Shown here piece after piece: positions 1 to 64,000 of a stretch of 64,000 nucleotides of DNA. This DNA is from Cladosporium halotolerans (taxonomy: Eukaryota), in contig NW_027191457.1 of assembly GCF_011745625.1 (NCBI RefSeq), positions 682,001 through 746,000 on the forward strand, given 5' to 3'. Both the position numbers and the translations under genes were made by a program. How positions within the stretch are numbered: the stretch's first letter is position 1; each line of letters starts with the position of its first letter. Under the pieces are notes generated by a model. It was given only the letters and a program-made list of their open reading frames with translations, searched no databases and was not told the origin of the DNA.

Positions 1-604
1 GAAGGAAACAAGATAGCGCAATACAGATCCAGTGAGCGACTGGCGAGGAGCTCTGGCAGAGAAGCAGACGGAGAACCGACGATGCTATCATTGTACAAGC
101 AGTTTGGTTGCATTCAGTGTTTGAGCAGTGAATCTACTATTGAAGGGGACTTTCAAGCCCCGCCGGAACTTCTTCGTCTCCATGTAATTTCTTGCTCTTG
201 CATTTTGTCCGGACTGAATCATTCTCATGGCCTCACATCACTATGGGGTACGACTATACGACGACGACAATGACGACGACGAAGTCGTCGCGTATACATC
301 ATTTAGAACAGCTTGATCCTCCCAACGACACGGATGACCGGAAACGACAATCCGACACATCCGCGCTTCTGCATCCTACCTGCATGAACCGACCCGCAAC
401 CAGCGCTTGCATGAAACACATCCTGCAGACATAATTCACCAGTCCCTAATACAAACCGTTGAGGCCGTGCTTCCTTAATGCAAGAGGCGTCTCGAGTCAG
501 GCTCGCCAGCCGCGCAGGGCGGGGTTCTTCATGCAGCTTGCAAGCGCTGCAGACTTCGGGGCGCCGACGGACGGCGCCTCCAGGAGCGACCGTCGTGCGA
601 GATG

Positions 605-630
605 TGCATGCATGCATGCATGCATGCATG
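605..630. repeat. (TGCA)6 self-complementary microsatellite
   Basis: tgcatgcatgcatgcatgcatgcatg read directly; alternating purine/pyrimidine and palindromic. Confidence 0.95.
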
Positions 631-885
631 TGCGCGCATCAGCAGAGCGCGAGACGCCTGGGGCTGAGAAAGGCAAAGTGAGCATGCCCTTCTTTTGGCT
701 TCGGGACGATTTCTTCAGTGAAGGTGTTCGTGGCGGGACATGTTCCTACTCTAGTTCTATACTCACACATACATCCTCTGGATCCTCCCGCTGCAGAGCG
801 ACGGGGCCGTACAGAGTCTTGTCCTTGGCCTAGCGTTCGAGCGTCGGTTCCGTTATTCTTACCATTCGAGGCGACTTTCAAAGCA

Positions 886-2422
886 ATGTCCGCATTCTGC
901 GAAGACGACCGCCAGCTAGAACGCTACCCCAACGGCCTGATCGGCAAGCCACGCCCCAAAGGCGAACCCTTCATCCGCTGCCTGCAATGGGGCGACAAAG
1001 CCGACCTCCCCTGGGACGACCGCGACCGCACCTTCGACAGCGTCCAAGACCTCACAGCCTCGCTCTCCACCTCTCGCAGCCGGCTGCGCGTCGTCCTGCT
1101 GCCCCTCGCGCCACAGCAGCACGACGCCGACGAAGCGCAGCAGTTCCGCGCGCTGTTCAGGCACTACTCCGTCCCGTCGGCGGTGCCCGCGGAGCGCATG
1201 CGGAACGTCAGCCATGCGTTCGGGGCCTCGAGGGTGCTTGGGGAGAGCGAGGTCGAGATCGCGTGGTTTCACTTCCTGTGCCGGAATGTGTTCGTCGACG
1301 AGAGCGGGGCGATTCGCGATTTGGGGTACTTGCAGGATGACCACAAGGCGGGAGTCTGCAAGGATCCGAGCATGCTGTGGATCATGTGCGATTTCTTCCT
1401 GCACGTCGAGCCGGCGGGTTGGGGGTTGGATGGGGAGAAGGTCGTGACGCTGTTGTGTTTTGGGGCGCCGAGTGAGGTTGTAGAGCATTTTCAGAGATTG
1501 CTTGGGAATCGGGCTTGGAGCGATATCACGGAGGAGCCTTATTTGCTCTTCGAGGTGCTGTTCAACGATCTTCACGAAGTCTACGATCAAGCGGTCTGGA
1601 AACTCTCCAGGGCGGTCAACCCGGCGGAGAGGGAGGCGGTGCAACGTGCTGGGGACTTGGGCAAGTATGGCAGGGATTTCAGCGATTTCAGTTTCCGGCA
1701 TCTTAACAACATCCAGAAGTACTGTCATCCCTTTACCTGCATCTCACATCGTTCACTTACATTGATCGCGCAGGAACTGCGTCTTCATGGTCGAAGCCGG
1801 CGCCGCCAGCATCGCCACCCTCGACGCCATCTCCGCCAAACTGAAGCTCAAACAAGACCTCTCGCCGTCTCCCCTGACAGCCGCCGCAGCCGACGCCATC
1901 GAATACCGCAGACGCAACTTCCACTCGACATCCCTGCGCCTGCACAGCGTGGAGCAACGCATCCTGAACGTCGTCCAGATGACCCGTACGATGGTGACGC
2001 AGGCCGACAGTGCGGTCCTGAAGGCCGACTCGCGCGCGATGAAGTTCATCGCCGCGCTCACGCTTATCTTCCTGCCGGCGACGGGCGTTGCGAGCGTGTT
2101 CGATACCCCTTTCTTCGACAACGATTTCAGCGTGTCGAGAATTAGGGTCGCCACGAACTTTTGGGTCTTTTGGGCTGTTGTTGGGCCGTTGACGCTGGGG
2201 GTTGGAGTTTTGTGCTGTGTTTGGTATTACCTGCCTAGGATACCGAGTATGCAGGTGTTATGGGTTTTGCATAAAAGTTGGGTTGATTGTGGGCTTCCAG
2301 CGGCGGAACGCATGGTGTCGGTTCCTTTTGGCAGATATAAGCGTAGGCCGAAGGAAGATGGACGAGCGAGCAATCTTGAGCTTGGGGGTAACGTCAATGG
2401 ATTTCATACGAATAGTTATTGA
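886..2422 (+). CDS. Fungal CorA-like domain protein with two C-terminal TM helices; 2 exons (886-1718, 1774-2422)
   Basis: Intron 1719-1773 (GTACTG...CTTAC...CAG) joins the 718 and 1787 ORFs in frame (IQK|NCVFMVEA). C-terminus has AMKFIAALTLIFLPATGVASVF...FWVFWAVVGPLTL, typical of the CorA-like TM hairpin. Confidence 0.7.
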
Positions 2423-2886
2423 AGTGATACCCAATTGATGCTTCATACATGACGCCAGACGACAGGTCCAGTCCACTTTCCATCAACTTTGCAATCCCAT
2501 CTGTGGTTGGTTCGGTTGGCTACCTTGCCTTACATAAACGCTGCAGGGGTCCATTCTCGGGGGCTGTCACGGCCGCTTCCGAAACTTCCCCAGAGCTGCA
2601 GCTGCCCCGCCTGCTGCCTCAACCACAGCTCAAAACATCTTCTGTGGCATCACTCTGCCGTTGCCCGCTCACCTTGTCCCCGCCCGTAAGACAAGCCCCG
2701 AGTCCTCCTGCAGACCGTGCAACGTCCACCACATACCACCAACTCCTCCTCCTCTCCACCCACATCGCTCTTCACTGCGACAACTTCCACCGCCCGCGAC
2801 TGATCGGCAACACATTTATGCAATCCCCAAACCGCTAGCCCCAGCTCTCGCCGAGCACACCGCCGCCGCCGCCGTCGCCGCCCAAC

Positions 2887-5127
2887 ATGCCGAACAGAGG
2901 CAAGCAGACGTACGACAACATCGTCTACGACATCTTCCTGTGGGTCTTCACCATCGTCGTCGACCTCTTCTTCCGCGAGATCCACCCCCGCTCGACATGG
3001 CGCATCCCCAGGAAGGGCCCGATCCTCTTCGTCGCGGCCCCGCACGCCAACCAGTTCGTCGACCCGCTCATCCTCATGCGCACCGTTCGGCACGATGCGC
3101 GTAGGAGGATTGCGTTCCTGGTGGCCGAGAAGAGCATGCGCAGGAAGTTTGTCGGGACCATGGCGAGCTTGGTCGGCGCCGTGCCGGTCGGGAGAGCGCT
3201 GGATTTGAAGAAGCCGGCGCAGGGTATCATCTATATCCCTGATCCTGAGGGTGATCCTACTCTGGTCCGCGGGGAGAACACCAATTTTGAGGACTCGCAG
3301 TTTATGAAGGGCGGTCTCCTCGTCCTACCTAGCTTCCAGAACACTGCCGCGAACGCTGAGATCGCCGAGATTCTGGGGCCGAACGAGATCAGGTTGAAGA
3401 AGCCATTCAAGGGAGAGGTCGCCGAGAAGCAGCTGGCTGGTTTGGACCCGAAGGCTTCCGATTCGGACCTGGCCAATGCGAACGGAGGCGAGAAGCCCAA
3501 GAAGGGCTGCAAGTTCAGCGTTGCTCCTCATGTCGACCAGCACGCTGTCTACGATGCTGTCTTCGACCGTGTGGCCGAGGGCGGTTGTATTGGTATCTTC
3601 CCGGAAGGTGGCAGCCACGACCGGACTGAGCTTCTGCCGCTAAAGGCCGGCCTGGCTATCATGGCTTTGGGATCGTTGGCTAAGAATCCGGATTGTAACG
3701 TCACGATCGTCCCCGTCGGCATGAATTACTTCAACGCCCACAAGTTCCGCTCACGCTGCGTGATCGAATTCGGCCAGCCTATCTCGATCGAGCAAGACCT
3801 TCTCGAGAAATACAAGGCAGGCGAGCGACGAGAGGCAGTGGGCCAGGTGCTTAATGAAGTACAAGATGCACTCAAGTCTGTCACATTGCAAGCACCTGAT
3901 TACGACACGCTCATGCTCATCCAAGCTGTGCGCCGCCTGTACAACCCAAAGGGCAAGAAGCTGCCTTTGCCTGCTGTCGTCGAGCTACAGCGACGCTTCT
4001 TGAAGGGGTACGCCGAATACAAGGATGACCCCAGGGTCATGAAAACACGAAAGGCTGTTCTCGATTACAATACACAGCTGATGCAGCTCGGCATCCGTGA
4101 TCACCAGGTTTCGTATGCCAAGTTCCCCTGGTACAGGGTCGTCGCTTTCCTGCTTTACCGCCTGGCCAAACTTCTCATTCTGAGCATTGCCGTCATTCCT
4201 GGTCTGGTCTTCTTCTCGCCTGTATTCATTGCTGGAAAGATCATCTCTATTAAGAAATCGAAAGAAGCGCTGGCTGCTTCTTCAGTCAAGATCAAGGCTA
4301 GGGATGTCGTCGCTACTTGGAAGATCATGGTTTCTCTGGCTCTCGCACCGGCGCTCAACATTATCTATACGATCATCGGCTCATACTGGACATACAAGAA
4401 CCGCGTGGGTGGCCGCGTGCCGGAATATGTGCCTATGTGGTTCGTGATCTTGTTCCAGATCATTCTCTTCCCGTCTGCTTGTTTTGCCGCCCTTCGCTTT
4501 GGCGAGATCGGCATGGACATCTTCAAGTCGATTCGTCCGCTCGTGCTATCGCTGAACCCTACTTCGAGCAACACCCTTGTCAAGCTGAGGGAGCGGCGCG
4601 CCATGTTGCAAGCAGCCATCACGGATATCGTGGACGAGCTCGGTCCCGAGCTATTCCCCGATTTCGATAAGCAGCGCATCGTTCCTGATGCCAAGGCTGA
4701 AGGGCGTCCGAAGACTCCTGACTACCGCCGCCGTCCCAGCGAAAGCGGTGACAACAACGAATTCTTCTCTTTCACGCCTGCCACTCCTCCATCGCCAACC
4801 ACCTCCCGCCGACCGGGCGACCACCTTCCGCGAAACGAGAGCTTCCAGAACATCGGCAGCGTCGGTTTCTTCAACTCGCGGCCCAGCACGCCTAATCGCA
4901 GCCGCAGCAGAACCAACAGCGGCGCGGACGGTTTCAAGCTCACTCGACTTACGTCCCTCACTTCGACGAAAGAATCCGAGTCGAAGAGCAACTTGGAAGA
5001 GGTTAGCAAGAACTTGCACGAAGCTCTGAGGGAGAGGAGGGGCAGGAGGCAGAGCGAGGGTAACGCTTTCGAGTTCACAAACGACGACGAGAGCGAGGAG
5101 GAAGAGGGCACGAAGAAGGATATGTGA
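2887..5127 (+). CDS. SCT1: Glycerol-3-phosphate/DHAP O-acyltransferase (Sct1/Gpt2 family), 746 aa, intronless
   Basis: Acyltransferase motifs PHANQFVD and GIFPEGGSHDRT; hydrophobic helices; Ser/Pro/Arg-rich C-terminal tail. Confidence 0.93.
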   Translation: MPNRGKQTYDNIVYDIFLWVFTIVVDLFFREIHPRSTWRIPRKGPILFVAAPHANQFVDPLILMRTVRHDARRRIAFLVAEKSMRRKFVGTMASLVGAVPVGRALDLKKPAQGIIYIPDPEGDPTLVRGENTNFEDSQFMKGGLLVLPSFQNTAANAEIAEILGPNEIRLKKPFKGEVAEKQLAGLDPKASDSDLANANGGEKPKKGCKFSVAPHVDQHAVYDAVFDRVAEGGCIGIFPEGGSHDRTELLPLKAGLAIMALGSLAKNPDCNVTIVPVGMNYFNAHKFRSRCVIEFGQPISIEQDLLEKYKAGERREAVGQVLNEVQDALKSVTLQAPDYDTLMLIQAVRRLYNPKGKKLPLPAVVELQRRFLKGYAEYKDDPRVMKTRKAVLDYNTQLMQLGIRDHQVSYAKFPWYRVVAFLLYRLAKLLILSIAVIPGLVFFSPVFIAGKIISIKKSKEALAASSVKIKARDVVATWKIMVSLALAPALNIIYTIIGSYWTYKNRVGGRVPEYVPMWFVILFQIILFPSACFAALRFGEIGMDIFKSIRPLVLSLNPTSSNTLVKLRERRAMLQAAITDIVDELGPELFPDFDKQRIVPDAKAEGRPKTPDYRRRPSESGDNNEFFSFTPATPPSPTTSRRPGDHLPRNESFQNIGSVGFFNSRPSTPNRSRSRTNSGADGFKLTRLTSLTSTKESESKSNLEEVSKNLHEALRERRGRRQSEGNAFEFTNDDESEEEEGTKKDM

Positions 5128-5375
5128 TGCGGGTTTTTTCAATTCGTCCCACCTTTCGGTAGTACGCCGGGAGTGTGGTCTTTGACATTCATTCTAGCGA
5201 GCGCGCTCTTTCTCTCTCTTTCTGGTTCCTTAATCTTTATCCCTGCTGATCATTCCGCTGTGACGGGAACCGCTGATGTAGCATTAGTTAGCGAAAAGCC
5301 AATGATACCACCCAAAAGCATCATCGTACATCAGTCCACACGAATCCATCAGATCAGGGCACCGGAATTCCCCGC

Positions 5376-6486
<1,111 letters not shown>

Positions 6487-6884
6487 GGTGGTGGGCGGGG
6501 TTGAGTATTGAGCGACTAATGCTCTTGCCTTTCCTGCGGCAGTTCTGAGAAAGACTTTCAGACCTTCTCATGAAGAGAGACGTTATTGACATAGAACCGA
6601 AGTAGTCGGTCCGTCGATTCCTCTTCTCGCGTGCTGTCACGAGACGTCTGGACGTTTCATCTAGACAACATCGGCTCCACGCAACGACCGGGATGTACTG
6701 CTCCGTGAAGCTTATTGAGGACTGGATTGTATTTCATTACTAGGGCTACATATATTCCAAAGTCTGTTCGTGCATTTTACCGTCCAAATCCAATCGATTA
6801 ATCCATCAATAGCAAAGCTCGCTGTCGCAGCAAGACGCGTGAAGTCGAGAAGTCACAGCACTCCGCATCGAACCCCAACACTAA

Positions 6885-6930
6885 GCATACCATACCATAC
6901 CGTCCCATACCGTACAATACCATCCCATAC
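6885..6930. repeat. Degenerate (CCATA)n pentanucleotide repeat in 3' flank
   Basis: gcataccataccataccgtcccataccgtacaataccatcccatac. Confidence 0.75.
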
Positions 6931-6987
6931 TCTTGAGAATACTCACATCAAATCATCAGCTCATGGCAATCATCCCCGTCACTCGGT

Positions 6988-8782
6988 CTACTCCCCATTA
7001 CCCTCCTGCGCCGGCGGCGACCTCACCAACTTCCTCGGCTTCTTCTTCTCCACGGGCGCCTTCGCCTCCCCAGCACTACCATTAGCAGCACCCTCCGCCG
7101 CCTTCGCCGGCGTGCCCGCAGGCCTGGGAATCGGCTTCTTCTTCGCCGGCGCCGCAGGCTTCTTCGCAGCAGTCGCGCCCTGCCCCGCCTGACTTTGCGC
7201 CGTCTTCTTGGCCGGCGCGCGCTTGGGCAGCGGCTTCTTAGCCGGCGCGGAGCCGACCTGGCTCTTGTCGTCGTCGCCCATCTCGCCCGTCGCGACGGTC
7301 GACGGCGCGCGGTTGGAGTTGATCTTGCGCGGCGGCGGGCGGCGGCGCGGGACCGGCTTGCGCTTGTCCTCCGCGGACCCGTCGTCGCCCTCGCCGCCCT
7401 CGACGAGGAAGTGCGCGTCCTGGATCTTGCGCGCGTTGATGTCCGTCACGTCCTGCGGGCACGACGACATGACGATGACGACGTCGCGCTCGGCGCGCAG
7501 GCGCACGAAGTCGCCGGCTTTCGCCTTCGGGGCTTTCATGTCGAGCGCGCCGTCGGAGCTCAGCGGCACGTTCATGAAGAGGTTCAGCGGCGCGGGGACG
7601 TTGTTGATCGTGACGTCGGCGCCGACGGCTTTGGCGCCCTGCAGGCCGGCGCGCTCGTTGAGCTCTTTGAGGGCCAGCACGAGGTTCTCGGCGCACGAGC
7701 CGTGCTCCTCCCAGCGGTCGATGCCGAGCTGGCGGTAGCGGGCTGGGTCGCAAGCGGCGATCAGGGTGTCGTGGGCGCCGGTGGCGGTGGTGTCCTCGAC
7801 GAGCGTGAGGAGGGGCTCGCGGAGGTTGGAGACGAAGACGTCGTCGACCTTGGGCGAGAGGTGGAGGGTGGAGGAGCGCGTATGCGTCATGCTGAGGAAC
7901 TCCATGGGCGGCGCGTTGGGCGCGTTCGTGGCGTTCCACGCTTGGTAGCCGGCGTAGAGGGAGCCGGAGTAGCCGGAACCGGAGAGAGCTGCGATTCCTG
8001 TGTGAGCGAGGCGTCAGTGCCTGCGAGAGGCAGCTGCGGGGGTTTACCTTTGATACCTGCGGCGCCGACGGGCGTGGTGGAGAAGTCTTTGAGCTGCTCG
8101 ACGTAGGATTTGTTCGGGTCTCGCTGGTGCTGTGAATGTGTTAGTCGTGGAGTCCAACCGTCGTGCAGTTCCGACATCGCCTTACCGAGCTCGCGAACGC
8201 AGACACCGTATCGCTTGCAGTCTTAGGGATGTAGTTGCTGTAGCCCTTGCCGCTGGGCATGTACGAGGCCCAAGTCCTCGAGTTCTTCTGCTTCTCCGTC
8301 TCATTGGCAGGCGGCTGCTCGCCTCCCTGGTTCGCGCCATTCTTGCTACTCCAGCCAATCGAAGGCACATACGAACTCCAAGTGTTCTTCTTCGGCTGCT
8401 GTCCATCCTGCTGCTGCTGTTGCTGCTCCTCTCCCTTCGCAGCCAACCCCTCCTTTGTAGCCTTCTCCGCGTCCTCCTGGCTGGGGAGATCCATGCCGCT
8501 CTTCCTGCTCTTCTTGGGCGTAGGCCTGGCCTGTGCGGGCTTCTCTACCTCCTTCGCTTGCTGCTGCTGGGGCTGCTCGTCCTTCTGCTTCTTCTCATCT
8601 TTCTGCTCCTGTCCATTCCCCTGCCTCTGCTCCTCGCCGTTCTTGATGTCCGGGTTCGGCAGCGCGAAGGCCCAGGTGTCGACGACTTGCGTGCCGGACG
8701 AGTTGACAATCTTGATCGTCTGGCCGGCGGGCACGAAAGTCGCCACGCCGTGGCGGGCGGGGACAGTCTGGAGCTCTGGCAT
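6988..8782 (-). CDS. DUF1989 (urea/guanidine carboxylase-associated family) protein with large low-complexity insertion; introns 8130-8185 and 7989-8047; about 559 aa
   Basis: N-terminal TVPARHGVATFVPAGQTIKIVNSSGTQVVDTWAF and downstream MEFLSMTHTR, HDTLIAACD, HGSCAENL, PLNLFMN, SSCPQD motifs; both introns canonical and frame-restoring. Confidence 0.85.
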
Positions 8783-9812
8783 GGTTGGAGGTGTTTTGCG
8801 ACGACGATGGGAAGCCGGATGGGGATTAGGTGTCCAGCAGGTCGCGCGATGGTCGATCCGACGGGAAGCTCCTCACAGACGGAATGTACGCTCAGCTAGA
8901 TCCTTTCGCTAGTAGTCGTTCAAATATAAGTCCAGAGAACAGAAATCAGAATACAGTAGGTGGGAGGGTAGGTGTAGTAGTAAAGCAGGACAAATCGAAG
9001 AGCAGCCCCCAAGAAAGCGTCTCGTCTCCCCATCCCACCCCAACCTCCCAATGCGACGCAACGACATCACCGACCTGCCAGGGCCAGGCCAGAACGCCTG
9101 TCGTCACTTGCCGTCCGCTGCAGTGCCCTGCTTGGGCGTTCGGGGCGCGCGTGTCGCCAGCTGCGTGCGTCATCGCGCATCAAGCGCGGGAAGCTCGAAA
9201 GCTTAAACAAAAAAGTAGGTAGCTGGTCCCTTCGATGGACGATCGTTGATCCCTGTCGATGGCAGTGCTGGAAGAAGCCTGCTGGGAGGGAGGGTCTAGC
9301 AATCAAGGGATTGTGCTTCGGTTCCGGGTCTGTGGAAGCCGGAAGGCGCTCGGTTATCGAATTCGACGACCACGGACTTGGGAGCAAAGTGGAGAGATCT
9401 GGTAAACGATTGTTCACTCGTTGTGATCAACGAATACTTAGTTTAGCAGCCTGTTTATCAGCTTGAAATTCGACGGTCACACCTCTGACGACGGGTGAAT
9501 AGAGAGACGACATAATTGTAGAATCGCATTTGTCCATATCGCTCTTGTTATACAAAATCTGTATCATTGCACCTTCCCTCCTCGAAGTCGTATCTTCGTA
9601 GGAGCCTTAGATGTTTTCTAAAAAAGATCGTGATCGTTTTCCACCCTCTCTACCTCCACCACACCACGCCGCAGCAGCAGCCGATATCATACAACCCCAA
9701 CCACCAATCTATCTCAACGCACCCACCAACCGACCACGCTCACGCGCGCCAGCCTCCACCCCTACCCCTTCTATCCCCTCGCCTCAACCTCTCGCAAGAG
9801 AATATGACCACT

Positions 9813-11573
9813 CTACGTAACCCACTGCGCAACCGTAACCAGCGTCGTGTACCCCATCGCGCCCACGCCCAACACCATCATAGCAACATCGAACCCCTTC
9901 TCCAGCCTCGTCTCCGCGACACCCCTATAATGCAAGAAAGCCGGGTAAATATAGACCAGCGGCACGCAAGCGAAACTGCCAATGATCGCGACGAACTTGT
10001 CCAGATCGGAAGCGCCGACGATGCTCACGACGCCGCAGGCGCACATGGCGGCCGCGCGCAGCGCGTTCTTCTGCCACTTAATGGCGGCGGAGCGCTTGCC
10101 GGTGGCCTTCTCGCCGAAGAGCGAGGTCTCGACGATGCGGATGGCGGGGAAGAGCTGGACGGGCTCGCCGGCGAGGACGGCGAGGGAGTAGAGGAACTGG
10201 ACGGCGTTGACGAGCTTGCTGTCCTGGGGGAAGTTGGAGATGATCTGGATCTTGGTGAACTCGCCGAAGGTGGCGTAGCAGAGGGCGCCGATGGAGGTGA
10301 AGACGCAGGTGATGAGGAACATGATGAGGTAGAGGAGCTTGGAGAAGTGCTCGGGCTGCTTCATGCTGGACTGGATGGGGAGGATGAGGCCGATGCCCTC
10401 GAAGGTGAAGATTGCGCTGCCGATGGTGAGGGGGAAGGTGGAGGGGTTGAAGAGGACGACGCTTTCGTTCATGCCGTAGTGGGAGAGGCTGGTGATGTCG
10501 TATTGCCAGATGTAGACGACGCCGATGAGGATGAAGACGTCGGCGAGGAGGGCGGCGGGGCCGAGCTTGGAGATGTTGCGGATCAGCGCCAGGGGCACGA
10601 GGAGGATGAGCTGCAGGGCGATGAAGGAGTTGATGCCGAGCGGTAGGTGGCGGGTCTTCAACACGGCCTGGAAGAACGAGTACATGTTCTCGGCGGTGAA
10701 GATGATACCCGCGCAGACGAATCCCAGCTGCGACAGCGTGATCGACGCCAGCACGAGCGACCGGAAGCGGCTGCCGACGATGGCCTCACCGAGCTCACCA
10801 TAACCGCCGCCACCACACCTCTCCCTGCACTGCAGCAGCAGCTTGAAGCAGACACAGGTGACGAGCGAGACCATGACGAGCGTGATGGACGACGCCAAGA
10901 TACCACCGTTGCGGAACGCCTTGGGCAGGAACAAGATGCCGGTGCCCACGAAGGCCTTGAGCAGCGTGAAGAACGTCTTCAGCGTGCTCGCGTCGCCCTC
11001 GCGCTTCACGCGGCGCGAGCTCTTCCGCCTCCCCAGCAGCGGCCGCCTCTCGGCCGGGCCATCGCGCTCCGGCGCCCGCTCCTCGTCGTCGTCGAGAGCG
11101 GACTCGTCGTCATCGTCGTCGCGGAGATCTTCGCCTGCGAAGTCACCATAGAGCTCCAGGAACCCGATGAAGTTCTTCGTCACCGGCACCGCCGCACGAC
11201 TCAGCCGCCTGCGGAAGTTCGGCTGCTCGGTGTGATGCCGCTGGACGTACTGCCTGCGGAAGCCGCCGGGCTGGAGGACCTCGTCGGCGGAGGGCTGGTT
11301 GGAGTCCAGGTGGGTCGAGTTGGGCGCGGCGAAACTCGCCGACCGTCGCGGGGCGTTGGCCTTGGCTTTGATCTTGTAGATGTCGCGGTGCATGTCGCCA
11401 CCCTGCAGCAGCAGCGAGGACTCGTGGGTCTCGGTGATGCCGCTGTCGTTGTCGTCCTGGGCCGGGTCGGAGACCAGCGCCTCGGGCTCGGCGGAGTAGC
11501 CGTCTGGCAGGTGAGGTTCGACGATGGCGGCGTCGCGCCTGTTGCTCTGCAGGCTGCCGGGAGTGTCCGTCAT
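9813..11573 (-). CDS. AVT3: Vacuolar amino acid transporter (Avt3/Avt4, Aa_trans family), 586 aa
   Basis: QGGDMHRDIYK, FLELYGDFAGEDL, LLKAFVGTGILFLPKAFRNGG, FTFEGIGLILPI; many TM helices. Confidence 0.88.
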   Translation of the reverse strand: MTDTPGSLQSNRRDAAIVEPHLPDGYSAEPEALVSDPAQDDNDSGITETHESSLLLQGGDMHRDIYKIKAKANAPRRSASFAAPNSTHLDSNQPSADEVLQPGGFRRQYVQRHHTEQPNFRRRLSRAAVPVTKNFIGFLELYGDFAGEDLRDDDDDESALDDDEERAPERDGPAERRPLLGRRKSSRRVKREGDASTLKTFFTLLKAFVGTGILFLPKAFRNGGILASSITLVMVSLVTCVCFKLLLQCRERCGGGGYGELGEAIVGSRFRSLVLASITLSQLGFVCAGIIFTAENMYSFFQAVLKTRHLPLGINSFIALQLILLVPLALIRNISKLGPAALLADVFILIGVVYIWQYDITSLSHYGMNESVVLFNPSTFPLTIGSAIFTFEGIGLILPIQSSMKQPEHFSKLLYLIMFLITCVFTSIGALCYATFGEFTKIQIISNFPQDSKLVNAVQFLYSLAVLAGEPVQLFPAIRIVETSLFGEKATGKRSAAIKWQKNALRAAAMCACGVVSIVGASDLDKFVAIIGSFACVPLVYIYPAFLHYRGVAETRLEKGFDVAMMVLGVGAMGYTTLVTVAQWVT

Positions 11574-12695
11574 GTTTGGTGTGTTGAGAGAAAGAGAAGT
11601 GGGGGTTCAATCAATGCAGTGTGCCAGACAGCAGGATACCCTCAATGGCAGGCTCGACTGAACACACCGACGGCGGCGTGGCTCCAGAGACGTTCCGCTC
11701 GCAGGGGCGAGTTGGATGGAGAGGCGAAAAGGTCGGTATGAGGCGACTTTCGAAGTTCGAAAGCTGTAGTGCAATGCAAGGACGCGGGCGTCGTTTAGAC
11801 TTTGGACGGGTCCTGGCGCTAGCCAAGCCGTGGGCGGCCAGGCCTCGCGCTTGACGTTCTTGCTGACTGCCGTCATACCCTTGCACTGCGGCTTTCACTT
11901 CAATTTCAAGATCGCCAGGCACCTGAGAGATAAGAGGCGCGTGGCGCGAGGTGTGATAAATCACGTCAAGCTCTATGTTGATGCGACTGCACACGCATAA
12001 AAGATGAATGGCCCATCACCACGCGCCTGTGCTTCTCAAGCAGCAAGAAGCCTCTCCCGTCCCACATCGCGGCTTAAGCGCGTACATGCCACCCCGTCGG
12101 GTGAGCGGTCAATGATGGGCGCTGAAATGGCACGACTGGTCAGCACGACAAGGTACCTGCGCTACACGTGGGGAGGCTCCCGTCTCACTCAGCCATGCCG
12201 CAGTGCTGTCGACCTGCGCTGAAGTATCTCAACTGTCATGTGCGTGGGATAGGAAGAAAGTGGAGTTTGGCCCATGAGAGCTCAGGTGATTTGCGGCGAC
12301 TTGGTGCAGGCCATTCGCAGCCGCCAGCAATAAGGGTGGACAGCATCACGTGCGTGGGCGTCAGATAATCAATTGCAGCAGACAAAAGCTTTTCTCCTTT
12401 TAATTGTTGTAGCTACCTCGAGTCTATCTTCTTTGACCGAAGAGACCTCTAGCGAGCAGGAGCAAAAGAAAAGGGAAAAAATATCGGAAGGGTGTAAAAG
12501 GCGTCCACGACCGACAAAAAAACTCCTGGTGCTGCGTGAACCGTGTGCTCGTCGCTCGTGTCATTCGTAAAAAAGAGAAAAAAAACCATAGAAAATCAAA
12601 TAGCAACAGCCGTGTCAAAACACGACCGCGCCAGCCGAAAAGCTCTCTCTCCCTCTCTCTCACAGCATGGATTTGCGCATCCCCCCTCGTGCTAG

Positions 12696-13540
12696 TCAAG
12701 CGCTGCCGGCCGCCTCGACCTTCGCCAGACACTCCTGGAACTCCGACCAGTCGTACATGACGGCCGTCGCCTTGCACTCCTCCGTCAGCTTCTTAGCCAT
12801 CTCGTGCATCTTCCGCTCGCCTTCCTCCTCCCTGTACACGCCTACGTAAGCGATGAGCGGGATGCCCGCGCGCATGGCAGCCGTGGCGCCGGACTTGGAG
12901 TCCTCGACGGTGACGCAGTCCTCGGGCCTGACGCCGAGCTCCCTGCAGGCGTGCAGGTAGATGGCCGGGTCGGGCTTGGAGCTGGGGGGCTTGAGCGAGG
13001 TGGCGGCGGAGTAGACGTGCTGCTCGGGGAAGAAGCGCAGCAGGTCGGTCTTGATGAGGGAGGCGACGACGCGGGGCTTCGCGGACGTCGAGACGACGGA
13101 CATCGGGTAGCCCTGGGCCTTGGCCCACTCGAGCTGCGGCGTCACGCCGCTGCACTCCTCGCACTTCTCCGACAGCTTCTCGATCACCTTGCCCAGCTCG
13201 CGGTCGACGTAGTCGTCGACTTCGTCCTGGGGCATGGAGAAGCTGTGCTTCTTCTGCAGCCCGAGCAGCATGTTGCGGAAGTTGTGGCCGACGAAGTCCT
13301 CGAGGAGGGAGTCGACGTCGTAGCGCGCGTCGATCGAGTGCTTCTCGAGGACTTCGTTGGTGAGCTCGGCGCAGGCCTCGAAGGCGAGGCGCTCGGACTT
13401 GCAGAGCGTGTTGTCGCAGTCGAGGAGGACGTATTTGACCTGGCGTGCGGAAGATTGGCCCGTTAGCGTGCTTGCGTCTAGCTGGCTAACGGCTGCGGCT
13501 AGGGACGCAGCAGAGTCGGTGAGGCGCTTACCTTGCCCAT
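12696..13540 (-). CDS. HAD-superfamily hydrolase (family IA, CbbY/phosphatase-like); micro-exon ATGGGCAAG (13532-13540), intron 13440-13531
   Basis: Spliced N-terminus MGK|VKYVLLDCDNTL (DxDxT motif I); VVSTS (motif II), KPDPAIY and VEDSKSG (motifs III/IV). Confidence 0.9.
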
Positions 13541-14350
13541 GTTGACGGTTGGCGAGGGGAGTGTTTGTGTCTGTCTAGGATAGGCGGGAATTGCGTTCGG
13601 CTGGTGAGTCTTGGGTGTGGAGACTGCGAGAAGTGAAGTGTGGAGAAGCCGGTGAAGGAAAGGATGAGCGTTAAGGGAGGGAGCTCCAATATAAGGAGGC
13701 AGGGCGGGCGGCGCGCGGTTTGCTGGGGCGGGATGCAGTGCAGCAAAGGAAAGAGAGGTCTGTCTGGGAGGGGAGGGACGAGCGTCGATCGATGTGTGCG
13801 CCAGGGTGGGGGTTGGGCGCGGAGGGCGTCTGGCACCACGGCGGCAGGACGCGAAGGGAAGGGTCCAGTCGCTTCCGCCACGTGAAACGTCACTCGCAGC
13901 TCACTTGCCATGCCATGCCATGTCCCGCATCACGCGTGCGTGCGGCGGGCCACCTCACGCAGCAAACCACCCGATATCTCCCATCGCTCGAAACCGACAG
14001 CCCTCAATCCTCCGCCTCGCTTGCACCAGAGCCCACAATAGGTAGTAATCCCACGATAGACCATTCCTCCAATCCCTCGCAACGGCCTAGACGGTAACGC
14101 CCCCCGAAGCTTGACCCCATAGACTCGGGCCGACCATCCTTATGTTCTAGCCCCCAGGGCCCAACGGTACCGCTGCCAACAGCACGTCGGTGCGTGGGTT
14201 TGTTCGTTTCGATGCAACCAGCGGTGCCGCAACTGTGCGAGAGATGACTGCAATCTGCGCACCCTCCGCAGGAGGCCGGCGGTCATAGCATAGCATAGTA
14301 TAGCAAACGGAGCGGAATCGCTTGTCAGAGATAGTTAGGCCAGCCGGGCC

Positions 14351-14385
14351 AGCACAGCACAGCACAGCACAGCACAGCACAGCAC
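14351..14385. repeat. (AGCAC)7 microsatellite
   Basis: Seven perfect copies read directly. Confidence 0.95.
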
Positions 14386-14570
14386 CCAACAGTCATTCAC
14401 AAATATTCAAATCGAACTGAGTAACCCGTGATCAAGAAAAAAAGAAAAAAGAGCAGCGTTGAAAACTTCCATTCCATTCCTTGATTTCCACAAGGGGGGA
14501 AATCAAAAGAACACGCAGGCTGTCGTATCTAGCTAGCATAGCAATTGCATCGCATCGCTCGCTACATCGT

Positions 14571-14595
14571 GAGAGAGAGAGATAGAGAGAGAGAG
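14571..14595. repeat. (GA)n microsatellite, one interruption
   Basis: gagagagagagatagagagagagag. Confidence 0.9.
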
Positions 14596-15456
14596 GGAAA
14601 ACCCCGCGCTTCAGCGCGCATCAATCATGTCAGTTTGATTCTGCCGTTTCAGTCATTCTCATATCCGTCCGTCCGTTTGCCGTTTCCATAGTAAAATCAA
14701 GCCCCCCAGCATAAAAACGCCCTCGATGCCATGTGTCATCATCAGTTTCAGATCAGGTCATCGACAAGGAATCTGGATGAACATGGCCGTTGTCGTCCGT
14801 TTCTCATCATTAGATGGCGGCGAACACTTGTAAAATCAAAAAAAAGCAAAAGAGAGCAAAAAACGTTTTGCCGCCGGTGCGAAGAGACGAGCGAGCCGAG
14901 CCGGAGAGTAAGTACATGCAAGAAAAGCAAAAAAGCGAAGAAGCAACGCAAACAAAAAAGCAAGAAGCGAGGAACAAGGGCTGTTGCCCGGTGCCCATTG
15001 GCGCGATAAAAGGAAGACAACCGCTCCGGACTGGAAGTTTCGTATCGTGAGCCCTTGCGGGCTTTGGGTGGTGGGCCGTTTCGCGTCAAATGTAGCGGAT
15101 GTGTGAGGTCGTCGATGTTCATCTTGTTTGTGCAGAAGCCGTTAAGAGCGTTAAAGATGTGATCCGGATCACTGGCGTGTTTTGTCGTTCGTGATTTATG
15201 TTGCTGACTTCGGCTGAAGCCGTCTGAAATGGCGGCCGTCGTTCGTGCAGCTCCTCAGGCCGGTGAGGGTGGCGGCCAGGCCTTGCTGGTCGTCGGGTTC
15301 GTCTTTGACTGCGTTGGCTGGAGCAGACTTGCTGCTGGTGCCCATTTCGTGGTTTTTCGAGTCGTTGGACTCGGTACGGCTGCTTGGAAGCCCGCAGCTG
15401 TCTGTTGGCTTGCTGTCGCCGAAGTCCGTATTCAAGCTCTGTCCATCGTGTTCATA

Positions 15457-18168
15457 CTAGTTTGCACGAATGACGAGCTTGCTGAGGAACTTTCCGCTGA
15501 GGCTGTCAAAGTCGTCGCGGTCGAACTTGGCGTTCTGGCGGTCCTTGAGGTACGTCTCTGCAGGGGGTGTTAGTAAAGTCGACGTGATATTGTCTGCCCA
15601 TTGCAACTTACCATATTTGTTGACGTGACCCTTGACTTCGGTGAGTGCATCGCAGATGGCAGGGTTGGAGCCAAGCAGGTTGTGGTGCTTGCTGGTGTCC
15701 CACTCCTGAAGACCAGGCAGCTTGGTGGAGATGGCCTGGAACAGACCAACGATGACACCGACCGGAGTGGTCTCCATGTCGTCGCAGAACTTGTTGACGG
15801 CCTGCTCGTCCGGCACGCGGTAGTGGCAGTCGAACTGCATCTCTTCCCAGATGGCGAGGAGGATGGCGGCCAGCATGAAGATCGTGGGCCAGTTCTTGAG
15901 CTTGTCACCAGAGTAGACAGAGCTGTACAGAGAAGAGAGCTCCTCAAGGATGTCCTTCTGCAGCTCGCGCCACATGTCGGCGAGAGCGCACTTGACCTGG
16001 AAGTTGATCATCACAGGTGCGACGGTCTTTCCGCTGAACTTGCTGTCGGGATCGTCGATACGGCCAACGAACTGCTCCTCGTCGGAGAGACCCTCGACCA
16101 TGGTGATGTGGACAGTCAGGTTGTAGGCGAGGACAAGCTTGAGTGCCTTGCGGATGGACGGAGTCTTCTCCTTCTCGTAGTAGCGGTAGGCCGTCTTGAG
16201 GATCTCAGTGATGAAAGCAGTGCCCTCGAAGTAGTCATCGACGAAGTTCTCGAAGCCTTGGTCAAGGTGGCGGTCAAGGTACTCAGACAGCAGAGTGGTG
16301 CTGACACCCTCCATGCCAGCGGAAAGCTTGGCGGTGGTGAGCTCGTACTGGTTGAGCGTCTGAGACTCGACCCAGTCGACGTCGAAGCACTTGTCTTCCC
16401 TGACGAACACCTCACGGGCGTTGATGGGAAGGTAGTGACCATAGCCGTGGGTGATGTAGAGAGTACGCTCCATGGTGCTGAAGCCCTTAATGTTATTAAC
16501 GCTGAAGCCCAGGCTGACGTGTCTCTCGTAGTCGGCCTTCCAGTCCTTCATGAAGTAGCCGATGTCCTTGATGTCGAGACGAGTGCAAGGAACTTGCCAC
16601 AGACGGGCGTGGCTGGGCCTGCAACCGCCACAAGGCTCTCCCTTGTCGCAAGTCTTCTTGAGGAACTTGCAGCGCAGGCAGGCACGGAGTTTGCGGATCT
16701 CATGCGCTTGCTGCCTCTGGTCGGGCCTGAGTGGACCGCGTCTTCGGCCAATCTTCTTCTCGGCACTGGAGTCCTTCCTGCTGGTAGGAGACTTCTTCAC
16801 AATCGCCTTGGTAACCTTGGCGGTGCTCTCAGACGGCGACTTACGACGGCGAAGAGGAGGCGACGTCGGGCCAGACGAAGTAGGCGAAGTCGAGGACGAG
16901 CCAGCAGAAGCGTAGGACAGAGCAACAATGCCTGCAGTAGGGCTGACAGCCAGCGACGACGACGAGGTAGGCGATGATTGCGGGACGCCACGCTCCTGCG
17001 CGATGCCGAAACCTTGTGATTGCAGGTATTGGGCGTCGATGTAGTCTTGGCTGTGGAATTCGTCGTGAGGCGAGCTCAGCGGCCAGGGAGGAATCTCTTC
17101 GTAGCTGCCGGAGAGGTAAGAGGCCGAGTGGGGTCCGTCTGATGATGAGTCCGAGTTGGTCCGGATGTGAAGGTTTTGGCTCGGATTTGAGACGGTGCCA
17201 CTGAATGAGTCGAGCGACTGCCTGTGGGGGTTGAAGTTGATCGCAGACCATTCGTTGTCCGAGAGTGATTGGACCTCGAGGATGGTGCCGGTGGGCGAGC
17301 TGCCGGGGACGCTCGAGTGGGCCGAGTCAGCAGCGTGCTGGTTGAGGGCGTTTTGCAGGCTCAGGCTGAACGAGTTGCCGAGATCATTCTGGTAGTCGTT
17401 CAGAGGGTAGGCGAGAGCGTTCATCGACTCCATCGGGCCGGCCATAGACATGAAGCCGTTGGCGCTGATGCCAGTCGTAGCAGCGGCGTAGTTCTCGGAA
17501 GCGGACACGGGCATGAAGTCCACGGGCGAGGCCTGCAGCTGACCAGAGAAGGCGCCGAGGTTGTAGGTGTTGAGCGGTAATGATGAAGACTCCGGGGAGT
17601 ATTGTTGTTGTTGTGCCTGGTGCTGCTGTTGCTGCTGTTGTTGCGCCTGGAAGGCGGCGGCCTGCTGGAACTGAAATTGCCAGTCGGTGGGCATCAGGGT
17701 GGAGTAGTCCATGTTCAGGCCAGCCGTCTGGAGGTTGTTCACCTGCGCAGGATGAGCATGGTTGCTGCTTGGCCTGCTGGAATGGGGTTGCTGCTGCTGT
17801 TGGTGCTGCGGGATGGCGGACTGCTGAGGAAGCATCTGGCGGTGATGACTTGAGGAGGCGGCGTGGGGCAGATATTGGTGCTGGTGGTGATGCGAGTGGT
17901 GGTGCTCAGGCGTGTGCTGCTGCTGCTGCTGCTGCTGCTGATGTTGCGGATGCTGACACGAGTGCGAGTGGTGATGCGAGTGCTGTGGGTGAGACAATCC
18001 TTCGTTCTCCATCGCGGCCTCGATGCTCAGGTGGTGGTGCCAGAGCTGGGGCTGATGGGGGAAGGCGAAGGAGGGATATGACTGCGGGCGGTGATCGTCG
18101 GTAGGGTCGAGGTAGGCGGCGGTGAAGTCGAGCAGGGCGTCCTGCTGGGAGAAGTCGAGATTTTCCAT
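15457..18168 (-). CDS. Zn(II)2Cys6-type transcription factor with Gln/His-rich N-terminus; in-frame intron 15558-15611
   Basis: RACLRCKFLKKTCDKGEPCGGCRPSHARLWQVPC six-Cys cluster after a basic NLS-like segment; first in-frame ATG at 18168; intron GTAAGT...CTAAC...CAG. Confidence 0.87.
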   Translation of the reverse strand: MENLDFSQQDALLDFTAAYLDPTDDHRPQSYPSFAFPHQPQLWHHHLSIEAAMENEGLSHPQHSHHHSHSCQHPQHQQQQQQQQHTPEHHHSHHHQHQYLPHAASSSHHRQMLPQQSAIPQHQQQQQPHSSRPSSNHAHPAQVNNLQTAGLNMDYSTLMPTDWQFQFQQAAAFQAQQQQQQQHQAQQQQYSPESSSLPLNTYNLGAFSGQLQASPVDFMPVSASENYAAATTGISANGFMSMAGPMESMNALAYPLNDYQNDLGNSFSLSLQNALNQHAADSAHSSVPGSSPTGTILEVQSLSDNEWSAINFNPHRQSLDSFSGTVSNPSQNLHIRTNSDSSSDGPHSASYLSGSYEEIPPWPLSSPHDEFHSQDYIDAQYLQSQGFGIAQERGVPQSSPTSSSSLAVSPTAGIVALSYASAGSSSTSPTSSGPTSPPLRRRKSPSESTAKVTKAIVKKSPTSRKDSSAEKKIGRRRGPLRPDQRQQAHEIRKLRACLRCKFLKKTCDKGEPCGGCRPSHARLWQVPCTRLDIKDIGYFMKDWKADYERHVSLGFSVNNIKGFSTMERTLYITHGYGHYLPINAREVFVREDKCFDVDWVESQTLNQYELTTAKLSAGMEGVSTTLLSEYLDRHLDQGFENFVDDYFEGTAFITEILKTAYRYYEKEKTPSIRKALKLVLAYNLTVHITMVEGLSDEEQFVGRIDDPDSKFSGKTVAPVMINFQVKCALADMWRELQKDILEELSSLYSSVYSGDKLKNWPTIFMLAAILLAIWEEMQFDCHYRVPDEQAVNKFCDDMETTPVGVIVGLFQAISTKLPGLQEWDTSKHHNLLGSNPAICDALTEVKGHVNKYGKLQWADNITSTLLTPPAETYLKDRQNAKFDRDDFDSLSGKFLSKLVIRAN

Positions 18169-19095
18169 GGCGCGTGGGACGAGGGGTTTGCGGGCAATAT
18201 ACTCGGAGGCGAGTTGGCGAGGGCGAGGCGTGCGGAGCTCTTGTCGACGGGTCAGCCGCGGTGGGCAGAGTGGCTCGAGGGGTGGTGGACGCGCTGAAGC
18301 TTGAGACACGCGGTGATCCGGTGCGAGTGGTTCTGCTGGGGGAGTTGCGCGCTCTTGCTGCTACACCGCTGCCCGGAGGACTTGGGTGAAGAGGAGCAGA
18401 TGAGGCGGCGGGCAGTCGCGAGATCGGTGAGGCTGCGCTACAGCTGCAGCGCGAAAGGCGGTATGCACGCTGCCGGCCTAGTCGGCGCTAGACGATCGGC
18501 GGCACCCACTGGTCGACGCAGCACGATGCAACGTCGCGGAGGCGCGCCCGGGGGAGTGGTGAGCAGTGTCGCAGGGTTGTCGTTGTAGTGAGGAGTCTGA
18601 CAGCACAGTGGAGATTGTATGCGAGCGCGTGGTTGTATTGATATTCTCAAGGTCAGCAACGCGCCGCAGACGGCAGGCGCGAGCGGTGTAAGTGAAATGA
18701 GATCTACCGTAGGTTGGTCGACGCTGGCAGGGTCGGGTGCGCGGGCGAGTGCAGGGTCTCCGGGCCTGGCGCGTCTCGTCTGGCTCGGGATGGTGGGGCA
18801 GGCGGCGCTAAGCGGGCAGCCAGCCATCCGCGCACGAAAAGGCAGGCGGCGGCCTGGAGGCGGTGAGCGCCTGCACCCGCCCTCGTGCCCACTTGCATCC
18901 ACCCGCGCGCGACGCCCATTCGCCCGCCACGCCTTCACACCCGCCACAGCCCACCACTCGCGTTGGCACTCACGTTGGCACCCATCTATACACCTATACC
19001 CTCGACACGCCGCAATAGCACCTACATAAACCCCTCGCGCACCCCACCCACGGCTCCGATCCAGCCTCGCCAATGTCACGCGTCCGGCGAGCACT

Positions 19096-19133
19096 TGCAC
19101 ACTGCACACTGCACACTGCACACTACACACTGC
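19096..19133. repeat. (TGCACAC)n 7-bp tandem repeat, about 5 copies
   Basis: tgcacac x4 followed by tacacac tgc. Confidence 0.9.
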
Positions 19134-19227
19134 CTAAACTCCCGCTACGGGTTATAGGCGACAGCCTTTCCAGCGATCTCCCTCGCCCAGCCGCGGCTCT
19201 GCAATAGCACGGATAATAATCCCGCCC

Positions 19228-19251
19228 GCCGCCGCCGCCGCCGCCGCCGCC
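19228..19251. repeat. (GCC)8 microsatellite, intergenic
   Basis: Read directly. Confidence 0.9.
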
Positions 19252-20988
19252 CCGAGCCCGTCAATCTGCCGCCGCCAGCCCACGATTAGAGTCTTACTAC
19301 CAGCCTGACCAGGTAGGTCTTCCCTCGCCGCGACTCGCCATTCCTCGATCGCCCGCATATGCACGAGTCGGCGTGACCAGCAGCCGCAGCCGCAGCCACG
19401 CCTGGCCGTCATCGAGACCCGCGCGCGCGCGCAAGCAGCGTCTGCCGCGCCAGCCAGCCCATCATCATCATCGTGTCTGCCTGGAAGGCCTTGCAGAATT
19501 AAGGCACGCCGGCGCAGATGGTGTCTCTGCCCAGGCCGCCTGCCCACCCCACTAGATAATCATGCTGAAGGACGAAACCGGGCAGCTCGCGCCGTCTCGG
19601 CCGTCGCGCAGACGGTAGGTGTGTAGTAATAATGGTGTGCCTGTGTGTGCGTGTGTGTGCCACGACACCCGCTTCGCCTGCTGCTGCTGTGTCCTGTGAG
19701 CATCCGCCGCGTGGCTCCAATGATCGCGCGCCGCCCGCTCGTGTGCGTGCTGTAACACCGACAACGCTGCCGCGCACGAGAAGCGCCGTCGCACTCAAAG
19801 CACCCGCCTGAAACCTGGCCGCGGAAACGCGCAGGAGCCTGCTTCTGCTGAAGAGAACCTCCTGCCGTTTTCGTCCGCCCATTATTGTCGATTGTCCCCG
19901 TACGTCGTCGGTTATGTCCGAGTCGCACGCAGCGCTCGAGCAAGGAGAGCGAGAGAGAGAGAGCGCGCGCGCACGCCTGCCTGCCGTACGACTGCCAGCC
20001 ATCCGCGGAGGCGGTGTGGATTACGGCGTGCGCGGCGCGCGCGCGCTCTGTGTGTGTAGAGGCTCCGCGTCCCTTGCGTCTCGACCCGGCATGAAGAAAA
20101 TCCAGCCTGAGGTAGGTAAGCAGTCCCACGGTTCGGGCGAAATGCGACCTACACCAGCTCGAGCCGGAGGGAGGAGGCTGGGAAGCAGGCAGACCGACTG
20201 ACGCAAACTCCACACGGGCATTATTTCTTCGACTCGCGTACGTGCGTGTGCGTGTGCGCTGCAGACCGACCGAATGGGCGGGCGAAGCGAACGCCTAGCG
20301 AGCGCCACCGGGGGCGTTCTGTTCTGTTCTGTCGTCACGATCGAAGTTCTTGCGTGAGCGCTGCTGCCGCTTGCTGCACGACATACGGATTGCGCAAAAG
20401 CTTCGTTCGCTATTTCCAGCCGCCTTCTTCACACCGCCATGTGCTGATGGGTCGACGGGCAGTAGATCCTTGCGTCGACTGTTGAGGCCGAGCGGGGTTG
20501 GACTCGGGCAGGTGGACGGGACGATTCATGGGCTTCTGGGCTTTCAACGGATTGAGTAGGTAGGTAGGGTACCGATGGGTGATCTGTAGATCTCGTTGGG
20601 GTTGAGATGGAGATGTTCGAGGCCTGCTTCGAGTCGAGTTGAGGTGTGAAGGTCGCGATGAAGATCACGTGATATGCTGTTGTAGACGTCTCCAGTTGAA
20701 GTGTATGTCAGCATGGCCGAAGTGTTGGAAGAGTTGCTCTTTGATGAAATTTAACGTCACGAGTCTTCGAAGAAATATTCTCTTCTTGAGGTGATTAGCC
20801 TTAAAACCATTTCCATCAACGGTACTCAAATGGTGCACAATCTTCCGCACAGCATCCTAGAATATTCGTCCTTCCCATGGATCTACAACTCAATGGTGTT
20901 GCACAGCACACCTGATAAGCCCTCTATATAAATCTACAGTTCTACAAACCTCCAAATCAAAACCAACACGCTCCCTTCCCCTCCACCA

Positions 20989-22314
20989 TCAATCCCATCG
21001 CTCCCTCAAAAATCCCCAAGCAACCCACCCCTCCCCCCTCAACCCCCTCCAAAAACTGACCGGCACCAACCACCCCCTCCACCACCCCAAACCCCTCCCC
21101 ACCTCCCCAAGCAACGGCAACGTAACACAAAACCACCCCGCCAACCACCCCAAACTCACAACCCCCCTCTTCCACCCCCTCAACCCCCACCCCATCCCCC
21201 TAACCGCATCCTCAACCAACACCCCCACCCCCTGCACCCCAAAAAACCCCACCACGCACCCCCTCAGCCCCCAAACCCCCCGTCCCCCTCCCACCGGCTC
21301 CGGCTCCGGCGGCACAACCCCCGCATGCACAACCCCACTGCACGCAAACGCACTCGCAACAACCACCGCCCTCCTCCTCCAGCTCCCCCGTTCCCAGCCC
21401 GCAGCCTCCGCGAGCGCGACCCCAGGCCCCGAAACGACCCACCGCATCGTCTGGTGCCAGTAGGCGCCCCAGAAGCCCGCGAGGCCGCGCGAGAGGAGGG
21501 CCGAGGCGGGGCCGAAGTAGGGGGGCTGGGCGTGCGGGCTGAGGGGTGTGGGGAGGAGAGCGAGCGAGGGGAGGGGGAGGAGGGAGGAGATGAGGGCGTG
21601 CGATTGCAGGGCTATGAGCGTGGGGCGGAGGATCGGGGAGGGCAGGGGGAGGTGGTGGAAGGGGTGTGGAGAGGTTAGGGGGGCGGAGGGCGAGGTGAAG
21701 TAGGGGTCTGTGGTTGTGAGGGCGGAGGTGAGGTCGAGGGTTGCGTAGGCGAGGAGGGCGTGGAAGAGGGTGTGGGATAGGAAGGCGGTGCGGGTCGGGG
21801 AGGCGGGGGGACGGGGTTGGTGTTTGTCGTGGGAGGGGTGGGAGATGTGCCAGTTGGAGAGGGTGAGGGAGGTGAGGAGGTTGAGGGTCCAGGGGAGGCG
21901 GGCGCGGAGGGTGGGTGGGTAGGGGGTTGAGGTGTAGGAGTTGTTGTTGGTTGGTCCTGGAGTGGGTTTTGGATCGTGTTGTTGTTTCGTGTGCTGGACG
22001 GTGGTGTTGGAGGCTTGCGCGTTTGGCTTCAATTGAGCGAACTCCGTCCACGGGTCTTTGAAGACGAGAAGGAACAAAGCCCAGAGTAAGATGTCCATAG
22101 TCGGTACGTCAATGCTTCCCATGGCGATCCATGCGTGGATGGTGGAGCCAACGATGACCGGGACGAATATAGCGATGTTTTGCCATCTTGATAGGACGGA
22201 ACGAGGTATGAGCAGCGCTATTGGTAGCAGGATTATCGGCACGAACCAGGAGAGCGATTGAGGGCCTGGAACGATGTGGCGGACGAGATAGTCATAAGTG
22301 AGGTCGATTTTCAT
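20989..22314 (-). CDS. Membrane-bound O-acyltransferase (wax synthase/MBOAT_2 family), 441 aa
   Basis: PPYFG...GLAGFWGAYWHQ and AFACSGVVHAG (catalytic His) motifs; multiple TM segments. Confidence 0.82.
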   Translation of the reverse strand: MKIDLTYDYLVRHIVPGPQSLSWFVPIILLPIALLIPRSVLSRWQNIAIFVPVIVGSTIHAWIAMGSIDVPTMDILLWALFLLVFKDPWTEFAQLKPNAQASNTTVQHTKQQHDPKPTPGPTNNNSYTSTPYPPTLRARLPWTLNLLTSLTLSNWHISHPSHDKHQPRPPASPTRTAFLSHTLFHALLAYATLDLTSALTTTDPYFTSPSAPLTSPHPFHHLPLPSPILRPTLIALQSHALISSLLPLPSLALLPTPLSPHAQPPYFGPASALLSRGLAGFWGAYWHQTMRWVVSGPGVALAEAAGWERGSWRRRAVVVASAFACSGVVHAGVVPPEPEPVGGGRGVWGLRGCVVGFFGVQGVGVLVEDAVRGMGWGLRGWKRGVVSLGWLAGWFCVTLPLLGEVGRGLGWWRGWLVPVSFWRGLRGEGWVAWGFLRERWD

Positions 22315-23226
22315 CGGAAGCCTGATGATCGTTGCAACTGTTCGATTGAGGAAGTCGTTCGGGATTTGGGATTTACCAATTGTTCAAAAGGTCCTTAACA
22401 AGGAATGTGATTCAGGAAAAGTATCTTGTCAGGTGTCAACCACACCAAGGACGTTGCCTCCGCCTTCAACAAATCGACTGTGCCAGTCACGTGCTCGTGT
22501 TGATGACGTATTCGTTTCCTCGAGACGATCGAAGATATGAAAGAGGATATCAAAAGCGCCATTACATGAAGCTGCGCATGGAGAATGGAAGTAGCATCAT
22601 GATTTACAGATGGTCTCCCTTCTCTTCACATACGCGATTAGGCGATAGATGTAAGAGATGGGCAAAAAAGCTGGCTCAATCGAAAAGCTGCCGGTTCGTG
22701 ACCCCTGTTCGAGTTGCTTGGCAGGGCAGGGCATTTCACTTGCCCAAGCTCTGCCACCATCGTAACTCCTCCAGACACAGTTTCCAGAGGCCAAGCCAGC
22801 TCGCATCTGCGAATATTGACAGTACGATGTTTAACGGCTGTCTTCTGCGCTGAAGGAACCGAATCAGACTTAGGTCCGGACGACAGCGGAGCAGCTTGGT
22901 GGTGAGTTGCGCCGCGTGGCTGACAATGCTCACCACGGGAGGATCAATCTGCGCTCTTCACGGCTAGGTGAAATGCGCCTTTTTCTCCGATTCCGAAGGA
23001 TTGCATGAACCAGAACTTCTCACAGGCTATGTGTCTCTATGTTGATTGGTCGGTAAGTGTCAGCCTGCTTTCTACGGAACCGGACCGCGTTCAATCCCCG
23101 TCTCCGACCTTCCATTGTTTGAGCGATACTCCAGACGTCGGAACGGAACAACAAGAGCATCAATGTCGAAGCCGCTCGAAAAATGCACTTGGACAGACAG
23201 ATTGCGAACGGACTTGGGTCTCCAGG

Positions 23227-23233
23227 TATAAAT
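23227..23233 (+). promoter_or_regulatory. Candidate TATA box of the NmrA-like gene
   Basis: TATAAAT about 100 bp upstream of ATG 23331, followed by a pyrimidine-rich tract. Confidence 0.5.
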
Positions 23234-23330
23234 TGCCCCTCGGTGAGGCTTGGATTTCTTCCTGTCTCATTCATCTCTCGAGCAATCTAAACAAGTATCA
23301 CCCAACCCGTGTCCTACTCTACGTACAGAT

Positions 23331-24335
23331 ATGTCTTCCAAGCTTATCGTCGTTGTCGGTGCTACCGGTCTTCAGGGAGGCTCGGTCGCCCGTCACTTCG
23401 CCAAAATGAGTGGATGGAAAGTGAGAGGCATCACTCGCAACCCCGAAAAGCCCTCCAATGCCCCCCTACGCGAACTGGGCATCGACCTTATCTTCGCCGA
23501 TCTCAACGATCCTGTCTCGCTGGACAAAGCCTTTCAAGGCGCGAACGTCATCTTCGCCAACACCGACTTCTGGCAGTTCCTCAACGATCCGTCTACCTAC
23601 GCAGAGGCCGAGAAGCAAGGCAGATACCCGAACCAGATAGCTGAAGATCTAGAGATACAGCAAGGCAAGAACGCCGCCGATGCCGCGGCAAGGCACGCTG
23701 GTACTCTGGACCGCTTCGTCTGGTCTACGCTGAGCGACATCAAGAAATGGAGCAAAGGGGAATTCGCCTGGAACCTGCACTTCAACTCGAAAGCCGCCGT
23801 CACGGACTACATCAAGGAGTCTCATCCTGACTTAGCGGCGAAGACGAGCTACCTCCAAGTCGGAATGTACCTTCAGAACTGGAAGATGAACCCGGCTCTG
23901 AGGCCTAGGAAGGAGTCCGACGGCACGTTCACCATGGATATTCCGAAGGACATGGATCATGATATTGGTGCACCGTTGGTTGATCCTTCTCATGACACTG
24001 GGTTCTTCGTCGAAGCCCTCGTTCGTGAGCCAGCTGGCGCGAACATGATCGGGTATGCCAAATCGATGACATTCGGTGATTTGTGGCGCACGTGGGCGAA
24101 GATTCAAGGCGTCGAGCTGAAGATCCAAGATCGTGAAATCGACTTTGGCGAAATGCCGGAGTTTCTGGCTTGGGAGTTCAAGGATGGATTCAACGCTTGG
24201 AGGAAGCTTGGGTTTGCCGGAGGCGATCCGGAGGCGAAGGGATGTGAGGAGTTCGGTGTCGATATGAACAAACTAACCGATGTCGAAGGGTGGATTCGCA
24301 AGGAGGACTTCTCCAGCCTTCTCAAAGGGAAGTGA
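23331..24335 (+). CDS. NmrA-like NAD(P)-binding protein, 334 aa
   Basis: IVVVGATGLQGGSVA Rossmann motif, VRGITRNP, FVWSTL, HFNSKA. Confidence 0.9.
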   Translation: MSSKLIVVVGATGLQGGSVARHFAKMSGWKVRGITRNPEKPSNAPLRELGIDLIFADLNDPVSLDKAFQGANVIFANTDFWQFLNDPSTYAEAEKQGRYPNQIAEDLEIQQGKNAADAAARHAGTLDRFVWSTLSDIKKWSKGEFAWNLHFNSKAAVTDYIKESHPDLAAKTSYLQVGMYLQNWKMNPALRPRKESDGTFTMDIPKDMDHDIGAPLVDPSHDTGFFVEALVREPAGANMIGYAKSMTFGDLWRTWAKIQGVELKIQDREIDFGEMPEFLAWEFKDGFNAWRKLGFAGGDPEAKGCEEFGVDMNKLTDVEGWIRKEDFSSLLKGK

Positions 24336-24716
24336 CCATTGTCATGAGCGGCGATTTGGTCTGAAGGATTGTCACATGTCCCTGACATTCAGGTTTGATC
24401 AAGGTTGCCGATTGAGACGGGCCAATCGGAGTTAGGAACTATAGGAAGCAGCGTACTTGCCAATCTAAGCAATCGGCTACTTTGACCTTTCTTTGTATTT
24501 GCAGAACCCCGCAGCATGTACGAGCCGCCCTAGTTTCAAATAAATTGAGCTGTGTTGTACCGTGGCGGCACAAGATTATTACCACAACTTGCAAAGGACA
24601 CCTCTATGCTAGTCTCGTTCATCGAACTTCAAGCTTGAAATCGCTTTTTTGATTACGTGTCCGAATGCCCTGACCGAGGGGCATACGATGGGTGAAGGTC
24701 GACACCTCCACGCCAA

Positions 24717-24858
24717 TTTAGCCGGCCAAACGAACGACTAGTATGGTTCGTCTGCTTTCCAACACTCGATGTACTCTTTCTTTTATTCTGCATCGCTCAC
24801 GGTACTCAGCCCTAAGCCCTAGAGACTTGCTGATGTCCGTTCCCAGAGACCGGCTAAA
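24717..24858. promoter_or_regulatory. Two candidate XlnR/Xyr1 sites (GGCTAAA) upstream of the acetylxylan esterase
   Basis: TTTAGCC at 24717-24723 and GGCTAAA at 24852-24858, 430-570 bp before ATG 25288. Confidence 0.5.
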
Positions 24859-25287
24859 CGGAGTGTCGACGCATCTGGATCAAAGCTTTGGCCAAGCGCA
24901 ATCTGGATATGCTGCTATGCTATCTGTTTGGCTCTAGTACGACATCGAACCATGTGGCAACCCTAATAATGTCTCTCATGGCCATGGCAAGCTTTGCACA
25001 AGGCCGACGCATCAAGGTCAAGCCGTCACCTCCGGCCATGTGCTATTGCCGCATCCAACTCATTGCCTACGCCACCTCATCTCACGGCTGAATGGAGAAA
25101 ATGAGGACTGGTGATGTGGCGGATCTATAACCTACTACCACCTTGTATTACCAGCCTATTACTGTCGGACCAAAGGAGCAATAGGCCTTATATACGACAT
25201 GCCTTCGCCTAAAGACGATTTCCAGCGACGAACGATCGGATTGCTACCTGCATATTTCTGTGCACATCAAAGGCCTCTTCCGCAACC

Positions 25288-26390
25288 ATGCATAAATCAC
25301 TTGCTGCTGCTGTAGCTCTCCTCCTCGCCACCTGTGGCGCCTCGCCTCTCGCCGCTCTCGAGGAACGCCAATCCAACTGCCCAAATGTCCACGTCTTTGG
25401 TGCCCGAGAGACGACTGCTCCTCCAGGCTACGGCAGCTCGTCGACCGTCGTCAACCTAGTCCTCAATGCCTACCCAGGCTCCACCGCCGAAGCAATCTCC
25501 TACCCAGCATGGTAACCTTCCCTCCTCCATCCCTCCCCCACCGACCAACCCTAACCTCCCCCCAGCGGCGGCCAATCCTCCTGCGGCGGCGCGACCTACG
25601 ACGCGTCCGTCCGCGCCGGCGTCTCCGCCATCGCCTCCGCCGTCAACTCCTTCAACACGCGCTGCCCGAACACGCAGCTCGTCATCGTCGGCTACTCGCA
25701 GGGCGCGCAGATCACCGACAACGCCTTCTGCGGCGGCCCAGACGCCAACCAGGGCTACTCGCAGACGAGCCCGGCCTTCAGCGCCGCCGCTCTGAACCAG
25801 ATCAAAGCCGTCATCGAGATGGGCAACCCGCGCTACCGCTACGGCGTCGCGTACCAGGTCGGCTCCTGCCGCACGCAGGGCTTCTCGCCGCGTCCGCAGG
25901 GCTACACTTGCTCTGTGAGTGATTCTGTGCCATCTCCCTTCCAAGACCGGCTGCTGATGAAGACTTCTTCCCAGTCCGCAAGCAAAATCCAGTCCTACTG
26001 CGACAGCCCGGACCCCTACTGCTGCACGGGCAACGACGCCAACGTGCACCAGGGCTACGGCTCCGTGTACGGGCAGGCGGCGTTGACGTTCATCAGGAGC
26101 AAGCTCAGCAGCAGCGGTGGCGGCGGCGGGCAGACAACGTCGCAGCCGCCGCCGCAGTCTACCTCGACGCGCACGACTAGCGCCGGCACGACGACCACGG
26201 CACCACCGGCGGGCGGCAGCTGCAGTGCTAAGTATGGGCAGTGTGGCGGTCAAGGGTATGTTGAGATGCTGTTCGAATGGAATTCGAGAGGACTCGGCTG
26301 ACTTCGTGATGCAGGTGGAATGGTCCGACTTGTTGCCAGAGCGGCAGCACTTGCAGGGCTTCGAACCAGTGGTATTCGCAGTGTCTTTGA
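25288..26390 (+). CDS. axe1: Secreted acetylxylan esterase (CE5, cutinase fold) with Ser/Thr linker and C-terminal CBM1; introns 25512-25565, 25915-25974, 26256-26314
   Basis: Signal peptide; CPNVHVFGARETT, GYSQGAQI nucleophile motif, SYCDSPDPYCC, HQGYG; spliced CBM1 [36 protein letters not shown]. Confidence 0.93.
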
Positions 26391-26645
26391 AAGACGCGAG
26401 GAATGAGCGTTGTGGAGACAGGAAGCTCTGATGGTAGGGCCGTCGACCTAGTATTGTGAACGACCAGATATTGGTATTGATGCGAATCACTTAAATCTTC
26501 CTTCTTTGCAGGCAGACTGCCCCCTGTTTTCATCGACGCAGTGATCATTGAATGTTGACAAAACCTAGGTGGAAGAACTTTTCATAGCTGACATTACTCG
26601 TCTAGTATTATTTCACCCAAAGGTCAGAATCATAACTCGTCAAAT

Positions 26646-29195
26646 CTAGCTGCTCACAACAGTAGCCTCCATGCGATCCCTAAGATCCCTGCTGCTGAAG
26701 CCGACGTCGAAGCCAAAGCTTCCAGTCGGGATCAGCCACTGCTGCGAAACGACGTCCCAGTAGCTCAGATCACGGCGCATGAGCTCGAAGCAAACAGTCT
26801 GCTCCTCACCAGGCTCAAGGTAGATCTTCTCGAAACCTCTCAGCTGGCGCACCGGAGTGCCCTCGGGCGCCGAAGACGGCAGCGAGACGTAGAGCTGCGG
26901 GATGGCGTGACCGGCAACGGCGCCGGAGTTGGAGACGGTCGCGTTGACGGTGTAGACGGTCTCCCAGTAGGCGGGGTTGCCGCCAGGGACGATTGGGAGG
27001 TCTTCGGGCTCGGAAGTGATGGACTCGCTGGCGGCGGCGCCGCTGATGCCGGAGGCGTTGAAAGTGGTGTACGAGAGGCCGTAGCCGAACTCGTAGCGCA
27101 CCGCGATGTCCTCGGCGTCGAAGTAGCGGTAGTCGATGTGCAGCTTTTCGTCGAACCAGGACTGCCAGTCGTCGATGCCGGTGGTGTTGATGGCGGTGGT
27201 GGGAGGGGCGTTGTAGTCGCTGCCGTTGAAGGCGATGGTGTAGGGCAGCTTGCCGGAGGGGTTGACCTTGCCGTAGAGAATGTCGACGATAGAGTTGCCG
27301 GACTCCTGGCCAGGGAAGTGGGCTGCAACGATGGCGGTGACGTTGGGGTGGTCGGCGAACGGAAGGAGGTTGATGCCAGAGGAGTGGGTGACGACGACCG
27401 TGTTGTTACAGACGTCGGCTACGGACTTGACGACCTCGTTGCCGTCCCAGTCGACGTTGAGGGACTCACGGTCAGCAGCCTCCTCAGCCCAAGTCTTCAG
27501 GAAAACGACGCAGACTTCCGGCTCCTTGGGGATCCAAAGAGACCTGACGTCAGAGTTGGCAATCAGAGTGTTGTTGAGCCAGTACTGGACCAGAGCATTG
27601 TCCTCCTTGGCCTGCTCCTGCATAGCGACGAGAGGGGTGACAAGGTAAGTAGCACGGCCAGTACCCGAGCCACCGCCAGCAATGAGAGTACCGTACTCGT
27701 AGTTTTGCTGGTTGAGCTGACCCTGGGTAGGCTCGGCGGCGTCGTTGCCGAAGATCGCAATCGACTTGGGTGCCTTGAGCGGGAGAGCGTTGTTCTCGTT
27801 CTTGAGGAGGATGGTAGCAGCTGCGCCGTGCTGACGGATGCGCTCGCCGTGGTTCTCGCGGACGTCCCTGCTGGAAGGGCCAGTCAGGTTCCAGTCGCGG
27901 AGCCAGGTGTCGATGGGCGAGAAGGTATTCAGGTAGCCAGTGGAGGGGTCGACGGTAGGGTAGTCCTTGTCCTGGCCCAGGAAGTAGTACGGAGCCATGA
28001 TACGAGTGATCATGTCGTCAATTCTGGACTCAGGGACGGTGCCGTTGCTGACCATGGCAGTGATGTTGCCACCGAAGTAAGAGCCAACACCGGTAACAGT
28101 ACCGTAGTTGCCAAGTCCTCCGGGCATGTTCATGTCGAGGCCACCCTCAACGGAGGCAACACCAGAGTGGACCGCACCCCAGTCAGACATGATGTAGCCC
28201 TGGAAGCCAAGCTCAGTCTTCAGGATACCGTTCTGAGCCTTGGAGTTCTCGCAAGCGTACGAGCCGTTCAGCCTCTGGTAGGCGCACATGAAGCTGGCGG
28301 CGCCAGCCTTGACGGCGTCAGCGAAGGGCCACAGGTACAGCTCATGCATAGTCCTGTCGTCGATGTTGCTGGAAAGCGCTTCCTGGACAACAGTGTTCAG
28401 GGTAGCGTTAGGATTGTAGGTGGGGTTCCTCTGAGTCTCCTGCTCGTTGCCAATGTAGTGCTTAGCAGTAGCCTGCACGCCAGCAGCCTGGTGTCCCATG
28501 ATCGTCTGGTACATGCCGATACCAGTCAGGTAAGGGTCGGGGGAGAAACCCTCCCAATTGCGTCCAGAGTAAGCAGAGCGTCCCAAAGGTCCAGCAACGG
28601 GCCTATTCGGCTGTCAGCAATTGCACGATGCCCGTTTCCTGGAGCAACTTACGAAAGCGCAACGTGAGCGCCCTTGGCCTTGAACTCCTTGCCCATAAGG
28701 AGACCTCTCTCGAAGAGAATGTCCTTGTCCCAAGTGCTCGCGGCAGAAACACCGGCAGAGAAGACGCTGACATAGTCGGCGACACGGTTTGAGAGCGGTC
28801 CGTCCTGAAGACAGAGACCGTTGAATCCAAGCCTCTCAATGGGCTCAATGTTTCCAACGCAGGGACCCGGTTGTCCCGTAACCATGATGGCCTTCTCTTC
28901 GAGCGTAAGCTCGGCCACGAAGGCCTTAGCCCTCTCGAAGGCTTCCTCCCATCCTCCGACACCAGTCGCGTTGGCTATAACTGTGTCAGCATTTGTTGCT
29001 CGTTTCCAGTATTTTGAATCCTCCAGACGTACGTGAAGGAAGGACAGCTGGAGAGTGTCCGTAGGGTCCGAGGATAGTAGTGTTCAGAGGCTGGACGTAG
29101 CTGAAGGCATCCGAGCCACGCTCTGCAGAGTCGTAAGCCTGAGCATTGACGCTAGGCAGGAGCAAAGGCAATACCAGAGGCAAGAGAGAGGCCAT
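26646..29195 (-). CDS. Secreted GH3 beta-glucosidase; introns 28975-29032 and 28603-28652
   Basis: Signal peptide MASLLPLVLPLLL; CLQDGP, GRNWEGFSPDPYL, KHYIGNEQE, YIMSDW nucleophile motif, C-terminal Fn3-like domain. Confidence 0.94.
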
Positions 29196-31355
29196 TGTGA
29201 ATTGTCTTGAAGATAGACTGGCTTGACTTACTCCAATGTTCAACGGGGATCAGCCCTTCTTATACCTTTCCAGAGCGATCGGACCTAACCCCTGCGTTCG
29301 CGAGATCAATTGCCGAATATGACGGGATGGGCACCGCACAACAGTGGTCGTGCCATGATGGGCCTTGCCTTTCCCGCGGCTCTTGGCATGGTCTGGGTGA
29401 AAAAGTTATGAGGACCTCCAAAATGTGCAACCCTAAGCAAAGCTTCCCACGCAAAGCCACCGTCTCGAGACAGCAGAAAGTCTAATCCCTCGGACGACGA
29501 CTGCGGTGGCCGGGGTCGCGACGCAATGAAGATCCACTCGCGTGGTGCATGCTGGGGTTACAGGGTTCGAAAGCGGAGAACCCGCACAAGTACACGAGGA
29601 GAAAGTGGATACTTTTTTTGACTCGAGTCATACTGGTAATGTCTTTGGCGGGCTTTGGTACCCGGCTCGGATATTGCCAGATTGGCGAAGAGGTAGTTCA
29701 GTTTCTTCGCTTGCATGGTATCTCGGTGCCTCTGCTGCGTCAAGTAACGACTCCAACGTGATTTGAGGACGGACTCTACTCTTCCTCCATTTGCCGGAGA
29801 GCAGAATGTTAGAAGGTCTGGAGAAGAGCCACAGGAGAGAGTACTAAGCGGTCAAGCATGCAGCGTGACATCTTTTGACAGCAAAGCTCTCCATGTGAGG
29901 CGAACAACAATAAGGGCATACTCCACACTGCAACGCCAACTGTGCCTCCATCGGGTCAACGGCCAGGCGAGCCGTCACGGTGGATCGAAACTCGAGCGAG
30001 TTGTGAGCACGGTGTACTCTAAAAAGTGAAGGCTCCATGCATAGTGGGACGATAGTTGACCCGAAGAGAGGAGTAGAAGCCGTCGCCAACGATGATCGGC
30101 ACATTCAAGAAGCTCGATTCAGACGCAGCCCCGACGTTGGGCTGAGGCCCTAGAGCGCCCGAGCGGAGACGACGGTGGGGAAGGTGGTGGCCAAGAACTG
30201 GTCTTATTCAAACCAAGAAACATGCTCGGGAAGTGTCCGGCTACAAGAGTCGGCTACTTCCGGTCCGGTATAGAGTCGACGGAGAACACTGTATGTAAAG
30301 CTGTGTCTTGGCCGCTTTCACGTCATTCTCATCAATTGATAGCGAGTCAAGTGAAATGGTCACGAACAACCCAAACCCTTCAGCGAGAGGTTGGCTGTGG
30401 TTGTCTTGACTCGATCCATGGGGCAGTGCGGTGCGGAGTGCATGTTCTTTCGCGGAGGCGAGAACGCGGAGTTTCTGGGGCCTGCCCTAAGTGAAGAGCA
30501 CGACCTCGAGGATGACGACGAAGCTTTTGGAATTCAAAAGCCGCTCTGGTGGTTGCTGGCGCATTATCCGATGTTGTGCCGCCGGATATCAGGGGGCGGA
30601 GAATTAGATGCAGGCATTTGTCCGCTTTCGTATGCACGGCAAGTGCTCGGCCCGTGTGGACGCTCCCAACCTCGCGACTCCTGATCACGATCAACGAGGC
30701 TAATGGAAGCAAGATTTGGAGGCGCCGAGTATGATGTTCTCTGCATCATCAGCATTTTGCCCGGCCCATTGCTGAACCGGAGCTCTCCGGGGCAGGAGTC
30801 GGTACTCGCCAACAACTGCAGCAATGCAAGTCATAGAGGTTATGTCATGCAGCCACGAGGCGAACTATCCACTACAGTTTACACTTTCGGTACGTGCATC
30901 CTGCACGGCGCCCTGGAGTAGTGGCTAGCGAGGATGAACTCTTTCCGAACACCACAAAGTACACTGGGGCACCGCGCGCGGCCGCACTCACACCACGCTC
31001 GACTGTGTTCGTGCGGACCAAGCGGTTGCATTCTCGTCCTCAACATGGGCCTGCTGTTGGAGATGCGTAACTTGCTTGGCTTACTAATTCTGCATACACT
31101 GATGCGCGATTTTCTGTGTTTCGACGGCACGTCGGCTTATGATTCTACCGATGACGCCGGACCAGTATCCATGTCGAAAACGGCAAGACAGCACAGAGAC
31201 GCGCGAGCAATTGAGACCAGCTCATCCATTCCTCTAATCAGTCGCTACCTAGACTGTCTGCATCCTGTCGGTGCTGTGTACTACCCAGTCGGATGCACTC
31301 GCCATCTACATTGCACAGGCATTGAACGCATTCGCCGTTATTGACCGATCAATTC

Positions 31356-32831
31356 TCAACCCAACCCTCCAATCTCCGCCGCAGCAGCCGCCACAACTGG
31401 CAACGCAACCTTCAGACCCAGCTCCGTCCTCGCCTGCAAACACGCCGCGCTCTCTCCATTGCCATTACTCGTAGACCTCCCGCCGCTGCCAGCTCCCGGC
31501 CGCTGTCCAGGCGGGCTAGCAGCAGTCCCAGTCGGATGCTCAACAGCAAACGTGCTGGTCACTTCGCGAACAGCAATAGTGACGTTCGGCCCGGTGCGAG
31601 GCACACAGTCCTGCAAATTGAAACTGCTGGTATTGCTCGCGTTCATGGCCGGCGGCAGGACAGGAAGTAGAGCCTGCACGGCCTCGAGAGCAGACATCTG
31701 CTGCCCTATCCCCGCGTTGCCGTCGAAGCCGCCCACGTACCATTTCTGTCCGCAGGTCGCGTTGTCGGATCCTGATGAACAGGCTAGCGTCACGGCTTCG
31801 GCGGAGGCCGTGAGCAGCGTGCGGATGGCGGGAAGAGTGTAAGGCGCGAGTACGGCTGTTTTGGCAAGGAAGCGCGACGCGTAGGCTTTGAAGGAGTACT
31901 GGTCGTTGTTGCACGTGTTGTAGGGCTCGCAGGCTTGCTCGAAGAGGACGTTCGTGGCGTTCTCCATGCTGTAGAAGTTCCTGATGGTCGCGCGCAGGAG
32001 TCCGGACGTGCGTTCTTCCCAGATGGCAGAGCCGTTGGTGTAGTTGTAGAGGTTTGCCGTGCCGTAGATCAGGAGCGCGGGGTTGTATGACCACATCGTG
32101 TGGTCCAGCTCGGTGCAGTTGATCTTCTCGTCGGTGCCGTCGAAGACGTTGTACTGGCCGTCAAACAACCCGATCGCGGTCATCCAGTCCCAGGCGCGAT
32201 CTGCCCATTCGACGTAGGTTTGATTTCCGGTGTAGCGGGCGAGGCGCGCGGCGATCTGGAAGAATGCACCGTTGGAGACCGTATTCTTGTAGAAGTAGCC
32301 TTTGTTGGACTCGAAAATTTGCCATTTCAGTCCACCACCGCATGTATCAGTCTCCCAACGCGGCCACTGAGTATTGAATACTGCTTCTGCAAGGGCAAGC
32401 CACTGCGGGAGATCGGGGCCAGGCGATGGATAATCGTGCTCGGCAGCAGAAAGAGCGGCAAGAGCCCAGAAGGCTTGGTCGTCATTGCCTAGGGAGGTGA
32501 AATAGGCAGGCGGCATGTAGTTGTCATCAGGCCCGACTTGTGCCTGCAGGGCCTGTGTGATCGTAGGGTTGTAGCTGGTATCCTTGGTGTATGCCCAGTA
32601 GTCCACGAGCCCTCCCCACATGGCACCAGCTTGCCACCAGTATAGAGGCTGAGGAAGTGTCCCAACATTCTCGGGCGGTGTGCCTGTCGAGTTCGTGTTA
32701 TAGTATGACATCAAATTGAACGCGAGCGAGGAGGAGGCATTCCGGATCGAAGGAGCCGAGGCGACGTCGAGATCCAGCGAGACCGTGGGAGGTATGAGGG
32801 CTGCGATGATAGCAGCCGCGATCCAAATCAT
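31356..32831 (-). CDS. DFG5: GH76 mannan endo-1,6-alpha-mannosidase/transglycosidase (Dfg5/Dcw1 family), probably GPI-anchored
   Basis: Signal peptide from ATG 32831; YWWQAGAMWG, LGNDDQAFW, CGGGLKWQIF, YKNTVSNG, SFKAY; hydrophobic C-terminus. Confidence 0.88.
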   Translation of the reverse strand: MIWIAAAIIAALIPPTVSLDLDVASAPSIRNASSSLAFNLMSYYNTNSTGTPPENVGTLPQPLYWWQAGAMWGGLVDYWAYTKDTSYNPTITQALQAQVGPDDNYMPPAYFTSLGNDDQAFWALAALSAAEHDYPSPGPDLPQWLALAEAVFNTQWPRWETDTCGGGLKWQIFESNKGYFYKNTVSNGAFFQIAARLARYTGNQTYVEWADRAWDWMTAIGLFDGQYNVFDGTDEKINCTELDHTMWSYNPALLIYGTANLYNYTNGSAIWEERTSGLLRATIRNFYSMENATNVLFEQACEPYNTCNNDQYSFKAYASRFLAKTAVLAPYTLPAIRTLLTASAEAVTLACSSGSDNATCGQKWYVGGFDGNAGIGQQMSALEAVQALLPVLPPAMNASNTSSFNLQDCVPRTGPNVTIAVREVTSTFAVEHPTGTAASPPGQRPGAGSGGRSTSNGNGESAACLQARTELGLKVALPVVAAAAAEIGGLG

Positions 32832-33324
32832 CTTGGGCAATGTGGTTTCGTCGAAAGGAGCGGAGGAAGAAAGCGTAGGCTGTGCAGACGCTCTTGTAGT
32901 ATTGAAAACTATCGGGGAATAATACTGATGCAAGTAAAGGTGCGAGAATGGCCTTGGAAGAAATTGCTCAGATAGGTAACACAATGTATAAGCCGCGTGA
33001 CGCTGCCAGCAGGTCAGTGGCACAGTCCATGAAGCATGTGCGTGGTACACACGCGGTGGCGACGAGAGTGAATGTCACAAGAAACAGTGAAGAACGAAGG
33101 CAGACGATGACGGATACAAAGACCTTGGCGAGGTGTGATATCCCGCCTCAAGCGCCCCGGGGAGCAAACAAAGATCCTGCATGACCACACGCGCATGCAG
33201 GGCCTTAAAGCCTCATCACTCTTGGGAGACGGAAATCGGTTGGTTGTCGATGAAACATGCGGTTTGCGTGGAGAAGAGATGACGTCGGAAGGGTGTTGGC
33301 GGCCTTGACACCGTCTGGGGTACG

Positions 33325-33343
33325 TAGGGTTAGGGTTGGGTTA
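33325..33343. repeat. Short interstitial telomere-like TTAGGG tract
   Basis: tagggttagggttgggtta, upstream of the GH76 gene. Confidence 0.5.
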
Positions 33344-33799
33344 ATGCTTCTTCATTCTTCTTGGTTTGATAAGAATCCGTCCGAATATTTGCCTCACCGC
33401 CTGACCAATTGTGCTACGTATGCAATTCTCATATTTTCTCAACTGGTTTCGGTGGGGTAGATCAACCCTAGAGCAACCCGGACGTGTGTCTGCATGATCT
33501 CGCTCATGAGCAACCGCCAGCAGCCACATCTACAAAGTTAATAAACGCTGGGTCACAACAACCACACTTTTCGCTTAGCATATTGAATCCAAAGCCTGCA
33601 AGAAAGTATTGAATATTCACAGGCCCTATCATAGGACTTCAGTCTCATGATTGACATAGTAGTCTGCTCGATAGTAGTCGAAGATCTGTACAAGAACGTT
33701 CATCTTCCCGCGCGGAATAGTTGCTCCACAGTACCACAAGGTCCCGAGGAAATGTCTAAAGATCTATTAAACATGTCCTAAACAAGTGCCCGCCCGCAT

Positions 33800-35746
33800 T
33801 CATGCCTCCAATGGGCGATCAATTGGTGCACCATCAGTGATAGAGCCATAAGGCGTCGCCTCATAGTCTCCAAAGCAAGCGTACTCATACTGCGCCTTAT
33901 CAAAGCTGCTCTCCTGGACCTTCAGGAAAGTCTCCAGCTCGCACCACCCATCATCTCGATCGCCGCACTCTGGGAAGTTCAAGCCTAGCGGCAGCGTTCG
34001 CTGATTCAGAACGAAGTGGATGTACTTCGTCTCCGAGCCTTCGGTGTACACAGCGCCTTTAGATCGGTCGCCGGAAAGCGGAGAAGGCGTCTTGATAATC
34101 TCCATATCTAGGCGGGCTGCGAACGGCGTCAGGTGCGAGACTCTGAGAGCGTAGTCTGACGGCATGTGATCTTGAGGAAGGAGGCCGGCGAATTGAGTGA
34201 AACCGAAGGCGGTGAGGACGCCCATAATGTTCGTGTCGTGGGAGAAGTCGAAGTTGAGGGATTGGTTAAGCGGGAAGGTCTCGGGGTTGTTGTCGAGCGT
34301 GACGTTGATCTGTGCGGTGGGAGAAGAGATCACGTGGTGCTGCAGACGGGCGAGGATTTCTTGCACGTAGCCAATGCCGACTGCGCGGCCAGTAGGGGAC
34401 TGGAATGCATTGTTGCCTGCGAAGGCAAGGTCGATGGAGTATTCATGACCCTCCCATTCTTCGTAATTGAACAGACCGCAAAAGGCAGAGTAACCCAGGG
34501 CGACGGTCTCGTAGGCACACATCGACTGGGCATCGTAGCTATCTGTGACGGTCCAGTTGAAGCCGGGAGCTTGCGCGCGCAAACGTTCAGTAGCGTTGGC
34601 AAGGTATATGCCGGTCCATTCCTTGGTAGCGTTGGACCCGCCGAGGCTTCGGTAGTTGTTTGCATTAGGGCAGTTTTGATATCCCGTAAGAGAGTTGTTG
34701 AAGGTACCCGTCAAATTCTCCCGCGCAAGGACTAAAGTCGCGTTGTTCGTCCACTCGAGGCCGAAGAACCCGGCCAGGAAATACTCGGCCGACTCAATCA
34801 TACGACGCTGAGTAGTAGACCTGGCCACAATCTTTCCATCGTTCGGGTAAAGGTGGCCGTACGAATATTGATGCAGGGTGCCAGACTCAAAGAGCTCCGC
34901 CTTGCCCACGCCCACAAGGATCTCTTGGCCGAGCTTGTAGTCCCAATGGTTAATAAAGCTGAGGTCGTCAGTAAAAGTGACATCACCGAGCACGCCTGTG
35001 GTATAGTTTTTGATCTTTGCAGCCAAATGCTCCACGCCAGCACCTGCGGTAGGATAACGTGCACCGTGCCGGGACAACATGTTAAGCTGGATAATGGAAG
35101 CATTCTCTGGTAAAGAATGCTCCTGCACGCCAAAGCCTTTCGGATTGGAGAAGTAATGGCTCAGCTGGCCATGCTTGTGGAAGATGCTCTCATCATCGCC
35201 AACCTGCCCTTCAATGGGCACTTGCGTCTCCAGTGGCTGAGGAGGAACGTAGGTAGTTGACGCGAAAGGCGCAGGGTTCGTCTGCGCAAGAAAAGCTGGC
35301 TCGCCAGTAGGAGTTGGACCTGTCATTCCAATCAGCTCTTGTTTCGTCTCTGATGTTTCTTGTATCCACTCACCAGGCAAAAGCATTGGCTTTGTTACCA
35401 GGTAATCAGGCACATTGCTCGTCGGCGACGAACCTGCCGCCGAAGCGCTCTGCCTTCTCACCACGCCTGCATCAACGAGCTCCGCCGCCGCTGCAGCAGC
35501 CAAAGCATAGCTGCGGTACAGCATAATGAATTGCACAATAACGACTGCGAAAAGAACAACTTGGCCAAAGAAGAGTGCCTTTTTGCTGATGCGTTCGTAC
35601 CAAGGCCGACGACTCTCAGACTGCAAGAAACGCGGCTGCGGCTCAAACATCTCGGCCTCGGTGATCAAGGAGTCTTTTGTAAGGCCTGTTTCCCCGCTAT
35701 AGAGGTGGTCGGAATCCTCAAAGTCGCGCGCCGACGCACCCGCCAT
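33800..35746 (-). CDS. Histidine acid phosphatase / 3-phytase-like protein with N-terminal TM anchor; in-frame intron 35320-35373
   Basis: RHGARYP and HDTN catalytic motifs; TM LFFGQVVLFAVVIVQFIMLY; intron GTGAGT...CTGAT...CAG. Confidence 0.9.
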   Translation of the reverse strand: MAGASARDFEDSDHLYSGETGLTKDSLITEAEMFEPQPRFLQSESRRPWYERISKKALFFGQVVLFAVVIVQFIMLYRSYALAAAAAAELVDAGVVRRQSASAAGSSPTSNVPDYLVTKPMLLPGEWIQETSETKQELIGMTGPTPTGEPAFLAQTNPAPFASTTYVPPQPLETQVPIEGQVGDDESIFHKHGQLSHYFSNPKGFGVQEHSLPENASIIQLNMLSRHGARYPTAGAGVEHLAAKIKNYTTGVLGDVTFTDDLSFINHWDYKLGQEILVGVGKAELFESGTLHQYSYGHLYPNDGKIVARSTTQRRMIESAEYFLAGFFGLEWTNNATLVLARENLTGTFNNSLTGYQNCPNANNYRSLGGSNATKEWTGIYLANATERLRAQAPGFNWTVTDSYDAQSMCAYETVALGYSAFCGLFNYEEWEGHEYSIDLAFAGNNAFQSPTGRAVGIGYVQEILARLQHHVISSPTAQINVTLDNNPETFPLNQSLNFDFSHDTNIMGVLTAFGFTQFAGLLPQDHMPSDYALRVSHLTPFAARLDMEIIKTPSPLSGDRSKGAVYTEGSETKYIHFVLNQRTLPLGLNFPECGDRDDGWCELETFLKVQESSFDKAQYEYACFGDYEATPYGSITDGAPIDRPLEA

Positions 35747-36355
35747 CACGCGAAAAAACCACTGTCTCGACGGTCAGGCGCAGGTGAGTTGCATTCGAAA
35801 GCTACTGATCGGCGCCCGTGTATCCTTGAGAGGCAGCCGTAAGCTTTAGCGCTTGCCAGGGCTGACAATTGGGTTCTGGTCAATGGTGGTTTGGGCTCCT
35901 GGGCTGGCCGATGTCGCGCGTGAAGCTCGCTCTCCTCACTGCCAAGGCGATTCCGAGATACCCGGTGTTTTTGCAACGGACGATAGTGCACCCCGTGGGG
36001 TAATGTTACAATGCAGATGAGATGCTGGTAAATCCAATGCCGAGTTTGAAGATCTTTACCTACCTGTTGAAAATTGTACACGATGTAGGTGGCGTTTTTG
36101 ACCATGATGGTTGGATCTCTTGCCAAGCATCCTCATCGCGTCAAGCATTCTTACCAAGACATCTGTATTCAGCCCTAAAGGCCATCCTTGCCATGACACA
36201 AAGAAAAGTGATTGATGAAGCGACAGGCGCGTAGTGCAGACTCAAGCGGCAGCCAAAGGCTTGTTCTTTTGAGATTTCGTAATGCTGTTCATACCGCGTC
36301 CAATGTGTCCGTATCCAACCGGCCCTGCGTCGCTAGTCCAATGCACTCACACAAT

Positions 36356-37879
36356 TCACTCTTTTCCAAACCCACCCTTCTCGAACTTTGTGCTGAAGTT
36401 CTCCACCACCTTGAAAGGCATCACGTACACCGGATGCACGTACCCTACAAGATCACTTTCCTCAACGCCCAACTTCTCCATCTTCTCCGGCGTCGGGCTC
36501 TTCCCACTCCAATTGAACCCACTAGTCAATCGCCCACTCTCGGACCTCGTCGGCGCCTCGGTATCGTAATGGTAGTGATTCATAGCCGCCGAAAGACCCG
36601 CAAGGGCGTAGGTAGTGTGGTATCCGTCTGGCTTGGCCGAGGGCTTGTCTCTCATACCACCCTTCTTGCCGGGCTGTTGGGCGCACGTGAGCAGATATCG
36701 CACCAGCGCCTGCTTGTTCCACACATTCTCCGACGATTCTTGCTCGCCCGCGCCAAAAGCCGCTTGCAACAGCGCCCATGTACCACCGATCCATTGGCTG
36801 TAGCACGAGTCGACAAGTTTGTTCGTGCGCCCTGCGTAGCCGCCTTCCGGCTGGGTTTGCTGGCACGCCATCCAGCGAAGCAGAGCAGAAGTATCGATGT
36901 ATTTGGGGATAATCTTGTTGGGAGCGTCAATCATACTGAGGCAACCCATGGCAAGGAAAGCGTAAGCGCCGTGTGCTTCGTCTCCAGGGGTGGCACCGAT
37001 ACCACCTTCGTACGTCTGTAGCGATCGAATGTACTCTCCTAATCCGTCGTCGAATGTCTTTAGACCCGCGTGGCGGGCTGGCGAAGAAGGCGGGAGCTCG
37101 AGTGGAAGGTTGAGAACGGTGATCATGATGAAGGCGCAGTAGGCTCCGCGAATGTCCATCTCGGCATTCTCGGCCATGCGGAAACCACCATTTGGCTGCT
37201 TGATCTTTCCTAGCCAGTGCCACATCGTGTTCCTGTTTACTTCTTCCAAACCGTTGACCATAGCGAGTGAAAGAACGCAGGCATAGCTCGCGGCACAGTG
37301 ACTGAACTGACCGTGACCACCTCCGTAGCCACCTTGTAGGTTTTGCATTGGCCTCACAGTCTCGATTAGACGCTGCCGGTATTGCATCACGTCCTCGCCG
37401 AGGACAGTCAGGCCGGAGAATCCCCAGTAAAACAGCCATGGTCTAGCAGCATCAAGAGCAACGTAAGGTGCCGGCAGGTTTCCGAGGGTTGAGTGCAGGA
37501 AGTTGATGTGCTGCTCACGCCTGAGGTGGGGAAGGCCATACTTGTTCAGCGGTAGATTTTGGTTGTCCTCTCCCAGGAGGTGAGGCAGACATTCGTTTCG
37601 AACTTTCTTGAAGGCATCCGACGATGCTGTGGCATATTCTTCAGGGAACAAGTTCAAAGCTGGCGATGTGAGCCATGGCGGCAAAGGGTGGACGTCTCGC
37701 TTGAGGTGGCTCCCAGGAAATGGAGGGCCGCCCTCTTCGGAGTCTGAAAGCTCGACGATCTTCGCCTTCTCCATGAGTAGATTGTCCAGCGCGTCGTCTG
37801 CTTTGGGTGACATAGGTACGACTTTTCGAGGAGGAAACTTGACGGAGCGTTTGTGAGGTCGATGGCGCCTTGGTTGCAT
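36356..37879 (-). CDS. RAM1: Protein farnesyltransferase beta subunit (start codon uncertain)
   Basis: LDAARPWLFYW, EMDIRGAYC, EAHGAY, GRTNKLVDSCYSQW, RDKPSAKPDGYHT. Confidence 0.92.
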   Translation of the reverse strand: MQPRRHRPHKRSVKFPPRKVVPMSPKADDALDNLLMEKAKIVELSDSEEGGPPFPGSHLKRDVHPLPPWLTSPALNLFPEEYATASSDAFKKVRNECLPHLLGEDNQNLPLNKYGLPHLRREQHINFLHSTLGNLPAPYVALDAARPWLFYWGFSGLTVLGEDVMQYRQRLIETVRPMQNLQGGYGGGHGQFSHCAASYACVLSLAMVNGLEEVNRNTMWHWLGKIKQPNGGFRMAENAEMDIRGAYCAFIMITVLNLPLELPPSSPARHAGLKTFDDGLGEYIRSLQTYEGGIGATPGDEAHGAYAFLAMGCLSMIDAPNKIIPKYIDTSALLRWMACQQTQPEGGYAGRTNKLVDSCYSQWIGGTWALLQAAFGAGEQESSENVWNKQALVRYLLTCAQQPGKKGGMRDKPSAKPDGYHTTYALAGLSAAMNHYHYDTEAPTRSESGRLTSGFNWSGKSPTPEKMEKLGVEESDLVGYVHPVYVMPFKVVENFSTKFEKGGFGKE

Positions 37880-38286
37880 GAGATATATGTGCCCATGCAA
37901 GGTCGCGTGCGTGACAAGGCCTTAGTATTGTTCCCACGTGCCAGGAGACTTTGCGAGGCGCGCAGAAATTCGGCGCCGACTTACTCACTTCACTCCTGAG
38001 AGGAAGCCTGTTGTCCAAAACACCGAATACCACGGTCCGGGTGCGAAGCCCAGCGACACTGACGGAGCACCTCGAGTATTGGCCCTCAAGCCTGTTCTCT
38101 AGCCTGTTGCTACTCAAGAATGCGCCCGAACCAAGTAGCCAGCAAATAACAGGGCGTATACCTACTAGCAGAGGACCAGGCTATAAGAGGAATCATTCAC
38201 ACCCGATTAGCTCGTGAAAGTGACTTGTGCGAATATCTATGGAGGCCATGACTGCGAGCAAGCGGGATTGTTCCTTGGGTGAAGAA

Positions 38287-38312
38287 GGTTTAAGGGTTAG
38301 GGTTGGCCCTAG
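38287..38312. promoter_or_regulatory. Telomere-like (telobox) element in the divergent RAM1/YME1 promoter
   Basis: ggtttaagggttagggttggccctag. Confidence 0.4.
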
Positions 38313-38600
38313 AAGCGCGCGGAAGTCGATGGCGTCGACAGGCCCATGACGCTCGCATTCCCGTTGCCGCCGCCGAGCGCAGCGGCCAACGTCTGGACTG
38401 ACACTGTACTACTGTACCTCTCACCACCGACTCACGTCGCCGCTGCGACACAACCACCTCCCACACACTGTTTTTCCCTCGCTACAGAGACACCCACATC
38501 GCTGTCGTTTGCGCAGAGACCGCAACCCTCACTCTCGCCACCCCACCGGCTGGGCGCCCTCGACAACGACTCGGCGGCTTGCACCGCGAAGTGAGCCATC

Positions 38601-40841
38601 ATGGCCGCCACTACCTCTGTCGGCGAGATGTTCCCGCGCATCGCCATGAGAGGAGCGCAACGGAATATGCCCATGCGCCCCATTGCGCCCCTCGCCCGTA
38701 CCCTCCTCTCTGCCCGCCGCTCGGTTTCCACTGCTTCGAACAAGAGCCCGCTTGCTCTGTCTAAAGTCGCCATCAGGTCTCCCATTCTCGGCCAGGTCCA
38801 GCAGCGCACTCTTTTCGGCACCTCTTGGGGAGCATCGGCAAATCGCAACATGCTCGCATACATGGAGCAGACCGCGAATAACAATCCGGCCAGCGCCACT
38901 GCGCAAAATGCCTTCTACTCTGCCTTACTTCGCTCCAACATGCCCGAGATTGTCGTCGAACGCTACAACACTGGACGCTTCGCCACCAACACCGCTTGCG
39001 ACAACGTCTACAAGAAAGCTCTGCAGCAGATCGGCGCGACCGAGAGCGGCGCAGTCGGCAATGGTATTACGCAGACAGGGCAAGGCAACGGGATTAGCAA
39101 CGAACAACTTCAGGCTATTGGACAAGCGGTCGCCGCAAAGCACTCTGGCGGCAATGTTGGAGTTACTGCTCGCGCTGGATCTGGAAACAAATCGGAACCC
39201 CTCCACGTCGTGGTTGACGAGAGCCTAGGCGCCTTTGTCTTCAGGATGGTCAAGTTCATTCTCATCTTCGGTTTTGTCGTCTACGTCGGTCTTGTCATCT
39301 TCACTCTTCTCGTTGAAGCTCTTGGTTTCATGAAGAAGACTGGAGGCGCACAGAATGCCGAGACCAAGCCTGAGCTGCAGACCACTCGGTTTGCCGATGT
39401 TCACGGTTGCGACGAGGCGAAGGAGGAGCTTCAGGAGCTTGTTGAGTTCTTGAAGTCCCCGGAGAGCTTCAGCACGCTTGGCGGCAAGATGCCGAAAGGT
39501 GTCTTGCTGGCTGGACCCCCTGGTACTGGTAAAACACTCCTGGCTCGCGCCGTTGCCGGCGAGGCTCAGGTCCCCTTCTTCTATATGTCTGGCTCCGAGT
39601 TCGACGAGGTCTACGTCGGTGTTGGTGCGAAGCGCGTCCGCGAGCTTTTCGCCAACGCGCGCACGAAGAGCCCTGCTATCATCTTCATCGACGAGTTGGA
39701 CGCGGTGGGAAGCAAGCGCCACGAGCGCGACGCAGCTTACGCCAAGCAGACCTTGAACCAGCTACTCACCGAATTGGACGGCTTTGAACAGAACTCCGGC
39801 GTTATTATCATTGGCGCGACAAACTTCCCCGAATCTCTCGACAAGGCTCTTACTCGCCCTGGCCGTTTCGACCGCAACGTTGCCGTTTCCTTGCCTGATG
39901 TCCGTGGCCGCATCTCTATCCTCAAGCACCACCTCAAGAACATCAAGTTTGACACCGACGTTGACGCCTCGATCATCGCACGCGGTACCCCTGGATTCTC
40001 TGGAGCTGAGCTCGAAAGCATTGTCAACCAAGCCGCTGTTCATGCATCTAAGCGCAAGGCCGCTCAGGTCTCTCTAGAAGACATGGTTTGGGCCAAGGAC
40101 AAGATCATGATGGGTGCGGAGCGTCGCAGTGCTGTGATTCAAGAGAAGGACAAGATCATGACCGCATACCACGAGGGTGGCCACGCCCTCGTTGCTCTCC
40201 TCACTGAAGGTTGCGATCCTCTCTACAAAGCCACTATCATGCCTCGCGGTCACGCTCTTGGTATCACTTTCCAGCTTCCCGAAATGGACAAGGTCAGCGA
40301 GACCAAGAAGGGTCTCGAGGCGCGCATTGACGTGTGCATGGGCGGCAAGGTTGCCGAGCAGCTCATTTACGGTGATGATGGCGTTTCTACGGGCGCTTCG
40401 AGCGACATCCAGCAGGCGACCAACCTGGCCTACCACATGGTGACCCAGGCGGGTATGAGTGAATTGCTCGGTAACATTGACCTTGCGACTAACTACAACC
40501 GTTTGTCAACCGAGACCAAGAAGCAAATCGAGACTGAGGTTCGCCGCATTATCGAAGCCGGCAAGGACCGCGCTACGAAGCTGCTTACGGAGAAGCGCAC
40601 AGAACTCGACAGGCTGGCCACCGCCTTGGTCGAGTACGAGACCCTTGATAAAGAAGAGATGGAAAAGGTGATTAGAGGCGAGAAGCTCCCCAATAAGCTA
40701 AAGGCCAGCTCGGACACACCGGTCAAGCTTCCCGGCGTGCCTTTGCCGCCAGCCATCGGAGTTCCGCCACCCGTCGGTGGACAGCCTGGCGGTCAAGGCG
40801 GTGGTGACGTTCCGAGACCATACCCTGCCGGCAACCCTTAG
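38601..40841 (+). CDS. YME1: Mitochondrial i-AAA protease Yme1 (FtsH family), 746 aa
   Basis: Arg-rich presequence, one [29 protein letters not shown] zinc motif. Confidence 0.96.
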
Positions 40842-41542
40842 AGTGATTTAAGTGTTTCAATTTTCGGCCGCCAAGGGAAAGAGCCGAGTCCCGGCTCCCT
40901 GCGCCTTCATCATGGGCCTGGTGCACCACCACCTGGCTCAAGTCAAACAGGCCTCACTTTACCCACCGCGACTGTTGCCACGCAGCGCGAAGCGGTCTCT
41001 GCACCGCCATTATACTTTTCCTACCTTTCTGAAAAAGAATAATCGTAGGACACCCAGGCGTCAGAGGCGTTTAGCTGGGTCGGCGCACGGAGCTGGAATG
41101 CTCTCGCAGAATGAGCCTCATTGACGGAGGAGACCACGCCACGGGTTTTAATTCGTCATACGTCTCTTTTCTTTTTTTGGTTATTTCCTTGTGTGTGCAT
41201 AGGTAGCGCCCGGTAGCGAGCATAGGGTAGTCTCTGTATCATTGGCTCTGTTGCAATGCAACGAAAGGTTTTCCAAGTCTGACGCTTCCACATCAAATCA
41301 CACGGTCACTTCTTGTTGCCACCTTGGGTGCCCTACAATCTTGTCCGCAGTCTAGACCAGACAACTCTCGAGCAATCGTGCGAAGGAGATTGAGAACAGT
41401 CGGTACTTTCAAAAAGTGATACGCAGCCTACACGCCAAATAAAAGCCGCCATATTTACACAAGAAAAATTCGGTCCCTTTTTCCACCTCTAGCACTGTAC
41501 ATGATGCTCTTTCACAAAAACACACTTCATGCCCGTCTAACC

Positions 41543-43140
41543 TTACATGCCAGGGGAAATAAGCATGCCCTTCTTACCGGCATCGTGCTGCCAGCCACCC
41601 GCGAGCGCCTCGCCGCCGTTGGTCCTCGCGTGCTCCTGAATCCTCGCCTCAAGCTCAGGCCTGAAGTGCCTGATCAGACCCTGGATGGGCCAGGCGAAGG
41701 CCTCGCCGAGGGCGCAGATGGTGTGGCCCTCGACCTGCTTGGTGAGCTCCTGCATCATGTCGATCTCGCGCTGGCGCGCGGTGCCGGTCTCGAAGCGGTG
41801 CATGATCTGCTCGGTCCACTTGGAGCCCTCGCGGCAGGGCGTGCACTGGCCGCAAGACTCGTGGTGGTAGAACTTGCTGAGGCGGGCGATGGCGCGGACG
41901 ACGTCGGTCGACTGGTCCATGACGATGACGGCCGCGGTACCGAGGCCGGACTGGGAGTCCTTGAGCGCGTCGAAGTCCATGAGCTGGTCGTCGCAGATGT
42001 TCTTGGGGAGGATGGGCGTAGAGGAGCCACCGGGGATGACAGCCTTCAGGTTGTCCCAGCCGCCAGTGACGCCACCGCAGTGCTTGTCGATCAGCTCCTT
42101 GAGGGGAATGGACATCTCCTCCTCAACTGTGGTGGGGTTGTTGACGTGACCGGAGATACAGAAAAGCTTGGTACCAGCGTTGCGCTCACGACCGAAAGAG
42201 TTGAACCAGCCAGCGCCACGGCGAAGAATCGTGGGGGCGACAGCGATGGTCTCAACGTTGGCGACAGTGGAAGGGCAGCCGAAGACACCAACGGCAGCAG
42301 GGAAAGGAGGCTTCAGACGGGGCTTGCCGGGCTTGCCCTCGAGAGACTCGATGAGGGAAGTCTCCTCACCGCAGACGTAGGCACCCATTCCACGGTGGAG
42401 GAAGACATCGAAGTCGTAGCCAGATCCGCAAGCGTTCTTACCGATCAGGCCGGCCTGGTATGCCTCTTGAATGGCGCGCTGGAGGACAGACGCCTCGTGG
42501 TAAAACTCACCACGAATGTAGATGTACGCAGCAGTGCACTGAGAGAATGTTAGCTTTCTGTTCCACCCGCAAACCTCATTAGGACTTGACTTACGTTCAT
42601 GGCACGGCCGGCAACCAGACAGCCCTCAATGAGCTTGTGCGGGTCTTTCCTCATAATCTCACGGTCCTTGCAAGTACCGGGCTCACCCTCATCGGCGTTG
42701 ACCACAAGATATCTGGGGGTGTTTCCCTGCTCCCAGCCCTTGGGGTTCATGAACGACCACTTCATGCCACTGGGGAAACCGGCACCACCGCGTCCTCTGA
42801 GACCGGAGGCCTTGATCTCCGAAATGATCCACTCGTGGCCCTTCAGAACCATCTCCTTCGTCTTGTGCCAGTCACCGTACTTCATCGCGCTCTTGAGGTC
42901 GGCGCCGTGGTGGCCGTAAAGGTTGGTGAAGATGCGGTCCTGGTCCTTCAGGCCGCGCTCGCGGTGGACGGGCGGTGCGTCCTGGACAGTGGCCATGCCA
43001 CGCTTCTGCTGGCCATCCTGCGCGGGAGTCGCGGGCTGAGATGCGGCGGCGGTAGAGAGCGCGCGGACTGCGCCCTTGTTGAGGGAGGTGCTCGCGCTGG
43101 CGGAGGAGCGGAGTGCGGTCTTGGCCGGCGCGGAAAGCAT
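41543..43140 (-). CDS. NDUFV1: NADH:ubiquinone oxidoreductase 51-kDa flavoprotein subunit; intron 42539-42594
   Basis: [56 protein letters not shown]. Confidence 0.97.
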
Positions 43141-44014
43141 TGTGATGGCGGCCAATGCTGGTGCTTGTCGAGTTCGTATGTTCGGCTTCGTCGCCTTCGT
43201 AACTCCCCAGCAAGGTGTCTGGTAAAGGTGTGGAGTGGAGAGTGGTGGCGTGGTGAGGCGTCGAGGTCGATGATGCTGCAGTCGTCGCGGGAGAGTTTGT
43301 CCTGGGCTCACGGCCAATCATATGTCGAACTAAGTCATCCTCGAATACAGTTTAGCGCGATCTCGGAAACTCGACCTTGGCACCTCCTCTCCGCTTATGT
43401 CCGCCTGCGAACTTCAACGAGTAGGCGACTCATCACGCGAGAGAACTTTGCACCTAGTTGAATTGACGAGGAGCTTTTGTTCGGCCGAGGGTCTGTCAAT
43501 CCGTATTGATAGCCTGGCAGTCGCAATCGAAATCCTCCTTGAGGCGTTCCAGGTCGAGAAGGACATTCACGATGGGGGATTCTTGTTCCGCGATCAAGAA
43601 TAAACTCTTCACTCGGAGTTTGTGGCATCCTGGTTGTGGCAACAACTTGCGAAAAAGATATCCTTTTTGCGGTAAGGAGTACAGAGGGGTACTTTTGGCG
43701 CAGACGATACTAGCGAGCAGACACTGTAGTGATTCCCGACTCGAGTCGCGTCGGCTTAACATCCACAGTAAGAAAGTACATTTCAGATTTATGCATTCAC
43801 CTCACATCTAGACCACATGTTCTTCTTCACAACCCGTTCAAATCCAAGCGACCAGTCAAAGATCAGCCCATGCTTAGCCGCTGCATGTGATCACGGAGCG
43901 ACGTATTCGCGCGCTCCGACCAAATCTTCAACCTTTGAATCCGAGAAGGTTGACACACCACCCAACACAGCCGGGAGACTACCGGTACAACATCCCATTC
44001 TAACCACCAGCGCT

Positions 44015-45534
44015 ATGGCTGAAGTCGAAGCGCAACCAGGCCAGTTGCTAAAGCAAACTTTGATTGCCAATGCGACACTCGAGGCCAGCAGGCGGACAGC
44101 CGCGAATAGCGAGAGTGAGGAATTGCTCGATCCAAAAACGACCGATCGTCGATACTGGCGTGATCCGCACAGCGGTACGCAGCGGGAGATATGGCGTCCA
44201 GGTAAGGCTTGTCCAGCGCATGATGATGTTTTAGCAAAAACTAACCAACAGCAGGGGACGGCGATGGCGACATTGAGCATGATCACTTCGAACGTAAGGG
44301 TCCAGTAGCTCCACTAGACAAGCGCTGGCGCCTTTATCAGGTCAGTCATACTGCGGTTCTCCCCTCGGGCCCTCGCAGCGTCCATTCTCCCGGCAAAATT
44401 TTGCCTGCATCCGAGAACGCATATCAAGTGCTAACCATGCCACAGCTATCGCCTGGTCCGTTCACTGCTCGCATTAACGAGCCGCCAAGCAATGTCATCC
44501 TCGATGACCGCGCCGTTTGGGAGATTCTCAACTCGAACATCCCACGCGCCCAACTTGCAAAGCGATGGTCGCACGATTTCAGCGGCCAGGCGAACATCCG
44601 TCATCGCCGTCCTCATCGTGGCCGAGCGGCCGTCAAAGACGAGGATGCCGAAGCTGAGACCGACAAGTACCACTCCTTCAAGACCAGCAACAGCGCGAAG
44701 GTACCACCGTACTACTTCTTTGGCGAAAAGGACTTCACGCCTATTTTCTACCAAGAACTTCCGCGCGCGGCAGAAGAATCCGAGCCCATCGACGACACAC
44801 CTGAAAAGCCGAAACAACACAATCAGTACACTGCTCCCGAACTCCTCGTTCGTAACGGGGCGCAATCCGCAAGCTTGACTAAAGGCAAATACCGCCCTCG
44901 CGTCAATACCTTCCTCCGACGCAGCCCGAGCCCTCCCTGGGTCAAAGACAGGAGCAGGCTATTTGGCGGTATTGGTATCGGTAGAGGACCCGTGACCGCA
45001 CCAGTTACACCGGGCGGATTCGATTTCAGCTTTGCTTCTGCCACCGCACCTATTGGTGCAGCTGCAGCTAAGGAAAGCATGTGGGTGGAGCAGGACGACG
45101 AGCCGGAACAAGAAGAACCTGAAGAGGACGAGGACGGCGAATTCTCCAGCATCTTCGACGTGACCCTCTCGGGCGGGGCATCGGGGAGCGGTGTGGATTC
45201 ATCAACACCAATGGCCCAGGCAGCTATGCGTAAGCGCCGAGCTTCTCCGAGCCACTTCTTTAACCGAACCAAACGCCCCAGACAAATGGGCTACATTGAG
45301 CGTCTCGCGGCCGGAATATCTGAACAAGATGCAATCGCTGAGGCGAATGCCAGATTCGAGGAGGCGACTCAGCAAGCCAATGTCGAGAACAACAATGAGG
45401 ATGTCAACCAGCTCAGGTCAGAGCTCGAAGCTGCCAACAACGCCATCATCGAAAAAGACGATGAGATCGCGCTTCTCAAGGCACAAGTCGAGAGCATGCA
45501 GGCGCAGATGGCACCTGTGGCAGAGGATGATTGA
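44015..45534 (+). CDS. Hypothetical protein with acidic tract, NLS-like RKRR and C-terminal coiled coil; introns 44202-44254 (or -44251) and 44341-44445
   Basis: Canonical introns (GTAAGG...CTAAC...CAG; GTCAGT...CTAAC...CAG) join three ORF pieces in frame. Confidence 0.72.
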
Positions 45535-45663
45535 AGGATGAGGTGTCACAAGGCATAATAGCTCAGGTGCGAGCTCCGGCGGGAAAAACTTCAAGATTGT
45601 CAGATTTTGCTTTTTATCGATGCAAAGTATTGCCCTCCATTTGAGAAATGGCATCACTGCGGA

Positions 45664-47647
45664 CTACCACGCCAGACGACTGCCAGTTCTGCGTTCTCGC
45701 TGTCGAGAGGCTCTGTCCGCTAGCAGGTACATATTACTCTCCAGCGCCCTTAGCAGTGAACGCGAGCGCCCAGTCGTTGTGAGTAGTACCCGAACCACCG
45801 GTCGCTGTTGACCCCTTGCTTGATGATTGTCCGCAGCCGCACGCACAAGGACCTTGATGAGCTCGTTCAGATAAGGGCTGGTGCTGACGTCGTCTAGCCA
45901 TTGTATTCCGTCAATCACGATGAATGTGGTCACGTCAATCTGAGAAATCAACTGCGCGAGTGAATTCAACGCGGTTTCAAACATCGACAAAGTCTCGCTC
46001 GTCATGCCCGTCTTGCCCAAGTTCACGAGGTCGTCGGTGCTGACCCCAAGTGGGACGCCGAGCCTCAGAGGAAGTATCTCAATCAGCTGCCGAATAAGGG
46101 CATATGTCATGGAGATCAGTGCTGCCGCCTCTCTTGTGAGTCCGTTGTTCACCTTCACATCACGAGAGAGTTCACAAAACCAGGAGATAGTCGGCAGACC
46201 GATATCAATTGCATGTCCGACGAAGCTGGCAGCGACTTTGGCCATAGTGCTGAGACCGTGATGGTCTAAAGATGTAGATCCAGCCATAGCAAGTACAGGC
46301 TCATGCCCGTCAGAGACAAACGATCGGAGGCGATTAGAGACCTCTCGGGAGACAGACACTTGTGCCCCGAGCTCCACATGACGTCTGATTTGGTGGGAGT
46401 CGAAGTGTAGCTCGAGGTCGCGGGAAGCTGCCAGATATTCCTCCCTGCCGACGGAGCCCTGCAGCGCGAGTCTAGTGGGCGATGCTTCGACTGGGTTGAT
46501 AGGGCTGTACATTTCGTCTTCCGGCTTGACTGCGAGAATCTTTCTCTGTTCGATCCACTCAACTGCTCGCCCTTCTAGGAGTTCCACCATGTGGCTTACT
46601 ATAAACGCCGCCAGCGATTCCATTTTCTCAGGACTCTCCAGCAATAGAGTCTGCTTCCGGCGCTCATCGTTCGCAATCCTTTGCTCAAGTTTACGAACGG
46701 AGTCCTGCAGCTCTGCAGTCTCTCCAGCACGATCACTGGTAAAGGCCCTCAAATCAGCGTTGATCTGTTCGACGGTCAATCGAGTCACGCGCTGCTCTGC
46801 TGAGAGACCCATGTCACTCCGGTGCTTGATCTGGTTGGCGATCACCCTTATGTCCGACAGCTGCTCCTTGAAGTCTTCGTAAAAGTCCTGGCGGAGCGAC
46901 CGCAAGATGCGCTTCCACTGCTTGTCAAGATACCACTCCATGGTATCTTTGAGGAAGAGGAAGATGTGAGCGTACAGGTTGGCGATGAGCATCTGGACTC
47001 CTTCCGTGTCGTACAAATGACGGACCATCTTGCACTCTGCGACGATATTCGTCAGCTCACTCAGACTTCTGGAAAGCCCGAGAGCGATGGTTTCGTGGTT
47101 GACGCTTGCTCTGATTATCGAGTTGAGAGTCCCGGTGAACAGCGACACATATTCACTACCGGCCGGCAGTAACTCCAGCAAGTTGGAATGCGAGTTGAGC
47201 TCCGCGCAGAATTTGTGGAAATACTGTTTGGTCCGTCCATACTTGCCACTCTTGCGGTCACTTTCCCATTTGGCGGACATCTCAGCTATGAACTGCACGA
47301 TGTCGTTGACGTTAGGCGCCGGCTGATTCGCTTTGATAAGATGTCTTGCCCCTAGTCGCTCTTGGAATTCCTTCCATGCCTTGAACAGACGCACTCCCTC
47401 TGCACGTAAAGATGCACGCTGGAGCTCCCTAAGCCTCGTCAGTTCCGGTTTCTAGCCCATCAAAGAAAGTATGGCGATACTCTGCACTCGGCTGCCAGGT
47501 CTCGAAATACGCCTGCCAATCACGTTTGACGTTCTGATCAGGCTGAGCAGTGCCCGAGATGATGTGTTTGAGCTGACTTCCGTGTGGATCTTCCATATTG
47601 GAGCTGAAAGATCGGACTAAGGCTTGCGGTGAGAAGACTTCCTCCAT
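45664..47647 (-). CDS. Truncated STAND/NACHT-like protein: helical N-terminal domain, coiled coil, degenerate P-loop; intron 47429-47480
   Basis: Intron GTATCG...CTGAC...TAG restores frame (SAE|ELQRASLRAEGVRLF); NACHT-like SWFC, ALIRQL, FIVIDG, VLLTT; no GxxGxGK[ST]. Confidence 0.75.
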
Positions 47648-47950
47648 TTTGGTGTATGGACATGTGCGAGTGGAGAAGTAGTCTTGAGGTTGTAGGAGAT
47701 TTGATAAAAGCTGGTGTGTGTGATGGACTGAACCTCTCGCATCAGCTCGCATCTTGGAAGCTCGTACGGCCAACGACAGTGCAAAGATATCATACCACAG
47801 CTAAGCCTGTAGCACGGTGGATGGAGCTGAAAATGTACGTATCGTCTCGGCTAAGGTGGATTGCTTGAGGATTGCTTTTTAACCCCTCTCATCGCCCAGC
47901 CTGCTTGCCTGAAAGGCTGAACAGCTACGTCGCAGTCTCAGTTCCAAAAG

Positions 47951-50399
47951 ATGGCCCCAACACGACGGTTAGCTAGCGGCGGAAGGCGTATAGATTATTA
48001 TGATAGCCTTACACCATACGATGCGCAACCGCCCTTTATGCCTTCTGAACCCGACAGGCTTGTCGCAAAATACGTCGTGCAGCTCCCGGAACAAATTGCC
48101 GAAGATGAAACCGAAGAGGAAAAGGAGGCCGCAGAAGTCCCTGCACCTATATCATATCGTTCCGAGTTCAGACAACAGGGACAGACTATCTACACCTTCA
48201 ACACGGAAAAGCCGGTGTCGGAGTTCGCAAAGAGCGTGGGAGACATCGCTTCGGTCTTTGAAGTTGTCACCGAGTTCGATTGTGATCGCTCAGAAATGAC
48301 CTACATGGAATCAGCAAAGCCGGTCTTTTACATTGGATCTTTGCAGGGCCGGCGAAGATTGGACATTCGGTCACCAGCGATCGTCCGTGCCTTACAAAAG
48401 GTCGTTACTTATTGGCCAGGGTGTGATCTGAGCACGGAGGTCGTCCAAGTTGGTGAGCCATATCGACTTCTGGTGCATCACAGCAAAGAACTGCAGCAAT
48501 ATCAGGAAAGATCTTCTGCTTTGGTCGAGAAATGTGTGAACGAGATCAACGCGAATGAGCACCTCAGCCTACTGAAGGACTACCTCACCCAGAACATAAT
48601 GCCGGAAATCGAACTGGAACTTGAGAGGAGCAGCCGTGGGTTCGCGACCTTCGAATACCTGTGGCTTCTCTTGAAACCGGGCACCGAAGTGGTTGTCAAG
48701 GCTGTGGAATCAGCGCGAAGCTTCATTCCATATCGGTGTGGTCGTGTTGTCAAGAGTGTTGAAGGGGGCCCAGGCGAATATAAAGGCGGCAAGGTGCGAT
48801 CGTGGGAAATCAAGCTTTACTTTTTGTGCAACACTGGCTCGACCCTCGAGATTGTCAATGAAATACGAATGATCGAGGCGTTCGAAGGGGAGCGTGAGGT
48901 GACCTCTCTCGATATCGTCCCAGCCAATTGGCCAGGCCACCTTGTCGATGGAAAACCCTGGACAAGCATCTTGCAAGAACAGGGGAGGAAGACATTTGCC
49001 TTGGCAACCCCTCAATGCGCGCAACACACGGGTAAGGCTTCGGAATTCCCACATGATGAGCTCGACGGTCTAGTCATGATTGACATGAAGGCGTTCTATG
49101 CTCAATGTCCGGAAAAGCGACCCAAGGGTGAGCCGCTGGAGCAGCAGACCTCTGGAATACCGCATTGTGACTGCCCGACATGCATCAAGCGATCGGAAAA
49201 GCGACCAGAATCGCATCTCCACAGCTACACACATATCAAGATCGGGAAGAGCACCTTGATGGATCACCAAGCATTCATATACTCCACGTCTATATTTGGA
49301 TTCCACTTCAGGACCCGATCTTGGGAGCACATCGACGTTGCAAATCTTACACCCGCACAGTTCCAGACAGACATCCTTGACACATCATTGGTCATGAAAG
49401 CTCAAAGAACTAACATGCTCAAAGCGCTGTCCAAAAAATACATGCGGTCTGCAGATGAAGTCAGTATGCAACGGGCAGAATTCTGGTCCGCCGACTTCAT
49501 CGAAGGCAAGGGGAAGAGCCAGATCATTCTCCTACATGGAAGACCCGGGGTTGGAAAGACCTACACTGCGGAGTGCATCGCAGAGTACACGCGACGGCCT
49601 CTCCTGACTTTGACTTCCGCGGACATTGGAACGTCAAGTGAATATGTTGAAGACAACCTCATGTTCCACTTCACGCAGGCCCGCGACTGGGGAGCAATTG
49701 TCCTTATCGACGAGGCGGATATCTACATGGAGGTATGTCCGGAATTTAAGTGACATCAGAGAAGGATTCGGACACTTACTCGGCTGTGATAGCGGCGGTC
49801 AAACAACGATCTCGACCGCAATGGCCTCGTCGCCGGCTTTCTTCGCGCCCTCGAGACTTTCGAAGGCATGCTTTTCCTCACGACCAACCGCGTCGGCGCC
49901 TTCGACGATGATTTCACCTCGCGCATCCATGTCAAGCTTTACTATCCACCATTGCAGAATGACGACCGCCAGAAGATCTGGGAAACCTTCATCAAGAAAT
50001 TGAGCCGGGAACGCATGAAGAGTATCCGCGTCACAGTGGGCGCCAAAGAGTACATCAAAGGGCCAGCAATCCGAAATCTCGACCTCAACGGCCGAGAAAT
50101 CCGAAACGCCTTCCAGACTGCCGTTGCTTTGGCGGAGCATGAGCAAGTGCTTGATGAGGAAGGCACTATATGTGTCCAAGAGCATCACATCGAGCAGGTC
50201 GCCGACATGACGCGCGAATTCCAAGTTTATTTGGACGAACTTCACGGTAAGTACAATGCTAGAAGGAGGTATCATTTGGTGGGATAGCCAACTAATGTGC
50301 AACTTAGAGGGAAATGAAGGAAAGCGTGCCAAGAGAGTCTTTGAAAGAAGCGACCAGGCAGTTGATGCTTCCGGCGGAGCGGAAGGCAAGAGAACTTGA
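47951..50399 (+). CDS. Fungal-type AAA+ ATPase with long N-terminal region; introns 49733-49792 and 50247-50307
   Basis: Walker A LHGRPGVGKT, Walker B VLIDEAD, FLTTNR, SRIH, LNGREIRNAFQTAVALA; both introns frame-restoring. Confidence 0.9.
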
Positions 50400-50728
50400 A
50401 CGTGAACGCATCGAACCTAACGAGCGATCATGTCTTCTTTTTCCATACGATCCATAACGAGATTAACGACGCCACAACTTTTGCATGACCTCTTCACTAG
50501 GTCTGCGTTCGAATGATCCCACCCTAGTCACCAGTCCTTCGTTTTCCAGTCTAATAATGTGCATAAAGATCGCGAAACCTACCCAAACTTGCATGTGATG
50601 TTGAAGCAGAGGCGGGCGCCGGAAATTGATCTGTCGATCGGTCAGTCAAATGGCGGTTTACTCTCCATTCATCCACCCATCCATCAACTCATCAGTCGAT
50701 TAGTCGATCAATTCTGGAAAATGGGCTG

Positions 50729-50769
<41 letters not shown>

Positions 50770-50772
50770 ATT
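50729..50772. repeat. (GATT)n microsatellite, 8 perfect plus 3 further units
   Basis: Read directly. Confidence 0.95.
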
Positions 50773-51550
50773 GCCCGTTTCCGCCGTGAAAGCAACACCA
50801 CCACACGCAAACCCTGATCCGTCAAAACCGTCCCCTCACAGGCGAAAGACGTGTCCGAGCTACGATCTGGATCGTACTATACCGCTTCCCATCTACATCA
50901 AGCCGCAGCACTTCTTGCTGGCGACACGAGCTCAAGAGCACCGCGACGAGTCTCCGGGACGACCTTGACGGGTCTCGGCTTTCGCCCGGTTGGCAAGTTT
51001 TCAACCTCAAGAAACTGGGCCCTATCAGACCTACCAGAGGCAATATCACTGGGGAAACCATGAAAAACCGCGGAGCAGGCGTCTTCATGCCACGAGCGAG
51101 TCTCATTATCCAATCTCTTTCCATGCATAGTTTGACCTAGGACACGCATGCTGATGCTATTCTTCTCTCCACAATCGAACGTCCTCAGTCAACCGACGGA
51201 CCGATACTTGTCCTCCATCATACGATATGGTCACCTCCAATCACCTGCTCATTCTCAACCCCCCTCACTCTCCAATCCGAATCTGAAACGAACACTTTTG
51301 TCTACCCGCAACCCCAGCCGACACAAAATCGCCAGCAAGAACGTAAAGTAAAATACTCTTCGTTGTTTTCCACCAGGGACGTACATTTCTCCGCTACTCT
51401 TACAATCAGCACACCTCACCACCCACCCACAACTCCGCCTCCACACATCCAAACCCAACCCGAGAAAAGTAAAGTGAACAAACAAGCTCCAGGCCCGCCC
51501 GCCCTCCGCGACCAGCGCTCTTTCCTCCCCCTCAATCTGCCGCGCAGCCC

Positions 51551-53353
51551 TCAAAACTTCCCCCTAATCCACCGCCTCCACTTCCGCCCCTTCTCCCCCC
51601 TCGCCCGCTGCTCGACGACAATCGCCCCCTTCTTCTGCGGCCCCGCACTGCCGTCCTCAGTCGCATTCGAGTTCGAGCTGGCGCTCGTGCTCGGGCCCCG
51701 TCCCGCAGCCTCCCTCTCCCTTTCGACCTCCACCTCCGGCTCAGGCTCAGGCGTCTGATTCCTCAGCCCGCTCAGCCGCTTCTCAGGCGCCGGCGTGCCC
51801 TCGCGGCTCACCTCGCGCACTTCTTCTTGCTTCCCCGCGCTCAGCAGGTCCGGGCGCCAGGTGGCGTGGGAGCGGGTGTTGTGGGCGCGGCGGTTGCTGG
51901 CGGCGCGGTGGACGAGGACGGTGGATGCGGAGTCGGCGCGCGAGCGGGCGGCGGGCTTCGGGTGCGCGGCGCTGTGGCTGGGCGAGCGGGTCGGGGACGC
52001 ACTGTCGGCGTGCGTGTCGGGGAGGTGTTCGTGGGAGGAGAGGGTGCTGTTTCTGTGGTGGTTGGTGCCGTTGGTGCGCAGGCTGGGTTTGCGGAAGATG
52101 GAGGAGCCGACGGAGAGGATGGAGGCGCGCTTTTCGAGCGGCGCGGGGACGGGGGAGGCGGGGGGCGTGGAGAGCTGGGAGTGGATGCTGTTGCGGCGGG
52201 AGGAGGGGGCGGGGATCGCGGGGTGGTCGTCGTATTTGAAGTGCGGGGACCAGCCTTCGCGGAAGGAGACCCAGATGCTGGTCATTGTGATGAGGGAGCG
52301 GAGGCGGGGGTCGGTGGTGCGGAGGTCTTGCTTTGAGGTGGAGGGGTTGTTGTCGTCGGAGTCGAGGCCGTCGTCGAGGAGGGTGGGGGTTTGCTTGGGG
52401 GTTGTGGTGGGGGTTGCGGAGGCGGGGTCGGGCATTTTGTAGGTGTCGTTGATGGCGAGGGAGGTCTTGGAGAGGTTGGCGATGATCGGGTGTCGGCGGC
52501 TGTTGGGGGAGATGGTGGAGAAGTTGAAGCGCTTGGTCTCGGACTTGCTGCTGTCTTCCTTCTTGCATTTCTTGGGCACCCAGCGGACGGTCAGGCCCAG
52601 GCCGTGCTCGTCTGTCGTGAAGAATTCGTATCCGCCGTTGGCGAGCGGGTATGCCTCCCATTCCTGACCGTCCGCCATGTAGATCTTCGCCTTGCCGGCA
52701 GCGGCACCATCTTCTTTCCTTCCCTTGCAGATCAACGCGACCACATCGCGCGCCTCTTGCTCCTCCGACGGCTCCTCGCTGAAGTAGTCCTCTGCTCGGA
52801 GGATGACAAGATCGCTGGGACATAGACTGTGCTTTGCTTTGAAGACTTTTGCGGTGGCTCGTGTCAAACGAACGCTGAAGTTGGCAGATGGGATGACCTC
52901 GAATGCTGGCAGGGGCCTGGAATTGGGCGTGATTTTGTGCAGTTGAAGTAACGATCTAGGTCTTCGGTGGAATTTGTGTCTGGTCGACGATGCTGGAGGA
53001 GGGTGGCATATGCTGTAGGAGGTCTTCGGTTTGTTGCTCTTCTTGGAGCGTCGCTTGCCGTCAATGCTGCCTTCGCGAGACCCGCTCACACTGGTGCCTT
53101 GCGACTCGGGCTCGGCGAACATGATCGACCCGGTGCTTTTTGTCGGCGAGGGAGGGCCGGCGTCTTTGCCCAGCATTGAGAGTGTCGGGCGTTTCTCCGC
53201 AGCATCGTCCTGTGTTTCGTCGATGGGTTTGGGCTCCTGAGCAACGGCGAAGGGGTTGAGAGAAGCAATGAGACTGGTGGGCAGTGAAGGCACCCATCGT
53301 GCCTGCCCAAAGGAGGGTTGTTGTTGCTGCGGCGGGGCGGCGGCAGCGGCCAT
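51551..53353 (-). CDS. Hypothetical fungal protein, 600 aa; globular-looking core flanked by Ser/Pro/Arg-rich disordered regions
   Basis: Long ATG-initiated ORF with coding-like codon use; core WEAYPLANGGYEF...VRWVPK...FNFSTI...ITMTSIWVSFREGW. Confidence 0.78.
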   Translation of the reverse strand: MAAAAAPPQQQQPSFGQARWVPSLPTSLIASLNPFAVAQEPKPIDETQDDAAEKRPTLSMLGKDAGPPSPTKSTGSIMFAEPESQGTSVSGSREGSIDGKRRSKKSNKPKTSYSICHPPPASSTRHKFHRRPRSLLQLHKITPNSRPLPAFEVIPSANFSVRLTRATAKVFKAKHSLCPSDLVILRAEDYFSEEPSEEQEARDVVALICKGRKEDGAAAGKAKIYMADGQEWEAYPLANGGYEFFTTDEHGLGLTVRWVPKKCKKEDSSKSETKRFNFSTISPNSRRHPIIANLSKTSLAINDTYKMPDPASATPTTTPKQTPTLLDDGLDSDDNNPSTSKQDLRTTDPRLRSLITMTSIWVSFREGWSPHFKYDDHPAIPAPSSRRNSIHSQLSTPPASPVPAPLEKRASILSVGSSIFRKPSLRTNGTNHHRNSTLSSHEHLPDTHADSASPTRSPSHSAAHPKPAARSRADSASTVLVHRAASNRRAHNTRSHATWRPDLLSAGKQEEVREVSREGTPAPEKRLSGLRNQTPEPEPEVEVEREREAAGRGPSTSASSNSNATEDGSAGPQKKGAIVVEQRARGEKGRKWRRWIRGKF

Positions 53354-55020
53354 GATGATGTCGAATCGTAGGCAGCGTAGGGGATGTCTGCGTGCCGGGG
53401 GTGCAGGCTAGCGGAGAGCAATGGCGTGGCGGGACATGGAGAAGGGAAGTTATTGCAAGGAGACAGGCGCCGCCCACTCGCTGGCCAGCAGCAGGCTGGG
53501 CAGGTGTAGACAGTGGTGACGGCGTGGCAGCCCCCTTGGGTCGAGGCGTGCGGACTACGCTGGCTGCTGGCAGAGCGGGTGGCAGGCAATCGGATTCACT
53601 GCACCCCACAATGCGATCGGCGGTCAGCCACAGCGGCGGAGGGCGTGAAACAGGCGGCGCGACAGGGCTGGCGTGGCTGGCGGGGCGGGCTGTGCTGAGG
53701 GCGAACGAACGGTGTCCGTGGTATTTGTTGTGTGTGAGGGTAATGTGGAGGCAGTGATATGGTATGGAAACAGTAGTGGTAATGGCATGCAATACAGACA
53801 AGCAGCACGCGGTCAGCAGGACGAGGCGGAGAAGATCGAACCACTTCTTGGGCGCTGGCGGTGCTTAATGCTGCTGCACGGCGCCTTGTGCACCGCGCCC
53901 TGTTTGCGGGCTTTGCGGGCTGCTGGGCCTTTGTCGCGCGGAAGCTTCGCCCAGCTTTGTCCGCCCGGCTGCACCGGATGCCGCCTCCCGTGCCGCTTGG
54001 CATACGCACGAGATCTCATCACCACTGACACCACATCGTCGTGCATGGACGATGGACGAGATGGGCACTGTGCGCGCCGTATGGCGTGTCCGTATACATG
54101 GCGTGTTCGGGAGCCTGCCATCATAGCCCACCCTGCCACGCCGCCATCCCCTGCCCGCCGTGCCTTGCAACGCTGCCAATCTTGCCTTCTGACATCAAGC
54201 CGTGCTCACAATATCATCTGCCCAGCCCGTCGTGCCCCTCCACGCCATTTGTCTGGCTACATCACAGGTCTCGCTAAGGTCGGCACCGCGAGGGCCACAG
54301 ATACAGTGCACTAATGCGTAGTAGCGCTGCTGCCGTGCCCGTGGGACAGCCCTACGCCCCCGCCCATCGCACACGGACTCGGCACACCAGGTGACCTCGC
54401 ATCCGTCCAACACCGGTCGCGAGCGAAAGCGAGCTTCCTTCGCGAAGATCATCGCCTGCCTCCTCCCATCCGAGCCAGCCCGTCGGCAGCCCTCCTTGCA
54501 CATCTCGTTCAGTAGCTCGATACATGCAGACGCAGATCCGCGCGGTCGCCGTCGCTGGCGCAACGACCTGCAGCGGTCGGCAGCGCGCGGCCGTATGCAG
54601 TATGCTGTGCCTGTTTGTGGCTGCCACCCAAGCTAGCCATGCATAACTCGAACAAGCATTTGACACCGCCGCAAAAGTCTTTGATGACTATACAACACTG
54701 TCTTACTACTCCGTGCCGCTGTGAAAAATTTCACTGATGCGCTGTTCGGACCCCGGCGGTGAGCTGGTTGTCGGTCCACTGGCCCAGCTTGGCATCTCCA
54801 TACCGCTGCCGACCGAGGCTCGCCCGCTGCGCGATACCTCCCTTCTTTTCTGCTCTCGTTTCATTGGTACGCCCGTAAAGCAGTCTCGTTCCGCCCCAGT
54901 CCCACACTTCGACCTCTCGTGCACTAAACGGCGTCGGTGCCTGTTCCTTGCCGGCCGTGTGCTTTGACCCCATCAAGGTCGCGTCTAGACCTCCCGCTCG
55001 GCCGGACGCTTTCAGACGAC

Positions 55021-56546
55021 ATGAACATTCTCAAATCGTACACGAGTTCCACGCGCATTGGAGGTCCTGCCGTGAGGAAGTCAAAGCAGCGCGATATCGA
55101 AGCTTTGCCCAAGCCTTATCTGACATGGCTGCTTGCTTTCTTCGCCGGATGGAAGCTCTTTCTGCTGGCCGTGGCATATGCCAGTCCGGGTCCCGGATAC
55201 GACACATCCGCTCAGATATTATTCGACCAGTATGACAGCTCACCGCCGTCTACTCTATCTCGCTTTATCGAGAGTCTGGTCTTGAGATTGACCAGATGGG
55301 ACGCAATCTATTTTTCGTCCACTTCAGTGCGCGGCCACATATACGAACAGGAATGGGCCTTTAGCTGGTGCATGTCAAGGCTAACAGCCCTGCTGTCGAA
55401 CGGTGCGTGTCCGCACCTTCCAATCGTAGACTACCAGGCTAAGTATTGTCCCCAGCATTTCCTTCCTCCCTCCACCCATCGCCCATAATCAAACACGCCC
55501 TAGCGGGCATCACCATCGCACACTTCTCCCACCTCGGCGCAGTCCTCACCCTCTACGCCCTCGTCCGCAACCTCATCCCCTCCAGCCCGTCCCGCAAACG
55601 CCGCATCGCCTTCACAGCCGCCTGCCTGCACACCGTCTCGCCCGCCGGCCTCTTCCTCTCCGCCCCCTACACCGAATCCCCCTTCGCCCTCCTCACCTTC
55701 CTCGGCCTGCACGCCTACGCCCTCGCGCAGCACCCCTCCTCCTCACCCACGCGCACATCGGCACTCACCCTCGCCTCCGGCCTCGCCCTCGCCCTCTCAA
55801 CCCTCCTCCGCACCAACGGCCTCCTGCACGCCGCCCTCTTCGCCCTCGACGCCCTCTCCCTCGCCCACCGCACCCTGGCCTCCCGCACCGCAACGCTCCT
55901 CCCCCACCTCCTCAGCTCCCTGCTCGCCGGCCTCTTCCTAGCGACGGCTTTCGCCCTCCCGCAGGCTCTCGCGTACGCCGAATTCTGCCTCCCCGACGCT
56001 TCCTCGTCGCCGAGACCCTGGTGCACCGCTCTCCCGCCCAGCGTCTACTCCTTCGTGCAGAAGCACTACTGGGGCGTCGGCTTCCTGTCCTACTGGACAG
56101 CCGGCAACGCGCCGCTGTTCGCGCTCGCGGCGCCCATGCTCGCTGTCCTGCTCTTCACGGGCTGGGCTGCGGTCTTCAGGGGGAGGGATGTGAGCGCTGC
56201 CGTCCAGGCTCCTGGGAGCGGAAAGATAGCTGAAGGACAGGACGAGGAGAGGGCTGTTTTCGAGCGCGTGCTGGGCCGCTTCGCGGTGCCGCAGGTGCTG
56301 CTCGCGGGGCTGGCGGTCACGAGTTTTCACGTGCAGATTGTCAATCGGATTTGCTCGGGGTGTGTGGGCTGGTATGTTTTGGGGGCTGTGGGGGTTGTTG
56401 CTGTTGGGAATGGGGATGGGGATGGGGAGGTTGGAGGGGTATTTGGGAAGGAGAGGAGCAGGTGGGTGGAGGTCGGGGTCAGGGCCATGGTGGCGTATGC
56501 GGTTGTGCAGGGCGGGTTGTATGCGGCGTTTTTGCCGCCGGCTTGA
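55021..56546 (+). CDS. GPI18: GPI mannosyltransferase 2 (PIG-V/Gpi18); intron 55403-55455
   Basis: GPGYDTS, LTRWDAIYF, YEQEWAF, SAPYTESPF, YSFVQKHYWGVGFLSYW, FHVQIVNR, AAFLPPA C-terminus. Confidence 0.93.
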
Positions 56547-57647
56547 GGGGGTGGTGGATGGGTGCGTGGGTGGAAGGGAGGGAGGCGATGGTTGGGTTGG
56601 TGTTGGTTTTATCGGTGGACGTGAGCGACCAGCGACCACAACACGACGTTGCTTCTGGCCGAAAGGAATTCCCTTACACCCTTTTCCCCATTCTGGGCTC
56701 GAAAATAGTTTAATAACAAGATGTGGAGGGGCCACACGCAGGCTCCTGCCAGAAAGACATTCGAAGTGGTGCCATACGCATCGAAAAAGTCGGAGACTTC
56801 GCGAGCAGATTCTCTGAAAAGCCCACTTTGCGATGCAGAACACCATTCGAGAGCACCGTGTCATCCAGAGCAGGCCCAGAAATCACCAAACAGCATCTCC
56901 CGCGACCCGACCTACATTTCCCCATAACCCATTCGCCATTTCCCATTCCTCACCCCAAGGCCATCGCCATTCCCCCATCCCGTGACAGTGACCACCCCTT
57001 GGCCGATTTTCCCAATCCGTCAACCCGGCCCACGTGCTCGCGAACTCCACCTCCGCTTTTCATCTCCAGACCCCGCACCGAGCCAAGTGGAGCCACTCGT
57101 GCGCGCGCGCAAGAGAAACGACTGCACTGCCCCGTGCTTGAGGATTTTACCCATTGGCACGGATCGTTTCGCGAGAACGGTGCCGACCCACAGCTGCTCG
57201 CGTCTAGTAATTCATCAGACGCGAGGAAAGATGTGCTCGTTCCACGCAAGCAAATCGCCCAGACGCCGCTGCCCGCCGGGCGCCGCCCGCTGGTGCGAGG
57301 CCGAGGCGAGGCGAGGGGCGAGGAAGGAAGGTTTGGAGCCAGAGAGAGCTGGGCTGGGCGGGCGCGGGCTGCGGGTGGGAGGGAGCATGGGGGGTGGGAT
57401 GGGGTGAGGTCTGGAGAGTGGCCGCTTATTATATGACCTGCGGCCGTCATGCGGCGCGGCCTGGCTGGGGATCTGGGCGTTCACTTTGTGCTTTGACAGC
57501 TTCACTTTGTGGCGGCTTTGTCTGTTCACTTGATTGCGCTTACTCGCTCGATTGACCGCCTACTGTACCCAGCTGGAGTCGGGAAAGTCTGTGGTGCTGG
57601 AAACAAGACTTGAGTCGAGTGTTGCGACGCGCCATTGAACAAGCAGG

Positions 57648-58874
57648 ATGCGTGCTGCGCGGTACTATGGAAAGGAGGATGTGCGGATTGAGAATGATGT
57701 GCCGCCTCCTCCTCAGCAGCTCGGCGAGGGCATGGTGCGGATAAAGCCTGCGTTTGTGGGAATCTGTGGCACTGGTATGTTTGCCACCGAGACGACGACT
57801 GGACGGCCCACTGGTAAACATCTACTGACGATGTCCCACTAGATCTACACGAATACTTCGCCGGACCCAAGTGAGACCACCTCTCATCATCCCCCCAAAC
57901 CATCACCCAACTAACCCACCACCTCCAGTTTCTCCCCCAAAACCCCCCACCCAATCACAAAAGAAACCCTCCCCATAACCATCGGCCACGAATTCAGCGG
58001 CATAATTCTCTCCCTCGGTCCCAAACCCCCACGCCACCTGCGCCCGGGCATGAAAATCGCCATCCGCCCCTCAATCTACTGCGGCGCCTGCCCCGCCTGC
58101 AAGCTCGGCGCCGAAAACGCCTGCCCCTCCGGCGGCTTCGTCGGCCTCTCCGGCGGCGGCGGCGGCATGAGCGACGAGCTCATCCTGCCCGCCGAAGCCT
58201 GCCACCCCCTCCCGAGCAGCATCGGGCTCGACATCGGCGCGCTCGTCGAGCCCCTCGCCGTCGCCTGGCACGCCGTCAACGCCTCGCCGATCGCAGACTA
58301 CGCCCCGGGGCCCGACGCGGGCGCCAAATGCCTCGTCCTCGGCGGCGGGCCCATCGGCCTCGCCGTCTGCCAGGTCCTGCAGGCCCGCGGCGCTGCCAAG
58401 GTCATCATGAGCGAGATCAGCGCCAAGCGCCAGCACTTCGCGCGCCAGCTGGGCGCCAGCAACGTCCTCGACCCGCGGCAGTTCGACATGGTGGCTTCCG
58501 CGCGGCAGCTGACGGGCGGCGCGGGGCCGGACATCGTCTTCGACTGCGCGGGCGTGGCGGCGTCGCTGGAGACGGCGTGTCGGGCCGTGAGGGTCAGGGG
58601 CTGGGTGGTGAACGTGGCGATTTGGGAGGAGAGGGTGCCGTTTGATCCGAATTGGTTGGTGTTCAGGGAGGCGAGGTATTCGGCTGTGCTGGGGTATCAG
58701 AGGGAGGATTTCGACGGGGTGATTGAGGCGTTGGCGGACGGGAGAATAAAGCCGGAGAAGATGATTACGGCGCGGATTGGGCTGGAGGATCTGGTCGAGC
58801 AGGGGTATGGGGCGCTGAAGGGGGAGCGGGAGAAGCATGTGAAGGTGCTGATCGATATGAGCATTGGGGCGTGA
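57648..58874 (+). CDS. Zinc-dependent medium-chain dehydrogenase (2,3-butanediol dehydrogenase-like); introns 57775-57842 and 57871-57928, 28-nt middle exon
   Basis: GICGT|DLHEY, GHEFSG, CGACPAC...C structural Zn site, VEPLAVAWHA, GGGPIG. Confidence 0.9.
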
Positions 58875-59011
58875 GGGGGGAAAGCTGTGACTGAGCGTTC
58901 TTGAATTCCGGGATTATGACAATTCGATGTCCCGTTTCCTCACAGCCGTCTTAAATCGCTGCGTGCCCTTTGACATACTGTCCAGTGCACCGCACTCCAG
59001 TAGGCGCCCCC

Positions 59012-59705
59012 CTACCCACCTCGACCCATCCTCTCACAACACCCCCTCAACGCCTCCCCCACCGCCTCCAAAACAGGCTGCACCTCAAACTCCAAGCTCT
59101 CATGCACGCTCTCCCCCAACTCCCTCACAGCCCTCCAATGCGCTTCCAGCTCCGCCGCCCTCTTCTCCCACCCCCTCCTCCTCTCACCATCAAGCACAAC
59201 AACATACCCCCACCCCAAGCGATCCAACCCCCCCGCCCTCCTCACCGCCCACCGCCTCAACCCCACCATGCCCTCCCTCCCCGCCCCCCTGCCCGTCAGC
59301 CTCAGCGCGACCACCAACCCCCCGTTCGCGCGCAGCGCTCTCAGCTCGCTCGGGTACAGCGAGCCGATCCAGCGGACCAGAGGGCGGAAATCGTAGTCTG
59401 TGACGTGCGCTTGGACGGGCGCGCGGGAGAGCAGGAGGGAGCGGGACTCGGCGTGGGTTTGGCGGGAGGTGAGGAGGAGGGCTGGAGGGTGGGGGGTGAG
59501 GGTTGGGTGGAAGAGGTGCAGGGTGGGGGATGAGGTGGCGGCGAGGAGGAGAATGTGGGTGCGGAGTTCGGGGGGGGAGGGTGTGGAAGGTTGTTGGGTC
59601 TTTTTTGGGGGATGTTGATGATGGCGTTGATGTTGTCGGATTTGGGGCCGTGGTGGCGGTGGTGGTGGCTTGCTGCTTGCTGTTGCGGCGGAGCTTTTTC
59701 AACAT
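59012..59705 (-). pseudogene. F-box-like (LPPELR) hypothetical gene interrupted by one extra base in a C8 run at 59570-59577 (pseudogene or sequencing error)
   Basis: Removing one C fuses the 59705 and 59317 ORFs: FHTLPPELRTHILL...PPALLLTSRQTHAESR...DYDFRPL. Confidence 0.72.
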
Positions 59706-60345
59706 CTTGTCGTCTTGTTACATTTCGAATGCTCGTCGACGGTGTTGAATGGGTTGAACTGAACAGGGATGGCTCTGATGTATTTACAAATGATGGCTTG
59801 GAGGAGGTTTCAATGCGAGCTTGGTGGCGAACCGTCCAGATCGACAGCTCGACGCGGGGACGATGACCACCACTTCGACTTCACGGTTTGCGTCTTTGCT
59901 TCTGCCCTCAGGAGAGATTGTGATACGAGATCGATATGATTGAGAAATTTGTTGATGTTGTTGGTAACCCACAGCCACGTGTAAACCCACGCCAGGCCAG
60001 AGTTGACTTCACGGGTGCTCAAAGTACGGGTACCGATGGGACCGTACGTGCAGTAGACAGGCTGACCATTGCGACTTGCTGGTCAGATCACTTGTATGGT
60101 CATACAGAGTCATCGCAGGATTCTGGTCATATATCCCGATAATGCGGATTGCTCGCTGAGTGTTACACAATCGAAGCATCCTCATTGCACTGAGCTATGC
60201 AATTTACTTTCCGCGGAGTGGTAAGCATCAACAGGCACGACAAGCAATTCCCCCGATAGCGACAGATAATATTTTGATAACGACAATGCTGCTGCTCCGT
60301 TGATTTTGTCAAGCTTCTTGCTCGTTGTACTCACTCTCATCGATA

Positions 60346-61212
60346 ATGGCACCGATACTGATCCCCTGGGGCGTTGCGCCAAAAACGCCGCGATTGAGCT
60401 CGGCCAAGAACACGGAAAACATAATAAACCGCGTGCCAATCACGGAGGAATACTCAGGACTCACCAGCGACGCTGCCGCTTTAAAACAATCTATGAGGCT
60501 GCCGTCTTCTCCGGGAGCGCACGGCTTGCCGCGCCCAGTGCCCTACCCTGATTGGTATATCAGCCACTCCGAGGGCGGCGACGTTGGCAAAGGCGATGAG
60601 GCTACTGTGCAAAACTTGTCAGAAGGACTCAACACCCAGTCGGACCAGTCAATCCCAGACGCTAAGCTTCCGGGATCCGATGAGTCCACTGCAACCCAAC
60701 CTAGAGTTCCGGAAAAGGATCATGCTCACAGTGCAGGCGACCATGAGTTTAAGCAAGGCTGGAGCGATACGCCACCATACAGAAGCCGCCCCACGAAGGT
60801 CCCTCGTGCGGTCCCAGCTCAAGACCCATGCGACCCTTTTCAATTCGTCCAGCAGACTCCTGAAGGATATCCTAGTCGCTTCGATGTCGGGAGCGGGACC
60901 ATGAGACCAAGGATGGACGGAAATGCAACTGCGTGTGGACAGGGACAATGGCGCGTACAGCCGCTCGTTGTACGTGACCTTTCCGTGGCCAACGAGTCTA
61001 CGAGTGCGCATGGTGGCCAGAGGCAGTGGGAACATCGCCTTGTAGAAGGCGTCACTCGGACTTTCGCTGCCTTCATATTCTTCATGCTGATTGTGGCTCT
61101 GTGTTCTATGACCGTGAAGTTATTTCGAATTAGGAAAGCGAAGAAACTCAAGCAGCGACTCGAGGCGGAGAGGTGGGAGATGGAGATGACGCTGAAAGCT
61201 TGTGGACACTGA
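60346..61212 (+). CDS. Hypothetical protein with a single C-terminal TM helix and basic tail, 288 aa
   Basis: ATG-initiated ORF; TFAAFIFFMLIVALCSMTV followed by KLFRIRKAKKLK. Confidence 0.6.
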   Translation: MAPILIPWGVAPKTPRLSSAKNTENIINRVPITEEYSGLTSDAAALKQSMRLPSSPGAHGLPRPVPYPDWYISHSEGGDVGKGDEATVQNLSEGLNTQSDQSIPDAKLPGSDESTATQPRVPEKDHAHSAGDHEFKQGWSDTPPYRSRPTKVPRAVPAQDPCDPFQFVQQTPEGYPSRFDVGSGTMRPRMDGNATACGQGQWRVQPLVVRDLSVANESTSAHGGQRQWEHRLVEGVTRTFAAFIFFMLIVALCSMTVKLFRIRKAKKLKQRLEAERWEMEMTLKACGH

Positions 61213-62457
61213 TTGACAGGGTGAGAAGACTCTGCAAGATAGGAACTCGTCAAGGAGTATAATATACCATACGAATCCGAATTGACCTGCTCAATCCACA
61301 CCTTGAAGCACCGATGGTTGCTGCAATTGTTGGCTCAGAGATACGAGTTCAATGTTGCGCGAATCTTGCTCCAAGTTCGAGAAATATCGAACGCTGGTAT
61401 CATCGGCTCGTGGACTGTGAAAAAGCGATTCATCGCAGGCAAGGTGCCGAAGGGCGTTCTATCAGATTGCCGACGCGATGTGTCTCACATTGGCACGCGA
61501 GAGATTCGCAGTGGCTGCAGAGCCGCACTTGAAGCAGCAAAGTCTTCGTCTTGTGTTCGTGCCTCCTTGCAACGGCGCAATACCAGCTGATGGTCACGAA
61601 ATGCAAGCCCAATATCCTTACTGTTGAAGGAGGCGCCTGGACCGTGTGGGCATTTATTCACATCATGATGTCAATTTTTGGTGTTGAGAATCTACTGAAA
61701 ATTGATGGCGAGACATCATGGAACGAGCCGTAGTGGTACCGTAGCTTATCAGTTGTCGGAGTCTCAAAGAGGATAGCGAAGCGAAGCGTCTTCGGTGATC
61801 CATTTTCGTCAACTTTCAAAAACAGCATAATTGCCTCCATGAACCATCAAGGCAGACAGCCTGCCACCATAGGCCAAAATCTCTGCACAGAGACTCTCCG
61901 CTTTGAGGCGTTGTTGGGCAGAGTACGGTATAGTACGTATTCAAGCATTTCTGCGCGATTGCCGGGCAACGGCGCCACCACGTTGGTTGATAAGCCTAGC
62001 TGCATGTGGTGACTGGCTGGCGCGGGGCGTCCTTCACTGCTGCAGCCGTGCTAAGTTTCTTCACTGATGATTGTCGCATATCTCGATGATCCAGGCGGCG
62101 TCGCAGGTGAATTCGGTGGCGTGTGCCTGAGATTTGCCACTCAGCGCCCAACAGCGGCGGTGTTGTTGTTGATGAATCACATTCACTTGCGCCTCGGGAA
62201 GTGACGCGAAGCTTCCGTAATCGGCCTTTGGTCTAGCCGACGCGCACGGACTCTGGCAAGCAGGCGCGCATGACGCTCAGGCTCAGCCACTCGCCGTCTG
62301 CCTGAGCTGCAAGCACCACCTTAAGTAGCCGCTCACCTTCCACTCACCAACCTCTCTCTTGCAAACACTCTCCGCAACACCCACCACCCTCTCTTGATCT
62401 TGACCAGCAACATCCATCAACACCACACCAAACCCATCAACCTGAACCACTACAATC

Positions 62458-63205
<748 letters not shown>

Positions 63206-64000
63206 GCGACTCGGCATTCGATGTTCACGACGGAGTTTTTACGGACATGACAGTTTTGGGATGGCCGCCCGGTGTGGCAAGCTGATTAAATGACACTTTC
63301 TTGAAATAGCTTTACGAATTCAATCACCCTGTAAATCGTGGGGTTTGACTTGCTCTCTTTACATTACCTTCGCCTCTTTGTTTTGATCTTCTCACGCTCG
63401 GTGAATGCGACGTCCATGACGCCAGCTCCACAACGCTTGTTGATGCTCCACCGTGCCCCGGAGATCCGCTCAACCGTTGCGAGCGAAGTGGACCGCTCCA
63501 CCGCCCATTTGCCGGAGGGAGCGGCATCCTATTGATCAACGTCCAATAGATGAGGCACGAGGATCGCTAAATCATGATTTCGAAGAGTAGATACGTGTTT
63601 CAATCTCGAGCCCACCGTCGCGAAAGTATCAAATGCGACGTTCCCTAGTAAGCTTCTGCAGGCCTGACGAGGATGCTATGCGCCTTGCCTTGAACTTGTG
63701 TACGATGCCCGTCTCTCCAAACATGTCCTGACTCGACAATTGCATTTTAGATATGCCATCTATAGAATTTTTGGTTTGTACTTGTGACCCAACTTTGCTA
63801 TGAGTATCTTCTGCCATCGTTCTGCGTGATTTCTGATATATCATGTATGCGCGAGAGCATGCAAATCGGCCTTTGCCAAGACTTCCGATCATTCACAGAC
63901 GCCGATCGCGCTGGCACATGCCAGACCAAACGTCGTGATGCACAAAGCACCTTTCGGAGTGAAAGCTACCACTTCTTTAATGCACTATTTCTGGGAAATT

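What the first reader, a model, noticed from the sequence alone, without database searches (positions are those of the whole stretch)
45664..50399. Head-to-head pair: P-loop-dead STAND/NACHT-like gene and intact AAA+ ATPase on a 303-bp shared promoter
Seen: the ATGs at 47647 (-) and 47951 (+) are 303 bp apart, and both genes look less GC3-biased than the flanking housekeeping genes. The minus-strand protein has a helical N-terminal region, a coiled coil and then NACHT-like landmarks (SWFC, ALIRQL, Walker-B-like FIVIDG, VLLTT). Its Walker A position reads LAMAGSTSLDHHGLST with no GK[ST], and it stops with no ANK/WD/TPR repeats. The partner has a full set of AAA+ motifs. Established: fungal NLR-like proteins use STAND cores with helical N-terminal domains, and divergent gene pairs are typical of two-component immune or allorecognition modules. 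Inference: this may be a co-regulated module in which a catalytically dead STAND adaptor works with an active AAA+ remodeller, possibly in defence or cell death. Best candidate here for an undescribed system.
Basis: partly seen in the sequence, partly recalled or inferred. Interest (0 to 1): 0.8.

Follow-up and report, generated by a model that had tools for sequence, protein, structure and literature searches.

The report
Conserved fungal pseudo-NLR and AAA+ gene pair
Two back-to-back fungal genes, one a relic of an immune-receptor-type switch protein that has lost its ATP-binding residues and sensor, the other an intact ATP-driven machine, stay neighbours across distantly related fungi, so they probably work together in a way nobody has yet described.

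Summary
On the minus strand, 45664-47647 encodes a 643-aa protein (one 52-nt intron). It has a DUF7708 helical domain, long helices and a C-terminal P-loop fold closest to STAND/ORC nucleotide-binding domains. It lacks the Walker A GK[ST] and the NACHT acidic pair, and it ends about 35 residues after the sensor-1 strand with no repeats. On the plus strand, 47951-50399 encodes a 775-aa DUF7025 + AAA + AAA_lid_13 ATPase. A metatranscriptome contig confirms both of its introns. The two ATGs are separated by 303 bp.

This is not a decayed gene. The Walker-A-less, repeat-less form is a large Pezizomycotina family: 543 representatives at E<=1e-30, and 0 of 160 sequences examined carry GxxxxGK[ST].

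The pairing recurs. It is head-to-head in two metagenome contigs, one at about 45% and one at about 30% identity. Two named Dothideomycetes carry the genes under consecutive locus tags. Three more cases have both genes on contigs of equal length. Flanking genes differ between the window and the best contig. One relative without the family's N-terminal tail motif has no AAA neighbour.

Binding, co-expression and any immune or cell-death role remain untested. I found no paper describing the pair. My reading: a conserved two-gene module, NLR-derived, of unknown function.

The parts
47481..47647 (-). Exon 1 of the DUF7708/pseudo-NACHT gene. It encodes 55 codons plus 2 nt: the N-terminal tail with the family motif ALVRSFS ... 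WQAYFETWQP.
   Evidence: The tail motif recurs in homologues.
47429..47480 (-). Intron, 52 nt, GT..AG.
   Evidence: Splicing restores the conserved sequence of full-length homologues. No RNA evidence.
45664..47428 (-). Exon 2 of the DUF7708/pseudo-NACHT gene, including the stop at 45664-45666. The whole protein is 643 aa.
46792..47220 (-). DUF7708 (PF24809) helical domain.
   Evidence: E=8.1e-26, residues 72-214 of the translation of 45667-47433; 41 of 41 family members match.
45685..46410 (-). Truncated pseudo-nucleotide-binding domain of STAND/NACHT (NPHP3_N) type.
   Evidence: MalT 8bob_C Z 12.2, rmsd 3.4, 182 aligned. Avs3 8dgc_A Z 12.4; homologues P0012 and P0013 pass the NPHP3_N cut-off.
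46246..46293 (-). Walker A position, LAMAGSTSLDHHGLST. The first Gly is kept; there is no GK[ST].
   Evidence: 0 of 160 family sequences have GxxxxGK[ST].
45907..45924 (-). Walker-B-like strand FIVIDG. The Asp-Gly is invariant, and it is followed by IQW instead of the NACHT acidic pair.
   Evidence: D508 and G509 invariant.
47648..47950 (.). Shared 303-bp intergenic region between the two divergent start codons; a putative bidirectional promoter.
   Evidence: GC 0.50. Promoter activity was not tested.
47951..49732 (+). Exon 1 of the AAA+ gene (594 codons): N-terminal region, DUF7025, a Cys cluster, and the first half of the AAA domain.
48626..48925 (+). DUF7025 (PF22942), modelled as a small beta-barrel.
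   Evidence: E=1.4e-13; best Z 6.3, inconclusive.
49166..49183 (+). Invariant CxCxxC (C406, C408, C411). Together with invariant C356 it is a possible metal site.
   Evidence: invariant columns. Metal binding is inferred, not tested.
49538..49561 (+). Walker A, GRPGVGKT.
49619..49633 (+). Pore-loop-1 position, ADIGT. It has no aromatic residue.
   Evidence: aligned to the DKWYGE of Msp1; D558, I559 and G560 invariant.
49697..49720 (+). Walker B, IVLIDEAD.
49733..49792 (+). Intron 1 of the AAA+ gene, 60 nt.
   Evidence: joint in an RNA-Seq metatranscriptome contig of run X16.
49793..50246 (+). Exon 2: the second half of the AAA domain (sensor-1 TTN, Arg in TSRIH at about 49880-49930) and AAA_lid_13 (49952-50245).
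   Evidence: PF23232, E=4e-33..
50247..50307 (+). Intron 2 of the AAA+ gene, 61 nt.
   Evidence: joint in the same contig.
50308..50399 (+). Exon 3, including the stop codon.

Best explanation
This is a conserved two-gene module of filamentous ascomycetes.

**Gene 1** descends from a fungal NLR of the DUF7708-NACHT type. It has lost the Walker A Lys/Ser, the NACHT acidic pair, the helical/winged-helix arm and the sensor repeats. What remains is an N-terminal tail motif, the DUF7708 helical domain, long helices and a bare pseudo-nucleotide-binding domain.

**Gene 2** is a DUF7025-type fungal AAA+ ATPase with intact ATPase motifs.

**Shown:** the anatomy, the family-wide loss of the P-loop, and the recurrence of the head-to-head pair.

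**Inferred:**
- The two genes are co-regulated from the 303-bp shared region.
- The proteins act together. The ATP-dependent step that an NLR normally performs with its own NACHT domain is supplied in trans by the AAA+ partner.
- The partner's N-terminal DUF7025/Cys region would bind the pseudo-NLR (perhaps its N-terminal LVRxYS tail) and control its assembly or disassembly.
- The output, by analogy with other NLR N-terminal domains, may be a cell-death or stress response.
For: **Anatomy**
- DUF7708 matches at E=8e-26.
- The C-terminal domain has a STAND/ORC-type fold: Z 12.2 to MalT, 11.2 to the wheat G10 resistosome, 10.9 to ZAR1, 10.2 to CED-4, and 12.4 to Avs3.
- Homologues P0012 and P0013 pass the NPHP3_N cut-off at 30.0 and 28.9 bits against 24.8. 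In all, 18 of 41 family members match NPHP3_N at E<=0.01.

**A selected family, not a decayed gene**
- The profile search gave 2527 hits at E<=1e-3 and 543 at E<=1e-30. The best 150 are all 168-753 aa.
- 0 of 160 sequences carry GxxxxGK[ST], while the Asp-Gly of Walker B, YALIRQL and TTGRS are conserved.
- Polymorphisms against related strains are 9 synonymous to 7 non-synonymous in this gene.

**Linkage**
- L001 has the AAA gene (ATG about 9278, minus) head-to-head with the DUF7708 gene (ATG 9784, plus), at 44-47% identity to the window.
- L006, about 30% identical, has the same arrangement.
- Cryoendolithus antarcticus carries B0A48_05373/05374, and Rachicladosporium sp. carries B0A51_04886/04885.
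- Three more pairs sit on contigs of equal length: 14916, 6944 and 6274.
- The flanking genes of L001 (WD40, sugar transporter, amidase, CAF1, tRNA synthetase) are unrelated to those of the window (Yme1, prenyltransferase, PIG-V, ADH).
- Both genes diverge at similar rates, 43-53% identity between lineages.

**Partner**
- Its ATPase motifs are intact.
- It is transcribed and spliced.
Against: - No result here shows binding, co-expression or a phenotype.
- Of the 9 metagenome loci, only 3 hold enough DNA upstream of the DUF7708-family gene to judge. Two of those have the AAA gene. L005 (27% identical) has none within 7.2 kb upstream or 10 kb downstream, even at tblastn E<=10. It has an ankyrin gene and a PhyH dioxygenase gene instead. 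So the pairing is not a property of the whole family.
- The consecutive locus tags say nothing about orientation, and equal contig lengths are only indirect evidence that two genes share a contig.
- The lineages with the pair may all be related Dothideomycetes, so part of the conservation could be inherited gene order.
- The AAA+ pore loop 1 lacks the aromatic residue of substrate-threading AAA proteins.
- The pairwise-identity correlation between the two genes is not significant once the one close species pair is left out (r=0.40, p=0.08).
- An immune or cell-death role rests only on descent from NLR-type domains.
Confidence: 0.45

Rival explanations
1. The two genes are neighbours by inherited gene order only. 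Each works alone: the AAA+ is one of many paralogous fungal DUF7025 ATPases, and the pseudo-NACHT protein is an independent scaffold or regulator. The shared intergenic region has no joint function.
For: The pair's lineages that carry names are both Dothideomycetes. L005 shows that a family member can exist without the AAA gene. No binding or co-expression is shown. The co-divergence test is not significant without the close pair.
Against: Adjacency persists across six lineages that are mutually only 43-53% identical, and in a relative about 30% identical. Orientation is the same in all three cases where DNA could be read. The flanks of L001 share nothing with the window's flanks, so gene order around the pair has not been kept.
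Confidence: 0.25
2. The pair is a conflict or selfish module, such as a toxin-antidote, allorecognition or mobile-cargo unit. The DUF7708 protein would be a membrane-targeting executioner related to Goodbye/HeLo/MLKL-type domains, and the AAA+ ATPase would be its inhibitor or activator. The module would be gained and lost as a unit.
For: The pair sits as a unit among unrelated housekeeping flanks in two genomes. Both genes evolve fast, at 43-53% identity between lineages. Non-synonymous polymorphism is relatively high, 7 of 16 and 5 of 8 differences. An automatic Atlas name links a nearest DUF7708 cluster to 'Goodbye'. Goodbye-like domains are described as MLKL-related in passages of PMC9815663. 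Fungal cell-death pairs such as het-S/nwd2 are clustered and divergently transcribed (PMC3321046, search listing and abstract only).
Against: No Pfam Goodbye, HeLo or HET match at E<=0.01 in any of 41 members. No repeats or inverted repeats bracket the pair. No motif is shared between the tail and the partner (86 of 300 and 163 of 300 shuffles reach the observed score). The fold of the N-terminal half was not tested separately.
Confidence: 0.2
3. The minus-strand gene is a decaying remnant of an NLR (a truncated pseudogene) next to a functional AAA+ gene.
For: It lacks Walker A, the acidic pair, the arm domains and the repeats. No RNA evidence for it was obtained.
Against: The 643-aa frame is intact with a clean intron. 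The same truncated architecture and the same C-terminus recur in hundreds of 50%-identity clusters across Sordariomycetes and Dothideomycetes, with invariant motifs. Synonymous changes exceed the neutral expectation.
Confidence: 0.03

Closest known systems
Canonical fungal NLRs with a DUF7708 (or Goodbye-like) N-terminus, an NPHP3_N/NACHT domain and ANK, WD40 or TPR repeats
   Same: The same N-terminal Pfam domain. A homologous nucleotide-binding fold and its motifs: the strand before the P-loop, FC, YxLIRQL, hhhhDG and TTGRS. Atlas neighbours carry DUF7708 plus NPHP3_N plus NACHT.
   Different: There is no GK[ST], no acidic pair after DG, no helical/winged-helix arm and no repeats. It is paired with a separate AAA+ gene.
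het-S / nwd2 and other clustered fungal NLR-effector pairs (amyloid signalling)
   Same: It is a divergently arranged pair of an NLR-type gene and a partner, kept together across species (PMC3321046, listing and abstract; PMC9815663, passages).
   Different: No motif is shared between the NLR-type protein's N-terminus and the partner. The partner is an AAA+ ATPase, not a pore-former. The NLR-type member is the one without an active NTPase or a sensor.
Head-to-head plant NLR pairs with a sensor whose P-loop is dispensable (RRS1/RPS4, RGA5/RGA4). Recalled from general knowledge; only the abstract of a bioRxiv paper on RRS1/RPS4 was seen.
   Same: It is a divergent gene pair in which one STAND-type member does not rely on its own P-loop and the other member supplies the activity.
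   Different: Here the active member is a classical-clade AAA+ protein, not a second NLR. The dead member has lost the whole arm and the sensor. No homology beyond the shared P-loop fold is implied.
Classical-clade AAA+ proteins Msp1/ATAD1, VAT and Cdc48/p97
   Same: These are the best sequence matches of the partner's ATPase domain (Msp1 5w0t, E=8.4e-7). Walker A, Walker B, sensor-1 and an Arg at the finger position all align.
   Different: The pore loop 1 has no aromatic residue. The N-terminal region is fungus-specific: DUF7025, a Cys cluster and the AAA_lid_13 lid. There is no transmembrane anchor and no second ATPase ring.

Membership tests
Fungal NLR / STAND NTPase (NACHT clade) | Nucleotide-binding domain homologous to NACHT/NPHP3_N | tested here: met
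   The window protein itself gives only weak AAA_16 (E=0.0088). Family members P0012 and P0013 pass the NPHP3_N cut-off, and 18 of 41 match at E<=0.01. Fold matches give Z 10-12 to MalT, Avs3, plant NLRs and CED-4.
Fungal NLR / STAND NTPase (NACHT clade) | Walker A GxxxxGK[ST] | tested here: not met
   The position reads LAMAGSTSLDHHGLST. 0 of 160 family sequences have the motif.
Fungal NLR / STAND NTPase (NACHT clade) | Walker B with an acidic pair (hhhhDGhDE) | tested here: not met
   The Asp-Gly is invariant, but it is followed by [LIF][QH]W in most members, and by IQW in the window.
Fungal NLR / STAND NTPase (NACHT clade) | Helical and winged-helix arm after the nucleotide-binding domain | tested here: not met
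   The protein ends about 35 residues after the TTGRS strand. The model shows only a short helix and strand there.
Fungal NLR / STAND NTPase (NACHT clade) | C-terminal sensor repeats (ANK, WD40, TPR, HEAT) | tested here: not met
   No repeat family appears in Pfam for the window protein or for any of 41 members. The best 150 representatives are at most 753 aa and align to the profile's end.
DUF7708 (PF24809) | Match above Pfam's gathering score | tested here: met
   91.1 bits against a cut-off of 25. 41 of 41 members match.
Classical AAA+ ATPase (PF00004) of the fungal DUF7025 / AAA_lid_13 type | Walker A, Walker B, sensor-1, Arg finger and lid | tested here: met
   Matches to PF22942, PF00004 and PF23232. 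The motifs are invariant in A2 and A4. They align to Msp1.
Classical AAA+ ATPase (substrate-threading unfoldase) | Aromatic-hydrophobic-Gly pore loop 1 | tested here: not met
   ADIGT aligns to the DKWYGE of Msp1, and there is no aromatic residue. D558, I559 and G560 are invariant among partners.
NLR-effector amyloid signalling pair (het-S/nwd2 type) | A short motif shared by the NLR N-terminus and the partner | tested here: not met
   Local alignment of the 70-residue tail against the whole partner scores within the shuffles: 86 of 300 and 163 of 300 shuffles reach it. Only two species pairs were tested.
Goodbye/HeLo/MLKL-like executioner domains | Four-helix-bundle fold or a Pfam Goodbye/HeLo match in the N-terminal half | tested here: inconclusive
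   No Goodbye or HeLo match at E<=0.01 in 41 members. The fold searches were filled by the P-loop domain, so the N-terminal half was barely tested. The only link is an automatic Atlas cluster name.

The most novel reading that the evidence does not exclude
This is a 'split NLR'. It would be a widespread, undescribed fungal signalling system in which an NLR-derived protein has given up its own nucleotide switch and sensor and depends on a separately encoded, co-inherited AAA+ ATPase for ATP-driven activation or reset. The conserved N-terminal LVRxYS tail would be the handle that the ATPase's DUF7025/Cys domain recognises. The tail would be present where the ATPase gene is adjacent and absent where it is not.
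Probability: 0.2. Interest if true: 0.8.

Novelty: new variant of a known kind. Interest (0 to 1): 0.6.

Why it matters
Fungal NLR-like proteins are numerous, and almost none has a known mechanism. A large family that keeps the NLR N-terminal domain and the shell of the NACHT domain, but has lost the catalytic residues, the arm and the sensor, raises the question of what such a protein can still do. A conserved AAA+ neighbour offers a concrete, testable answer: ATP-dependent control supplied in trans.

The pair also gives a first functional handle on two Pfam domains of unknown function, DUF7708 and DUF7025, and on the much-expanded fungal AAA_lid_13 ATPases. If the link to cell death or non-self responses held, it would add a new architecture to the known NLR-partner pairs of fungi, plants and bacteria.

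Tried and rejected
- **Complex prediction.** Full-length P0005 was folded with residues 122-470 of P0020. No verdict (score 0.00; the alignments were not used). This is no evidence either way.
- **RNA evidence for the minus gene.** The RNA-Seq run X16 gave no contig over it. Runs X18-X20, whose RNA label is only a guess, cover parts of it, but none crosses the intron. So neither transcription nor co-expression could be judged.
- **Whole genome.** None is held for this window.
- **Earlier findings of the scan.** Nothing relevant came up.
- **Third homologue search, with the AAA alignment.** It returned only the input sequences, because the candidate cap was swamped by common AAA words. The hoped-for list of further locus tags (Cladosporium, Colletotrichum, Bathelium) was not obtained, so pairing in those genera is open.
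- **Profile of the family against PDB sequences.** Nothing below E=0.4.
No hit at E<=1e-3, although all top rows were P-loop proteins. VIA-align was needed.
- **Model of the AAA exon-1 protein.** It was poor (pLDDT 53). Its DUF7025 barrel gave only Z<=6.3 (Lon specificity factor, PWWP/Tudor-like), which is no fold assignment.
- **Scans with the family.** No relative turned up in the prokaryote genome collection or in the viral contigs.
- **Mirror-tree test.** Uninformative; the phylogeny is star-like.
- **Mobile-element signs.** No bracketing repeats were found.
- **Literature.**
  - DUF7708, DUF7025, PF24809, PF22942 and AAA_lid_13 gave 0 papers.
  - Four further word searches found nothing on the pair.
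  - Passages were read in PMC12258605 and PMC9815663, without their supplements. The supplementary neighbour tables of PMC9815663 cover NLRs with short N-termini and might still bear on this question.

Full report
**1. What is in the sequence**

The window is fungal: it has spliceosomal introns, and the homologues are all from Ascomycota.

The minus-strand gene starts at the ATG at 47647. It has a 167-nt first exon (to 47481), a 52-nt GT..AG intron (47480-47429) and a second exon that ends with the stop at 45664-45666. The product is 643 aa. The splice is supported only by homology. It recreates the sequence ...WQPSAEELQRASLR..., which matches full-length relatives.

The plus-strand gene starts at 47951. 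Its three exons are 47951-49732, 49793-50246 and 50308-50399, giving 775 aa. Both introns are removed exactly in a 799-nt contig of an RNA-Seq metatranscriptome run (X16) that is otherwise identical to the window. This gene model is therefore confirmed and the gene is transcribed.

The two start codons are separated by 303 bp (47648-47950, GC 0.50).

**2. The minus-strand protein**

- Pfam finds DUF7708 (91.1 bits, E=8e-26) and, over the Walker-B region, only a weak AAA_16 match (E=0.0088).
- An AlphaFold2 model of the exon-2 protein was made on a 15-sequence alignment (589 aa, mean pLDDT 73.7). It is all-helical to about residue 300, with two helices of about 47 and 64 residues. After a low-confidence linker comes a five-stranded alpha/beta domain, residues about 355-585.
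- Foldseek gave no hit at E<=1e-3, but every top row was a P-loop protein of the ORC/Cdc6/STAND kind.
- VIA-align put numbers on this. Z is 12.2 to MalT (8bob_C; rmsd 3.4, 182 aligned), 11.4 to archaeal Orc1, 11.2 to the wheat G10 resistosome, 10.9 to ZAR1 and 10.2 to CED-4.
- In the Foldseek-independent search, Z is 12.4 to the bacterial STAND protein Avs3, followed by the same families.
- By sequence, two Colletotrichum members of the family pass Pfam's gathering score for NPHP3_N, the NACHT-type P-loop domain of fungal NLRs (30.0 and 28.9 bits against 24.8). The Cryoendolithus orthologue falls just short at 22.4.
- Of 41 family members, 41 match DUF7708, 18 match NPHP3_N and 8 match AAA_16 at E<=0.01. 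None matches a repeat family, Goodbye or HeLo.

The C-terminal domain is therefore a NACHT-type nucleotide-binding domain by descent. It is reduced in three ways:

- **Walker A.** The position reads LAMAGSTSLDHHGLST.
- **Walker B.** The strand keeps an invariant Asp-Gly, but the acidic pair that follows in NACHT domains is replaced by IQW here and by [QH]W in most members.
- **The arm.** The chain stops about 35 residues after the sensor-1-like strand VLLTTTGRS, so the helical and winged-helix arm and any sensor repeats are missing.

**3. It is a family, not an accident**

- The word-indexed search found 15 relatives of 398-690 aa.
- The exhaustive profile search found 2527 representatives at E<=1e-3, 1593 at E<=1e-10 and 543 at E<=1e-30. 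The best 150 are 168-753 aa long and mostly align to the end of the profile, so they have the same truncated architecture.
- In my alignment of these sequences, none has GK[ST] at the Walker A position. By pattern, 0 of 160 have GxxxxGK[ST] anywhere.
- Named members come from Dothideomycetes (Cryoendolithus, Rachicladosporium, Cladosporium, Bathelium, Rhizodiscina, Lindgomyces) and Sordariomycetes (Colletotrichum, Xylaria, Podospora, Cladorrhinum, Magnaporthiopsis, Neoarthrinium, Neonectria, Dactylonectria).
- All these members are annotated as hypothetical, or carry names that look misassigned, such as 'phytanoyl-dioxygenase' and 'carboxylic ester hydrolase'.
- Many full-length members begin with a short conserved tail, [LIV]VRx[FY]S..., and in the closer relatives this is followed about 35 residues later by WxxYFEPW. 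In the window this tail is exon 1.
- Differences between the window and contigs of related strains split 9 synonymous to 7 non-synonymous in this gene, and 3 to 5 in the partner. The numbers are small. They fit constraint that is real but not strong.

**4. The partner**

- Pfam finds DUF7025 (E=1.4e-13), AAA (PF00004) and, in exon 2, the fungal lid AAA_lid_13 (E=4e-33).
- The nearest solved relatives of the ATPase domain are Msp1/ATAD1, VAT, Afg2 and p97, at E of about 1e-6 to 1e-4.
- Walker A (GRPGVGKT), Walker B (LIDEAD), sensor-1 (TTN) and an Arg aligned to the second Arg of Msp1's finger pair are present and invariant among orthologues.
- Pore loop 1 is not canonical. ADIGT aligns to the DKWYGE of Msp1, with no aromatic residue, and it is invariant. 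The protein is very likely an active ATPase, but it need not be a threading unfoldase.
- The N-terminal 500 residues are specific to this kind of fungal AAA+. They contain four invariant cysteines, C356 and CxCxxC at 406-411, which may form a metal site. This is an inference.
- The model of this region was poor (pLDDT 53). DUF7025 appears as a small beta-barrel without a convincing structural relative, best Z 6.3.

**5. Is the pairing conserved?**

*Direct DNA evidence*
- Of 9 metagenome loci that encode a relative of the minus-strand protein, only three hold more than about 1 kb upstream of its start: L001, L005 and L006. The other six start within the gene or have at most about 330 nt upstream.
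- In L001 (44-47% identical to the window's proteins), the AAA+ gene lies head-to-head, with start codons at about 9278 (-) and 9784 (+).
- In L006 (about 30% identical), the contig end cuts the AAA+ gene. Its N-terminal region is clearly present on the opposite strand, about 600 bp from the DUF7708 gene: tblastn E=5e-14, with the family's VRYR..F, FDIVT and IHSPAIIHAL blocks.
- In L005 (27% identical), there is no AAA+ gene within 7.2 kb upstream or 10 kb downstream, even at E<=10. An ankyrin-repeat gene lies upstream and a PhyH dioxygenase gene downstream.
- L005's protein is closest to P0082. Like P0082, it lacks the N-terminal tail motif.

*Indirect evidence*
- In Cryoendolithus antarcticus the two orthologues are B0A48_05374 and B0A48_05373, on a contig of the same length.
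- In Rachicladosporium sp. they are B0A51_04885 and B0A51_04886.
- Three further orthologue pairs sit on contigs of identical length: 14916, 6944 and 6274 bases.

*Context*
- The lineages are mutually only 43-53% identical in both proteins, apart from one close species pair.
- In L001 the flanking genes are a WD40 protein, a sugar transporter, an amidase, a CAF1 nuclease and a tRNA synthetase. None matches the window's flanks, which include the Yme1 protease, a prenyltransferase, PIG-V and an alcohol dehydrogenase.

I conclude that the pair is kept together as a unit in one large branch of the family. It is not universal in the family. The coincidence in L005 of 'no tail' with 'no AAA+ neighbour' is a single case and only a lead.

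**6. How it most likely works**

*Shown:* an NLR-derived protein without switch residues or a sensor; an intact AAA+ ATPase; conserved head-to-head linkage.

*Inferred:*
- The pair is co-regulated from the shared 303 bp.
- The two proteins cooperate.
- The ATP-dependent assembly or reset step of an NLR is supplied in trans by the AAA+ partner, whose N-terminal region would recognise the pseudo-NLR.

I put the functional linkage at about 0.75, direct cooperation of the kind described at about 0.45, and a role in cell death or non-self responses at about 0.3.

*Rivals:*
- Inherited adjacency without joint function (0.25).
- A conflict or selfish module with the DUF7708 domain as executioner (0.2, overlapping with the main reading).
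- A decaying pseudogene (0.03). The family-wide conservation practically excludes this.

**7. Comparison with what is known**

The protein is not a member of the NLR/STAND family in the functional sense. Four defining features were tested and not met: Walker A, the acidic pair, the arm and the repeats. It is a derivative of that family.

The closest known systems by logic are the following:
- Clustered fungal NLR-partner pairs such as nwd2/het-S (PMC3321046, listing and abstract only; PMC9815663, passages). No shared motif links the two proteins here.
- Head-to-head plant NLR pairs with a P-loop-independent sensor. This comparison is recalled, not tested.

I found no description of the family or the pair. 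The Pfam names and accessions occur in none of the about 8.4 million papers and preprints searched. Four further searches gave nothing relevant. In the two NLR surveys, the passages I read do not mention either. Their supplements were not opened.

**8. Verdict**

I rate it a new variant of a known kind (an NLR-related gene pair), with interest 0.6. It is a well-defined, widespread and undescribed module that can be tested directly. Its biological role, however, rests on inference.

Noticed in passing
L005:4822-10897: A tail-less relative of the pseudo-NACHT family (27% identical, closest to P0082) has no AAA+ neighbour. It sits between a divergent ankyrin-repeat gene and a downstream PhyH (phytanoyl-CoA dioxygenase) gene. 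Colletotrichum family members are named 'phytanoyl-dioxygenase family protein' in public records, which may reflect a similar neighbour or a fused gene model.
   Followed up: partly
window 47481-47647 and family members: There is a conserved N-terminal tail, [LIV]VRx[FY]S, within the first ~20 residues. In closer relatives WxxYFEPW follows about 35 residues later. The partner AAA+ has a loosely similar strand near its own N-terminus (VRYRAVF; ISYRSEF in the window). The similarity is not significant in a shuffle test.
   Followed up: partly
window 49016-49183 (residues C356, C406, C408, C411 of the AAA+ protein): Four cysteines, one plus a CxCxxC, are invariant in all partner orthologues. They lie in a region that the model could not fold. 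They may form a zinc site.
   Followed up: no
window 49619-49633: The AAA+ pore-loop-1 position reads ADIGT in all orthologues, with no aromatic residue. This is unusual for a relative of Msp1/Cdc48.
   Followed up: partly
window 50721-50781: A (GATT)n microsatellite lies about 320 bp downstream of the AAA+ stop codon.
   Followed up: no
window 38595-40841: An unrelated housekeeping AAA+ gene lies 7 kb away. It is a Yme1-type i-AAA protease (Yme1-like_N, AAA, Peptidase_M41).
   Followed up: no
window 45500-50500: Runs labelled air, urban and dust metagenome hold 0.57-0.60 of the stretch's sampled words, so near-identical strains seem common in airborne and indoor samples.
   Followed up: no
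P0023: The Colletotrichum sp. AAA+ homologue (36% identical to the window's) lacks the Walker A segment in its deposited model. This is probably a mis-called intron. Whether Colletotrichum keeps the pair could not be checked.
   Followed up: no
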